Source of the DNA: Rhina ancylostomus
Taxonomy: Eukaryota
Direction of reading: 5' to 3'
Length of the DNA stretch: 64,000 nucleotides
Assembly: GCA_030265395.1 (NCBI GenBank)
Contig: JARFYF010000001.1
Coordinates: 46,909,250-46,973,249 of the forward strand
In this document: in pieces, positions 1 to 64,000 of the stretch
Numbering within the stretch: position 1 is the stretch's first letter
Layout: every line of letters begins with the position of its first letter
The notes under the pieces: model-generated
The model's database searches: none
What the model was told of the DNA's origin: nothing
The model's input: only the letters and a program-made list of their open reading frames with translations
Made by a program: the position numbers and the translations under genes

Positions 1-189
1 CAAGCAACTCAGATCTGAATGTCTCAAGACCACCATGTGCACTTCATGTTTGCCAATATCCATTTCTTTAGTGACATCTGGTCAACCATCAAGAAAGCAA
101 AATGATGTAGCTATACTTTCAAGGTAGAAAAGTGGGATAAAACAATTTATACAACTCAAAACTGCAGATAAAAATCCATAATTCCACAC

Positions 190-468
190 CTTTAACAAAC
201 AGTTTTGCAGAGCAGGCATCTGTACCAATATCGTTGCTAACTTGGCAGGTATAACTACCCGCATCAGATATCTTAGCTGAGAGCAATTCCAGAAAATACG
301 TTGAGCCTTCATTCCAAATAGAATATGCCACACCATGCATCAATTCTCTGTCCCCTTTGAACCATTTTGTGGATAATGGTGTGCTTCCTTTCACAACACC
401 CCTAAATTGCACTGTAGAACCAAGTACAACATCCTGCGACATTATTTTATCTATAAAGCTTGGCGGTT
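190..468 (-). CDS. TTN: Titin I-band Ig exon, super-repeat 5 position F
   Basis: 279 nt, AG/GT, phase 1-1; EPPSFIDK..SQDVVLGSTVQF..W..DAGSYTC..KLFVK. Confidence 0.95.
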
Positions 469-723
469 CTAAAAATCAAATTAAAAAAATTTCATTAACA
501 GGTTCATAGATGAACTATAAAAACTGATCAGATTAAAGTTAACATTACAAATTAAATGTGCTAATATATCCACCAGAAGTTTATAGCAGTCTTAGAGAAA
601 GATGGTTGATTCATTTATTTAGGTACTTCACTACTGTATCAAACTACCTACAAAAACTGTTTTGTAAAGAATGTATTTGCATTTGGAACCAAGAAAGACA
701 TGTAGGAAAGCAACCATTCAAAC

Positions 724-1011
724 CTTTTATACTTAACACAGCACTGCAGTCATCCTTTCCGGCTGAATTGGCTACCTTGCAAGTGTAAATTCCACCATCT
801 GAAAAATCTAACTCATTGACTTCTAAAGAGATAGTGTTTTCTTGAAATAGCATCTTGTATTTGTTACTAGCTGATATCTTTTGGTCCTCTTTGTACCAAG
901 TAATGCTCATTGGGATAGAACCGGAAACTTTGCATTCCATTCGCACAAAATACCCTAAAGTACTGCCCACGTCCTTTAGTTTCCTTGTAAACAATGGAGG
1001 AATTATTTGTT
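724..1011 (-). CDS. TTN: Titin Ig exon, super-repeat 5 position E
   Basis: 288 nt; EQIIPPLFTRKLKDVG..MECKVSGSIP..DGGIYTC; donor GTTTGA. Confidence 0.95.
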
Positions 1012-1139
1012 CTGTTCAATATAAAAGGAAAAAAAATGATAAAACACAAATGATGTATTATACTTCTAACTTTGTAATAAGTGATGGCTTTGAATCAAAA
1101 GATATAAAAGAAAAACATCAACACAACTTGCGTACTGAC

Positions 1140-1418
1140 CTATCACGGTCAATGAAATATTACATTTGTTGGCTCCAAACTCATTCTGGACTTCAAAAGT
1201 ATATTCTCCACTGTCATCCATTTCAACAGACAAAATTTTTAGACTGGCCACCTTATTCACAAAACTTAATTTATATCTTCTATTTGATTCTAGCTGCTTT
1301 CCATTTTTGAACCATGCAACATTTAATACTGGTGTTCCAGCTACTGTACATTCCAAAATAGCAGGATTTCCAGAAGTCACTGTGAGTGGCTCAGTTTTTT
1401 CTATGATATTTGCAGGTT
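1140..1418 (-). CDS. TTN: Titin Ig exon, super-repeat 5 position D
   Basis: 279 nt; EPANIIEK..LECTVAGTP..DSGEYTFEVQNEFG. Confidence 0.95.
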
Positions 1419-1952
1419 CTGTGGGAACAATACATTATTTACTTCACAACTGATTCAATATTTATGTCAGAAATGATATTTTATGATAATAAATTTTGTG
1501 GTGAACAGACATCACTGTGGTTTTGTAAGTTAATTGACAGGTTCAAATCTAGATAATACTACTATAATAAATGCTTTCACGACATGCCTGCTGAATATAT
1601 TCCTTGCAAAGAGTTTTGGAAATCTCAGTCCAGCTTGCAGTGCCTCACAAAATAGATGCTGAGGGAAAATGGATAAAATAACAAACCATTATATTGGAAG
1701 TGCTTTTCAAAGGATTTGCCTATGGCTTGTTGGAGATAAGCAGAAGGACCTGTATTCTAAATATTACTAACCAACCCTACAATGGCTGCTCAAGATGGAA
1801 AATGTTTCTATTATCAACCATAACATATATTACTTTAATATTCACAGAATTCATTCAAAAATTTACAATAATTTCACCAATAAAAGTAAATATCCTGAAT
1901 CTGAAATCAATAATTTCTGGGCAAATTTTTCTATTCATAATTTCCTACTAAC

Positions 1953-2231
1953 CCATTACAGCCAGTGTGGCGAAGCACTTTGCTGTTCCCGCATCATTTT
2001 TTGCCTGACAAATATAATTTCCACTGTGATTTTCTTCCGCTTTAATGATCTGTAATGTGGCAGTATTGTTTTCAAAGGAAATCTTAATATTATCATTTTC
2101 TTTGACACGCTTGTCATCTTTTCTCCAGCTTGTAATGATAGGGACTGAGCCTCTTACAAGACATTGAAATACAGCAGAATTTCCAGAAAATACCGTTGCA
2201 TTTTCTATTGTTTGTATGAAGGCTGGTCGCT
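1953..2231 (-). CDS. TTN: Titin Ig exon, super-repeat 5 position C (absent from ORF track)
   Basis: 279 nt, manual translation ERPAFIQTIENATVFSGNSAVFQCLVRGSVPIITSW..HSGNYICQAKNDAGTAKCFATLAVM. Confidence 0.95.
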
Positions 2232-2406
2232 CTGGTTTGAAGTAAAGAAAGTATCCCAGGTTATAACTTACAGTTACACTACCAACATTTAATAATTAAA
2301 AATATTCTGCTTTAAAACATCCAATATTATATAATTCCATGATAATGAAACAAATAATGCACAACATCCAGGTAAGATTACTTATTTGAATTAGAATTTA
2401 ACTGAC

Positions 2407-2685
2407 CTTTCAGATTGACTGTAGAACTGCAGGAACAGCTTCCCACAGCATTCTTTACCATGCACTTGTATTCACCAACATCTGAGCTATCAGACGCTAG
2501 AATGCAAAGGCTGACTAAAAAGTTGTCAGATATCATTTTGTATTTTTTACTTCGTCGTATTTGTTTATCATCCTTATACCACAAAACTTCAAAGGGAGCT
2601 GTTCCAGCCACCTCACATTCAAGCGTAACATCACTGGCTTTAACTACCTCAATCGGTTCAAGTTCCTTTGTGAATGTGGGAGGTT
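2407..2685 (-). CDS. TTN: Titin Ig exon, super-repeat 5 position B
   Basis: 279 nt; LECEVAGTAPFEVLWYKDDKQIRRSKKY..DVGEYKC. Confidence 0.95.
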
Positions 2686-2884
2686 CTGAAGAGTAAACAT
2701 GATATCATGACTTACAAATCATAGGCCACTAAATTTGCACAATGTCTCTCATAAAAAGCCACTCTCAGCAAAAATCTTCACTTTATCAGCAGGAAGCATC
2801 GATAATTGCAAATTGAGACCCTAAGATATATAAATGACCCAAATAGCAGCTTAAAGATCCTGCGAGCAGCATGCCCACTGTAAC

Positions 2885-3680
2885 TGCACATGGATAAATT
2901 CCATAATTTAATCCTGGTATGTGCGAGGTGATACACTTTGGGAGGACTAATAATTGTAGGACACACACAATGAACAACAGGGGCTTAAGGAGCATTGAAA
3001 ATGGAGAGATGTCAATGTACAAATCTAAGGATCCTGACGTGGCAGTACATGTGGATAAGCTGGTGAAGAAGGCATATAGGATACTTACTTGCATTAGCCA
3101 AGGCATGTAATATAAGAGCATGGAGGTTATGATAGAACTTCATAAACTATTCGTTAGGCTACAGCTGGAGTACTATGTACAGCTCTGGTTGCTCCACTGT
3201 CCAAAGGATGTGGTTGTACTGGAAGTGATGCAGAAGAGGTTCACCAGGATGTTGTTTGGATGGAGTATATCAGTTGAGAGGAAAGATTGGATAGGCTGAG
3301 TTTGTTTTGCTTGGAGCATAAGAGGCTGAGGGGAAGGCCCGTTAAAGATATACAAAGTTATGATGGGTATTGATAGTGGTGGATTGTAGGAAACTTTTCT
3401 CATAGCAGAGGTATCTAAAACCAGAGGGCATAGGTTTAGGGTAAGGGATAAGACATTTCGAGAGGATCTGAGGAAGGACTTTTTCATCCAGTGAGAGTGG
3501 ATGGAATCTGGAACACACTGGCTAAGTGGGTAATGGAGGCAGATAGTCTCATTGTAATCAGTATCAAGAAAGCTAAGGACCAACTGCTGTTAAATGGGAT
3601 TAGTGGAAATAGATGCTTGATGCTTGACATGGTCATGACAGGCTGAAGGGCCTGTTTTGTGCTTCATGGTTCTATGACTC
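2885..3680 (+). mobile_element. CR1-like LINE 3' fragment, decayed
   Basis: CEVIHFGRTN and VDKLVKKAY motifs, CR1-type ORF2 C-terminus and 3' tail ctgaagggcctgttt..ttctatgactc. Confidence 0.85.
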
Positions 3681-4037
3681 ATACTGGGACCAGAAGAAGG
3701 GGAACTCCTGGCCTTGTAAAGAAACTTTGGGCTTCAAGATCTTTGGATATGATACCCATAGTTATCAAAATATGCTGAGGCCTCCAACAAGGAAGTCCGG
3801 TCTGCTTCAGTAGAAAAATCAAGTCACTGAAAAATGTTTATATTTTATTTTATGGACTAGTCAGAGTCAGAAGGCAAGTAGCAATTAGATGGTAAATATA
3901 TTGGCCAATTAAAAATGTACAAGAATCAGCTCCTTATAACAAAGCCCTCATTATTCCTTAATTAAACATCAGTTGCAACATGACTGGAAAAGCTGATGGA
4001 CTCATGATGTAAAATGGAACAGAGAATTTTTGCACAC

Positions 4038-4319
4038 CTTTAACTGTAACTGTAATGTCACAAGTTTCACTGCCAGCTTCATTCTGGGCTTTACAGGTAT
4101 AATTCCCGCTGTCATTCAGGCTTACATCAGCAATCTCCAAGAATGCCACAGAATCAATAAATGACATTTTATATTTTTCATTGACACTAATTTCATGATG
4201 ATTCTTGAACCAAGTTACTTTAATTTCTGGTGTGCCGGTTACTTTACACTCAAAACTTGCTGTCTCTCCTTGTTTAAATATTGCTGTTGGTTCTAACTTC
4301 TTAATAAAATATGGAGGCT
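4038..4319 (-). CDS. TTN: Titin Ig exon, super-repeat 5 position A
   Basis: 282 nt; EPPYFIKKLEP..FECKVTGTPEIKVTW..DSGNYTC. Confidence 0.95.
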
Positions 4320-4399
4320 CTGTAGAAAACAACATTGTAAATTTAACTATACATACAGTACAAAAGTCCAAAATGTTTCCATTCACATAAAGAATAAAT

Positions 4400-4602
4400 A
4401 GGTGCATGGAATGCGCTGCCTGGGGTGGTGGGGGAGGCAGATACGTTGGACAGGTTCAAGAGGTTGTTGGATAGGCATATGGAGGAGTGTGGGATAGAGG
4501 GATATGCGGGAGGAAAGGGTTAGATGGTGTGAGGTGTGGTTTGATGGGCGGCACAACTTGGTGGGCCAAAGGGCCTGTATTGTGCTGTATTGTTCTATGG
4601 TT
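4400..4602 (+). mobile_element. CR1-like LINE 3' end, short
   Basis: tggaatgcgctgcctggggtggtg..gggcctgtattgtgctgtattgttctatg; near-identical to 18844-18928. Confidence 0.8.
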
Positions 4603-4781
4603 AAGACACATGGAACATACAAGAAGAATGAAGGAAGACAACACAGTGCACAAAATTAACATTAAGAATAACAGAGAAAATTATGTAGCAATCAAAGAAA
4701 GACTCCTGCACACAAATGTAAATAGACGGCACTTTTAAAACCATTCCACAACAATTAAACAAATACAGATAAATTGCACAC

Positions 4782-5060
4782 CTTTGATAAAGAGTCTTGC
4801 CACACAAGTGGCACTGCCAACTTTGTTGCTGACTTCACAAATATAGTCACCCGAATCAGAAACTTTGGCCGAAAACAACTCAAGTAAACTTGTTGAGCTT
4901 TCATTTAAAATGAAATAATCAGCTCCAGACATCAGTTCCCTGCCATCCTTCAGCCATTTTATAGTTAGTGGAGCAGTTCCTTTCACAACACTTCTAAACT
5001 GCACTGTTGAACCAGGTAAGCTTTCCTGCGCTACAGGTTTTTCTACAAAACTTGGTGGCT
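4782..5060 (-). CDS. TTN: Titin Ig exon, super-repeat 4 position F
   Basis: 279 nt; QFRSVVKGTAPLTIKW..DSGDYIC..RLFIK. Confidence 0.95.
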
Positions 5061-5272
5061 CTGAAAATCAGGTGAAAAATAAAATCATTGGATTCCAATC
5101 AGTACATTGTATGTCAAGAAAAATAAAATGTCAGAATTAAAATAAGAAATTACAATAAATTGCAATCAAATTTCAACCTGCCTTCAGGTAAGATGCAAAA
5201 ATCAAAAAGTTAAGAACAGTATTAATATCATAAAGATATAAAGTGAACTGAAAGCAAATTCAACTTTCAAAC

Positions 5273-5560
5273 CTGTTACACTTAAGAAACCACTGCTTTC
5301 ATCACTTCCCACTGAATTGGTTGCTTTGCAAATATAAGTTCCACGATCTGAAATCTCTAGTTGATTCACTTCCAAATTTGTTGTGTTATCTTGAGATAAT
5401 ATTTTGTATTTCTCACTAGTCATTATTAATATGCCATCTTTACACCATGAGAAGCTCATTGGAAGAGAACCAGAAGCTCTGCATTCCATCTGTATGGATG
5501 ATCCTAAAACACTGTCCATTTTCCGTAATTTTCGTGTAAACACTGGAGGAATTAGTTGAT
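5273..5560 (-). CDS. TTN: Titin Ig exon, super-repeat 4 position E
   Basis: 288 nt; DQLIPPVFTRKLRKMDSVLG..DRGTYIC. Confidence 0.95.
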
Positions 5561-6741
5561 CTGTCCAAGATACCAAAAGCACAGTTGATCAACTCAAACA
5601 GTAAATGCCTTAAATGAATCAAATTCATTGTATTTTTTGTTCCCAGCAAGAAATTCTGTGTTTTGTAGGATATACCTTCAGTGAATATTCAGAAATACAA
5701 TTAAAAAGTCCTGATATCACTGTTAGGCATTGTCCCACTATTATGGAACACAGAATTTGCAATCATCAGTGACCATCCTCATTGCTAACTGCTGTGCAAA
5801 ACTTCATTGCAGCTCCCACACGAGGAGTCAGCTCATTCCTTCATAGCAACATTCTCAATGACAGCAAGGCTACAGTGACGTAATGGTATTATATGGGGGA
5901 ATAAAAATCCTTACCCACTGAATATCCTGAAAAAAATTGACAACTGGCTTACCAAGTGCTATCTGTTGTAGGACACTCTGAGATTTTCTGAATGATTCTT
6001 AAATACAGAAACAATCAGATATATTCAAAAACTATTAAAAAGCAATTCAAAGTTTTAAATTATTAAATATTTTTAAATGTTTAAAAGTTTCTTTAAGTTT
6101 AAAGAATGAATATGCCTTAAATACTCAAAATTATTTTAACACATTCAAACAATTATCTAAAATTTGAACTAACTTTTACTGACCTCAGTCCTTGGGAATA
6201 TTTTCCTTTCAATGAATTCAATGGAGAAACACTCTCTGTGTCTCCAGGCACCTGGTCCAGATATCCAACACTAAAGAATATGCTGAAATTGCTGACCCCG
6301 ACATGAAGACTTGCATGGGAAACTTTGTGTGGAAATCACAAAGTTGCTAATAGTTACACAGGGAAAAGTTGGCAATTATAAAGAGAATTGCCAGTATTTC
6401 CCTGCAGAATCAGGTTATTATAAAAACCATGGGAAGCAATATACCAGCATCATTATGAAAACAAAATAGACTGCAGATGCTGGAATCTGGAGCATCCTTG
6501 TGTATTGCCTGGGAGTACCCAGCTAAGAAGCTCAGGCCTAATCAATGCTTGAATGGGAGACCATCTGAAAATACAGTAGCCTTGCTGCCTGGAGAAACAT
6601 AAAAACTCAACCAGCATATTGAATTTGGAAAGGATCTTAATCATATTACATATGCAAAAAACCCTACAGCCCTTATACTTGCTGATGGTCAACGTAAACA
6701 CAATTTCATAATCAAATTCAAATTGCAAGTTAAACACTAAC

Positions 6742-7020
6742 CTAATACTGTCAATGAAGCTTTACAGCTGCTGGTTCCAAATTGATTCTTGACTTCAAAA
6801 GTATATTCACCAGTGTCATCATTAGAAACAGAAGAAATCTTTAGGCTGGCCACATTACGCTCAAAGCTGATTCTGTGTTTTCTGCTAGATACCATTTCAT
6901 TACCATCCTTAAAACATTTAACTATTAGTTCTGGTGTACCAGTTACAGTACATTCCAGATTTGCTGTATTTCCTGCTGTCACTCTGAGCGACTGTGCTTG
7001 TTCTGTGATTTTTGCTGGTT
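6742..7020 (-). CDS. TTN: Titin Ig exon, super-repeat 4 position D
   Basis: 279 nt; EPAKITE..LECTVTGTPELIVKCFK (strand-C Trp replaced by Cys)..DTGEYTF. Confidence 0.93.
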
Positions 7021-7141
7021 CTACGAGGAAAAAGAAATCTCTTCAATACATTACTTGCATTAATCTCATTTTCGTTGATAGATGGCAAAAATTCTGAATC
7101 CACTACTAATTAAAATGGAGGCTAACCAATATCCCACTGAC

Positions 7142-7420
7142 CTGCTACCAACAATGTGGCAAAACACTTCTCAGTTCCTGCATCATTCTTGACCTGGCAC
7201 GTATACTTTCCAGCATGATTTTCTCCAACAGCATTTATTTGAAGTGTAGCAATATTATTCTCAAAAGACAAAGCAATATTACCGTCTTCTTGGATAACAT
7301 CTTTATCTTTCATCCAAGTTACGTAAATAGGCTTTGAACCTTTTACTTGACATTGGAATACAACTGAATTATCTGACATTATGGTTATATTTTCAATCTT
7401 CTTTATAAATCTTGGTGGTT
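7142..7420 (-). CDS. TTN: Titin Ig exon, super-repeat 4 position C
   Basis: 279 nt; FQCQVKGSKPIYVTW..HAGKYTC. Confidence 0.95.
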
Positions 7421-7578
7421 CTGATTTAAAACAAATGGTTATACAAACATGAATTTTAATTTTAACTTATTATTATGTTGAAATGTTTTAATCTAAAAGG
7501 CAGAATTGTATCATAAATAATTGAGCATTGTCCCAATTAGCAGAAGCCAAATATGTTCCCACAAACACAAGGACTGAC

Positions 7579-7857
7579 CTTTCAAACTGACCGTAGAACT
7601 GCATGAACAACTTCCCACATCATTCTTTACAGTACACTTGTATTCACCAACATCTGAGGTATCGGATGTTAAAATGCAAAGACTGGCTAACACATTGTCA
7701 AAAGTCATTTTATACTTTTTGCTGCGTCGAATTTGTTTATTGTCCTTATACCACAAAACTTCAAATGGAGCTGTACCAGTCACCTCACATTCAAGAGTAA
7801 TATCACTAGTTTTAATTATCTCAACAGGTTCGAGTTTCTTTGTAAATGAGGGAGGTT
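7579..7857 (-). CDS. TTN: Titin Ig exon, super-repeat 4 position B
   Basis: 279 nt; EPPSFTKKLEPVEII..LECEVTGTAPFEVLW. Confidence 0.95.
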
Positions 7858-7943
7858 CTGAAGAGTAAAACATAACAATGTGGCTTAGAAAACAATCATA
7901 CGTCAAAGAGTTCAATGTCTCTTTAAGGCACTGTTTAACACAC

Positions 7944-8225
7944 CTTTAACCTGAATCACAAAGTTGCAGCTGTTAACACCAGCATCATTCTGGGCTTCGC
8001 AGGAATAATCCCCACTATCTTCCACCTTTATATCAGCAATCTCAAGAACAGCCAACGAGTTTTGAAATGATATCTTATTCTTGTCACTGGTTCTAATTTC
8101 TTGATTATTTCTATACCATGTTACTGTGATTTCAGGTGTACCAGTAATTTTGCACTCAAAACGTGCAAATTCTCCTTGTTTCAGTGCTGATGAAGAAGGT
8201 GGCTTCATAACAAAACTTGGAGGCT
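7944..8225 (-). CDS. TTN: Titin Ig exon, super-repeat 4 position A
   Basis: 282 nt; FECKITGTPEITVTW..DSGDYSC. Confidence 0.95.
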
Positions 8226-8438
8226 CTGAGAAATGAAATGTAGTAAACTTGAATATTGGAATTACAAAGTCAAATTAGACACATTAGACACAGTAAATAA
8301 AGTAGACAAAGGACAAGGAATCACCTTCTGGTAAGAGTTACTCTTATGCGAGTTTAAGAAAGCAAAGTAAGATTTTTTACAATGTTAAAAATGATACACA
8401 AAATTAAATTACTATTGAGATTAACAAAAAATGCAAAC

Positions 8439-8717
8439 CTTTGACGAACACATTTGCAGTACTAATAACTGAACCAGCTTCATTGGTGAGTTGACAGTTG
8501 TAAACACCAGCATCAGAAATCTTGGTTGAAATTATCTCAAGGAAGTGTGTTGTTTCTTCATTCCAAATGGAACATCTTGTGCCAGGTTTCAACTCCCTAT
8601 TATCCTTCATCCACTTGACAAATAGTGGAAGAGTTCCTTTCACAATGCTTTTAAACTGTAGCGTAGAACCAAGCACAATCTCTTGGGACGTTGGTTTTTC
8701 TATAAAGTTCGGTGGTT
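8439..8717 (-). CDS. TTN: Titin Ig exon, super-repeat 3 position F
   Basis: 279 nt; QFKSIVKGTLPLFVKW..DAGVYNC. Confidence 0.95.
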
Positions 8718-9446
8718 CTAAAAGTCATTTGAGAAAAAAAAATTGTTTAGTATTTTCAGCAGAGGTAAAAATACTGAAACTTCTAGAATTACTTGTACTA
8801 CTCCAGCACTTTGTTACTGAAATAGATAATGTCAAAATATTTTAGAAAGTTGAAGTATGTATAGTTTATCTACATTGTTACAGAAAGTGAAGAAACAAAC
8901 AATATTGGGTGAGATTTTGCTGATATAGTTGCCCCCCCCTCCCCCACCTAGGTTTCCCTGCATATCCACTGGCATGGTCTAGAGGATAACCTACAATGAT
9001 GCTTCAACGGGCAGTAAAGCCCAGTCTGCAGCTCCGCCAGTTGTAAAAGCTCTGAATGATTTTTAATAGCTTTTAGCTGTTTCTAGAAACATTTAAAAAC
9101 AAGTAGATTTTAAAAATATATTAAAATTAAAAGATTTGGGTGATAAATTAAAGGCATTAAGCTAAAATTAAATAATCAAGCAACTTAGCCCATTTGCCTT
9201 CTAATCCAAAGCCTTACAAAGCCCTTTGAAATTAATGGAGTTCAGACCTTATGTTCAGTCCAACCTCGTATGGAGTCCATGGTCAGAGTGACCATCACAT
9301 TTGGACTTACCACCATTTAAAAAGCTAAATGCCAGTGATTCTGGAACTTCTGCTATTAGCCAGCATGATTCAGCCCATTTTAACCAGAAAATCAGCATCG
9401 GATGTATCTTAAAATAGAAGAGGATTGAAAAAGTGTATCTTCAAAC

Positions 9447-9734
9447 CTTTTACGGTTAGGAATCCACTGCATTTACTACTCCCAGCAGCATTTGTTGCTT
9501 TGCAAGTGTAATTTCCACCATCTGTGATTTCAAGTTCGTTAATCTCCAAAAATGCAGTATTTTCTTCAAATGACATTTTGTATTTGTGATTTGCCATTAT
9601 TTCTATATCATCTTTATACCAAGAAATGCTGATTGGAAGCGAACCAGATACTTTGCACTCCATGTGCATCAAAGATCCCAATATATTATCCATTTTCTTT
9701 AAACTTTTTATGAAAGATGGAGCAATTATTCGAT
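9447..9734 (-). CDS. TTN: Titin Ig exon, super-repeat 3 position E
   Basis: 288 nt; DRIIAPSF..MECKVSGSLPISISW..DGGNYTC. Confidence 0.95.
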
Positions 9735-10214
9735 CTATACAACACAGAACAACAAAGAAAGCTTATCAGCTGAAACACCTAGTGTAAGATTTTTACTCAT
9801 CCTCCCCATCAGAAACATGATTGTAATGGAATTAAAATGTAAGAGGTAGGAGTGCTGCCATTTTCTACTTCTATTGCAAACTAGAAGATCTGTTTCTTAA
9901 TGTAATGTAAATTCTGATCTTATGATATATTAGCACCTCAATATAATACTATGGACTATTCAGCAGGAGATGCAGTAAATATGCTCCATTCCATAACATC
10001 TGGATGATGAGGCATAATCATGAAAGTACTGACAATCCAGTTTATAACCAATTGCATATATTTAGAAGACAATATAAGTTGAATATATAATGTTGAGTTC
10101 AGACCATTTAAAATATAATCTGCTCAGTCTATGTTATAATTATATTATACCCTTTCAGCTACTGTTTTAATACGTACTATCAATGGTTTCAATACATTAA
10201 AAAAAATCACCAAC

Positions 10215-10493
10215 CTAGTACTGTCAATGAAGTTGTGCAGCTGCTGTGTCCAAACTCATTCTGTACTTCAAAAGCATATTCCCCACTATCATCCTTATCA
10301 ACAGATTGTATCTTTAGGACTGCCACCTTATTCACAAATGTCACTTTATATTTTCTGCTGGATGTCAATTCATCTTGATTCTTGAACCATCTAACTTTCA
10401 GTTCTGGAGTACCAGCAACAACACATTCCAAGATTGCCATTGTTCCTGAAGTTACACTTAAGGGCTCTGGTTTCTCTATGACTTGTGCAGGTT
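10215..10493 (-). CDS. TTN: Titin Ig exon, super-repeat 3 position D
   Basis: 279 nt; LECVVAGTPELKVRW..DSGEYAF. Confidence 0.95.
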
Positions 10494-10604
10494 CTGCAAG
10501 GAAAACCGTACTTTCTCAAGTGATGAAGTTAAAAAAGTAGTGTTTTACCTCTTACTACTTGACACATTACTAAAATTCACTAAGGTCAAGTGTATTATAC
10601 CAAC

Positions 10605-10883
10605 CTGTTACTGCCAAGGTTGCAAAACACTTGTCAGTTCCTGCCTCATTCCCAGCTTGACATGTGTACTTCCCACTGTGATTTGATTCTACAGAAGCAA
10701 TGTGCAGTACAGCAATACCGTTCTCAAAAGATATCTTAATATTGTCATCTTCTCTGACTTCTTCTTTGTCTTTCATCCATGTGACAAATATGGGAGTTGA
10801 GCCTTCTATTTGGCTGTTAAAAGTGGCTGAATTTCCAGATAATGTTGTAACATTTTCAATCCTTTTCACAAAGGAAGGTGGTT
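10605..10883 (-). CDS. TTN: Titin Ig exon, super-repeat 3 position C
   Basis: 279 nt; KRIENVTTLSG..HSGKYTC. Confidence 0.95.
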
Positions 10884-11018
10884 CTGATTTAGAGTTAAGA
10901 ATTGCATGAGTTAGAGATAAGAATCAGGCTCTCAGTCATGAAACCTAGTAAGAATGAAATCCAAAACGTGATTATTGAAAATATAAAAAAAGAAAATGGC
11001 TGGCATTTGGTAACTGAC

Positions 11019-11297
11019 CTTTTAATCTGACTACAGCTGCACAAGAACAAGTTCCCACATCATTTGTTACTTCACACTGGTATTCACCAGCATCTGAAAT
11101 ATCAACGTTCTGAATAAAAAGACTAGCTAAGGATTTTCCAGTCGTCATCTTGAATTTAATACTTGGTTGAATCTGCTTATTGTCCTTATACCAAGTGACA
11201 TCAAATGGACTTGAACCAGCAATTTCGCATTCAAGACTGATATCATTTCCTTTCACCATCTCAATAGGTTCCAGTTTCTTGCTAAAAGAAGGAGGTT
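11019..11297 (-). CDS. TTN: Titin Ig exon, super-repeat 3 position B
   Basis: 279 nt; LECEIAGSSPFDVTW..DAGEYQC. Confidence 0.95.
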
Positions 11298-11383
11298 CTT
11301 TAAAAAAAAGGAAGAAAAAGAATTAAGATATCCAAGCAGAAAAGAAATGTCACTGAAAAATAAGTTTTCAAAATTTCTTCATT

Positions 11384-12590
11384 AAAATCTATTAGAGTTT
11401 TTTGAAGAAGTAGCCAAGAGGATTGATGAGGGCAGGGTGGTGGATATTGTCTATATGGACATTAGCAAGGCCTTTGACCAGGTCCCACATGGAAGGCTGG
11501 TATGGAAGGTTAAATCACATGAGATCCAGGGAGAGCTAGCTAAGTGGATACATAATTGACTTGATGTTAGGAAGCAGAGGGTGATAGTAGGAGTTGTTTC
11601 TCAAACTAAAGGCCTATGAGTAGTAGTGTGCCACAGGGATTTGTGCTGGGCCCATTGTTGTTCATCATTTATATAAATGATTTGGATGAAAATGTACATG
11701 GCATGGTCAGTAAGTTTGCAGATGATATTAAAGTAGGTGGCACCATTGGCAGTGAAGGTTATCAAAAATTACAAAGGGATCTTGATCAGCTAGTTAAGTG
11801 AGCCAAGGAATAGCAAATGACGTTCCATCCAGATAAATGCGAGGTATTTTCGGAAGTCAAACCCCGGTAGCACTTTCACAGTGAATGGTAGGACCCTGAA
11901 AAGTGTTATAGAGCAAAGGGACCTAGGAGTACAAGTACATTGTTCCCCGAAAGTGGCATCACAGGTAGACTGGATTGTTAAGAAAGCATTTCACATGCTG
12001 TCCTTCCTCAGTCAGGGCAGTTGAGACAGTAGTTGGGACATTATTTTGCAACTGAACAAAACATTAGTGAGGCTGCACCTGGAGTATTGTGTACAGTTTT
12101 GATTATCCTGTTATAGGAAAGACGTCACTAAGCTGTAAAGACTGAAAAGAAGATTTATGAGAATACTGCCAAGAATCAAGGGCCTGAGTTATAGGGAGAG
12201 ACTGGCAGGGTAGGACCTTATTCCTTGGAGTGTAAGGAACTGAGGGGGTGATCTTATAGACTTGTGTAAAATCATAAGAGGTGCAGACAGTGTGAATGCA
12301 CACAATCTTTTTCCCAGTGAAAGTGAATCAAAAACTAGAGGGCATAGGTTTAAGGTGCAAGGTGAAAGGTCTGAAAGGGAACTGAGGGGCAACTTCTTCA
12401 CACAGAGGGTGGTGTGTATATGGAACAAGCTGCTAGAGGAAGTGGTTGAGGCAGGTACAATAACAACACTTATAAGACACATGGACAGCTACATGGATAG
12501 GAAAGGTTAAGAGGGATATGGGCATCTTGATTGACGTGGACAAGTTGAGTCAAAGGGCCATTTTTCTTGCTGTATTACTCTATAACTCTA
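11384..12590 (+). mobile_element. CR1 LINE, 5'-truncated, RT domain to 3' end, with stops and frameshifts
   Basis: NLLEFFEEV..VDIVYMDISKAFDQVPH; VPQGFVLGPLLFIIYINDLD..SKFADD; TRGHRFK..FFTQRVV.IWN. Confidence 0.93.
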
Positions 12591-12611
12591 TTATATCTTA
12601 TGGTCACACAC

Positions 12612-12893
12612 CTTTAACAGTAATTGTAACAATGCAGTTGTCAAAGCCAGCTTCATTCTCTGCTCTGCAAGTGTAATGTCCACTGTCTTCCACATTGACA
12701 TTAATAAGTTCAAGGACTGATTTTGAATCAACAAATGACATCCTGAATTTTTCACTTGGGAGAATTTCACTTTCTTGCTTGTACCAGGTTACTTTGATCT
12801 CAGGTGTTCCAGCTACAGTGCATTCAATAGATGTTGAGCTTCCTTTTTTCAATAATGTTATACGATCTGGCTTCTGAATGAAGTTTGGAGGCT
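12612..12893 (-). CDS. TTN: Titin Ig exon, super-repeat 3 position A
   Basis: 282 nt; EPPNFIQKPD..IECTVAGTPEIKVTW..DSGHYTC. Confidence 0.95.
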
Positions 12894-14162
12894 CTATAAA
12901 CCAAAATGTAATGAACTGAATGAGAAAAAAATTCAAAAGATTTTACTTGAACTCAGTGAATATACTGGAAGAAAACTGATGACTATCCTGACATCCAAGT
13001 CATCATATGTATTAACCACCGAGAAAATGTTATCTATCATCAATCATTATTTTTAAGCAGCATGAAATGCAATTCACTAATACTTGTAAAGGTCCCTGAA
13101 AAATGACATATCAAAAGCTATATTTGAAGAAAGTCATGTTCATTCAAATATGTGAATAGCATCTTAATAAAAAGATCAACAGCAAACTCCAAAATGTTTA
13201 AAATCAAAAAAACCCTCACTTAAGAGAAAAAGGAGTCTTTTAGGTTACAATTCACAAATTAGCTGCTTGATTTATACAACTGTCTTCTTGTCTATTTGTC
13301 AGCATATCCATTCATCTGAAAACCTTAGCTCTGTGCCTAAGCTCTACCAATGATATGCACCACCTAACTTCACTTATTATGTTTTTCCCATTAGATTTTT
13401 TTCATATTTTTATGATATCATGAGTTCCGTAGTTGTAATAGTTTTTTCCATTGTAATTGTCATTCTGATACTCCAATGTGTTGCCACTGTTCTCTCAAAA
13501 AGCAACTTGAATTTGTATTTTGAAAATGTTCCTTATTAACTACAATTTCTATTATCTAATATTAGGGATTAATCAAAATTTAGCACCAGAAGGATTTTTG
13601 AACTGCTCTGCTTTGTTTGACAGTGTGATAGCTAAGCTTCCTCGAAAAATGGACCCACAGGACCACAAAATTTTACCAAGCTTAGAAGGGTGCAAGCACA
13701 TGTGGTAGGCCAGATTGAGTATGATCTGCTGAAAGGAGTTTACATGGGTCCAGATTCCTCTGCTTAAATTCACAGTTTTGCAATGTTTAAAAGATGAGAG
13801 TGAAAAATTGAAAGAAAGAAACAGCAGCTGACTCTCAAAACCATGCAATATCACAGGGACTATTTGGAATACAGCTTAACACTGTGTGACACCCCTGCAG
13901 AATTATGTGTTCATGTTACAAAAAGTTAAATCAATAAAGGACAGAAAAAGATAAATTTTTCATTGGTCTAATAAAAGTAAGATAAAGAAATTAGTATTAA
14001 TGTTGAAGGAAGATTTGGGTTGAACAGAAAGACAGTGCAAATAAGTAACAATTGAAAGAAAGCTATGAGAAAAGGAGCCTTCAAATAAAGATTGTTTTCA
14101 AAACAAACTTAATCGAACAAAACTATTTACAATGCTACAATGAGTTATTAGAAATTCCACAC

Positions 14163-14441
14163 CTTTGACAAAAAGATGTGCCACACATGATTCTGTGCCA
14201 ACTTCATTGCTGACTCGACAAGTATAGTCACCAGTATCAGAGACTTTTGCTGAATGGAGTTGTAGCATACTTGTTGAACCTTCCTTTGAAATGTAAAATG
14301 AACTACTCGGCACCAACTCCTTTTTGTCCTTGAACCATTTGATGGTTGTTGGAGGAGTTCCACTAATAACACTCCTAAACTGTACTTTAGAACCAGGTAC
14401 AACATCCTGGGACAAAGGCTTCACAGTAAAATATGGAGGTT
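14163..14441 (-). CDS. TTN: Titin Ig exon, super-repeat 2 position F
   Basis: 279 nt; EPPYFTVKPLSQDVVPG..DTGDYTC. Confidence 0.95.
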
Positions 14442-14678
14442 CTGAAAATTCAAGAGGAAGACTAGTCATTCTCACAAGAAAATGAAATGAAAATTGATAC
14501 AGTACTTCCTATGAAAATGAAATGTTAAAATAAGAGAACACAAGTACAATACATGCATTCTCAACATGTTTGTTAATGCAGTCAATTAAATGGAAGACAA
14601 GTAATACTTTGGATAACTGAAAGATATTAGTCAATATAATTTTGAAGCAATTAAGAAATTGAATGCAACATTTCAAAC

Positions 14679-14966
14679 CTTTCACAGTTAAGACACCAAT
14701 ACTCTGATCAGTTCCAGCAGCATTTGTTGCTCTGCAAGTGTAGGTTCCACCATCTGTCATCTCTAGTTGATGAATCTCCAATTGTGCAATGTTATCATGG
14801 TAAGAAAACTTATGTTTTTCATTAGCTGTTAATTCTTCATTGTCCTTATACCAAAGCACACTCATTGGAAGAGAACCAGAGATTTTGCATTCCATCTTAA
14901 CAAAAGAAGTTTTGATGCCATCCATATTTTTTAAGTTTCTTTTAAATGATGGTGGAACTATGCGAT
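14679..14966 (-). CDS. TTN: Titin Ig exon, super-repeat 2 position E
   Basis: 288 nt; DRIVPPSFKRNLKNMDGIK..DGGTYTC. Confidence 0.95.
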
Positions 14967-15076
14967 CTGTCCAACACATGGTGGGAAATCAAAGATTACT
15001 ATTTCTTCCAAAATCTTTGCTGTTTCTTTTAAATATTTCAGTAATTGCAATGAAATTAAGAAGTAAAAATACCAAC

Positions 15077-15355
15077 CCAATACTGTAATGGAAGCTTTGC
15101 AACTGCTGCTACCAACGTCATTCTCAATCTCACAGGTATATTCACCACTGTCCTCTTTCTCAGTAAAAGGAATCTTTAAACTAGTAACCTTATTTGTAAC
15201 GCTGATTTTGTATTTTCTCCCAGTAATCAACTCTGTGCCATTCTTAAACCATCTGGCTTTAATCTCTGGTGTTCCTGTAAAACTGCAGTCCAATGTTGCT
15301 GGCTCTCCTGCAGTTACACTAATAGAATCTGCTTTTTCTATAATAGATGCAGGTT
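15077..15355 (-). CDS. TTN: Titin Ig exon, super-repeat 2 position D
   Basis: 279 nt; EPASIIEKADSISVTAGEPATL..DSGEYTC. Confidence 0.95.
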
Positions 15356-16050
15356 CTGTGACAATAAAATAAATAATATTAGAGGTCAAGAACATAAGAA
15401 ACAATGGAAGACCATTTAAGTCCGTTAATTTTTCTTCTCTGAACCAAGCCATTGAATCTAAAACCACACGTGGACAATCTCCATTTGTAAAGATTATAGC
15501 ATCTGTTCATGCATCCCTCATGTTCAGGAGAACTGGTTAAACAAATGTTCATTTAATTTGGTGTTTATTCAATCCACCTATCAATTATTAGTGACTCAGT
15601 TTGTTTTAGACTTTCACACATGCTTTGCAAAAGTCAAAGGTCCAAAATACTCTGGATGTCAGGTGCCAGCATATCTAACCTCCTTCTCAAGCTCTAGGCG
15701 CACTGTCAAGTCCAGTGGCAAAGCAATGTCATGGAGAAATGAGAGTAGTCACTTTGCAACTGTCCTCTGAATTCTTTGCGAGGGCTAGATGGTGTGCAAA
15801 GGAGACCCCATTTCTTTGAATCAACACTGTTAAGAAAATTAATAAAGGGAAATCTTTGAATTATTTTATTTTAATGTTTTAAGTACTCTACATGAATTTT
15901 AATTTTTGTTTAACTCTTTAAAGTTATTAAATCTATTTGACTAATTTTTAAATGTCTCTTTCAATCAGAAATATATAGTTCTGATATACTGTTATACAGA
16001 AATATACAGTTATAATCAGAAATATATGGTCTTGGACCATAGCTAGCTGC

Positions 16051-16289
16051 CATGGTTCTGAGTTCTGGTCCTCAATTTGGCTCCATTAATGCCTTGTTGT
16101 CCAGCACATGGATTCCATGCTGNNNNNNNNNNNNNNNNNNNNNNNNNNNNNNNNNNNNNNNNNNNNNNNNNNNNNNNNNNNNNNNNNNNNNNNNNNNNNN
16201 NNNNNNNNNNNNNNNNNNNNNNTGGAATCCATGTGCTGGACAACAAGGCATTAATGGAGCCAAATTGAGGACCAGAACTCAGAACCATG
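16051..16289. repeat. 67-bp perfect inverted repeat flanking a 100-N gap
   Basis: 16051-16117 is the exact reverse complement of 16223-16289; probably an assembly artefact. Confidence 0.85.
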
Positions 16290-17181
16290 ACAATGGGTTG
16301 TCAGGGTATTCAGAGAGGGAGGGGCTGAACATTAAAATCAGTTGTTTTCCTCACCCTTTAGGATGCATTAATTTTACAAAATAAATTGCTAAGAATACAA
16401 AGTAATATGGCACAGCTTTACAAAGGAGCAACTGGTACTTTCTGAACATTGTCCAGTGGTCAAATTCAAATAATCATTAAATTTAAGGATAGATGAAGTA
16501 ATAGAGGGAGCAACATGGAAAGAAATAGAATGAATTGAGGACAAATGAAATAAGTAAAAAAGAAGAGATTTAAAGAAAGACTGGATTAATAGAGTGATTG
16601 AAAAAATAAACAGTAAGCAAACAGAAAGGAAACAAAAAATGTTTGGAAATTTCTGAGCAATTTATCGCCTGCATGTAATTTGGTAGTTTCAACTGGACAA
16701 ATAAAAATCTCTTTCTGAGCCAACAAGATTGAATTTTATGTAACTATAAATCACCCAATTTCAAATGTCCTCACAACATGGAACACTAGTCCAAATGTCT
16801 GGTGTAAGATTATTTCATATGCATGGACTGATCCATCAATTTCCTTACATGCATGGAGAGTGAAGTTAAGTTCCCACTTTTGCGAGGCTGGTGCAAATCA
16901 TCCAACAATTTGTGGCTTCAACAACTAATGCTGTATCACTGCCCTGCCACAAAGCCCAGAAATTTTATGCACCAAAAATGCTGGACACTAAAAATTCAAA
17001 ACTTGAGCCCTAAATTTAAGACTTTCTTTATTGTATAGCCATTCCAGAAAAAATATTATCTTTTATTTACATTATCTTAAAACATCCTTCCAAAAATTGA
17101 AGTAACTCAAAACATCTAAAGCTGTTAACTTTTAGAAATAACTGAATGCTTAACATATATGATAGCAATTTTTAAACCAAC

Positions 17182-17460
17182 CTTTCACAGTTAAATTTGC
17201 AACACACTTCGCGATTCCCGCATCATTCTTTGCCTCACAAACAAACTTCCCACCATGATGCTTTTCAGCAGAAGCAATATGCAGCGTTGATGTATCTTCT
17301 TCAAAAGATATTTTAGTATTAGCATCTTCAGTAATATCATCTTTATCTTTTTGCCAGGTTATGGAAATTGGGCTTGAACCTTTCACAGTACATTGAAACA
17401 TAGCAGACGTTCCCAAAAGCACTGTAATATTTTCAATCTTCTTGAAAAATGATGGTGGTT
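17182..17460 (-). CDS. TTN: Titin Ig exon, super-repeat 2 position C
   Basis: 279 nt; FQCTVKGSSPISITW..HGGKFVC. Confidence 0.95.
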
Positions 17461-17579
17461 CTGTTTTTAAAACAGAACTCTCTAATTAGTCAATGCAAAG
17501 TCAACTTTTAATTAGGAAAAACAAAATTAGTTTTATTGTAATATAATGGAAGATAAACTCTTGCTAAGTCTTCACTAAC

Positions 17580-17693
17580 CTTTCAAGGCCACTGCAGAAC
17601 TGCATGAACAACCTCCAACTTCATTTGATACCTTGCATTGATATTCACCAACATCCACAGTGTCAAACTTAAGAATATGTAAACGAACAAAAG
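17580..17693 (-). CDS. TTN: Titin Ig exon, super-repeat 2 position B (3' part; 5' part in N-gap, expected start ~17858)
   Basis: FVRLHILKFDTVDVGEYQCKVSNEVGGCSCSSAVALK, donor GTTAGT. Confidence 0.9.
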
Positions 17694-17983
17694 NNNNNNN
17701 NNNNNNNNNNNNNNNNNNNNNNNNNNNNNNNNNNNNNNNNNNNNNNNNNNNNNNNNNNNNNNNNNNNNNNNNNNNNNNNNNNNNNNNNNNNNNNNNNNNN
17801 NNNNNNNNNNNNNNNNNNNNNNNNNNNNNNNNNNNNNNNNNNNNNNNNNNNNNNNNNNNNNNNNNNNNNNNNNNNNNNNNNNNNNNNNNNNNNNNNNNNN
17901 NNNNNNNNNNNNNNNNNNNNNNNNNNNNNNNNNNNNNNATGAATATAGCCAAAGTCATAAAATTATGAGATAGTTTCACAGAC

Positions 17984-18265
17984 CTTTAACTGTTACATAA
18001 ACACTGCAACTCTCACTACCAACTTCGTTCTTAGCTTCACAAGTGTATTCGCCACTGTCTTCCACAACACCATCAAGAATTTCAAGAACTGACACATTGT
18101 TAACAAATGAGATTTGGTATTTGTCACTGGGATGAACCTGCTTGTCTTTCCTATACCACGTAACTTTAATTTCAGGTGTGCCAGTCACTTCACATTCAAA
18201 TCGAGCTGAGTCACCACTTTTCAATAATTTTGATGGCTCTAACTTCCGAGAAAATGTCGGTGGTT
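17984..18265 (-). CDS. TTN: Titin Ig exon, super-repeat 2 position A
   Basis: 282 nt; EPPTFSRKLEPSKLLKSGDSARFEC. Confidence 0.95.
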
Positions 18266-18486
18266 CTATAAAAATCAAGATGCCATGAAGAATATATTTA
18301 AAAGATTTTCATGAAAACTAACAAAAAAGCAAGAAAAAGTATCTATTGTACTTTGCAACAATCGAAACTTCAACTCATTATTAAGAGCATAGCTAAGAAT
18401 ATTAGAGATATTTTAGTAAAAGGAACATGAAATAATTGGATACTGAATAAAATTAAGCAGAATAAATAAAAATTTAAAAAAATCAC

Positions 18487-18765
18487 CTTTAACAAAAAGA
18501 TTTGTTGCACAGGAAATTGTTCCAGCATCATTACTGATTTCACAAATGTAATCAGCCATATCAGATGGTTTCACCGAAAAAAGCTCAAGATAAGTTGTAG
18601 AAATATCCTTCATAATGAAACAGCTACCACCAGTCACAAGTTCTGTGTTACCCTTGAACCATTTCATTGACATTGGAGGTGTTCCATTTACAACAGCCTT
18701 AAACTTCACAGTTGTACCCGGCAGAACTTTCTCTGATGCAGGTTTCACTATAAAGCTTGGAGGTT
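18487..18765 (-). CDS. TTN: Titin Ig exon, super-repeat 1 position F
   Basis: 279 nt; EPPSFIVKPASEKVLPG..TNLFVK. Confidence 0.95.
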
Positions 18766-18843
18766 CTAAAAGACATTTAAAAAAAAAGCACAATAATTCA
18801 TAAAAATTAAACATATCAAGCAAGTAAGTTCCCTCCCCCCTTT

Positions 18844-18928
18844 GGTGCATTGAATGCGCTGCCTGGGGTGGTGGTGGAGGCAGATACATTGGACAGGTTC
18901 AAGAGATTGTTGGATAGGCATATGGAGG
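18844..18928 (+). mobile_element. CR1-like fragment running into gap
   Basis: near-identical to 4400-4485. Confidence 0.75.
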
Positions 18929-19578
18929 NNNNNNNNNNNNNNNNNNNNNNNNNNNNNNNNNNNNNNNNNNNNNNNNNNNNNNNNNNNNNNNNNNNNNNNN
19001 NNNNNNNNNNNNNNNNNNNNNNNNNNNNNNNNNNNNNNNNNNNNNNNNNNNNNNNNNNNNNNNNNNNNNNNNNNNNNNNNNNNNNNNNNNNNNNNNNNNN
19101 NNNNNNNNNNNNNNNNNNNNNNNNNNNNNNNNNNNNNNNNNNNNNNNNNNNNNNNNNNNNNNNNNNNNNNNNNNNNNNNNNNNNNNNNNNNNNNNNNNNN
19201 NNNNNNNNNNNNNNNNNNNNNNNNNNNNNNNNNNNNNNNNNNNNNNNNNNNNNNNNNNNNNNNNNNNNNNNNNNNNNNNNNNNNNNNNNNNNNNNNNNNN
19301 NNNNNNNNNNNNNNNNNNNNNNNNNNNNNNNNNNNNNNNNNNNNNNNNNNNNNNNNNNNNNNNNNNNNNNNNNNNNNNNNNNNNNNNNNNNNNNNNNNNN
19401 NNNNNNNNNNNNNNNNNNNNNNNNNNNNNNNNNNNNNNNNNNNNNNNNNNNNNNNNNNNNNNNNNNNNNNNNNNNNNNNNNNNNNNNNNNNNNNNNNNNN
19501 NNNNNNNNNNNNNNNNNNNNNNNNNNNNNNNNNNNNNNNNNNNNNNNNNNNNNNNNNNNNNNNNNNNNNNNNNNNNNN

Positions 19579-19767
19579 TCAAAGCAGCTGTGTTGTCTTG
19601 ACATGATATTGTGTATTTATCATTGGCTGATAGCTCTTTGTCATCTTTATACCAAGAAATCCCAACTGGGATAGAACCAGAGAATTTGCAATCCATGTGA
19701 AAGGTTGCACCCAAGATGCTGGTCATTTTCCTTAATTTCTTAGTGAAGGTTGGAGCAATCATACGAT
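19579..19767 (-). CDS. TTN: Titin Ig exon, super-repeat 1 position E (5' part; 3' end in gap, expected ~19480)
   Basis: DRMIAPTFTKKLRKMTSILG..MDCKFSGSIPVGISW. Confidence 0.9.
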
Positions 19768-19865
19768 CTGTCCGAGGCAGAGCAGCAAATTAATTATACT
19801 ACCTGAATCAATTTAAAATATGCTTAAATTATTGCAAGAAAAGGAACTATAAATTATATACTAAC

Positions 19866-20144
19866 CCAATACTGTAATAGAAGTTTTGCAACTGCAACTC
19901 CCCACATCATTCTTGACTTCAAATGTATATTCACCACTATCCTCATTTTCTGCAGAAATAATCTTTAGGCTGGCAATTTTATTTAATAAACTTGTTTTAT
20001 ATTTTCTACTGGATATTAGCTCCTTTCCATTCTTGAACCATTTAATTTTGAGTTCTGGTGTGCCGGCTATTACAAACTCCAAAGTTGCTGGGTCTCCAGC
20101 AGTCACACTAATTGGCTCCGCTTTGTCTACGATATTTGCTGGTT
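19866..20144 (-). CDS. TTN: Titin Ig exon, super-repeat 1 position D
   Basis: 279 nt; VTAGDPATLEFVIAGTPELKIKW. Confidence 0.95.
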
Positions 20145-20235
20145 CTATAGTGAAATGAAATGGTTAACATTAACAAAGCTTAGCAATGCAAAGTGTGTTG
20201 TTTCGTAAACCAGACCAATACATTGTCAAACTGAC

Positions 20236-20514
20236 CTTTCACAATTAATGTTGCTAGACACTTTTGACTTCCTGCTTCATTTTCTGCATGACAAGTGTAT
20301 CTGCCACTGTTGTTCATTTCAACAGCAGCAATGTGAAGAGTACCAATATTATTTTCAAAAGTCATTTTGACATTATTACTTTCTGTGATAAGATCTTTAT
20401 CTTTCATCCAAGTTAAAGTGATTGGCAGTGAGCCTTTCATGCTGCATTGAAACACTGCTGAGCTTCCCAAAATTGCTGTTGCATTTTCAATTTTCTTCAC
20501 AAATGATGGAGGTT
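20236..20514 (-). CDS. TTN: Titin Ig exon, super-repeat 1 position C
   Basis: 279 nt; EPPSFVKKIENATAILG..NSGRYTC. Confidence 0.95.
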
Positions 20515-20623
20515 CTAATTTAAAAGGAAGGTACAAATATCGGGTTATACATTATATGGTCCATCTGTTAAACCTTTACATTATTGTGACATATTTATCT
20601 CAATTTCCATAAAGAATACTGAC

Positions 20624-20902
20624 CTTTCATCTTCACTGTTGCACCACAGAGACACTTTCCTACTTCATTAGACACTGTGCATTGATAATCACCAACATCT
20701 GAGAACTCAAAAAGGCTAATGTGGAGATAAGCACGCATATTTTGGAAAATCATCTTGTACTTCTTACTAGACCGGATCTGCTTTCTGTCTTTGTGCCAAA
20801 CAACTTCAAATGGAGTTGTACCAGTCAGCTCACATTCAAGAGTACAATTGAATCCTTTTACCACTTCAGTGGGATCAAATGTTTTGATAAAAGAGGGAGG
20901 TT
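20624..20902 (-). CDS. TTN: Titin Ig exon, super-repeat 1 position B
   Basis: 279 nt; EPPSFIKTFDPTEVVKG..KQIRSSKKY. Confidence 0.95.
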
Positions 20903-21028
20903 CTAAAAAGGAATGCACAAAAATTCTATTTCAAACTACCCGCTTTTCAAAAAAGATAGAAGAAAAAAGCAATATGGATTTTTCAACAGCAGCAATGTGA
21001 AGAGTACAAATATCAACATTGTACAAAC

Positions 21029-21310
21029 CTTTGACTGTAACGATAGAGCTGCAGCTATCTGTACCAGCTTCATTTTGTGCTTCACACACATAATCCCCAC
21101 TATCTTCTACATTTAGATCATTAATCTCAAGATCAGCTGAAGAATTACTAAATGATATCTTGTATTTCTCCGAGGAATTGAGAATCTTATTGCCTTTGTA
21201 CCAGGTAACACCAATTTCAGGTGACCCTTTCACTTGGCAATTCAAGTGTGCTGAATCACCTTTTTTCAACAGCAGTGATGGTTCTGGCTTTCTGATGAAC
21301 GAAGGCGGTT
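21029..21310 (-). CDS. TTN: Titin Ig exon, super-repeat 1 position A (about human exon 52)
   Basis: 282 nt; EPPSFIRKPEPSLLLKKGDSAHLNC. Confidence 0.95.
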
Positions 21311-21867
21311 CTGAATATAAGTTTAAAGAAAAATATTAAGAGATGCCAGAGTAAAAACATTTACAGAAAGAGAACTAATATCACCAAGACGATTGTTAAA
21401 GAAAAGTTGCAACACATAAGATATTACTCCTTGCTAGTAATTTGAGAAAAAATTTAATTCTTGCTTTTCAAATTTTCTCAACAACAAATCAACAGATAAT
21501 AAATTAAATTATTAAAGGGTCAAAGCTATAAAGCAGCAATTATATTTCGGGGGCTGATAACATTTGTTTTCTTGTTATCATGTCATCAATAGAACCCTTG
21601 ATTTATTAACTGTATCTCATTTCAAATTATTAGTTTTTCTATGTGAAATGTGTTCTGTAACAATATTGAAACAAAGAGGTAAGCAAAAAATAAACACGAC
21701 AAATCTGATTGCCTATCACCATCAGATGAGAGTAAGATTTTCATAAAGGTTATGTGAATCTAAATCCAAATGAAAAGAATGAAACTACAATTGTAGCTAA
21801 AAGATAATTTTGCAGTCAGCTTATAAAAGCAACTGCCTAATATAGTATAGATTCAACTAACATACAT

Positions 21868-22290
21868 GTGTTCACCAGGTTGATTCCCGGGATGGAGTTA
21901 TTGTCTTATGAGGAGAGATTATGCAATATGGGCCTGTACCCTGCAGTTTAGAAAAATAAATAATCTCATTGAAAATTCAAATTGCTTACAGGATTTGATA
22001 GGATTGATGTAAGGATGATATGTCCCCTGGTTGGGGTATATAGAAACAAGGGTCAAAATAAAGAGATCTGAGAAGAGAACAAATGTCTTCACCCAGAGCA
22101 CCTAGGATTCTCCACTCAAGAGAGCTATGAAGGCTCAATTCATAAGTATATTCAGGACAGAGATAAATAAATTTTTAGATATTAAAGTAATTAATAGATA
22201 CAGAATTGGTACAGGAAAGCAGGGCTGAGGTAAAAGATCAGCCTTTATCATATTGAATGGTTGAGCAGGTTCAAATCTTTCCACTTCTTA
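21868..22290 (+). mobile_element. Old CR1 3' fragment
   Basis: ttcaccaggttgattcccgggatg..ttgtcttatgaggagagatt..gatcagcc..attgaatgg. Confidence 0.7.
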
Positions 22291-22449
22291 TATTCTTATT
22301 ATTAGCATCTTCTTTCCTCAATATCTCTAATCATGTAATAAAGAAGAGGCCAATGTTACTTCTAGATGAATTTCTGTAAACCATGTCGAAATGGAAAAAG
22401 AGTGCCTAAAAACATATATGAAGAGTTTGCATAAAAGATGAAACATCAA

Positions 22450-22980
22450 CCTATATATATCATGTGCCTTTAACATAGTAAAATGTCCAAGGTCTTTCAC
22501 AGGAAAATTATTAAACAACAATTTGAAACAAACCACAAAAGGAGATATTAGGCTGATTACAGACAGCTTGGTCAAAAAGATGAGTTTTAACAAGTCTCCT
22601 TAAAGAGGAAAGACAGGAAAAGAGGCAAAGTGATTTAAGGACATTTCCTGAGCTTGATAGTAAAGGCATGACCACCTAAGGTGAAGTGAATAAAATTAGG
22701 AATGCTTAACAGGTCAAAATTGAAGCTGCAAAATTATCTCAGAGGCTTGCTGAGCTCAGGGAGATAGAAGGTGTGATCAAGGGATCTGAAGTAAGATTGA
22801 CAATTTCAAAATTGAAGTGTTGCTTAACCGGAAATAGTGGGCAAAAGAGCGATAGCTGTAGGGACTGAGTGGGACTTAAGATACTGTCAAGCGTTTTGGA
22901 TGACCTCAAGTTTATGGAGGGAAATACCAAGGAGTCTGGTAGGAGTCCTTTGTAGGAGTCAGACCCAGAAGTAACAAACA
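22450..22980 (-). mobile_element. Decayed L2-like LINE 3' fragment
   Basis: starts tgcctttaacatagtaaaa like the copy at ~49085; purine-rich body; family call from recall. Confidence 0.5.
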
Positions 22981-23117
22981 CAAGATGAGATACGGTTACA
23001 AAAGAATCAGATGCTTCAGAAAACCTACTTTAAACATGATGTGTCAATTAAATCACTGAATCAGAAGTATGATTGAATAAATGTAAAATACAGAAACTAA
23101 GATTAAAATATTTATAA

Positions 23118-23450
23118 GGGCAGCACAGTGACACAGCAGTTAATGCTGCTGCCTCACAGCTCCATTGACCCAGGTTCCATCCTGACATCCAGTAAAGTCT
23201 ATTTTGAGTTTGCTTTCTGTGACTGCATGGGTTTGCTCCAAGTGTTCCAGTTTCCTCCCAGAAATCCCAAAGTATGCTGGTCTATAGGTTAGTTGGCTAC
23301 ATTAAATTACTCCAACTATGGGTAAATGCTAGAAGATTCAGGGGGAGCTGATGGGCATATAAGAGTGGGTTACAGGGAACTAAATGTGGAAATGAATTGA
23401 TGAGATTGCTCCAAAAGCCCACATGGGCCAAATGGCCTGCCTTTACATCA
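23118..23450 (+). mobile_element. tRNA-derived SINE (V-SINE/HE1-like)
   Basis: ggcagcacagtgacacagcagttaatgctgctgcctcacagc head with B-box-like ggttccatcc; core tgcatgggtt..cagtttcctcc. Confidence 0.8.
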
Positions 23451-23588
23451 TAAGAAAATATTTAAAAATATGAATAATGTAGCAAGAAATATTGGCTATA
23501 ATGGAACCTTTAAAAATTATTTATAGTTTATATAGAGTAGTCATAAAGTACTGCTTAAAAACAGCTTGAGATTTACAACACTCCTTAC

Positions 23589-24152
23589 CTTTAACTGTTA
23601 ATTGTGCTGAGCAGGAATCACTTCCAGCTTCATTAGAAGCTGTACATACATAATTCCCGGCATCTTTCAGCTTAGCTTTCAGGACTTCCAAAACAGCTAT
23701 TTTGTCTTCAAATGTAATTTTATAATATTTGCCGGAATGAAGTTCTAATCCATCTTTTTTCCATGAAATTGTCACTGCTGTGTCTTCATCTACTTGACAT
23801 TCAAGGCGTGCAGTACTGTTAATTATAGTCTGAGTAGATTCAAGTCTCCTAGTGAAATGTGGTTTGTCAAGGACGATTAGATCAGCATGGCAGATATCAG
23901 TGCCACAGTTATTGGTCACTTTGCAAGAATAGGTTCCTTTGTTCTGTACATTCAAGTTATTAAATTCTAAAGCACGTTTGTTGCCTTTGGTTGATACTTT
24001 ATAGTTTTCTTCATCTGTAACATCAATACCATTCTTCTGCCAAACTGTATGGATCACAGGTGATCCAGACACTGTGCACTCAAGTTTTGCGGTTTTACCT
24101 ACGAATGTTGTGACTGTCTCCAGTCTGGTTACAAAGCTTGGTGGGGTAAGTT
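23589..24152 (-). CDS. TTN: Titin two-Ig exon (about human exon 51)
   Basis: 564 nt; ELTPPSFVTRLETVTTFVGK..DICHADLIVLDKPHF..LECQVDED. Confidence 0.96.
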
Positions 24153-24589
24153 CTGCAAAATAAACATCTGGGTTAAGTATTTTCATTTACTGAAGGAATT
24201 AAACTTTAAGATAATAATCAAGAACTGGTACATTAGCCCAATTTCTTTAAAAGAGAAAGAAAACTGCTGATAGTGATGATGTTCTAATGTACTTGTTAGA
24301 TCATTTACAGAGATTACCAAATAAAAAATATTTTTTCAAACAATTTTATCTAGATATCAAATCTGCTTTGAATGCCATAGCTCTGTATTGTATTATTGTG
24401 AGATAACTGAAAGAAGACATGAAGTCAATGTTTTTGTTATATAAAGTTGAAATTATAGAAATGGAAGGAAGACATTTTTCTCTGGTTTAATTACAAGTCC
24501 ACACAATTTTGGAAAGTAAAATTATTCCACTAATTAGAAAACTACAGAGATCTTCTAATGTATGAATATATGTACAAACATACAAATTA

Positions 24590-25460
24590 GGATTTAGCCA
24601 CTCAGCCCCTTGAGTGTGCTCCACAATTCAATAACGGTCAATCTGACTGTAATCTCATTTTTACATTTACTTCTAACAAAATACTCAAAAGCTTTGCTTC
24701 CACCTCCCTTTGAGGAAAAGAATTCCAAAGACTCACAACCCTCTGAGAGCAAAGAAATTCACTTAATTTCTGTCTTTATGGGCAACTCCTTGTTTTTAAA
24801 CAGTGACAGCTAGTTCTAGAGTCTCCCACAAGAGGCAATTTCCTCTCAGCAATCCTGCTTTGAAGACCCCTTAGGATCTTATACATTTCAATCATTCCCT
24901 CTCACTCTTCTGAACTCCAGTGAATATGAGCCTAGCCTGTTCCAACATTTTTCCTTATAAAACAACCTGAGAATTCCAGGTATTAGTCTAGTAAATCTTT
25001 CCTTAATTGCTTCCAATATATTAGCACCCTTTTTTAAGGAGACCAATAATGAATATCATACTCCGGCTGAGATCTTACCACTGCCCCATAGAACCAAAGC
25101 AAAATCTTTCTACTTTTATATTCAATTCACCTAGCAATAAACAATAACATGGCATTCTCTTTCCTGCTTGAAATACCTGCATTCTAGCCTTTTGTGGGTC
25201 ATGCATTAGGACAGTGAGACCCCTCTGCACCTCAGAGCTTTGCAATCCCTCACCACTTAGATAATATATTATTTATTTTTTTCTGCCAAAGTAGAAAATT
25301 CTACATTTTCCCACAATATACTCCATTTGCCAAATCGTTGCACACTCATTTATCTTATCTATAATCCCTTTGTAGATTTCTTTTGTCACCTTCACTATTT
25401 ACTGTCCCATCTATCTTTGTGCCATCAGCAAATTTAGCAACCATACTTTTGTTGCCTCCA
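24590..25460 (-). mobile_element. CR1 LINE fragment
   Basis: reverse strand reads KFADG-like RT motif near 25430 and CR1 3' tail near 24600. Confidence 0.75.
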
Positions 25461-25609
25461 TCCAGATCACTGTTTCAATTATGAAACAATCATTCTGGTT
25501 ACATGAAATGTAAATGTAGAGTTAAAACTATGCAAACCTTTTAAGACCAAGCCAAGTTGAAAATTAAATGTTAAAGTGAAACATAACAATCAAAGCATAA
25601 TCCACTTAC

Positions 25610-25888
25610 CAGTCACAATCAGTTTAGCTGTGCTGCTTACACTGCCACTCTGGTTTGATGCTCTGCAAGTATATTCTCCACAGTCAATAAGCTGCGGCTT
25701 CAAAAGTTTCAAGATGGAAATATATTTCTTGTTCACAATGTTATATTTTTCACTATCACGAAGTTCAGCTCTGGCTCGGAACCACTGGAATCTCACATCA
25801 GGTATAGGTTCAATCTCACATTCAAACTGAGTAGCCTGTCCAACTATCACCTCCTGTGATTCAATCTTCCTTTTGAAAGCTGGAGGCA
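25610..25888 (-). CDS. TTN: Titin Ig exon (about human exon 50)
   Basis: 279 nt; PPAFKRKIESQEVIVG..VRFQWF..DCGEYTC; donor GTAAGT. Confidence 0.96.
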
Positions 25889-26814
25889 CTGTCGATATAA
25901 ATTTGAAACAAAATGTAAGAAGATTGCAACAACAAACTCTAATTCTTTCACCATAGAGTTTAGAAGTGGCCCACTGAAACTCAAAAATGAAGGAAGAAAG
26001 GGTGGCAGAAACTAACAATCCATGGAGTGACTGTGGAGAAGAAATGATGGTTAAAAGATGTTAGCTGACCAGTGGCTGTGCTCAATGTAGTAAATTATAA
26101 ATTTCAATGCATGAAATTCAACATTTATTGACATATGTGAAGTGCATAAAAGCATGCAAGTAATTGATACAAAATGAAATGCTTTTTCCTGCAATAAAGT
26201 AGATGACAAAATGTGATATTAGGAGGAAAAAAACCCAATATTCAGTTGTCTTGTCGTTATGGAATAGTGATGGTGACGATAAATATCTGGCGTCTCCTCA
26301 AAAGTGGATATGGGGATGAAAGCAATATTGTGTTAGTAAAAACCTAAAAAGGTGCTTGATGTTAATCAATTGTTAATATCAAAATAAAAGGGGGAAAAAC
26401 TGAATAATATATTCATAGTAAGTTTTTTAAACATAGAACTAACTTTAAGTACTCCTTGTTATTGGCAGTGAAAGCATATGAAGATCACATAAATAAGAAC
26501 TAGTTTCACATTAAGTTTTAAAACATTGCTATCAAGATTTAACATTTGTAATGCATATTTTGTGAAATAAACAGATGTGGTCTTAACAGGCTTTGACGGC
26601 ATTGTATATAGATACTAAATGGGTAACACAATTACTTTTTTTACCATTAAAACATGATGGGAAAGAAGGAAGGAAACGGGAAGAACATAGTAGGAAAGAC
26701 TGAGTCATGTTAATTTATTAGCATAAACTAAAACCAAAAGTTAACTATTTTGTTAATTGAATGGATTAGACTCTGGAGTTCATATTAATAAAGATTTTAT
26801 CCCCATAATCCAAC

Positions 26815-29800
26815 CTCTTAATACAACTGTGAGTTTTGCAGAAGTAGTTGCTTTTCCTGCTTCATTCAGTGCCTCACAGATATATTCTCCTTGATGTTCC
26901 TCTTTCTGTACTTTGTTGATTATAAGTGAGTATGTGTCAAAATCTTGAAAACATTTGAACTCATTTTTTGAAGTAATTTTCTTCCCATTGATATACCAGT
27001 TTAAACTTCTCACTTTTTTTATGACTGTGCTAAATGTCACTTGGCTGCCCTCATCAGCAGTGATATCGGTAAGCCCTTTAATAATTATTGGATTGTCTTT
27101 AGTACTTTTTATTAGTGTTTTGCTTGGCATTTTCATTTTAGAAACAGGAGTAGCTAAATTTTCCTCCATTTTTTCATCTTTCTTGAGAATTTTTGTTAAG
27201 GGTTCTACTAGAACAGGCAGGGAAGAGGCATCTGTGGTAATTATCACACCACTAACATCCTTTACATGACTCATAACTTCCATTTCTCCAACTATCTCCA
27301 CAGATTTAACTTCTTGAGAAAACCCCTCTGATTTATCAATTACTACTCTTTCTTGAGATTTTGCTTTCTGATAAATAGCTTCAGCTGATTCACCCAATGC
27401 TGATTTATCCGCTGAGACTGCAGGCTGCTCTTTCCCTTTATGAGAAAACATTATAGTAGGTGCTGCTTTCTTTGGGTACTCCTGGATAATTGTAGATTGC
27501 ATTAACTCCTCAGTCTGTAATTTTAGTTCTGCCCTTTCCATCCCATACCTCCCCATACCCAAGGTATTTTCATCAGTGTTGACAGTTTCAACTATCTTTT
27601 TAGCAGGAGTGGTACTGATGCACATTTTTTCCAGCCTCTCAGCTGGCTTTGGAATTGTATCTAGCTGCTCAGCCATGAAAGCTTGCTGCTGTTCATGAAT
27701 AATAGAATGAAAAGCTGCTTTCAGTTCCTTTTGTAAGTCAGCTTTCTGAGGGTATTCTCCTTCAAAAGTCAGAGTTATATCAATTGGAGGACTGGCATTG
27801 GTAATTTGATACATATGTAAAGTGTGCTTTGGTTCCTTTTGAACTTTTAATTCCTCAATTTTCATCTCTTCTATGCAGCCCAATGAGATGGATGAAATAG
27901 CATGATGCTCACTTGCTAAAGCAGATTTAAGTGCTTCCTTGAACTGTGTACCTACATCTAAAGTGATTGCTTTGGGAATTTCAATCTTAAATGCCAGTTC
28001 TTTATGGAGTGCACCAGCTTCTTGTATTACATGGGATTGTAGTGTTTGATCTGGCTGTTTCTCCAGCTTCAGAATTGTTTGCTCTGATCTCTTAATATCT
28101 GAAGAATGTTCCTCTTCAAGAATCCGTTTTTCTTGAAGCAACAGTGGAAATCTTACTGATTGTCCCTCTTGGATCCTTACTGCAAAATCTTCTTCTGTAG
28201 CCTCTAGCACATCAGTACTTTCTATAGATATAGTCTTTTCTATAACCTGCACTGTAGCTGAAGATAATTTTGGTTCATATTTATCTTCACAGGTTGCTGC
28301 ACTAATGGCTTTGAAAATGACAAAGGAACCATCTTCAACTATTCTGCTGTCCGTTATAGTACTGAACTGTTTGACAGTGTCGTCAGGCTTAGATATTACA
28401 GCATGCTGCTCTTTTTCTTCAATTGTAAAAACTTTCTCTTTTGATTTTTGTATAGGTAGAATTACGGATGGGAGATACTTTGGTGGCAGAGGATCAGTCT
28501 TGATTTCAGAATGCAAACTTTCAATTTTCATTTCAAAGGATTTAGCTTGTTCCGCTGACAGTTCTGTCTTTTTTTCTACAACTGCAGCATTGCTGCATGC
28601 CTTCTCAAGTTTGTTCGGTGCAATATGAGCAGCTGGTTTTTCATAGGGTAATATACTTTCTTTATGAAAAATACACATTGTTTCTATATAATGAGGATAT
28701 AAAGTGGTTACATGTTCTTTTGTTGGTTTAATTTTAATGCTGTCCTTTACATCAGGTAACTGAGTTGTGTATTCATAAGGTATTAGATGCTGCTCTTCTG
28801 AGAATAATGAATGTAGAGATGTTGGGCTCTTGCTCAGATTAGCGTTCTCTTCCTTGGGTACTTCAAAAGTAAATGATGATTCTTTGGGTAGAGTACCTTG
28901 TCCCTTAACAACCTGTAAATGTAAAGGTTCCTTTCCTTTTTTTTCTGATGTCAATGAGATTGCACAATCTAACCCAAATATTATTTCAGTTTGTTCAGTT
29001 CTAAGTAGCTGTTTCTCTTCTGCAGTCAATGCCGTTTTCACAAATTTATCTTTCATTAACAAAGCTTGCTGTGTTTCAGATTTTGGCACTTTAAAGATAG
29101 ACTCCTTAGGGGTTGACTTCTGGCTTTCAGTAACACATGCCAAGAATGGTTTTGGTAATTCTTTTAATGATTTTGATTCTTTTCCAGTATCTAATGGGTG
29201 TATGCCTTTTGTAATTACATCCCCTATTTTTTTCTTCTCCATTGATATAGCTGTATAAATCTCCATTTTGCTTTCTTTTTGTATTTCACCTTTTTGTAGC
29301 TCAGGAACTTCAAACACGAACAAAGCTTCTATAGGGGGTTCTTGAAATCCTTCAACTTCGTAAGTTGCAGTTTTTGAGCTAGAAATTAGATGTTTTTTCT
29401 GTGACATACCTGTTGTACTTGTCACTGGTTTGGGAGTTGCAGCAGGCAAATCTTTAGTATTAAAGTTGACTTCCTTTAGAATTTCAGTCTTTTCCTCAAA
29501 TGTGGATAAATAAAGGGCTTGGTTTGATTGTGCTTCCTTGCTTGGTAACTTGAATACTGGTGGGCTTTTAATTGGTTCATAATGTTGCTCAGTAAAGCCC
29601 AGATTCTCCTGTGTAGTTTGAGAATGCTTTATCATCTGTTTTTTTCCTGAAATTGTTGTTTCTGCAGCAGAGATTGTCACCTCATGCAATAAGCCTGTCT
29701 CTTCACTGTGGACAGCATGTTTATCTTCAGAGGCTATCGTATACACCAATTGATCCCTATTCTGTAATTCTGCCTGAGTATCACCAGGTAATTTTACCGT

Positions 29801-30765
29801 GAATAAACGTGACTCAACAGCATGATCAGTAACAGACTTTTTGTATGTTTTAGTATGTTGCTTCTGAGCTATTTCCTGCTTTGAAAGCTCAACAGCAGAA
29901 ATATCGCTAATCACAATTAGTTCTGCAGTGCAAGTTGTATCTCCGAATGAATTAAATGCTTTGCAGGAATACAAGCCACTATCCTCCTTCTGTGCATTAT
30001 GAATAGTTAATGAACCAAAGCCACTGGAGAAGTAACTCAGGTTGTACTGCACACTCTGACAAATCTGGTGCTTTCCCTTATACCAAAGCACCTCTGGCAT
30101 TGGTTCTCCTGTCACTACAAACTCAAATTTAGCAGGCATCCCTTTTAGGCATTGCAAAGATTTAAATTCTTTGCAAAAATGTGGTGCCTCACCCCTAGAT
30201 ACATGCATGGTTTCTGCTTGTTGTACCATCATAGCTTCCTTTGACAGTGACTCTTTGCTTATCTTTTTTTCTGGCAGTTTTGCAACTGGAGGTTTTGCAG
30301 CTGATTTCCTAAATCCTTCCCTATCTTCCTTTGGTTTGATTTTCAAATATGCACTACATGAAGTCTCACCAAGTACATTAGTAGCTGTACAGGTATATTC
30401 TCCCTCATCCGTACATTTTGTGTAAGGTATAATTAGACTATATTCATCCTTATCATAAACAAACTTGTAATTTGATGAAGGAGTCAATTTTTTACCATTA
30501 TAAAACCACTGAATAGAGGGTTCGGGCTCACTAATAGTGACAGAGAATTTAGTTACATCTTCCACAACTACCTCCATATTAGAAATACATTTGATGAATA
30601 CTGGCACAGATTTTAAAGGCTCAGCATCAGTTTTTTTATCCAATATGATCAAAGGAACTGGAGTTTCAGGCCTGAGTTCAAATGTTTTGTCAGACACATG
30701 AAGTTCACTTGTGTAGAAATCTTCCCTCTCATCTTCAGCAGCGATGATTACAGAGCTAGAAAATT
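26815..30765 (-). CDS. TTN: Titin N2B exon (about human exon 49): two Ig + ~940-aa unique sequence + one Ig
   Basis: 3951 nt, phase 1-1; starts EFSSS; DFAVRIQEGQSVRFPLLLQEK; ends EHQGEYICEALNEAGKATTSAKLTVVLR. Confidence 0.96.
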
Positions 30766-33217
30766 CTGTATAAGAAATAAGATGGTTAAATTTAGAAGGC
30801 ATGTTGATTGCGAGTATTGCTTAATACTGGAAACCAAACAAAAATCACCAGAATTATTTATATGTCATTTTGTGCAAAACTTCTTTTGTTTCAAAGGGTT
30901 CCGTTTCTTTAACAGTCTTCTTTAAATATTTATCTTCAATCTAGATATGTAAAAGGTATGTGATTGTGCACAGAATTAGCTCAGACAATTAAGTAAGTTT
31001 TATTTTGCCTAAAACCAATTTTAATGACACAGGAAATTTGTTTTAATATACCATTTATTCATATTCATTGATTCAAAATGTGTCTCTTCTGAGTAATTAT
31101 TTGTGAATTAAAATATTCAATACATGATCAATATTTTCATGTCCTACTCAAAGTGAATAAAAAGGAGCTGTAGATTAAGGTTTGTTAGTAGTGGCTGGCA
31201 TCCTGCAAGTCTAGAAACACATTCCAGGGCATTCAAGATAGTAAGTGTTATTATTACATTAAAATGTACTGCATGCTACAAATTTTCAAACGACTTAAAA
31301 GTAATTTCTAATATAAGCTTTATTCCATCACTGAAATACATATTTTTCAATCAAATATATCAAATTTGATTGTTAAGTCACATCAAGAGATATCAAGACA
31401 TATTGTATTCCTACTTTTACCTTGGCAATAGCAAAATCAATGCTATAATTTTCATTATCATCAAAATAATTAAATGCTAGCTATAAACCTCTGATTTATG
31501 CTGTTAACTTCTCTTACCTAGGCAGCAATGAAATGTTAAAATGGGCTTCAGTATTTCCAAGCTATAGTAAAGGAAAACAGCCAACAGTTCCAGGTTGCTT
31601 TCTAACAATCCACACAGAGAGTGTGTGGGTATTAGTTAAGTGCAGAATGACATCCACTGTGTTGGCCTACAATCAAATTATTTCCCAACACACAAACATC
31701 AGAACTCTTAGTTCAGTAATACAAAAGGAAGCCGCTACCACCTGTAGAACCACAACTTAGTATAAGTTGCTGTCTAAAGGAGAGGTGGGATAATCAAAAG
31801 AAAATATATCTTGCATACCAGCTGTATATTTACATGATAACAGAACCAGGATTTTGTGTACATATTCGTGTACACAGCAAAATAAAATATATTCCAATTT
31901 TTAACATCAGAAACCTGTAGAAGGAATGAATAATTGCAGCATTAAATGTTTCTTCCCAATATGTGCAAGTCTTAATCTTTATACTCATCATGCTATATAT
32001 CATGTCAAATGTGGCAAATAAAACAGGGAAACAATGCATGCTTTCACACAACTAGATTGCCATACTGAGATTATCATCAGAAACATATTTATTAAAATAT
32101 TCATGCTAATATCATGAAAGGTACCCTTTTTCTCATTTTGGAATTTAAATAAATTGGCTGTGAACTTTCAGAATTAAATCCACTGAAGCTTGTTCTTTTT
32201 AAATATCATATAGTTTATATAGCTTGGACAAAAGTTGATTCATTGCAATAAAGTAACTTCACTTTAAATGTAAAATTAACAGATCACAAAATAACTATTA
32301 AATTTATCAGCAAAGATCTGACTCATAAACATACAGATACAATTTCATTATTTGCAAATTAGTCAGAGTGGATTTCCATTATTACTCTCAAAGTACTCTG
32401 AACTCATCTCTATTATGTTAAGATCTCTGGACTCACCAAATATAAAATTTTACTGCATGACTGCCAGACTAATAATTTCCAGGACCTACTAAACTCCATC
32501 ATGTCATATAATGAACCTCCTCCAAAAGCAAACATTGTAAAACACAGCATGAACCAAACTTTAAATTAATGACTCCGAACAATCTCTAAAATGTTAACCT
32601 TGAAAGACTAGCCAGAGGCATTAACAAATACAATAAATAACAAGAGAAGCAATGAATAAACCAAATTTTAAACATGTAGCCTATCGGACATATGAACCAT
32701 ACCACAGAATGGCAGAATTGTTTTTTTTGTTATGTAAGATTCCATCATAACAAATTTCCTGTCTCATTAATAAAAACATCAGAAGGACAAGTTAGAAATG
32801 GTAAAACTAAAAGTTTTTAGTTTTACCTCTGCACATTCTAGCTGCAGAGATCTGGGAATAGATTATTTTCTATTTTTGCTGAGAAATAGGAAGGAAGGTA
32901 AAAGGAGATGAGAGGACAACAGATAAAGTGGGATTATTTCTGATATTTGAAATCAGACTTGTAGAAATGCCATTTAAAAGCCACCAAAAGCAAACTTGTT
33001 TGGGCATCTACAGTATTCAATCTTAAGGCATGGATTCCCTACAAGAACTCTGACCATCTGAGAACACCTTATGACAGTTAGCATTCTTTTTTAGAAGCCT
33101 ATATCCAAATCTTTTGGTTTATCTTTCTCTCAATTGCATCACACAATATTTGGAGAGGGCACTTTCATGNNNNNNNNNNNNCAAATGATAATTTGCCCAT
33201 ATTGAATTATTCAGAGC

Positions 33218-33500
33218 AGGCACGACAGTGTAACAGTTAGCGTAATGCTATTACAGCGCCAGCAACCCAGGTTTAATTCCAACTGCTGTCTGTAAGGAGA
33301 TTGTACGTTCTCCCAGTGTCTGCATGGGTTTCCTCTGGGTGCTCCAATTTCCTCCCACATTCTAAAGATGTACAGGTTAGGAAGTTGTGCTGTCTTGGCG
33401 CCAGAAGTGCGGAGACATTTGAGGGCTGCTCCAGAACACTCTACGCAAAAGAAGCTTTTCACTGTGTGTTCTGATGTACATGTGACTAATAAAGATATCT
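33218..33500 (+). mobile_element. tRNA-derived SINE (V-SINE-like)
   Basis: ggcacgacagtgtaacagttagcgtaatgctattacagcgccagc..gtctgcatgggtttcctctgggtgctcc..aataaa. Confidence 0.8.
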
Positions 33501-34708
33501 TAAAACTTAATTCTATGGCTGTTGGTGATATTAGCAGATGAATATTTAACAGGTTTATATGACATTTCTCTGTAAAGTATTTTAATTTATACATACATTA
33601 GACCAGTTAAAATATACAGGATTAAGAATCCAATTAAAATAGTGACAGAAGATTGTCATATTAAGTAACTGTCCACCTACATAACTGACCTGAATTTTTA
33701 GTTTGTATATATAAATACTTTTCAAATCATACTTATGTCCAAATGAAAAAAATGGGAACGTAGGAACTGGAATTAATCAAATATTTCCTCAAGTTTGTTC
33801 TGCTATTTAATGAGATCAAATCCTATAGACACTGACAACTTTTGATAACAGAAATGATGAATATTATGACATAACAGCTATTGCCATCTGTAGATGGGAA
33901 TTCCATGCTTCTATTAATGCCTGCTTGTATTAGTCTTTCCATATTCATTTCTGAAAGACCTGGTTCCAATTTTGAGATTATGTCCCCTCATCCTAGATTA
34001 CCCAAATCCAAGCACAGTCTCTATCAACCTATTCAGTTTGCCTTGGTATTTTGAAATACATCATAGTATTAAACAAGAAATAAAGGAGCAAGAACTAGAT
34101 GGAACTAAGTTGCAGTAATTCAGGTGTGTGGCTTCATATTTTACTCACAACATTAAATAATACAACCAAAAGGGAGAAACTTATATCTGATGGAGGATAT
34201 ACAATATAAATTGAAAAAAAATTCCAAGTGCATATAAAATGAAAATTCTGCTACAGTTTATGTAAAAAAAGTTCTGTAATTCCATAGAACTGATCTTCAG
34301 TGTGATCAGATGTAATATTATCACTGTTTAAAGAGGTTAATTATTAATTGTTTAGCTACTGAATATAAGTTCCCTAAAGTTATTAATATTTTTCAATGAA
34401 GTAGTCTTAATAGCAAGACCTTTTCATGTCCTTAATCCAAAGCAATCACGATTTTATACTTGGTATATTTCAGCTAATATTTTAAACATTTAGAAAGAAG
34501 TTTTGCTACCAATGCACCACTCCAGCGTAAAACTAAGAAATTTTTCAACAATATTTTTCAGCAATATCAAATATCGTTCTCAACATTAAGATCAATTAAA
34601 TTTTCGCACTTGAAATTAACACATCCCTAAACATGCTACGTATGGAAAATATCAAAAGCGTCAAAATTTGTCATTATTCTAAATATATAAAAGACATTCA
34701 GAAGTGTT

Positions 34709-37700
34709 TTACGCATAAAATACTTCTAAATCAGCAAATGTGACTGCATTTCCAGCTTTGTTAACAGCTTTGCACTTGTAGACTCCAGCATCACTTTCTG
34801 TAACACTTACAATGTTCAAATAATGTTGCCCAGAATCTTTTTCCCCAATGATGTAATTGGTGCCTTCAAGTATTCTGTCATTCCAATACCAATTTACACT
34901 AGGTTTCGGAGTACCAGTCACAAAGCATTGAAAAGATGCCGTGTTCCCTATGGCTGTGTTGCAGTCAAGAAGAGAAATCACAAACTTGGGTGGAATTTCT
35001 GTTACTTGAAATTCAAATGAACATGTTTCAGAAGCCTCTGCTTTAAACTGAATAGTCTCATCTTTGGCAGGTTCAGCAAATACATCAAAATTGATATTCA
35101 CACACTTTTCTCCTTTTTCTTTACTTCCGTTCTCTGTTACAGCGACAAGTTTCACAGATTTCTGAGAATCATCTCTACCTTGCTCAAATTCAAACTCAAC
35201 CTCAAATTCTGAACTCTGATTGTCACATAGCAAAGAATCACCAACAACAACATCTAATTCCTGTGAACGTTCATGAACACCACCCAGTGACAAAGCAGCT
35301 ACAGCTCTACCACTTGCTTTTGTTAGTGCCATGTTTGAGCTTGTTACTGCAAGATAACCTCTACATGTTGCTTCTCCAACACTATTCACTAATTTGCAAC
35401 TGTATATGCCACTGTCAGAAGGACAGACATTAGTTATTTTAAGACTATGATTAGAATTATCTCTTCTAATGTATTTCCCACCATCTACTGTTATACACAA
35501 ATCATCTTTGAACCACACTATTTCTGGAAGAGGAATACCTGCCACAGAACATTCAAAAACTGCATCGGTGTTTTCTGGAATATCAAGATCAAAAACATGG
35601 CTAATAAATCGTGGGGGCATTTCAGTGACTTCTAAATCAATTTTCACATCTTCATTTTCTTTTGCTGTTAGGTCTATATTATGCTCATCAGCAATCATCA
35701 TAGGAAGGACATCTAGTGAGATGATCATATTTTTATTGTCAGGAGTGAATTCAGGAATAGTAATAATTTTTATCTGTTTTTCAAATTCCTTCACTTCATG
35801 TTCATCAAGTTCAACTTCCAGAAGAATTTCTTGAGGTGAAGGAGATCTTGATGTTTGTCCTTGCTGCACATCAAATTCTATGACATGTTGATGAGTCACA
35901 GGCGGTGGTAATGCAACTAACCTTGTATCTTGTGCTACAACATCCACCTGAGCAATACTTTTGGCTTCTCCTACAATGTTTACAGCAATGCAAATATACT
36001 CTCCTTCATCTTCTTTTTGCATGCTATGAATCACTAATATACACAAATTTCCTTCCCTTTCTAGTCTAATTTTGTGATTTGGCTCTAATAACGATTTTCT
36101 TCTATACCACTTAACATCTGGAATTGGGCAACCAATTACTTCCGTAATAAATGTAAGTGAGCCTCCTTCGTGAATCCTTTTTCTACTAAGGGGTTTAATA
36201 AATGCAGGAGGCATTTCATTTCCTTTTGCTTCAGCTTCCTGTGGAGGAGTTGAAAATGCCTCCGATCTTTGCTCTTCAGTAGTTAAACTTGAACATTCAA
36301 TAGGTGTTGTTTCAATACCCTCATCTACTGGTGATCTAAAATAGGCTGGTGGTGTGTAAAACCTCTCTAGTAAAGTATTAGGAGGAGATCTACCCACAGC
36401 ATTAAGTGATGGCAATCTTTCTTCTGGAGTCACATAGCCAGGTGATTGAGGTGGGGTATGGAAGGACTCTGCAGATACAGCAGATCTGAAATTTTCAGAA
36501 GGCAAGGGTGGAGTATAAAATCTTTCATTCTCTGCTACTTCATCGCTAACTGTACTACTAATTTCAATTGACATTTCAGATTCAGGGGAAAGGGACCGTG
36601 TCCATTCTTCAGTTTGATTATAATAGTCATAAACAGCAGAAAATGTTACTTCTTCAACTTCCATTGAAGTTATTCCAGATTCATCATGCTGAAATGCCTC
36701 ATTATTTTCCCAATCATGAATTGGTGCTTCTTCCTGCCTTGCAGCAAGGAGATATTGCGCAATGGAAACATTTTCACTTGTCTCATCCTTCTTAGAAAAT
36801 GTTTCTGCTGAATCTACACTTACATCACAATTGGTTTTCTGAAACACTGAGTTACTTAACTCCATCTCTGATGTATTTTCTCCTACTTCTCCTTTATTAC
36901 TTTCAACAACTTGCTTAATTCTGCTTTCTGAAAATAAACTATCTTTATACATTTCTCCTAAAAATACACACTTGCTGCCTTTTACTTCGGTTTCTTCATT
37001 CATCTTCTGTACTTCAGATAACTTCTGATTTTTATCAAGACAGCGTAAATATTGGCTGATGGAACATGCATCTTCTATTGTTTTTTCTGTTTTTTGCCCT
37101 GTCACATCTGAATTTCTAATCATTGTATTATTAACCACCTCTAAAGATGGGCATTCATTTGGCAATTCAACAGCAAAGTCAGTCGATGATTCTGTGACTA
37201 TTTTATTATTTTTCTCTCTTAAAGATGAACTGTTACTTAAAAATTCATTATCAAAAGAACTCAATGAGCCTAATACAACTTCACTGCTCTCTTCCTTTAA
37301 AGGTGAAGCTTTACTTGAAATTCCATCTGCATTAGGTGGAAGAAAATCACCAATTTCAGAATTAACGGGAATTGCTTTTTTTTCTGCACTAAATGTAAGA
37401 GAATTATTCCTGTTTCCTTTCTGACAATGCTGCTCAATATCTTCACCCTGGCCCATTTTACTTAGATTATGTAAAAAGCAGCTAACAGATGATTCTGTTT
37501 CTTCATCAGAAGACTCTATATCTTTCAGGTGGTAAATGAAACTATGCATTACAGGTTCTATTGTGAGATGAGATATACACTGTACTTCCCCACCTTTATT
37601 CTTAGCAATGCATTTATAGTTTCCCACATCAGATTCTGAAACACCATTAATATACAATCTATAGGTTCCTCCGCTCTCTTCAAATTGGTACTTGCTCATA

Positions 37701-38199
37701 TCACAAGGTAAAACTCTATCATTTTGAATCCATGTAACAACAGGTTTTGGCTCACCAGAAATCAGACATTCAAATATCACTGTTTCTCCTTCTGTACAAC
37801 AAATCTTATCTAACTCTTTTACAACTCGTGGAGGTTCACAAATTACATCAAAAGAAAATTTAAATTTATGTTTTGTAGACTGAGCGGAGGGTTCTCGAGA
37901 TGAATCTGTGGAATCAACCTCATCTACTTGAAATAACTCGCTCCTTTCTTCATCTTGCTCTGGTGTTGGAGTTGGAGCAGTTATTTTAATTTCAACAGGA
38001 GAAGAAAGAGTAGAAAAACTCATTGGATGTGGTTGGGGTACTGAAACTTTTGGTATTTGCAGGGTGGATTTTATTAGTGGAATGGGTGGAAAATAAGACT
38101 CAACTTCCTTTTCCTCATCATCATTTTCAGTGTAGTTCTCTAGTGTTTCTGTCACATGTAGATTAAATATTTTCATTGATTCTTCAAACAGCCCAGTAT
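34709..38199 (-). CDS. TTN: Titin Novex-3, second and terminal exon (four Ig domains, stop TAA)
   Basis: acceptor ttttccag|AT; ITSMEVEEVTF, LPPPVTHQHV, NEMPPAFIKPL match Novex-3; stop at 34709-34711. Confidence 0.95.
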
Positions 38200-38298
38200 C
38201 TGGAAAATGAAAAAAATACTTAAATTATGATTTTCAATTATCTCATTGCAAAATATTTTAAGAAAATAATTACAAAACTAAAGTATAATGAATTTTAC

Positions 38299-41200
38299 CT
38301 TGTATTGTAAGGACGCAAGATGTTGTTGCAGTACCATACTGGTTGAATATTACACATGAATAAATTCCTTCATGTTCTTTGCACATGCAGCTAATAGTCA
38401 ATGAGGACATATTTTCTGTGGAGTAAATATCATAATCCCTATTTCGTGGAATTGGATGTTCATCTTTGTACCAAGTTACAGTAGGCTGTGGGTTCCCATG
38501 AAATTGACATTGAAGCACACAAGTGGCTCCTTGCTTAATTTTAGGAGATGTAATATGGTGAAAAAATACTGGTGGACAATGGTTGTAGAGTTCAACAGAA
38601 GGAGTCTCTGCTTTTGAAGATTCTTTCAGAGCTTTAAATTTATAATGATGCTCTTCTGCTGGTGCCTCTTTCATTAATGAACTGAATGATTCTACAGCCT
38701 GTTTTTTTTCTTTTAAGGAAGGCATTCCTACTGTTTGTGTATGTCTCACAGTTTGAGAAGGGCATTCAACTTCCCATTCATGTTGTTTCTGACCAATTTC
38801 TGATGCATTAATCGCTCCTGTCTTTCTGAGTGCTGATAGATCGGATATTATTTTGTCACCTTCCAGTTTCTCTGTTGGAACTTCTTTGTGAGTGCTGGTA
38901 AAGCTTTTAAAAGTTTTCATATGGTCTTCATCAAATTTAAAATTGCAAGGAGAATCTCTTGTGTCTACTGGTGATTGTTTTTCCGATGAGTTTGCATTCA
39001 TTGAAGTTTCTTTTTCCTCTGATACAGGGGAAGTCTTCGCCATCCATGTGGAATTTAGAACAGTTGCTTCAAATTGCAATTCTTTTTGTCTGATTTTATC
39101 TTCATGAATCACCTCAGCTTCTTTTCCTGGTTTTAAGGAATGAAAGTACATTTGATAATTTTCATCAAGTTTCCCTGGTAAAAATTTATTTTGTGCTTGG
39201 ACCAAAATTCCACATTGGGGCACATAAGCTGCCTCATGGTCTTCCATGGGTCCAGATGTACTTAAAGAGGTTGATGGATCTTTTCTATCAGTTGAAGCTG
39301 GTTTTATTGTTTGGATTGTGCTTTCAACCTGGTCTTCATATTGTGTTTGTTTCTGGTTGATGCTAGAAATGTTAATCACCTCCACAGGTGTGCAAATATT
39401 GGATGTTTCAGGGACCTCTTCAGATTTTTCTGTTACAAGCTCCCTCATTATATTAACAAAATCACCAGCAAAGTGATCAGGAGATATCTTATTACCTTCA
39501 TTAACTTCAGATTCTCTCATTTCAGGTTCTATTTCTTTCAGGAATGAACCAACAGTTGGGGAGATATCTTTGTTCTTCAAATCAGAGGGTCCCAAAATTA
39601 AAGTGAATTCACTAACCTTGCCTTTATACTGTTCATTTGGGCTGATTTCAGGCACACCAATCACATCTGTTTGTTTTACTCCTAACTTAGATTGATCAGC
39701 CATTTGAATTTCATGGCTATCTTCAGATCGTGCTGCCAAACAATTCCTTTCCACATGAATAAAATTTCTATAACTTTGTTCAGATGCTGGCTCATCTTCT
39801 TCATGAACCTCAGATTCCTTTGGAAGTTGCTTTATTTCCACTGGAAGTTGTTTTATCACCGGTCTAAAAAAAGATGATGCTTCTCTTGTCTTTGCTATCA
39901 AAGGAGAATGTCTCACTATGTGGATAGAATCCGTAATCTCTTCTTCATACTGGGTATCTTTCTGATTGATATGATCAAAATCAATCATCTCTGATGGAGA
40001 GTCACCAGATATTTCACAAGCAACTCCTGCTTTCTGGATTAGTAAATCATTTTCTTTGCTCAAGTATCTTTCAGGCCATGCTTCCACAGTTGTTTCATAG
40101 TTTACCTCCTCACTTTTATATGGAATATGCTTTACATCTTCTGGTGCATCTTTAATCAAGGAACTAATAAAAGTTGAATTTTCTTTTTTCTCTGATAAAG
40201 TAGAGGGCAACAATGTCTGGGGATTATCTTTAATTTTATCTTCACATTGCACCACTTTTTCATTTATTTTAATGAATCTTATTGCCTCATTTTCTTTGGA
40301 GGCTGGTTTAGTCTGGTCAACAGTTCTACAATCAAATCCAGATATCTGTTTTCGGAAGATGCTTCCAGACAATTTTCCAGGAGTAACAATAGGGTCTTTT
40401 TTGGCTTCATATTTACTTGAGGTTTTGTTTATTTCAACTGCATTAGCATCCAAAGATATACTGCTAGGGACTGAGGTGTTTTTTTCTGGTAGCAGAGAAG
40501 GAATCAGTTTTTGTGTGTACTCTCTTGTTACGTCTTCCTTTTCTCTTGCTTTGGAGTGGTCAAACATTGTATGAGAATATTCAGTTTCTCTTGCAAGTGA
40601 GTTCTGCAAACTTTCAGCCCTCTGATCAGAAATTATGTCAATATTTTTCATGAACTTATATTTATTTTGATATTCTTTTTTCTCCACCTGAGTTTGTTTT
40701 ATTGGTGTTGGAAGCCCTTTTTCCTTCAATAAAATTTCTGCATGTTCAACAGTGTCTGCAAACTGTGCTGCTTGTTTAATTACCTCTGTTTCTCTGGCTG
40801 CCTTTGTTTTATTGGTTCCTGATGTGAAAGAATCAAATGTCTCTCTTGAAAACGTTGATGGTAAATCCTTCTGCACACTTATAAATTCTCTGAACGGTTG
40901 GTCAGTAGGTGTATGTGGTTCACTCTCTGCTTCTTTTCTTGTATTATCTTCTTTCTGAAAAAAACATTCACTGGATTCCTGCGCTTCCAACCAATATTGA
41001 TTTTCCTGCAACTCTTCTGTTTCTTGGGATGGATCATCTTTCAGGAATTGCTCTTTTAAAGACTTCATGTCTTTTGTTTTAGAACATTCTTCAGTTATAT
41101 TTTCTTCAGGGGTACTTTTTAATTCTGTTTCCAGTGAAGGAAGTCTTAATATCTGTTCCATTTGTTGTTGAAATTCAAGAGGCCCTTTCTGGAAGTAATC

Positions 41201-42198
41201 ACCAGAAGACTGTGTCTGCTCTTCCACGAAATGAGATTTACTATGTTCATAATTCATGCAGTTAAGGTCTCCCATACTTCTGCTGCGCTGTCTGTCTAAA
41301 TAAACATGACTGTACTTTTGATTGTCTTCAGTTGCTGCACCTAGGTCAAATGAAGCTTCAGAGAGTGCAAGAGAAAATCTCTTTTTCCTTTTAGCTTCAC
41401 GTAAAAGATGCAGTTTAATCTTAATGTCTTCATCAATCAAGCTCTCTTTGTCGAGAATCGTCCCACATAACCAAGGTGAATATATTACTGCAGACTTATT
41501 AACAGCAAAGTCTTTATGTTTAGTTGCTGTGAATGTACTTTCAAAATACATTGTACGCACCAGTTTGTTTCTAGAACTTGACTTCTTTTGCAAAGCTCCA
41601 TGAATCACACACTTCTTATCAAAGGGAGACCCAACATGTCTAAGATCAACTTTAAGCCTTGCGTTCCGATTTTTAACTAAAGAGTCTACACTTTTGTGAG
41701 CCAACACTGTTCTTTTCACAAAATTCAGATAGTTTTCATTTTGCTCCTCTTTAAGTGCAACAAGTAAAGATGCAGTTGATTCTGCTGATCCCTCGGAGTT
41801 TATTGCAAATATTTTGTAGCTTCCAGAATCCTTCTCTTCCACATTATTGATTTCCAAACTTGAACTATGAATGTGCATTGTACTTTCTGTTTTAATAACC
41901 TTTCTTGAATCTTTACGAATAGGTCTGTTGTTATGAAACCATGCAACTTTTGGTGCTGGGCTGGCAACCATTTTGCATTTAAAAGCAGCTTGCTCTCCTT
42001 CATTTACAGATTTGAATTTCAGCTTTTCAGTAAATGATGGCCTGAAATTTTCAGACCATGAACCTACAGAAGAAGATCTGCTTGCACAACGTTTAGCAGA
42101 AACAAGACCCTGATCTAAATAATCTTCAGCATCAGAAAATGCATCCCGCAGGTTTTCTCTGTTTTCCAAACATTCTCTCCCATCGTCAAAAAATAATT
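38299..42198 (-). CDS. TTN: Titin Novex-3, first exon (two Ig domains + long unique region)
   Basis: 3900 nt, phase 1-1; ELFFDDG..RDAFSD..AINSEGSAESTASLLV..CVIFNQYGT; donor GTAAAA. Confidence 0.95.
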
Positions 42199-42346
42199 CT
42201 GCAGAACAAAGAAAAGTAAATTGAATGGTTTCTTAGAAAACAGTTCCAAACATTTTAAGAATTGAATTTAATACAAAATCTGAAAAATGAAATGACAAAC
42301 TTTATGCATTAGCTTTATTCGCAATTACTGTAAAAAATTCACTCAC

Positions 42347-42391
42347 CATATTTGTTCGAATAAACGCAAGACCATTTTCTGTTTAAAGATT
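42347..42391 (-). other. Candidate 45-nt in-frame cassette micro-exon
   Basis: tttttcctgctcag|AATCT..AATATG|gtgagt; phase 1-1, no stop. Confidence 0.35.
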
Positions 42392-42837
42392 CTGAGCAGG
42401 AAAAATCGCTCGTTCTTTGTTCTTTCTTCAGACTGTCGCAATTTCTTGTCAAAAGTCATATTAGAATGTATATTTTGAAAAAAGCATAAAGTGATCTCAT
42501 GACAGAATTGAGTTATTTTTTTAAAAAGTAAAATCTGTCTCTGTAGTGATTTGGGGATATCTAGATTATTACAAATTCTTACCTGGCTTGCAGACAGCAG
42601 AATAAACGCCCTTTCTGCTCCTTTTGGTAGTAGATACATTTTACAGCCAGTTTGACAAGTATAGATTTGAATTTTAATACACAGAGATAAATTCTTTTAC
42701 AATTCTTCATAAATTGCATGAGAAGGCGTTTATTCGAACTAATACAGTTGCTAGATTAACAATGTTAAGCAAATAAAGCCAGCATTCATGAACACATACT
42801 ACTATCTGCAAGCCAGTATAAGTGTATGAGAGTCAAT

Positions 42838-42845
42838 TGACGTCA
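42838..42845. promoter_or_regulatory. CRE palindrome TGACGTCA (motif only)
   Basis: exact consensus next to a locally CpG-rich intron segment. Confidence 0.25.
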
Positions 42846-43415
42846 TGTAAATGAAAGAAAATGAATACACAAATGAATGATATTCTAATCAAATATCCTT
42901 TAACAAAATATTTGCTGAAATTTCCTAAAATAAGAGGTGCAATTCTTATTGTTAAGCTCATTAGGAACTTGGAAGAACAGAGCTCTGACAAAACTACAGA
43001 ACCATGAAATAAAATATTAATATGTACACTTCTAGGATTCAGTCATTAAACTTTAAATTGTTGACAGTACATTCAAACACTTCTCATTGTATCCTTCACA
43101 TTGTATACCCATATATTCTATTTGTGGTATGTCAATTTCTGAAATTCTGTTTAATTACAGGGAATTAACAATGGTAAAATGCAAAGTTTCTGTAAAAGAA
43201 ATATTGATGTTAAAAGGATTTTTCTGTGACAATGACAATGATAACCACAAATCTGATTTGTAAATAAATGAGATTGACACAAACAACATGCAATTTTGAC
43301 ATTTCATAATGTAAAACTTATCAAGATGGCAAAATACTGAAGTAGATGGATATAGTTGGGTCAAAGTATTTCAAAGAGTATTTAGCAATTCATCAAATAA
43401 TAATAAAAACGTTAC

Positions 43416-43466
43416 CTCTCACTTCCATTTCAATTTGCTGTTCAATCTTGTCTTGAATATTTTTCT
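43416..43466 (-). CDS. TTN: Titin small exon (about human exon 47)
   Basis: 51 nt; EKNIQDKIEQQIEMEVR vs human ..ERIEQEIEMEMK; cag|..|gtaacg. Confidence 0.93.
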
Positions 43467-43887
43467 CTGCAGTAAATGAAAATGAATAAAATTGAATATA
43501 AGTTCAGAAATGTAACATTGCTTTTCCAATTTGTAAATACAAATGCAAAAAAGAAAACTGAATTATGAAATATGTAAAAACATACAAAACATGCATGCAA
43601 ATAAGAAAAAATATATCTGTTGATTGTGATTTTCAGAATTTATAACCAAACAACTGGTTGATTGAATCACAAAGCTAATTCAGACAACCCAGGATTTTGT
43701 AAAAAAATCTGTCTTGCTCTGTATCAAAACATCAAACATGCCTCACATGCCTAATCCATTTTAATGTAAAAAGGAGTGCAATAATCCACAGCTAAACAAG
43801 ATGACTCGGCAAAGATTCTTTCCATGAACTGTGCTGAGATGCATGATCGAGTCACATGGGGAAGGATCAAAGCATGCAATTGCCAAC

Positions 43888-44167
43888 CTGTCACACTAAG
43901 TAGAGTGTTGCACGCTGTTTCTCCAGCAGAATTAACTGCTTTGCATGTATAAGTACCACTGTGACTCTGGCTGACTTTCTGTAACTTTAAACTGCATCCT
44001 TTGAAGAACTTTTCTCAACACATGCTGGCTAGGATCACTTCTGGCGGATGGGATTTGATCACTACAGGGGGGATAGCTAGTATCTGCAGCTGATTTTGGT
44101 AACACAGAGCAAGTGGTGAGAAGACTGTGAGGCTTTTCATTTCTGTTTAGTGATCTGATTGAAACGA
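43888..44167 (-). pseudogene. 3' part of a decayed titin exon (unique sequence, frameshift, C-terminal half of an Ig)
   Basis: KGCSLKLQKVSQSHSGTYTCKAVNSAGETACNTLLSVT then G|GTTGGC phase-1 donor. Confidence 0.75.
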
Positions 44168-45005
44168 ATGAATGGCAGGGCTTGAGGGAGCATTGAGGAA
44201 CAGAGAGACCTTGGTTAGAGTCCAGTGATCCGAAGATGACGGCTCAGGTAATTGTTAAATGGTTTATTACTATCACCTGTATAGAGATACTGTGATAAGC
44301 TTTTGTTTGTGTGCCATGCATTCTGTTATTGTTTTACCTTGTACTACCTCAATGCACTGTTGTAACGTAAGAATGGTATGCAAGACAAGTTTTTCACTGT
44401 ACCTTGGTACATGTGACAATATAAAACCAATATATCTATTTACGTAAGTGCATCAAGGCAGTAAAAAGAAAAACAGAATACAGAATATAGGGTTACAGGT
44501 ACAGCGCAAGTATAAAGCAGGTAGTGTTGAGTTGCCTTCTGAAACTGCTGCAGGCTTTGTAATGAAGTACTCTAAGTGTATTGTTGTGGAAGGAGTTCTG
44601 GGAATTTGCTCCATTGATGAAGGAAAAGGGTCATGTTTCTATGTCTGGTTTGGTGTGTGATTTGAATGCACATCTTCGGGTGAAAGTGGCTAATGCTTCA
44701 AGATAGTAAAAAGAAAACAGAATGCAGAATGTATTGTTGCAACTACAGAGAAAGTGCAGTGCAGGCAGACGAATAAAGAGCAAGGGCCATGGTGAGGTAG
44801 ACTGAGAGATCAAGAGTTCATCAGAAGGCATATGAGATACTTGCTTTTATTACCTGGGACATAGAATATAAAAGCAGGGAGGTTATGGAACAACTTTATA
44901 AAACATTGGTTAGGCCACAGCTGGAGAAATGTGTACAGTTCTGGAAGGATGTGTTTGTACTGGGAAGGGTGCAGAGAAGATTCACCAGGATGTCACCTGG
45001 AATAG
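44168..45005 (+). mobile_element. CR1 fragment interrupted by short interspersed elements
   Basis: CR1-like at 44168-44235 and 44826-45005 (ggttaggccacagctggag); other repeats in between. Confidence 0.7.
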
Positions 45006-45009
45006 ATCT

Positions 45010-45410
45010 TTCCAGTTATGCAACTGGATCCTTGACTTCCCGACCAACAGACCACAATCAGTGAGGACAGGCAGCAACACCTCCAGCACAATTATTCTTA
45101 CCACTGGTGTCCCACAAGACTGCATCCTCAGCCCTCTACTCTACTCCCTATACACTCATGACTGCGTGGCCAGATTCTGCTCTAATTCCATCTACGAATC
45201 AGCAGATACCACTGTCGTGGGCCCTATCTCAAATAACTATGAGTCAGAGTACAGGACGGAGATAGAGAGCTTACTGACATGGTGTCATGACAACAACCTT
45301 TGCCACAATGTCAGCAAAACAAAAGAGCTGGTCATTGACTTCAGGAAGGGGGGCAGTGCACATGCTCCTGTCTACATCAAAGGTGCTGAGGTTGAGAGGG
45401 TTGAGAGCTT
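45010..45410 (+). mobile_element. Rex1/Babar-like LINE RT fragment
   Basis: [58 protein letters not shown]. Confidence 0.85.
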
Positions 45411-45510
45411 NNNNNNNNNNNNNNNNNNNNNNNNNNNNNNNNNNNNNNNNNNNNNNNNNNNNNNNNNNNNNNNNNNNNNNNNNNNNNNNNNNNNNNNNNN
45501 NNNNNNNNNN

Positions 45511-45663
45511 GTCTTTTGGTTGAAGAAGGTGGTGGGCTTGATGATTTCTTTAGAACTTCTGATTTGCTATCAGATGTGACATGAGGCCTTTGTTCAATTT
45601 TAGAGATATCTGAACTGCTATCAGTGGGAATTTTAGCACCTGTTTGGGATTTTGTTTCTTCGG
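45511..45663 (-). pseudogene. 5' part of an unannotated titin-like exon running into gap
   Basis: attttattcttgcatag| phase 1; open frame AEETKSQTGAKIPTDSSSDISKIEQRPHVTSDSKSEVLKKSSSPPPSSTKR. Confidence 0.6.
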
Positions 45664-45958
45664 CTATGCAAGAATAAAATTAGGATAAGTGTTAAGTGAT
45701 TTAGCAATTTCAGCAAAGTAAATACTTGAAAAATTTATAAAAGCCCGAAGTAATGTTTTCAATAATTCATGCACACTAGTGTGATGAAATGTCTAGTGTT
45801 AAAGTTTGTATAAATCACTAACTAACATCTTTAACAAAACATATTACTGTTAATAGGTAAATTCAGGATCTTCTTAAATAGATACTAAACTTAATTTGGG
45901 AAAGAAACAATGAAGTGGATGAATCAGGATGCTGTCTTTAAATAAAATTATAAACAAC

Positions 45959-46843
45959 CACCTTCTACTATAAGTACAGCAGTAGTCTTCATTTCTCCAC
46001 CTTCATTTCTTGCAGTACAGCTATACTGTCCCTGATCTTCTATGTGCACATTGAGGATTGTGAGAGACATAACATTTCCATTCCGAGATATCTTCAGTCT
46101 TCCTGATTCTTCCAATCTTCTGCTTCGGTGACTCCATATAATCTCTGAAACTGCTTCTCCACTAAAAGAACAGATGAACTGTGCCATCTGACCAGCTTTG
46201 ACTCTTAGATCACTAAGTTCAAGTAGAATCATGGGGACTTCAAAGGCAGGTTTGGCTGCAGCAACAGTTACTTTTGCTTCACATTTAGCCTCACCATGAG
46301 GATTCACAGCTTTACATCTATAAACACCTGTGTCCTCTTCATGGATATGTTGTATAATTATCTCAGATGAAGTTAAAGCTTCAGCTTCTGTTATAGTTAC
46401 AATTTTTATTCTTTTAACTTCCACAAGTTCTTGATCTTCTTTGTACCATATTATTTCAGGTTTTGGGAGTGCTAAAATTTGACATTTTAGAGACATTGTT
46501 TCACCTAACATAACTGTGATGTTTTCCATATCTTGTAGGAACTTTGGTGCAACTTGAGAGCCACTTCTAATTGCTTCAGTCTTGCTAACTTTTTGGGATT
46601 CTTCCCAGCTTTCAGAAGAAACAGTCTTGCTAGATGAAGTCACGGAGATACTTTCAAACATCTGAACATTGTATGTATGTTCTTGCTGTAAAGTGATTTC
46701 CTTTGTATAGTTCTTTGTATGCTTTAAGGTCATAGGAGACTCCATATGCATTTCTGATACTTCAAAAGTCTTTGAAGCGATGGATTCCGCTACAGCTTTT
46801 CCAGAAGTTATGCTCTGACTATCTATGCTTTGCACTTTGTAAT
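45959..46843 (-). CDS. TTN: Titin Novex-2-like exon with two Ig domains
   Basis: VQSIDSQS, YNVQMFESIS, EESGRLKISRNGNV..DQGQYSC..TTAVLIVEG; alternative acceptor 46834 and donor 45962 possible. Confidence 0.9.
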
Positions 46844-48151
46844 CTGAGTAACAAAAGACAAAATATTAATCATGATATTAAATCATGACTGACAAAATAA
46901 AGAAAGCAATAGCTCATGTTGTCCAACGGGCAACCCAGCATGCTGGCCACATGCTAAAGAAGTGCAATTCACTTGATTGAGGAAAACACCCATGTCCTTT
47001 TCCTCAAAAAACATCTGCAAAATTCTTTGGGAGAAAATGGCATTCATTTGAACAAAATGATGATTTAGTTCTTCTCTTGCAAATACCCAAGATGCAGATG
47101 AATTAATGCAAGTTTATGTATCAAGATGAAAGGTTTTCTTACTAGTGCATTAATATCATCAGATTTTAGAATAATGAGGTGTTGTGGTGTGCAATCAAAA
47201 ATAGAAATAGTCAGTAATAAAATGTATTCTTGGAAATGCTGTTTGCTTGATCTTATTTACTGTGAGTTCAGCAATTCATGGTGTTTCTCCAAGACCTTTT
47301 AATTTGCTTTGTATGTATACTGTCCAGAGTGTACTATACTTTGCAGAAATTGCTCAACCAATAATTATAATGGTGACATCTTTCCTAGAATTATCAAAAT
47401 AAAGTTCTAGGTCTTCTCTTGGATCTACCATATGACCATCTGGTTTCTGAATGATGTTCATAATAATGAGCCAAAATACCAACTTTAACATAATTCTGGC
47501 TCTGTTTGTTCAAGTTATTTTAGGTGCCTTTGACATGGACTATGAAAATTTTGACAATTGATCCAGTTTCCTGGAATAGTATTAAAACTTAAACGACTAC
47601 AAGAGGAGACCTAGCTTTTAACTCAAGAACATTCAAACAAAATGATTAAAACAATGTTTTATTGCTGTAGATATTACAGTTATAACATATTAACTTGTTT
47701 CAACAAAAAAATCTGCATTCAGAAACAAAGTATAGTCATGTTATAGTGGAATTCCACAGCGTGCACAGCAGGTGGCCTCTGTTGTTTACCTTAGAAGTGG
47801 ATGGAAGAACTGGCCATGAGAGGTACTACAGATGTGCAAACAATGTGGCTGGGTGAGTTGCTTGATGAAGTCTACAATTGATGAAAAAGCTTCAAGAAAT
47901 GGTAGGTACTAAGATAAGGTAGAATGGTGTCCAGCAGTACAAGCACAAAATACACATGCTTTCACAAGAAGTGAACATTGCTGGCCCAATTGTGCTGATA
48001 AGTAGAAATGAATGCCGCAGGCAATGATAAACATTACTGAATTAAGAAAACAACCACAAGCAGAAAGGTGCTTCAAAATTCATATCAGCAAAACAGAAAT
48101 GTAAATATAATGTAAGATGTAGCAAATAAAAGCAGAATAATGTTAAATTAC

Positions 48152-48340
48152 CTTCCAGTTTTAACTCAGCAGTACATGACATTTGTCCAGCAGAGTTGGA
48201 TGCGACACATTTATATGTTCCTTCATCCTCTGGGTAGGCTTCAGCAATTTCCAACTGGTACGTGTCCTCAAACTGAACCATTTTGAAAAATCTTGATTGT
48301 TTGATCTCCTTTTCTTTACTATACCATGTAACCTTTAGAT
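48152..48340 (-). CDS. TTN: Titin exon (about human exon 44)
   Basis: 189 nt; DLKVTWYSK..QFEDTYQLEIAEAYPEDEGTY. Confidence 0.96.
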
Positions 48341-49069
48341 CTGTGTTTAGAAAAAAAATGCATCAGAAACATTGTCACAAACTGACCATAGATCCAAAAC
48401 CTAGTAACAAAAATAATAAAATTAAGTCAAATAATGTAACTGTATAACACTTAATATTTGATATAATGATGCTGAAATTGAAATGAACTCCATTATAAAA
48501 ATCAGTTAAGGAGGTGAACTGTTTATATACAAGTGAGGACAGAAGGCAGCACCCACTAAGAAGTGCAACAGGAATCCATGGGCTAAGTGCTGAGTTAATA
48601 GAAGAAGGAACTTTAAAAAGTGATCTCAATCAGCTGAGGACATGGGGGGATCCAAAGAAACAGAGCCATGTTGAAATCTTAAATTCATAATCTGTCTTAA
48701 GAAGATTTACTTATTGGTTCAAGAAGACTCTCGACTAAATGCCCTCTGTGAATTAAAGGGGATGAAATCAACTAAACAGCGCAATATCAATATTCAGAGG
48801 TTCAATTTCCATTAAACAGAAAGCAAAATACAGTTGATGCTGGAAATCTGAAATAATAACAGAAAATGCTAGAAATTCAGCAGGGAATCATTCTTGTTAA
48901 TTTCTGCACTGACAAAGTGCAAACTGCAAACATTGCTATATTTTCATGGAGGAATGATGGTGAACACTTAAAAACTGGAATGTCCATGCCAATGAAGCTT
49001 AATTTTATCTACATGAGGTGGGTATAAAAGTACTATTTGAAGAAAACCGGATGAGTTTTTCCAATTGAC

Positions 49070-49790
49070 AACAGTAGTTACATAGTGCCTTTAATGTAGT
49101 AAAAATCTACAGTAGTGATAGCATTGTTAAACAAAATTTGGTACAGAACCACAAAAGGAAATATCAAAACTAAAACCTTTGTCAAAGAGGCTTTAAGGAG
49201 CATCTTCAAGGTGTAAAGAGAGGTGGTAAAACAGAAGGGTTTTGAACAGGAATTCCAGAGCTGAAAATAAGGTGTTCAAATTTGGAGGAGCATACTGATC
49301 TCACAAAGGAAGGAGTGAAGATGTGGAAGGATTTGAAAACAAGGGTGGGAATTTTAAATCAGAGATATTGCTGTATCAGAACCCAACACAGGCCAGCAAG
49401 TCAATGGGTGATGGGTAAATGGGACCCAGAAACAGAGAGAGCAATGTTCTGAGGAAGTTTAAATGGTCAGTTAGAAGACAAATGGATTTGTCAGGTCTAG
49501 GATAATGGAAACTTGGATGAGCCTTTCAACAACAAATATGTGGAAGAGGAGGTGGAGTCTGATGATGTTGCAGAGATAGGTAGTCAGTCTTGATGACGAC
49601 ACAGTTATATGATCAATACCTCACCTTGGGGTTAAATGTGAAACCAAGTTTACAAACAGTTTCCTTCATTGCCAAATAATTGCCAGAGAGAGGAACGGGG
49701 TCAATGGTCAAGGAAAAGAGACTGTAGTAATGACTCAAGAAAATGGTTTTGACTTATTTAGTTGGAGTAAATTTCTGCTCATCATGTACT
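49070..49790 (-). mobile_element. Decayed L2-like LINE fragment
   Basis: start similar to the 22450 copy; ttgtcaaagagg..tttaaggagcatctt. Confidence 0.5.
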
Positions 49791-49814
49791 AGGTGTCAAA
49801 CAAATAGTCTGATA

Positions 49815-50499
49815 ACAAAAACAGAATGCTGGAAGAACTCAGTGAGTCAAACAGCAAAATGTATAAATCAGGGAGGGGGAGTTGGACAGAGGCTGTTAGG
49901 TGACAGATGGAATCAGATAAGAGAGGAAAGAATGGTCAGATGGAACCTGTGGGGAGAAGGACATGGGAGGGGTGAACAATGTGATAACTAAATGAGGTGA
50001 ACAGGTGAGTGTATATGAGAGGAAATCATTAGTTGTGTGGGTTACCTAGAATTGTAAAATTTATTTTTCATACCATTAGGTTGTAAGCTACCCAAGCATT
50101 CTCCATAGCAATGGAGAAGGCCAAGAACAGGCTGGTCAGTGTGGGAGTGGGAAGCAGAGTTAAAACTATACTAGAAATTTAAGATGGCTGCTGCAGACAG
50201 AGCATAGGTGCTCTGCAAAATGGTTACTCTTGGTTTCACCAATGTAGAGGAGGCCATGTCACAAACATCAAATGCAGTAGACCAGGTTGGAAGAAGTGCA
50301 GGTGAAACTCTACCTCACCTGGAAGGGCTGTTTAGGTCCCTCTATGGTGCTGAGGAAGGAGGTGAAGGGATAGGTATTGCACCTGCTATGGTTGAAGGAG
50401 AAAGTGCCAGGGAATGGGGAAGTGTGAGTGGGGAGGGATGAGTGGACCAGGGAGTCATGAAGAGAGTGATCCCAGTAGAGAGCAGAAGGGGTGGGATTG
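49815..50499 (-). mobile_element. Penelope-like element 3' fragment
   Basis: reverse strand SSNLVYCI..LLYIGETK GIY-YIG motif near 50235-50300. Confidence 0.75.
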
Positions 50500-53050
50500 C
50501 CAGTTTTGAGGCATTCCAGAATGATATATGCATGATATATGGTAATTGGTTGATAAAACAAACCCACCACAAGGTGCTAGTAAAATTAGCAGAGGAATAT
50601 GTTCCTACATGGATTAGCAGTGAACATTAACAAAATTGACAGATTATGAAATTTCATCTGATNNNNNNNNNNNNNNNNNNNNNNNNNNNNNNNNNNNNNN
50701 NNNNNNNNNNNNNNNNNNNNNNNNNNNNNNNNNNNNNNNNNNNNNNNNNNNNNNNNNNNNNTCACTCCAACTCATTGTGGATCTCCCCTACTTTGAGTAG
50801 AAAGCATTGGGCACGTATCAAAACATATAATAACAGGACATTGAGAAAATGCCCTCATATAGCTTATGACATCCCTGCAGTGGAGCAGGTAGGTGGCTTC
50901 CCACAGACCTGTGGGAAACAATAATCTATATCTACAAGCTACAAGATCACGAAGGATCTGTATGTGGATTCTCTGGAAAGAGGACATGTTCAACTTTGCA
51001 CTCCATACCAGATAATTATTGAATCGTTAATTTAGTTTATAAGGGGAATGTAATGTAATGTGTAACCATAACATTTAAATCTTTTATCTACGAAAATAGA
51101 CTGGAAATAACCTGATGTGTCCAGTTATAAACCTAACATTTTTATTAGTCCTTTTAGATAACATCAATAAAATCCTACAACCCTTACACAAAGGAAAAGA
51201 AATGAACATTCAACCAAATGACAAATCAAAGTCCAGAAGAATACATCAACAAAGTTGGATATGATATAGACTTACTTGAACCTGCAGTCCAAACTAAAAT
51301 TACCAAACTACTAAGTGATCTGGATCTCACTAAGCATGTAGTATGGAAACTAAAACAAAAATGTGATGTAGGGATTACAAAATCATCAGAATTATGATGG
51401 TGGCAGGAGTTATAAAATTGGGTAATTGCAGTTGAGATAAATTTGTGGATTAGATTTACGTTGCATTTGAAGGTCATGGCCCAATTTATCATTGAGATCT
51501 GTTTACCATATCTAATGATGATTGTGAAACAACAATGGAAAAAGATGTTTTAAAAGTTAATGCAAAAGGTTCTTCTGGGCAACAACAGGAGAAGATGGTT
51601 AGAACTGGCTAATGCTATGAAGAATTGAAAGGCGAGTCATTTGGAGGTTGATTTCTGTAGGCAGATGCCTTCAGCAAGAAATGCATTAACTCCTGATGAA
51701 CCATACATTGACCAAAAATTCTATCTAAGCTATGAGAAATCATGTTTCTTATCAAAGCAGTTCTTAAAAAGAGACACTGTAAGATAAGGAAACTATCAAA
51801 AAAGTCATTTTCTTTCACAAACAAGATTAACTCAAGGATATAATTTACATTATCTGCTTTTCTCCACTGAAACTCTATAGTCTGATCGAATGTGGAATTT
51901 CCATGGAGTAAAAATTGACTTCTTGAGGTGCTGGTAAACTCAGTGGTCTTTCCCACCAAAATAATTTTGTTGTTAAAATTAATGACACAAAATTAACAGG
52001 ATTAATTAGATTAAAATGCATGTATGTAATGAACAAACAGACTGGGCATAGAAGGAACAATCACAAATGGAAAGGCTTCTGTCTATAGCAATCATGGGGC
52101 AAGATTCTTTTGTATTATAAAAGTTGGGTGCAGAGAGGTGGTTTGGTGGTAAATAATAAATTGAAAGGAAAGGTCTGATTAACCTTTGCAGATGCAATCC
52201 AATTACTTTATTTGACCACTGAATAAATTGGATTTAGAATTGGAGCTAGAGTTAATCTCATTACAGTTAAAGGTCAAAACCTGGTGTTAGATCATTTGCA
52301 CAGAAAGGCTGCAGCAATGTATGACATTTTATTAAATTTTGTAATATAATCCCACATCATTTATTTTTTCTTCTAATATTTTTGTTATGTTTACTTCATA
52401 GTAGTGCTAGATTCAATAAACTTTTTAGAAAAAAGTCTTCTATTGTGTTGTTCTGTGAGTCTGGGATCGCACAGGGATTCAGGCTCCAGCAACACATACA
52501 GTTAGTATGTTAAAGGGAAAAGTAAAGAGAGGTAGGAGATGCCTGATGAACCAGAATAAAAATTGCAATTGTTTGGGTGTCTTGAGTAAAGCATTCTTCT
52601 AGAGAAGAGCTGGCAGGGAAAGAGGGGGAATCTGGAGGAGAGACAAGAAGCAGAAAATGAATCAGGCCTTGGAGTACCTGCACTTTGTTAACACCTGACC
52701 CAGCCTAGTTTCTGGATGCTCTACATTTGCTCACTTGCTAGGCTGTGCTTCTTAGACCTTTTAGGTTATGGAAATTTGTTGAGGCTGGCTCTTGAGCAAA
52801 ATAGTTATTGGCACAGCTGCAATAACCATAAAACATAACTTTTATACCAGACATCTCATCTAATTCACAAAGCAATGAAGAAGATTACCCAGAGCAGTGT
52901 ATTTGAATTCACTTTGAGTCGTTAATGAAGGTAACGCACCGCCATTATATCGTGGGTAAAAGAGCTGTTTGTTTGAAATTAAGTGGTACTCCTTGAAATG
53001 AGATCTATAATCACATTAGAGGCCGCAGTTGTGCGGGTTCAATCAACTTA
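50500..53050 (+). mobile_element. Fossil LTR/retroviral element: env-like pseudogene, second decayed ORF, polypurine tract, possible 3' LTR
   Basis: Cys-rich ectodomain remnants, heptad-like helix, WW..W plus hydrophobic TM and basic tail (to 51553); AGGGAAAGAGGGGGAA at 52615-52630; right end uncertain. Confidence 0.55.
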
Positions 53051-53331
53051 TATCTTCTAGTCTGAGAAGGAGTAAAAGCAGGCACTTCGACTCTCAGTTA
53101 TTAACCAATGACCTATGTTAGTCGATACCATTGTATAGATGATGGGTTAGCACAGGTAAAGCTCAGTTATGTTAATCGGTACTTTGAAATGGTCTAGTTC
53201 ATCATGTGAATTCAAATAGAAAGGTGAAAAAATCCTTTTGGAAACTAAACTCAGCAAAAGTCAACTCTTCAGGGTAAGGAGGAAGAAAACTAAAGTGAGA
53301 CATAAAGCTGAAGTCTGAATTTACAACATAC

Positions 53332-53457
53332 CTGTTCCAGTGACACGGCACTGAAATTGAGCAGATCTTCCTTCACTGGTGGTAGTATTTTGGATTGGAC
53401 TTATAATGGTAGGTGGATAAACAGGTACCTCTACCTCAGGGGAAACAACTTCTGGAA
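53332..53457 (-). CDS. TTN: Titin exon (about human exon 43; absent from ORF track)
   Basis: 126 nt; VPEVVSPEVEVPVYPPTIISPIQNTTTSEGRSAQFQCRVTGT. Confidence 0.95.
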
Positions 53458-53858
53458 CTGAAAATAATTAAATAAATTGATTGTCTGCTTGTGAATGTGT
53501 GTGTAGTCTAACTTAGGGCACAAGTATAATGCAAGAATTTAAAAGAGGAGTGATATCTATTGCAATGATAAATTATGCAAAATATAAAGCTGTTATTTAC
53601 AGAAAATACCCAGGTTGCATTTAGTCATCTATAAAAGCACATAATAGGCATAAAAAAACAAACCTCATTTTTATACAATCTATTTTCTTTCCTTTTCACT
53701 CAAAATATACTGCCATTTACTATTATTCATGTATGTCAAAGATCAATTTCATCTCCTTTTTCTGTNNNNNNNNNNNNNNNNNNNNNNNNNNNNNNNNNNA
53801 ATGATTTCCTACATATCATAGTACTAACATGAAAATATGCCAGTTACTTCAGTTATAC

Positions 53859-54143
53859 CTTCAATATCAAGTGAAGCACCACTAACAGCTACCCCAGCTT
53901 CATTTTTTGCTTCACAAGTGTAGGTGCCAGCATCTTCAGGGAATGTTTCAATCAGTAACAAAGTATATTGATTCTCATCATGAAGTATCTTGCGTTTAAA
54001 CCCTGAGGAAAGCTTTTGCCCATCTTTGTACCAGGATACTTCCAATTTTGGTGTGCCAACTATTACACCACAAAATCGAGCAGGTTCTCCTGCTTTCACA
54101 GCACAAGGTTCCAATTCCACTGTAAAGGTTGGTGGTTCAAGAG
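53859..54143 (-). CDS. TTN: Titin Ig exon (about human exon 42)
   Basis: 285 nt; [32 protein letters not shown]. Confidence 0.96.
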
Positions 54144-55099
54144 CTAAAACAAGAAAGATCAAAACTTCAGCATTTTATTTCCACAAACTGATCATTTTTA
54201 TTGTCTACCTTCAAACATGCAATGTTACATCCTTTCCTGAAGTGCATGGCATAACTAATTAGAATATGGTAAAAGTCATATTAAAAATACTGATTTACAG
54301 AACTGAATAATTGGGAATTTAAAAGAAAAAAATGAAACAAAGATGCTTTTCTGGGATTAATTTTATTTACCATTAATACGTTATATTCAACTGTAGTTAA
54401 CCACTTTCACTTTTTGCACTTCCTGAACAACTGTTTGAAATAAATTAAGATTTTCTTGAATAAAGTTTTTCATTGGTATTAATGGCAAAAATTCAATCTT
54501 GGCAGGATCACAAAACAGGCAAAGCAATGGACAGCCCATTATATCACCTACATTTTCATTTTGGAACATCAAGCTAACATAAATTGATTCATTGCAAGTN
54601 NNNNNNNNNNNNNNNNNNNNNNNNNNNNNNNNNNNNNNNNNNNNNNNNNNNNNTGAGAATGTTTTAAACCCCTCCCTCAGACTTTACACCCCTCTCTCAG
54701 ACTTTACAATAATACTAACAAGGGACACAAAAGCACCATGCTCTACCTTCCAATGAGAAGCAATCCTGTTTGTCCCACAGCAAGCTTCTTGATATTTAGA
54801 CCTAATCTCATCAACTCTTTCCTATCCCATACATCTCACCCCAATTGCTCCATAGGCTCTGTCAGAAGATTAACAATGAATACCACTCTGTAAATTATCC
54901 TCAAGAATAACAGTACACTACAGGCAAGGCTGTTGCAAACCACAACGTAACTGTGGATATTAAACTGATATTCTGACTTTTATGAGAGCTTCATGTCACA
55001 GCTAGCAACATCTTGTCTTTTACTTAAATCTGCTTGCTTAACAGTAATTCCAACATTTTCATCAGAACATTGTTTTCTGCCAACTAAGTAAATTCAACT

Positions 55100-55990
55100 T
55101 CTGGTTTCTTACCAAAATATCCTCATTTGTTTCCACCATTAATAAGTGCACTGATTGACTCCTCACCCACTGTCTATCTCAAGTTACCTTTTCCTTTGTC
55201 ACCGAATTCTACTCCTCTACTATCAACCTCTCCCTCCACATAAATTTTCCAATCCATATTCAGCGCAACTTCCTCAAACCTATTATGGCTTCCCTATCCT
55301 TGTGTGCTTCATCAGTATCCCTTTCCTTCTGAGCCTGGAAAAAATTCTCTCAAGTCACTTACATTTGCACTTGAAGGTTAATTATCCAACTTTTGACCTG
55401 TTTACATCTGCTGAAATTTCTTCCATTATTCTCAGTGTTAGGATCCCATCTGGTTAATATCACCTGCTTCAGCCTATGCTCCTACTTCTGTCCATTTGCT
55501 GTTGAAACCATTCCATTATAGCTTCAAAACCTATCTATGCCAACGCACTCCTGTTGGGCTCCCACTTTACTCACTGTAAACCATTAAATCAAAAATTCTG
55601 ACAAAACTCTCCTGCTCGTCTTTTTTCATAACTCCCTGATCACACATCACTTCTGTATTTCTGATCTACATTGGCTCACTTATCTTAAAGCTCCAATTTT
55701 ATATTCCCACTTTTATATCATTATTTCATTTCAGAAATAACATTACAATCTCTTACAATCCTTTCCAGCAACCTCAAAACTACAAATATTCTTCAACTCC
55801 AATCTCCTGACCACCCTCCATTTACTTGGTACATCAGCCTAAAGTTCTGCTATTTCTTTCCTGAAGTTCTAAGTACCTCCATTTCCTACTACTACTTTTA
55901 GATTCTCCTTATAAACTGCCTCAATGAGAAAAAAAGCTTGTTCAAGCATATACTTATGTTTGATTAAAATAATATCAAAGCACTTTGCAG
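55100..55990 (+). mobile_element. Highly decayed L2-like LINE
   Basis: pyrimidine-rich; caaaactc..ctacattggctc L2-like C-terminal motif; ends caaagcacttt. Confidence 0.4.
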
Positions 55991-56042
55991 AGTTGAAAGG
56001 TGTTGCATTTTAGAAAGAACTTGTTGGTATACTTGGACATAC

Positions 56043-56274
56043 CATTAATATGTAGTGTCACAGTACTTCGATTCCTTCCAGCAACAAAGGTATATTCTCC
56101 AGAATCAGAAACTCTTGTTTCAGTAATGGTCATGCGATGCACACGTCTCTGAATTATATATCTGTATCTTTCTTCAACTTGAAAATTGATTTCAATTCCA
56201 TCCTTGAGCCACTGAGCCTCAACATCGTCTTCATTGACTTCAAATTCAATGACAGCTCGCTTTTTCTCAATAAT
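56043..56274 (-). CDS. TTN: Titin exon (about human exon 41; absent from ORF track)
   Basis: 232 nt, phase 0-1; IIEKKRAVIEFEVNEDDVEAQWLKDG..DSGEYTFVAGRNRSTVTLHIN. Confidence 0.95.
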
Positions 56275-56413
56275 CTAATTATGAAGAAATATTTTGTTAA
56301 AATCATTTATAGGAAGTATAAAATAAATGCCTGTCTGCCATACATATTATCAGTTACTATATTGCTTCTATATGGCTAAGGATTCTAAGTAAAAGCAAAG
56401 AAACACATTATAC

Positions 56414-56582
56414 CTGAATATCTGTGGTAACAGGTTTTGAAATCAAAATGTGTCGTGCTTCCACGTACAAATTAGCAGTGGAACTACTTCCACCTGCTAC
56501 AGCTGCATACTGGCCAGCGTCAGACATTTTTGTAACAGGAATGGTGAGACGATGGATAAATTTTTCACTATGAATCTTAATT
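56414..56582 (-). CDS. TTN: Titin exon (about human exon 40)
   Basis: 169 nt, phase 2-0; IKIHSEKFIHRLTIPVTKMSDAGQY..TDIQ. Confidence 0.95.
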
Positions 56583-57852
56583 CTGTAAAAGAAAAGCAAT
56601 GAAAGTGAAATTGTAAATAAGTTCAGCATTTTATACTTAGAACTTGAGGCCAAAGTGACTGAAAGTACAGCCAATGGTGATGCCAAAAGAAGCCTGATTT
56701 AGAAGAATGCTTAGAGTTTTGGAGTGGTGTGAGAGGTTGGAGGAGATGAATTAAATAAATAAGTAGGAATTTTATGAAGTTGGATATTTGTGGTTATGGA
56801 AATGACATGTAGACTTAATTTGCATAATATGCTATAAAGCATATTGTAAGAAAAAAAGTGTATGGTTGCCCCAAGCTAGATCTGATTTGTGCTCAGCAGG
56901 AGGAAATAAGAAACAAGCAGCCCACCAGAATGTGTTCTGCATCAGAGGAAGTCAGGAAGCCTAGATTTGTGTATTTAGGGATAACATAGCTATTTCCACA
57001 CTGTGGCAGCACAGATATCTCCAGAGCAATACCCGTCTCCCTGTAACCAGAGGCCTGAATGAGAATGTACTGACATAGTACACAAAGATACAAGTTTATT
57101 GTAACAATAGATTGGGAGCCAATAATGTACACCTGTTGCCTCAGGTACATGCAAGTGATGAGGACACTTTATTAATGGAGCATGAGATAAGAGAAACAGA
57201 AGGCTTCTGAAGGATTGGGGTGACTGGTGATAATGGGGCACCTATTGGTGCCATCATCAAGATAACAAGGCCTTAACTGAACAAAGGAATCCTTTAGGTA
57301 TAAGATCACCAAACCCCAACCAAACAGCAGTATGCAGTCCACATGATGATTATGTAGGGAAGGTGACATCAGAAGCAACTGATCATGTGCCTTCTTGTTT
57401 TGGGTTAGCTAAGAAATGACAACTAAATATCTGTAATTTGTGAAGATACTGTAATTTATCTCTAAATGTGTATAGAAATGCCATTGTACAATTGTCAAGA
57501 GAATGTACAAACCATTACCAGTAAGGTGAACAGGCCTCTCTCTCTCCTTCCTATAAATTAAAATTAAATAAATGTCTCTGACCAGAGAATGGACTTACAT
57601 GAGTAATTGTATTGCACTACATTTAAATTGATGATGGGGACTGGGGGTTGGGGGAGTAGGCTGTTGCTGTTGAAGCAATGTAGATCCTTTTGTATAGTAG
57701 TGATGTTGTAAGAAAGGATAATCAGCAAAGTTTTACCAACATTATGGATTTGAAGTTTACAGGGGGCGAAAAATGGGAAGCCAACATGAGAGGATTGGAA
57801 TAGTTGAATTCTGAAGATACAAGGCTAAATTTTCCACAGATTATCTACTAAC

Positions 57853-57994
57853 CTGTCAGAAGGCTGTATTTCCTCACCATCCTTCATCCATTGTATTGCA
57901 ATGTTGGGTTCTGAAATTTCACACTCAAAGATGGCTTTCTTCTTTTCAGTGATTTTGATGTCTTTGATATGTTTCCTAAATTCAACTTGCCGAG
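57853..57994 (-). CDS. TTN: Titin exon (about human exon 39; absent from ORF track)
   Basis: 142 nt, phase 1-2; ARQVEFRKHIKDIKITEKKKAIFECEISEPNIAIQWMKD. Confidence 0.95.
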
Positions 57995-58102
57995 CTAGAG
58001 AGGAAAATATGCTAATTAAATGCAGTTGAGAGTAGGTTAAACATCTTTAAAACTACGTGTATTACCAAAACAGAATGGTCAATAAATAATATCAGTTATT
58101 AC

Positions 58103-58363
58103 CAGTTACATATAAAGTTGCTGTAGAAGATGCTGATCCAGCAACAAAACTGTATTCAGCTGCATCACCAAAGTGAACATTTCGAATTGAAAGTGTGTGT
58201 GTTGATTGCTTGGTCTTTAGTTGGGTTCTCTCAGTTGATCTGATCTCTTTACCATTCTTGAGCCACTTGTAAGTAATACCTTCAAAATTCACTGTTACTT
58301 CAAAGGTAATTGTATCTTTCTCTTGTGCATTCATATCCTTTAACATAGATGTAATTAAAATAG
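58103..58363 (-). CDS. TTN: Titin Ig exon (about human exon 38)
   Basis: 261 nt; PILITSMLKD..EKDTITFEVTVN..IRNVHFGDAA. Confidence 0.96.
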
Positions 58364-58527
58364 CTGAAAAAAAAAGAAAACCATGAATTAGCTGCTAAGT
58401 CACATGACATTTTAATCATCATTAATGATTTTAATAGTTGGAACACCTAAATGTATACATATGGAATAATGCAAAATTAACTTTAAACAATGTATACACA
58501 AAGTGCACATCAATGACAAAGTCTTAC

Positions 58528-58788
58528 GTTTTACTGTCAGAGTGGCAGATACTTTGTCATTTCCACAGATAAAAGTATACTCTGCAGAATCCTCATGGCT
58601 TGTGTTCATTATAATCAGCTGATGAAGTTTGCCTTGCACAACTATTTTGAACTTGTCACTCATTTCTATTTCGACACCACTTTTCAACCATGTAGCTGGC
58701 ACATTGAAATGTGACACCTCACACTGAAAAGTTGCAGTTTTTGTCTCTGGAACTTCAATGTTCTTCATAGTCTTGGTGATATGTACAG
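58528..58788 (-). CDS. TTN: Titin Ig exon (about human exon 37)
   Basis: 261 nt; HITKTMKNIEVPETKTA..CEVSHFNVP..QGKLHQLIIMNTS. Confidence 0.96.
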
Positions 58789-58912
58789 CTTGAAATAATT
58801 TTAAAAGAAAATTAGTATACAAAAATAAGTGAATCTTTTGAGACTATGAATATTTTNNNNNNNNNNNNNNNNNNNNNNNNNNNNNNNNNNCGGAATATAG
58901 TAACACACTCAC

Positions 58913-59173
58913 ATTCCACATAGAGTTTGGCTTTACATTCTAGTTGCCCAATGATGGCTGAGTACTCGCCAACTTGTGCTGGGGTGATATTCTCCAATAT
59001 TAGCTTGTGAACTTTCCTCTCTGAAATTACTTTACATTTGTTACTTGGCTTAAGTTCAACATTGTTGAACATCCATTTTACGGGCACGTTGTCATGTGAC
59101 ACACTCAGTTCAAAAGTAGCAGTGGAATTTTCCATGGCAGTAATATCCTTTGGTTTCTTAATGACCTTGATAA
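58913..59173 (-). CDS. TTN: Titin Ig exon (about human exon 36)
   Basis: 261 nt; KKPKDITAMEN..SERKVHKL..GQLECKAKLYVE. Confidence 0.96.
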
Positions 59174-59429
59174 CTAATAAAACAAAATCAGAACATTATT
59201 TAATGTCTACCCATTCAGATAAACATTTTAGATGCTAACAAAAGGTTAACATGAAGAAAAAAATATGAATACATAGTTTAGTAACCTCAGGCACACGATT
59301 TAAATAGAAATATATGATAATTAATGAATCTGAAAAACTAAGTCATGCAATATTTTATACATTATTCTTAATCCCATTATTTTCAATTTTTAATTAAATC
59401 TTCACATTCGGGAAGAACCATAGCACACT

Positions 59430-59740
59430 AGATGGTGCACCTCCCACACAGCTCCAATGAACTGGGTTTGATTCTCACCTCTGGTGATGTCTGTATGAAG
59501 TTTGCATGTTCTCCCTGTGGTCACATGGGTTTTCCCCAGATACTCCCATTTCCTCTCACATCCCAAAATCATGCTAGATGTTAGGTTAGCTGGTTACTGT
59601 AAATTGCCCCTCATGCAGCTGGGTGATAGGTAATCAGTAGTGTTTTAATGGACGTGTGAGAGAACAGCTCACAAGGAGGTAAATTGAGGAATGGGACTGA
59701 TGAGATCACTGTGAGTGCCACCCCATGTTATGAGAAAATG
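59430..59740 (+). mobile_element. tRNA-derived SINE (V-SINE/HE1-like), decayed
   Basis: cacagctccaatgaactgggtttgattc..agtttgcatgttctccctgtg..cacatcccaaa. Confidence 0.75.
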
Positions 59741-60006
59741 ATATAACATTATAGTGGTTGAGCTGATACCCAAATTACATTAAGCTACATCAATAGGTCA
59801 CATTATGCATATTTTAATTAAACAAGCCAAGACTTAAGTACGTTTGGCAATTCTGCAACATTGTGCAAAACTCCCAAAATATTATTTAAAATATATTATA
59901 CAAGAATGCACCAGCATTTTGGGCAATATTGTTATAATTATAACATTCAATAATTGCTTGACTAAACGGAATGGGTAAGCCACAAAAAAAACATTTCATT
60001 ACTTAC

Positions 60007-60270
60007 CTTCTACATGAAGCCTGGCATTTGCTGACACTCTGCCAAGTTTGAAGTTGTACACAGATTCATCTGCGATGACACATTTCTTAATTTTAAGTGT
60101 ATGTATAACCCCATCTACAGTAATTTCATACTTGTCACTTGGTTTGATTTCTTCCCCATTCTTAATCCATTGGGCTCCAGTAACATCAGCATGTGTAAGT
60201 TCCAATGTAAAGACTGCATCATGGGCTTCTGTGACAGTCAGATTTCTCAAGGTCTTCTTGATCTTCACAG
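60007..60270 (-). CDS. TTN: Titin Ig exon (about human exon 35)
   Basis: 264 nt; AVKIKKTLRNLTVTE..DESVYNFKLGR..ARLHVE; donor GTAAGT. Confidence 0.96.
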
Positions 60271-60411
60271 CTTTATAAACGAAATTTTAAAAGTATTTAT
60301 TTACAATAAAACCTCAATTATCCTTAATTGACCACTAATTACTGTAAAGGAGCAAGGAGTTTAAATTTCAGCAGAAATAAATTCTTTTGCAAGATCAATT
60401 GCCACTATTTA

Positions 60412-61270
60412 ATTAAAACAGAAGGTGTTGAAAACACACAAAAGCCAGACATCATTTGTGCAAAGAAAAACAGTTACCATTTCAGGTCCATAATGTTTCC
60501 ATGAAATTGGGAAAAAGAGTGAAAGAAGTTAGTTTTAAGTTGCAGAGAAGGTGGGGAGGGATGGAGAGGACAAATGAAATATCTGTGATAGGGTGAGGGG
60601 ACCCTTGCTACGAGATACTCTGGCCATAGGTATAGGCCGTAGAGATACTCTGGTCAAATTAGTTAATGGGGACAGTTATAGGATGACAACACAGACAAAA
60701 AGTGCAATGTGTTGCAGATAGCAAGACTGTGGGACATGGCCAGTAAGACTCCAGAGAGATAAACTGAGCCAATGTCACAAATGGATAACTTACTGGAAAA
60801 ATATAGATAGAGAAAGTGTTACCTAAAGATGGAGAATTTGATATAGAGTATTGGTATTGGTTTATTATTGTCACTTGTACCGAGGTACAGTGAAAAGTTT
60901 GTGATACAAACTGATCATACAGGTCAACTCATTACACAATGCAGTTACATTGAGTTAGTCTACAACATGCCCAAAGTAAAGATGATATGTGCTGGACCGT
61001 NNNNNNNNNNAAAAAGGTGAGTATGGGAGTGGTATGGAGAATTAAACTGGCAGGCAACTGAAAGCTCCAGGTTGCCCCTGGAGACAGAACACAGGTGCTC
61101 CACAAAACAGTCAATCAATCTGCATTTGGAATCTCCAGTATAAAGGAGAACACATTATGAAGACTGAATGCAGTAAACTAGATTGGAAGAAGAGAAAATG
61201 AATTGCTACTTCACCTGGAAAGACTGGTTCGGTACCTGGATGGTGAGAAGTGAAGAGGTGAAACAATAGG
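60412..61270 (-). mobile_element. Penelope-like element fragment with nested insert
   Basis: reverse strand SSLLHS..PLYWRF decayed GIY-YIG region; 3' part homologous to 62200-62400. Confidence 0.7.
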
Positions 61271-61339
61271 TGTTCCACACAAGTGCCTCTGAATTGTCTG
61301 CCTTCTTCCTGAAGTATGGCTTCTCCATGAAAAGAGAAC

Positions 61340-62405
61340 CATTGACAAACCACAACTATGGCTCACACTTCTCCTTACACCTCTCCTCTTGAACAGCGTA
61401 AAACAGAGTTCCCCTAATCCTCAACTTCCACCCCACCAGCTTCCACATTCCGTCGATTATTCTTTGTAATCTCTGACAGCTCCACCAAGATTCCACCACC
61501 ATATACATCTTCCTCTCATTCGCTTTGCGACTTCCTGGTCTGCTCCTCCATCCCCACCAAGCACTCCCTTACTTTCCCTTGTAACCATGGGAGATGCAAA
61601 ATCTGTTCTTTCACTTGTTCACTCCTCAACATCCAGGGACCTAGCAGTCATTCCAAGCAAAGCAGCAATTCGCTTGTATTTCTTCCAAACTAGTGTACTG
61701 TATTCTGTGTTCGCAATGTGATCTTCTCTACGTAGGAGAAGCCAAATATAGATTTGATGACAGCTTTGCAGAGCATTCATTCTGCAGAGGCAACCTTGAG
61801 CATCCTGTTGCCTGCTATTTTAATTCTGCATCCAACTGCAACCTGACCTTTCTATCTGTGGCCTTCTGTACTGGTAAAACAAGGCCAAATGCAAGCTTAA
61901 GGAACAGCACCTCACCTTCTGTCTGGGCACATTGCAAACTTCAGGACTTGATATCAAATTCTCCACCTCAGGTAACTTGCTTTCTCTATCTGTTTCAGAA
62001 CTGGCTATTTCTGGTAAAAGTCATCTGTGATATTGACTCATTTTCTCTCTCTCCATTTGCACAGCCTTTCCTGCTAGACATATCTCAACAGCCCTGCTAT
62101 TTGCAACACATCATGCTTATTTGTTTATATTATCCTCTATCTTCTCCCATTAATCCACCTGAACAGAAAATGTCTACAATTTGTCCTTGAGGCAACCTTT
62201 GCCTCACGTTATTGTAGATATCCCATTTGTCCTATCCATCCCTCCCCACCCTCTCTGCAACTTAAGTTTCATTTTCTCTTTTTCCCAGTTCTGATGACGG
62301 GTCTTCCACCTAAGACGTTAACTTTGTTTCTCCTTCCACAAACGCTGCCTGACCTGCTGTTAGTTCACAGCATTTTCTGATTTTTTTACTTCAGATTTCT
62401 AGTGT
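61340..62405 (+). mobile_element. Penelope-like element fragment (GIY-YIG endonuclease)
   Basis: VYCILCSQCDLLYVGEAKYRFDDSFAEH..HPVACYFN. Confidence 0.8.
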
Positions 62406-63743
62406 TCACAGTCTTTATTTGATTTGTAATTGTGTAATTGATTGGTTGCCCAATTTGAGTGATTACTCCTTCAGGNNNNNNNNNNNNNNNNNNNNNNNNN
62501 NNNNNNNNNNNNNNNNNNNNNNNNNNNNNNNNNNNNNNNNNNNNNNNNNNNNNNNNNNNNNNNNNNNNNNNNNNNNNNNNNNNNNNNNNNNNNNNNNNNN
62601 NNNNNNNNNNNNNNNNNNNNNNNNNNNNNNNNNNNNNNNNNNNNNNNNNNNNNNNNNNNNNNNNNNNNNNNNNNNNNNNNNNNNNNNNNNNNNNNNNNNN
62701 NNNNNNNNNNNNNNNNNNNNNNNNNNNNNNNNNNNNNNNNNNNNNNNNNNNNNNNNNNNNNNNNNNNNNNNNNNNNNNNNNNNNNNNNNNNNNNNNNNNN
62801 NNNNNNNNNNNNNNNNNNNNNNNNNNNNNNNNNNNNNNNNNNCAGGGGGGGGGGGTACTTAGCTGATTTTGGAGAGGGCATCCTTACTAAAACATAGATG
62901 TACCAAACACTATTAGCCCAGAGTGTTCAGAGGGCAATTCTCCAACATGAACATTAATGAGGAATAAAGACTTCTGCTAAATGTACTTCTTTACTTTCTC
63001 CTAGCAGCCTGGCTTGCTTTATGGACCTTTTTTTGTAACCAATCATGCTTAAAGGGAAATCCAAACTAATATATCTAAATCTGGAAGCAAGTAATTTCTA
63101 CTGAACACCTGGTTGGCATGAAGGCTTTCACCACCCACCACATAATTTCCTGTTAGGAAAGAGGGTTTGGAACCTTAAAGAACTCTGAAGGCAACAAAAA
63201 CCAAGGGCAAATCAATCAGCAACTAATCTAGAAATGATTATTAATCTTTTTAAGCATGGACAACTTCCTGTTACTGAATGAGTGTTCAAATGTGCAACAG
63301 CTCATTACCCAGAGGATTTCCTAACATGGGAGACAAATGCCAGCAGAGTGTTTTGGGTTGACAGCACAAGTTAGATATGCTGCATTCTTCTAGTGAGCAT
63401 TAGTTGTGCAGGCCTAACACCCTCATTGATATGCTCTCCAGTATGACTTATGCCTCAAATATGCACATGCTCTGATTAACATTTGGGACCAATTCAACAT
63501 CTGCAGTGCCCCAAACTGCATACTAAATAGCTAAATTTTACATTATTATCTGATGTATTTTGTGATAGAAATCAGATAACATGATTAAAATCTTATCTAT
63601 AATTCCGTACTAATTTTTAATTAGTAAGTTCTCCTAATGGCAAACATTTTTTTTCTATTAACAGTTATATGCAAATCACACTTTTTTTATTGATACATCA
63701 TTAGATATAGATAAGACATGAATGATTACGGTAGGATACTGAC

Positions 63744-64000
63744 CTTCAACTTTAAGTTTTGCAGAAGTCTTGGAACTTGCGACTTGATAGGAGTATTCAG
63801 CTGCATCGTCTGATTTAGTGATCTCAAGAATGAGACGCCGAGTGACTCCATCTACTTCACTTCGGATGATATCACTGAAGTTCATTGGTTTGCCGTGCTT
63901 TAACCATGTCCCTTCAGAGAGCTCATTAGCAACTGCACACTCAAAGATGGCTTGCTGTGATTCAGCTACAGTTAGGTCCTTAAGTGGTATGCTGATGGCA
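63744..64000 (-). CDS. TTN: Titin Ig exon (about human exon 34), 5' end outside window
   Basis: AISIPLKDLTVAESQQAIFECAVAN..SKTSAKLKVE; donor GTCAGT. Confidence 0.95.

Follow-up and report, generated by a model that had tools for sequence, protein, structure and literature searches.

Competing RNA pairings that steer RNA processing have been described in several genes. In Dscam1 and in human ATE1 (elements R1, R3, and R4), one conserved element is complementary to two others in a mutually exclusive manner, and dependence on the order of transcription is likely (PMC7797038). In Drosophila PGRP-LC, CG42235, and Pip, competing pairing acts at terminal-cassette choice and masks the proximal 5' splice site, with selectors that lie upstream of acceptors and activate them (PMC6191721). 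Two conserved regions that are complementary to each other control a poison exon in BRD2 and BRD3 (PMC10789245), and in HIV-1 (the polyA hairpin) and foamy virus, an AAUAAA lies in a helix near a strong donor (PMC2645353, PMC3694450). In titin itself, Chen et al. (2018) reported a new exon 48', measuring 85 or 100 nt depending on an alternative 15-nt segment, inclusion of which introduces a stop, and published a conserved block along with it; RT-PCR over exons 44-48 showed exon 48' across the tested species, products of RT-PCR over exons 45-49 were given as 45-47-49, and Novex splicing was unchanged by RBM20 loss in rat heart (PMC5852582).

Here, we analyzed a 64,000-nt stretch of the genome of the ray Rhina ancylostomus (hereafter, the window). 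Open frames assign its minus strand to titin. Below the element described here lies a large frame, the first 150 residues of which match a Mobula protein at 93% identity and shark and chimaera proteins at 79-90%. Intron 47, which runs for 1,217 nt from exon 47 to the Novex-3 (exon 48) acceptor, contains a pairing element that lies 110-620 nt upstream of that acceptor, where the initial annotation had placed it (Table 1). We give an even chance to the reading that its docker and two selectors constitute a co-transcriptional two-state RNA switch, which would expose (fold A) or bury (fold B) the donor of exon 48', thereby tuning the output of productive Novex-3.

Like Dscam1 and ATE1, this locus has one docker with two mutually exclusive selectors, arms that are conserved in one orthologous DNA and as peptide traces, and a likely dependence on transcription order; unlike them, its selectors overlap donors, which pairing would mask rather than activate, and it has one known used exon and no clear sign of a duplicated exon array (PMC7797038). 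More specifically, a used exon for each selector was not found, with exon 48' alone appearing in the listed human junctions and in RT-PCR, in one tissue set each. The docker/selector analogy drawn in the initial annotation thus extends to the pairing scheme but not to a Dscam-type exon array, since one exon is seen used and the pairing would mask donors. As in the three Drosophila genes, pairing competes at terminal-cassette choice and masks a proximal 5' splice site, but both titin selectors sit on donors (one of them that of a poison exon), and the docker lies upstream (PMC6191721). Conserved complementarity at a poison exon is comparable with BRD2/BRD3, whereas titin has three competing arms plus a fourth that would mask a silent donor (PMC10789245). 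Relative to the viral helices, the titin element lies in a cellular intron and pairs over 120-360 nt with either of two partners, and its poly(A) site is a candidate one (PMC2645353, PMC3694450). The published exon 48' is alike in position, near-same size, tandem acceptors, frameshift or stop, and Novex-3 path, and the accessible part of that report mentions neither an RNA structure nor a second donor or a poly(A) signal (PMC5852582). Exon 48' and its conserved block are known; what is new here is the proposed folding mechanism, of which no earlier account was found in the accessible sources. We found no description of the fold, donor A, or the poly(A) signal in open-licence literature, although a catalogue of complementary regions conserved in human (PMC8052449) may list the pairs; TTN is absent from five of its supplements, and the accessible part of PMC7370890 contains nothing on titin intron 47.

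Table 1. Features of titin intron 47 and its flanks in the ray window, in the direction of transcription.
Feature	Positions	Strand	Remarks
Titin exon 47	43416..43466	-	51 nt, phase 1; donor matches 6/9 consensus positions
Arm D1, 5' arm of helix A1	42799..42822	-	20/24 identical in L016
Outer B helix, 5' arm	42769..42781	-	Unconserved as such in L016; -20.7 versus -11.9 kcal/mol, in a different register
Docker D2	42720..42748	-	28/29 identical in L016; matching peptide in pipefish model P0074
Hypothetical silent exon X	42583..42805	-	223 nt, 218 in L016; between the D1 AG and donor A; stops in all three frames
Selector S1, docker-pairing part (helix A2)	42600..42616	-	16/16 identical over 42616-42601 in L016
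Selector S1, 3' arm of helix A1 with donor A	42577..42600	-	Last exonic base 42583; 8/9 consensus
Exon 48' orthologue	42347..42444	-	Acceptors 42444 (98 nt) and 42432 (86 nt); donor B 42347
Selector S2	42345..42367	-	Exon 48' 3' end together with +1,+2 of donor B; 23/23 identical in L016
Outer B helix, 3' arm	42310..42322	-	Holds second AAUAAA at 42319; among compared sequences, in the window's species only
Novex-3 (exon 48) acceptor and first open frame	38270..42198	-	Acceptor at 42198

Farther along the window, the frame at 26780-30820 is one that we take to be N2B-like. The Novex-3 coding region falls into two frames (38270-42232 and 34709-38224) with a summed length close to that of the 2,483-aa Mobula model, so a short intron around 38224-38270 likely splits the exon in the window; in human, Novex-3 is given as a single 6,455-nt exon. 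Runs of N at 17694-17938, 18929-19578, and 62476-62842 are assembly gaps, which account for the low GC there and for the long frames stacked on either strand. No tandem repeats were found over 25000-48500.

The helices are genuine and beyond chance, and the core arms are conserved. As the initial annotation had claimed, segment 42725-42739 is complementary to two partners: 42726-42739 forms 14 Watson-Crick pairs with 42354-42367 (part of helix B), and 42725-42735 forms 11 pairs with 42600-42610 (helix A2), or 13 with one G-U and one further pair. The stem assigned to conformer A is likewise present, 42799-42816 pairing with 42583-42600 through 18 pairs including 2 G-U (helix A1); its proposed extension over the donor at 42583 was borne out, with the 5' end of D1 being complementary to +1..+5 of that donor with one bulge. 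D1 also holds a conserved AG at 42807-42806, a possible weak acceptor. The two outer stems proposed for conformer B can be drawn in the ray as well, i.e., 42769-42781 with 42310-42322 (13 pairs including 2 G-U) and 42743-42748 with 42327-42332 (6 pairs). The four G-U pairs named in that annotation become mismatches on the plus strand, in keeping with its view that they work in titin-sense RNA only. Fold A comprises A1 and A2, pairs the D1 AG with donor A, and covers donor A to +5; fold B joins the docker to 22/23 positions of S2, covering donor B as far as +2. Base-for-base mutual exclusion holds between A2 and B only, and the contested docker core is the 10 bases at 42735-42726 that are common to both pairings. 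Each selector overlaps a strong donor in the sequence: the only GU sites with at least 8/9 consensus in both introns (ray and the orthologous locus L016) are donors A and B, relative to 6/9 for the exon 47 donor.

To gauge chance, we scored 600 dinucleotide shuffles of the 1,217-nt intron together with 41 N-free 1,217-nt tiles of the window, defining the competing pattern as one arm common to a 14-pair and an 11-pair perfect helix. A 14-pair perfect helix arose in 14/600 shuffles, an 18-pair helix with G-U in 14/600, and both together in 0/600. The competing pattern itself was recovered in 1/600 shuffles and in 0/41 tiles, the tiling cutting through the element itself. Folding z was -3.54 on the titin strand and -2.79 on the opposite strand, so the strand argument alone is weak. 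A check proposed in the initial annotation, on genomic copies, returned one match in the ray's own genome (a match count, not a measure of copy number). That the element is the remnant of a foldback transposon or MITE, as the presence of several inverted repeats inside 500 nt might suggest, is extremely improbable, given this single match, arms that compete and nest instead of flanking, and the same sequence at the same location in a distant vertebrate; we rejected MITE identity on the single genome match and the orthologous copy in L016. Against Rfam, no family reached its gathering score, and one chance-level match (E 0.44) fell outside the element.

The orthologous copy was retrieved by scanning metagenome contigs with an 18-nt motif, which gave 47 loci that were sorted by blastn and tblastn. 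One of them, L016, is a titin orthologue, for which the nearest protein among the 120 homologues is a bird's (84%), and the other 46 were unrelated and discarded. Twenty of the 47 loci (L007, L008, L011, and 17 more) belong to one data set and carry a repeated element with the 18-nt motif, unrelated to titin. Identity between ray and L016 is 20/24 in D1, 28/29 in the docker, 16/16 and 16/18 in the two parts of S1, and 21/21 in S2, relative to 51/103, 52/132, and 67/138 (39-50%) in the spacers; donor A is identical at +1..+6 (6/6), as are the 10 bases past donor B (10/10). The three longest inverted repeats common to both sequences are the same three helices. Helix B reaches from -21 to +2 of donor B in the ray as well as in L016, at -28.2 and -28.9 kcal/mol, and helix A1 loses 2/18 pairs in L016, at its inner end. 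The core arms are thus kept in L016, whereas the outer B stems are lost, with 3/13 and 3/6 of their pairs broken, and we rejected the 13-pair and 6-pair stems as conserved features. In the conserved form of B, 42741-42748 pairs with 42345-42352 across donor B and not with 42327-42332; conformer B would mask donor 42347, as first proposed, but by this route. Over the core helices, the two DNA sequences (ray and L016) differ by 0 two-sided compensatory changes and 3 one-sided changes that keep pairing.

Gene models offered a second view of conservation; the 120 homologous proteins, including pipefish model P0074, are such models and not expression data. The 3' end of exon 48' is translated in one frame in 12/120 (four cartilaginous fishes, a frog, and seven teleosts) and in another frame in 2/120 (a turtle and a frog). 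Since 14/120 proteins carry the exon end in one of two frames, the comparison points to a constraint acting at the nucleotide level. P0074 carries peptide traces of the docker, S1 with donor A, and S2, in that order; its residues 1-62 matched only themselves among protein representatives. A 117-codon frame at 42343-42696 was considered as protein and rejected on two grounds, i.e., L016 has stops in all three frames over exon X, and the gene models read the exon end in two frames. Across P0008-P0074, many models set Novex-3 apart as a gene of its own, with a first exon that starts above the 48' acceptors and runs to the 48' donor; these are likely annotation artefacts, although they may reflect an internal start or a longer exon. 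The docker 20-mer gave 0 matches in genome contigs and 0 in viral contigs, and an alignment of the Novex-3 Ig domain gave 49 genome-contig and 38 viral-contig pattern matches, none of which was confirmed.

Donor 42347 is no orphan: a point that the initial annotation had missed, it ends the orthologue of exon 48', a published stop-codon exon, its use in the ray being expected from orthology. The exon lies between exon 47 and Novex-3 exon 48, with its donor 148 nt above the acceptor in the window and 134 nt in human. In L016, it measures 83, 95, or 98 nt, including the 15-nt alternative and the same stop, and a stop is read within six codons past exon 47 in 2/2 ray forms and 3/3 L016 forms. Sizes of 86/98 nt in the window, 83/95/98 nt in L016, and 98/101 nt from human junctions fit the published 85/100 within 1-3 nt. 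At about 42400-42404, four other cartilaginous-fish models imply an 85-nt exon 48' in one open frame, versus 86 nt in the window; there is apparently an extra T in the run, a variant or an assembly error.

Human muscle junctions were taken from Savarese et al. 2018 (supplementary file 6 / Table S5), which holds only events below that paper's filters (PMC5874998). Exon 47 joins the acceptor giving 101 nt in 374 reads (26 samples) and the one giving 98 nt in 286 reads (27 samples). Junctions from the 48' donor to exon 48 have 848 reads from 36/42 samples, i.e., by approximate arithmetic against 5,526 exon 48 inclusion reads, ~13% of Novex-3 junctions. Among the 64 coordinate matches, the 48' donor joins exon 48 only, and no human donor falls between it and exon 47, so that donor 42583 has no counterpart junction there; that 48' is not seen joined to exon 50 could be due to stronger decay and not to coupling. 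The visible part of Table 2 of that paper has no exon 47 entry. Within human exon 48, donors at ~104 and ~108 nt are joined to exon 50 (34 and 45 reads; rows 268-269), indicating that the start of Novex-3 can act as a cassette (PMC5874998). The initial annotation had envisaged a switch that masks one of two donors: two folds of near-equal predicted energy would each mask one, but these are not two used donors, given the lack of a counterpart to 42583 among the listed human junctions.

These junctions also bear on a distinctly unlikely alternative, in which 42805-42583 (exon X) and exon 48' are mutually exclusive poison exons, with fold A hiding X and fold B hiding 48' while freeing X. The D1 AG and donor A are both conserved and mutually paired in A1, X has early stops, and in a nested fold B the predicted openness rises from 0.08 to 0.47 at the D1 AG and from 0.14 to 0.44 at donor A. 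Against this, no junction lies at the expected human positions among the 64 coordinate matches, where two minor acceptors (4 and 10 reads) misfit the position expected for D1 (PMC5874998), and the accessible description of the exon 44-48 RT-PCR mentions no such band (PMC5852582). Moreover, the pyrimidine tract is weak, and the end of X is no clear duplication of that of 48', with 246/500 ray and 21/500 L016 shuffles scoring as well.

Returning to the two-state switch, ensemble folding of a 551-nt ray segment gave -135.1 kcal/mol for A and -138.3 kcal/mol for B, a gap of about 3 kcal/mol. Fold A dominates in 12/12 predicted ray transcripts that end before S2, and among longer transcripts B dominates in 4/12 and A in 8/12. 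For L016, a strictly nested model places A ahead by about 9 kcal/mol. Since Novex-3 is the minor isoform, this modeled preference for A counts against the switch. Fold B would need A1 to be retained as a pseudoknot, a state that our modeling approximates only: when the A1 arms were held out as its proxy, B outcompeted A2 by 2.6-7.7 kcal/mol in 4/4 tests. Also against the switch, donor B is predicted to be almost as open in fold B (0.27) as in fold A (0.32), although the 3' part of exon 48' does change, from 0.48 in A to 0.06 in B.

Fold predictions flip with the ends of the folding window, and this, together with the zero two-sided covariation and the position of S2 inside a used exon and adjoining its donor, would fit an alternative in which the blocks are kept as primary sequence (48' splice signals, protein-binding sites, or a DNA element), and one fold or none matters. 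We consider it unlikely: D1, D2, and S1 lie outside exon 48', are equally conserved, and coincide with the complementary arms, the competing pattern is as rare in shuffles as given above, and all three one-sided changes retain pairing.

Under the two-state switch, fold A would form first during transcription, since S1 is transcribed about 230 nt ahead of S2. Helix A1 would silence donor 42583 and may persist as a pseudoknot. Emerging S2 would then invade through unpaired docker bases and displace A2, unless U1 already occupied the 48' donor, such that a race between S2 invasion and U1 binding (a kinetic hand-off) would set use of that donor, thereby tuning unproductive Novex-3 splicing and perhaps also the balance between Novex-3 and long titin. 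With the 48' donor open, the stop-codon form, presumably subject to decay, would result, and the donor may also help to define the Novex-3 acceptor 148 nt below; a buried donor would favor skipping of 48' and possibly to onward splicing to exons 49/50. The AAUAAA in the docker would be masked in fold A and fold B alike.

This hexamer, a point that the initial annotation had missed, raises an alternative that we regard as somewhat unlikely, i.e., that the docker guards a dormant intronic poly(A) site: S1 and then S2 would cover AAUAAA, the two strong donors would recruit U1 against cleavage, and release would terminate titin past exon 47. The hexamer (42734-42729) and four further bases make up the contested 10 nt, centered on it. 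The L016 intron has no other AAUAAA and the ray intron has one more, against a background of 0.85 per kb, and UGUA, the CFIm motif, lies 9 nt upstream of it (42746-42743) in both species. Precedents exist in the accessible literature, in which a hairpin over AAUAAA represses HIV-1 5' polyadenylation (PMC2645353), foamy-virus poly(A) sites are controlled by U1 at a donor together with RNA structure (PMC3694450), and a related role is proposed for intronic pairings (PMC8052449). On the other side, the hexamer was noticed post hoc, its pairing with two partners would by itself suffice to freeze it, and a signal that needed only concealment could simply disappear; conservation of the hexamer is not independent evidence, because it sits in a wholly invariant block. 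Fold B would mask the second AAUAAA too, which lies at 42319 within the outer B helix and is absent from L016.

A broader version, to which we assign a low probability, is a three-state, U1-sensing switch conserved across jawed vertebrates that would decide titin length at exon 47. Fold A would open the way to the 48' donor and to Novex-3; in fold B, with A1 persisting as a pseudoknot, both decoy donors would be hidden and splicing would proceed to long titin; and an open state with both selectors occupied would expose the poly(A) signal and end the transcript after exon 47. Were this three-state reading true, antisense oligonucleotides against one selector could shift the balance of Novex-3 versus full-length titin.

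For the share of Novex-3 versus long titin, the locus provides a concrete mutable anatomy of four arms, two donors, and one poly(A) signal. In human, the presence of D1, D2, and S1 is assumed here; if human keeps the arms, they would mark deep-intronic sites at which variants could act via RNA folding, in a major gene for cardiomyopathy and myopathy.

Follow-up and report, generated by a model that had tools for sequence, protein, structure and literature searches.

A fourth Novex-region exon of titin, apparently unnamed and conserved from sharks to birds, is interrupted in the assembly of Rhina ancylostomus

The titin locus of Rhina ancylostomus contains, between Novex-2 and exon 47, two halves of one titin coding unit, hereafter called exon X, which a sevengill shark and birds carry unbroken and which is distinct from Novex-1. 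Exon X is likely an ancient, alternatively spliced cassette exon, and it has probably been inactivated recently in this lineage by a retroelement-derived block located inside it; we hold this reading as a whole with moderate confidence. That the exon exists in other species is, in our judgement, very probable, and this point is independent of its fate in this genome. Exon X appears to be a fourth exon of the Novex region that has not been named before; its conservation extends from sharks to birds, and in this assembly it is interrupted. It adds to a known gene and does not represent a new kind of system.

The window, that is the whole stretch of 64,000 nucleotides analysed here, is an elasmobranch-like titin (TTN) locus lying on the minus strand and covering the proximal and middle I-band part; segments of Heptranchias perlo match its TTN sequence at 79-94% identity. 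With Table 1 of PMC5852582 as the yardstick, exon sizes of 285, 126, 189 and 51 nt in the window equal or fit those of exons 42, 43, 44 and 47. Novex-2 was identified by alignment to bird proteins encoded at the chicken and human exon-46 primers of the same paper. Exon X falls between exons 44 and 49, and an intron of 298 nt separates it from Novex-2; phase-1 ends are common to exons 44, 46 and 47. The features of this region are collected in the table.

Table. Features of the Novex region around exon X, in window coordinates
Feature	Position	Strand	Remarks
Exon 44 orthologue	48152..48340	-	189 nt; size equals Table 1 of PMC5852582
Novex-1 (exon 45), decayed relic	47258..47451	-	three frameshifts and one stop
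Novex-2 orthologue (exon 46)	45962..46843	-	882 nt, open, two Ig domains
Exon X, 5' half	45511..45663	-	phase-1 acceptor TAG, 50 open codons of S/K/E/P-rich linker, then gap
Assembly gap	45411..45510		100 N, unsized; may hold the missing ~254 nt
Non-LTR reverse transcriptase fragment	45022..45410	+	antisense to TTN, runs into gap
CR1-like fragment, decayed, right part	44795..45013	+	nhmmer match to window copy 3066-3260
Nested block inside CR1-like fragment	44251..44794		about 545 nt
CR1-like fragment, left part	44126..44250	+	antisense strand yields part of the frame first read as resuming the exon
Stretch next to 3' half	43998..44125		neither missing exon part nor clearly CR1-like
Exon X, 3' half	43888..43997	-	Ig strands E-F-G, CysF and CysG, phase-1 donor G/GTTGGC
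Intron, exon X to exon 47	43467..43887	-	421 nt; five GCATG, three of them TGCATG, first at +10
Exon 47 orthologue	43416..43466	-	51 nt; size within Table 1 of PMC5852582

Several other features of the locus were observed. The first Ig (46550-46257) of the shark Novex-2 has no counterpart in the aligned records from birds and other non-sharks. The Novex-3-like region, also on the minus strand, consists of two open frames (about 42198-38299 and 38199-34709, the second ending in TAA) separated by a ~99-nt GT-AG intron at 38200-38298, with about 7.4 kb of coding sequence in all; human exon 48 (Novex-3) is listed as a single exon of 6455 nt (PMC5852582). Between exon 47 and this region, an 86-nt AG..GT candidate on the minus strand (42347-42432) may correspond to exon 48' (85 or 100 nt), which shifts the frame; its GTGAGT donor is strong, and another AG lies 12 nt upstream of its own. 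In the middle I-band part, six-Ig blocks repeated at 122-21335 (minus strand) cluster by position in a tree of Ig domains, a position-wise grouping of such blocks that has been described for cartilaginous fish (PMC12241362). Finally, inverted copies at 16048-16117 and 16223-16292 (69/70 identical) flank a 100-N gap; they are likely a scaffolding artefact, which suggests that the unsized gaps of this assembly should not be trusted.

The sevengill shark H. perlo carries exon X intact: its protein P0001, found with the Novex-2 linker as the query (1 match among 94 candidate proteins), contains it as residues 328-500 (173 residues), directly after Novex-2. The first-pass annotation had proposed that Novex-2 and exon 47 are separated by a further exon of the Novex region, possibly intact in other species, and had tied this proposal to the existence of a contiguous exon in orthologous loci; P0001, which joins both halves of the window in one frame, bears it out. 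The length of exon X, about 516 nt, is derived from this protein, through which alone the H. perlo unit is known, and an intron inside the unit is possible there.

The 5' half is identical to P0001 residues 328-378 at 40 of 50 positions. Its phase-1 acceptor at 45663, which opens the S/K/E/P-rich frame into the gap, had been correctly recognised; it had also been called good, and with 3.7 bits, a score that 7 of the 29 titin acceptors of the window do not reach, it is adequate rather than strong. The 3' half is identical to P0001 residues 464-499 at 34 of 36 positions, and 43996-43889 matches positions 55-90 of Pfam I-set (E 5.6e-7), in agreement with the initial assignment of this piece to Ig strands E-G ending at a phase-1 GT donor. 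Acceptor and donor together give exon X frame-keeping, phase 1-1 ends. Neither half contains a stop or a frameshift (0 in 262 nt, 153+109), and the exon, first described as decayed, is interrupted instead. The frameshift that had been placed inside it is unneeded, since homology simply restarts at 43997/43996.

In this assembly the reading frame of exon X is not intact, as 1413 readable bases of foreign DNA lie between the gap and the 3' half, and about 254 nt are unseen. Ig strands A-D had been reported as missing, and P0001 residues 379-463, which contain them, were indeed not found by tblastn in the whole readable window; the corresponding sequence is either in the gap or deleted. When these residues were compared with the insert, the best score of a frameshift-aware protein alignment was reached by 3 of 100 shuffles, and at base level the score was reached by 21 of 150 shuffles on the minus strand and 24 of 150 on the plus strand. 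Short look-alikes in the insert (EKP-S, PA--EK and inverted G-I-A runs) were rejected, being at shuffle level or marginal (3/100). The open frame at 44156-44020, previously thought to resume the exon, does not belong to it: the missing residues do not align convincingly there, and part of it falls within 44126-44259, which is antisense CR1-like sequence.

Homologues of exon X were found well beyond the sharks, rays and chimaeras in which the first-pass annotation had expected it, as the sevengill shark lies within this range, and birds, a tortoise and other sauropsid-like records lie outside. With the 173-residue unit as the query, 11 of 1030 longer candidate proteins matched, namely P0001, seven generic Ig proteins and three named birds, in which 100% of the 173 residues are covered at 56-57% identity. 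Among 119 candidates of similar length, six matched: a model from the tortoise Gopherus, which carries part of exon X, and five single-ORF records (two bird-like, one turtle-like and two other sauropsid-like). All these homologues are gene predictions or ORFs. The searches took proteins of up to 2000 residues sharing 5-mers with the query, and because of this ceiling and of the need for shared 5-mers they do not bear on absence in fish, amphibians or mammals. The bird protein P0002 contains Novex-1, Novex-2 and then exon X; its Novex-1 was identified by the chicken exon-45 primer, which encodes its start. The same order is found in the non-bird record P0014, obtained from a search of representatives (3 matches), which stops about 50 residues into exon X and is only 45-51% identical to the birds. 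This stop may be due to decay or may be the end of the gene model. The Novex-2 of P0014 shares an S-Q-A-V-A run with the human exon-46 primer and differs beside it, and P0014 may be of the mammalian side, where it would mark the decay of exon X.

Exon X encodes a unique linker of about 80 residues, with a conserved YYPDVVP motif, followed by an I-set Ig domain (the intact domain of the shark matches Pfam I-set with an E of 2.6e-17). A predicted model has the I-set fold (pLDDT 76.7), and its best structural match is titin I67-I69 (TM 0.82). The shark-bird identity of this Ig is 66-68% over 92 residues, compared to 49/90 (54%) for the Novex-2 Ig, which argues that selection has held the domain. 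It is rich in cysteines: six of the nine full X domains have seven and three have six, whereas none of the other Igs of the window (n=50) has more than six. Cysteines in strands B, F and G are present in 9/9 full domains and align with those of I67 and I69 in PDB 3B43; there are up to four further ones, two of which, in the region of strands D and E, are kept in 9/9. In the triad domains I67 and I69, a buried B-G disulfide isomerises on unfolding and tunes extension (PMC5766482). Exon X shares with these I-band Igs the CysB/CysF/CysG positions and the fold, but it has up to four additional cysteines and is known here from its sequence and a predicted model. A PDB sequence search returned generic Igs and no close relative, and only generic I-set clusters were matched in the ESM Atlas.

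The initial finding of retroelement DNA between the halves is upheld by a Pfam RVT_1 match and by matches to the window's own copies, on which, rather than on family consensus sequences, our classification of the insert is based; the labels Rex1/Babar and CR1 reflect motif likeness. RVT_1 is matched at about 45022-45330 (+) with an E of 8.5e-6, below the gathering score, in a reverse transcriptase fragment that we take from its motifs to be Rex1/Babar-like. The split fragment, presumably of the CR1 family, matches over 44822-45001 the window copy at 3066-3260 (nhmmer E 1e-24; 141/179 identical, 79%), and 44126-44259 (+) aligns to two CR1-like window copies with scores reached by 0 of 60 shuffles each, one of them narrowly (44 against a maximum of 42). 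The nested block shares a piece with 60853-60959 and contains two diverged ~80-nt repeats (44445-44524 and 44691-44768; 61/80 identical), and AGGTA, present at both 44246-44250 and 44795-44799, may be a target duplication. Tail-like repeats are also part of the insert. Attempts to align 43998-44125 as part of a CR1-like element failed, and the A/TC junction at 43996/43997, which resembles a Helitron end, is too short to count. No Rfam match was obtained at gathering level over 42200-48400.

The likeliest fate of exon X in this lineage is a recent inactivation by a composite block or a rearrangement. The halves are free of disablements, whereas the Novex-1 relic has 4 in ~195 nt (Poisson P about 0.005), and neither the splice sites nor the GCATG motifs have been lost. 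The insert itself looks old, as its CR1-like part has diverged to 79% from its nearest copy and it contains the nested block, stops and frameshifts. A simple insertion in place thus fits poorly with an old-looking insert beside fresh-looking halves. The exon could alternatively be intact in the animal, the short-read assembly having either mis-joined this stretch or shown one allele of it. This is the alternative we take most seriously, although we consider it unlikely. It would be consistent with an unsized gap that starts inside coding sequence, with the 11 assembly gaps of the window, with the undamaged halves, splice sites and GCATG cluster, and with the contact between old-looking repeat DNA and a fresh-looking exon. 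However, the junction at 43997 is gap-free and in unique sequence, and no shared repeat was found on its two sides.

Where it is intact, exon X would be a muscle-regulated, frame-neutral cassette. GCAUG sites downstream of an exon enhance its inclusion, and such a cluster is found after the exon X donor: the five GCATG in 421 nt were reached by 1 of 1000 shuffles and the three TGCATG by 14 of 1000, in a test chosen after the motifs had been seen. The first ~120 nt of this intron are conserved with H. perlo. Read through past the donor, the window, the shark and eight sauropsid records all give G-W-Q-[LM]-H, which is compatible with a kept TGCATG at +10, the motif in the homologues being deduced from peptides and not from their DNA. 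Rbfox proteins act through GCAUG (PMC11874969). A donor matrix, built on 8 donors, scored known donors poorly and was excluded as evidence. We propose that this symmetric, phase 1-1 exon would add the linker, unstructured, and one I-set Ig to the proximal I-band part of titin, near the Z-disc end of the spring, without shifting the frame. As the motifs suggest, RBFOX-type proteins bound to the GCAUG cluster after the weak-looking donor could promote its inclusion in muscle, and the CysB/CysF/CysG triad with up to four more cysteines could act as an oxidation-sensitive unfolding element; both the RBFOX control and the redox function are read from sequence. Skipping would keep the frame because of the phase-1 ends of exons 44, 46 and 47, so that the loss of exon X would be tolerated, like that of Novex-1 here. 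A point against our reading is that in chicken the expected exon 46-49 product of 532 bp, which has no room for exon X, was seen at a low level, and the accessible text of PMC5852582 mentions no longer product; intron 46, listed as 1898 nt (PMC5852582), does have room for 516 nt.

It is also conceivable, if rather improbable, that exon X is mainly a terminal exon where it is intact, reading through its GT to a stop and ending a short, Novex-3-like isoform. All full gene models and ORFs do end by read-through, the tail is open and alignable for 20-50 residues in eight sauropsid records, truncated transcripts retaining intron 46 are reported in chicken and frog (PMC5852582), and one ATTAAA is present at 43765. 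Conservation of the tail stops, however, after five residues when sharks are compared with sauropsids, the window and H. perlo differ in it by a frameshift, and predicted models of fragmented titin genes end by read-through anyway. Terminal use would moreover be compatible with use as a cassette rather than exclusive of it.

Less probable still is that exon X works here as two exons, through an intron either gained or ancestral in elasmobranchs, in which case the gap would hold a donor together with the missing 254 nt, and the repeats would be ordinary intron filling. This would account for old, nested repeats beside undecayed halves, and the Novex-3 region does contain a short intron where human has one exon. 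The Gopherus model (P0020) leaves exon X after the leucine at its residue 93, which corresponds to P0001 residue 463 and to the break point in the window; this exit may be a coincidence or a cryptic donor. On the other hand, a frame without stops leads into the 3' half from no more than three AGs, each of them weak (-5.1, -7.9 and -0.6 bits); among the 29 true acceptors only 2 score below -0.6 bits. The best of them would replace a leucine kept in 9/9 homologues, and five sauropsid-like ORFs run unbroken through the residue-463 point.

We find an ancient death of the exon very unlikely; its fresh look would then be due to a slow rate of change in shark DNA, and the repeats would have piled up in place. 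Nested and decayed repeats would fit a long neutral history. In the comparison with H. perlo at the residue level, the 3' half (34/36) does not significantly exceed the intron after the donor (22/28; Fisher p 0.12), and the 5' half, at 80%, does not surpass this intron in conservation either; both points also count against our main reading. Against an old death stands the Novex-1 relic: only 1.6 kb away, it is heavily decayed and no longer matches the H. perlo piece significantly at base level, which shows that neutral DNA does decay here. The relic reaches scores of 74 and 69 against two Novex-1 references, with shuffle maxima of 34 (n=60) and 31 (n=30), and other Ig halves score 26-38 against its region. 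In H. perlo, residues 15-33 of P0001 fit Novex-1 when the reading is shifted by one base (scores 67 and 65, each reached by 0 of 150 shuffles), and no likeness to Novex-1 is seen in the other frame of this piece; Novex-1 thus seems to be frameshifted there too, in the genome or in the assembly. Together, the relic and this frameshift suggest an elasmobranch loss of the Novex exon that is reported to be the most conserved in bony vertebrates.

Exon X is not an orthologue of Novex-1, as it neither lies upstream of Novex-2 nor groups with exon 45. A tree of 66 Ig rows places all nine full X domains together in a clade (100/99) and Novex-1 in a separate one (100/98); its Novex-1 rows have 67 residues, one Novex-2 row is mis-cut (15% filled), the half Ig of the window is left out, and its deeper forks are unsupported. 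The first-pass suggestion of a displaced Novex-1 relative, or a duplicated one, is scarcely credible in spite of the resemblance of strands F-G to bird Novex-1 (16/25), as Novex-1 and exon X coexist in order in P0002 and P0014, the 36 residues of the 3' half score 47.8 bits against bird X and less against an unrelated window Ig (40.8) and Novex-1 (38.9), the tree gives exon X no supported sister, and the real Novex-1 relic sits in its own, normal place.

Novex-1 (exon 45) and Novex-2 (exon 46) resemble exon X in belonging to the exon 44-47 region, in having phase 1-1 ends and in encoding a linker followed by an I-set Ig. Exon X differs from them by its third position, after Novex-2, its own Ig clade, its longer linker with YYPDVVP and its 6-7 cysteines. 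Novex-3 (exon 48) and exon 48' are alternative exons of the same cluster, but both come after exon 47; Novex-3 is several kb long and ends in a stop, and exon 48' (85 or 100 nt) shifts the frame. Exon X is not in the comparison of exons 42-50 of PMC5852582, which took human as the reference, as far as its accessible text goes, and its absence from human is taken from the published exon list. For the connectin gene of the elephant shark (PMC12241362), a cartilaginous fish titin, the accessible text names only three such exons, Novex-I, II and III. Novex-I is reported there to be expressed in skeletal muscle, in contrast to the Novex-1 relic of the window, the correspondence of the exon names being drawn from the text alone. 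In the accessible parts of both papers, no exon between 46 and 47 is mentioned. No earlier description of exon X was found in the literature searched, a scope outside which most subscription papers fall, including those on the chicken and zebrafish connectin genes, and no titin paper under 'novex-4/IV' was among the matches listed. Automatic database models named 'myosin light chain kinase-like', 'twitchin-like' and 'V-set ... protein 10-like' already hold exon X sequence; they are misnamed TTN fragments, none of which marks it as a separate titin exon, and these entries can now be corrected.

Titin exons have been catalogued against human, and this may be why exon X has had no name so far. 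Its Ig is held at 66-68% identity between shark and birds, yet the exon is off the human-based map, which is thus incomplete for other vertebrates. Tentatively, and with slightly less than even confidence, we propose that a fourth exon of the Novex region was already present in the titin of the jawed-vertebrate ancestor, carrying an Ig richer in cysteines than any other of this I-band part and an RBFOX element that has persisted for some 450 million years, that sauropsids still use it, that the human line has lost it and that elasmobranchs are shedding Novex cassettes one by one. If this shedding is true, Novex-1 would be frameshifted in the sevengill shark and decayed here, where exon X would be freshly broken. 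Exon X provides a testable module for the question of what the Novex cassettes do, and the natural losses of Novex-1 and exon X in different lineages would be knock-outs bearing on the role of these cassettes.
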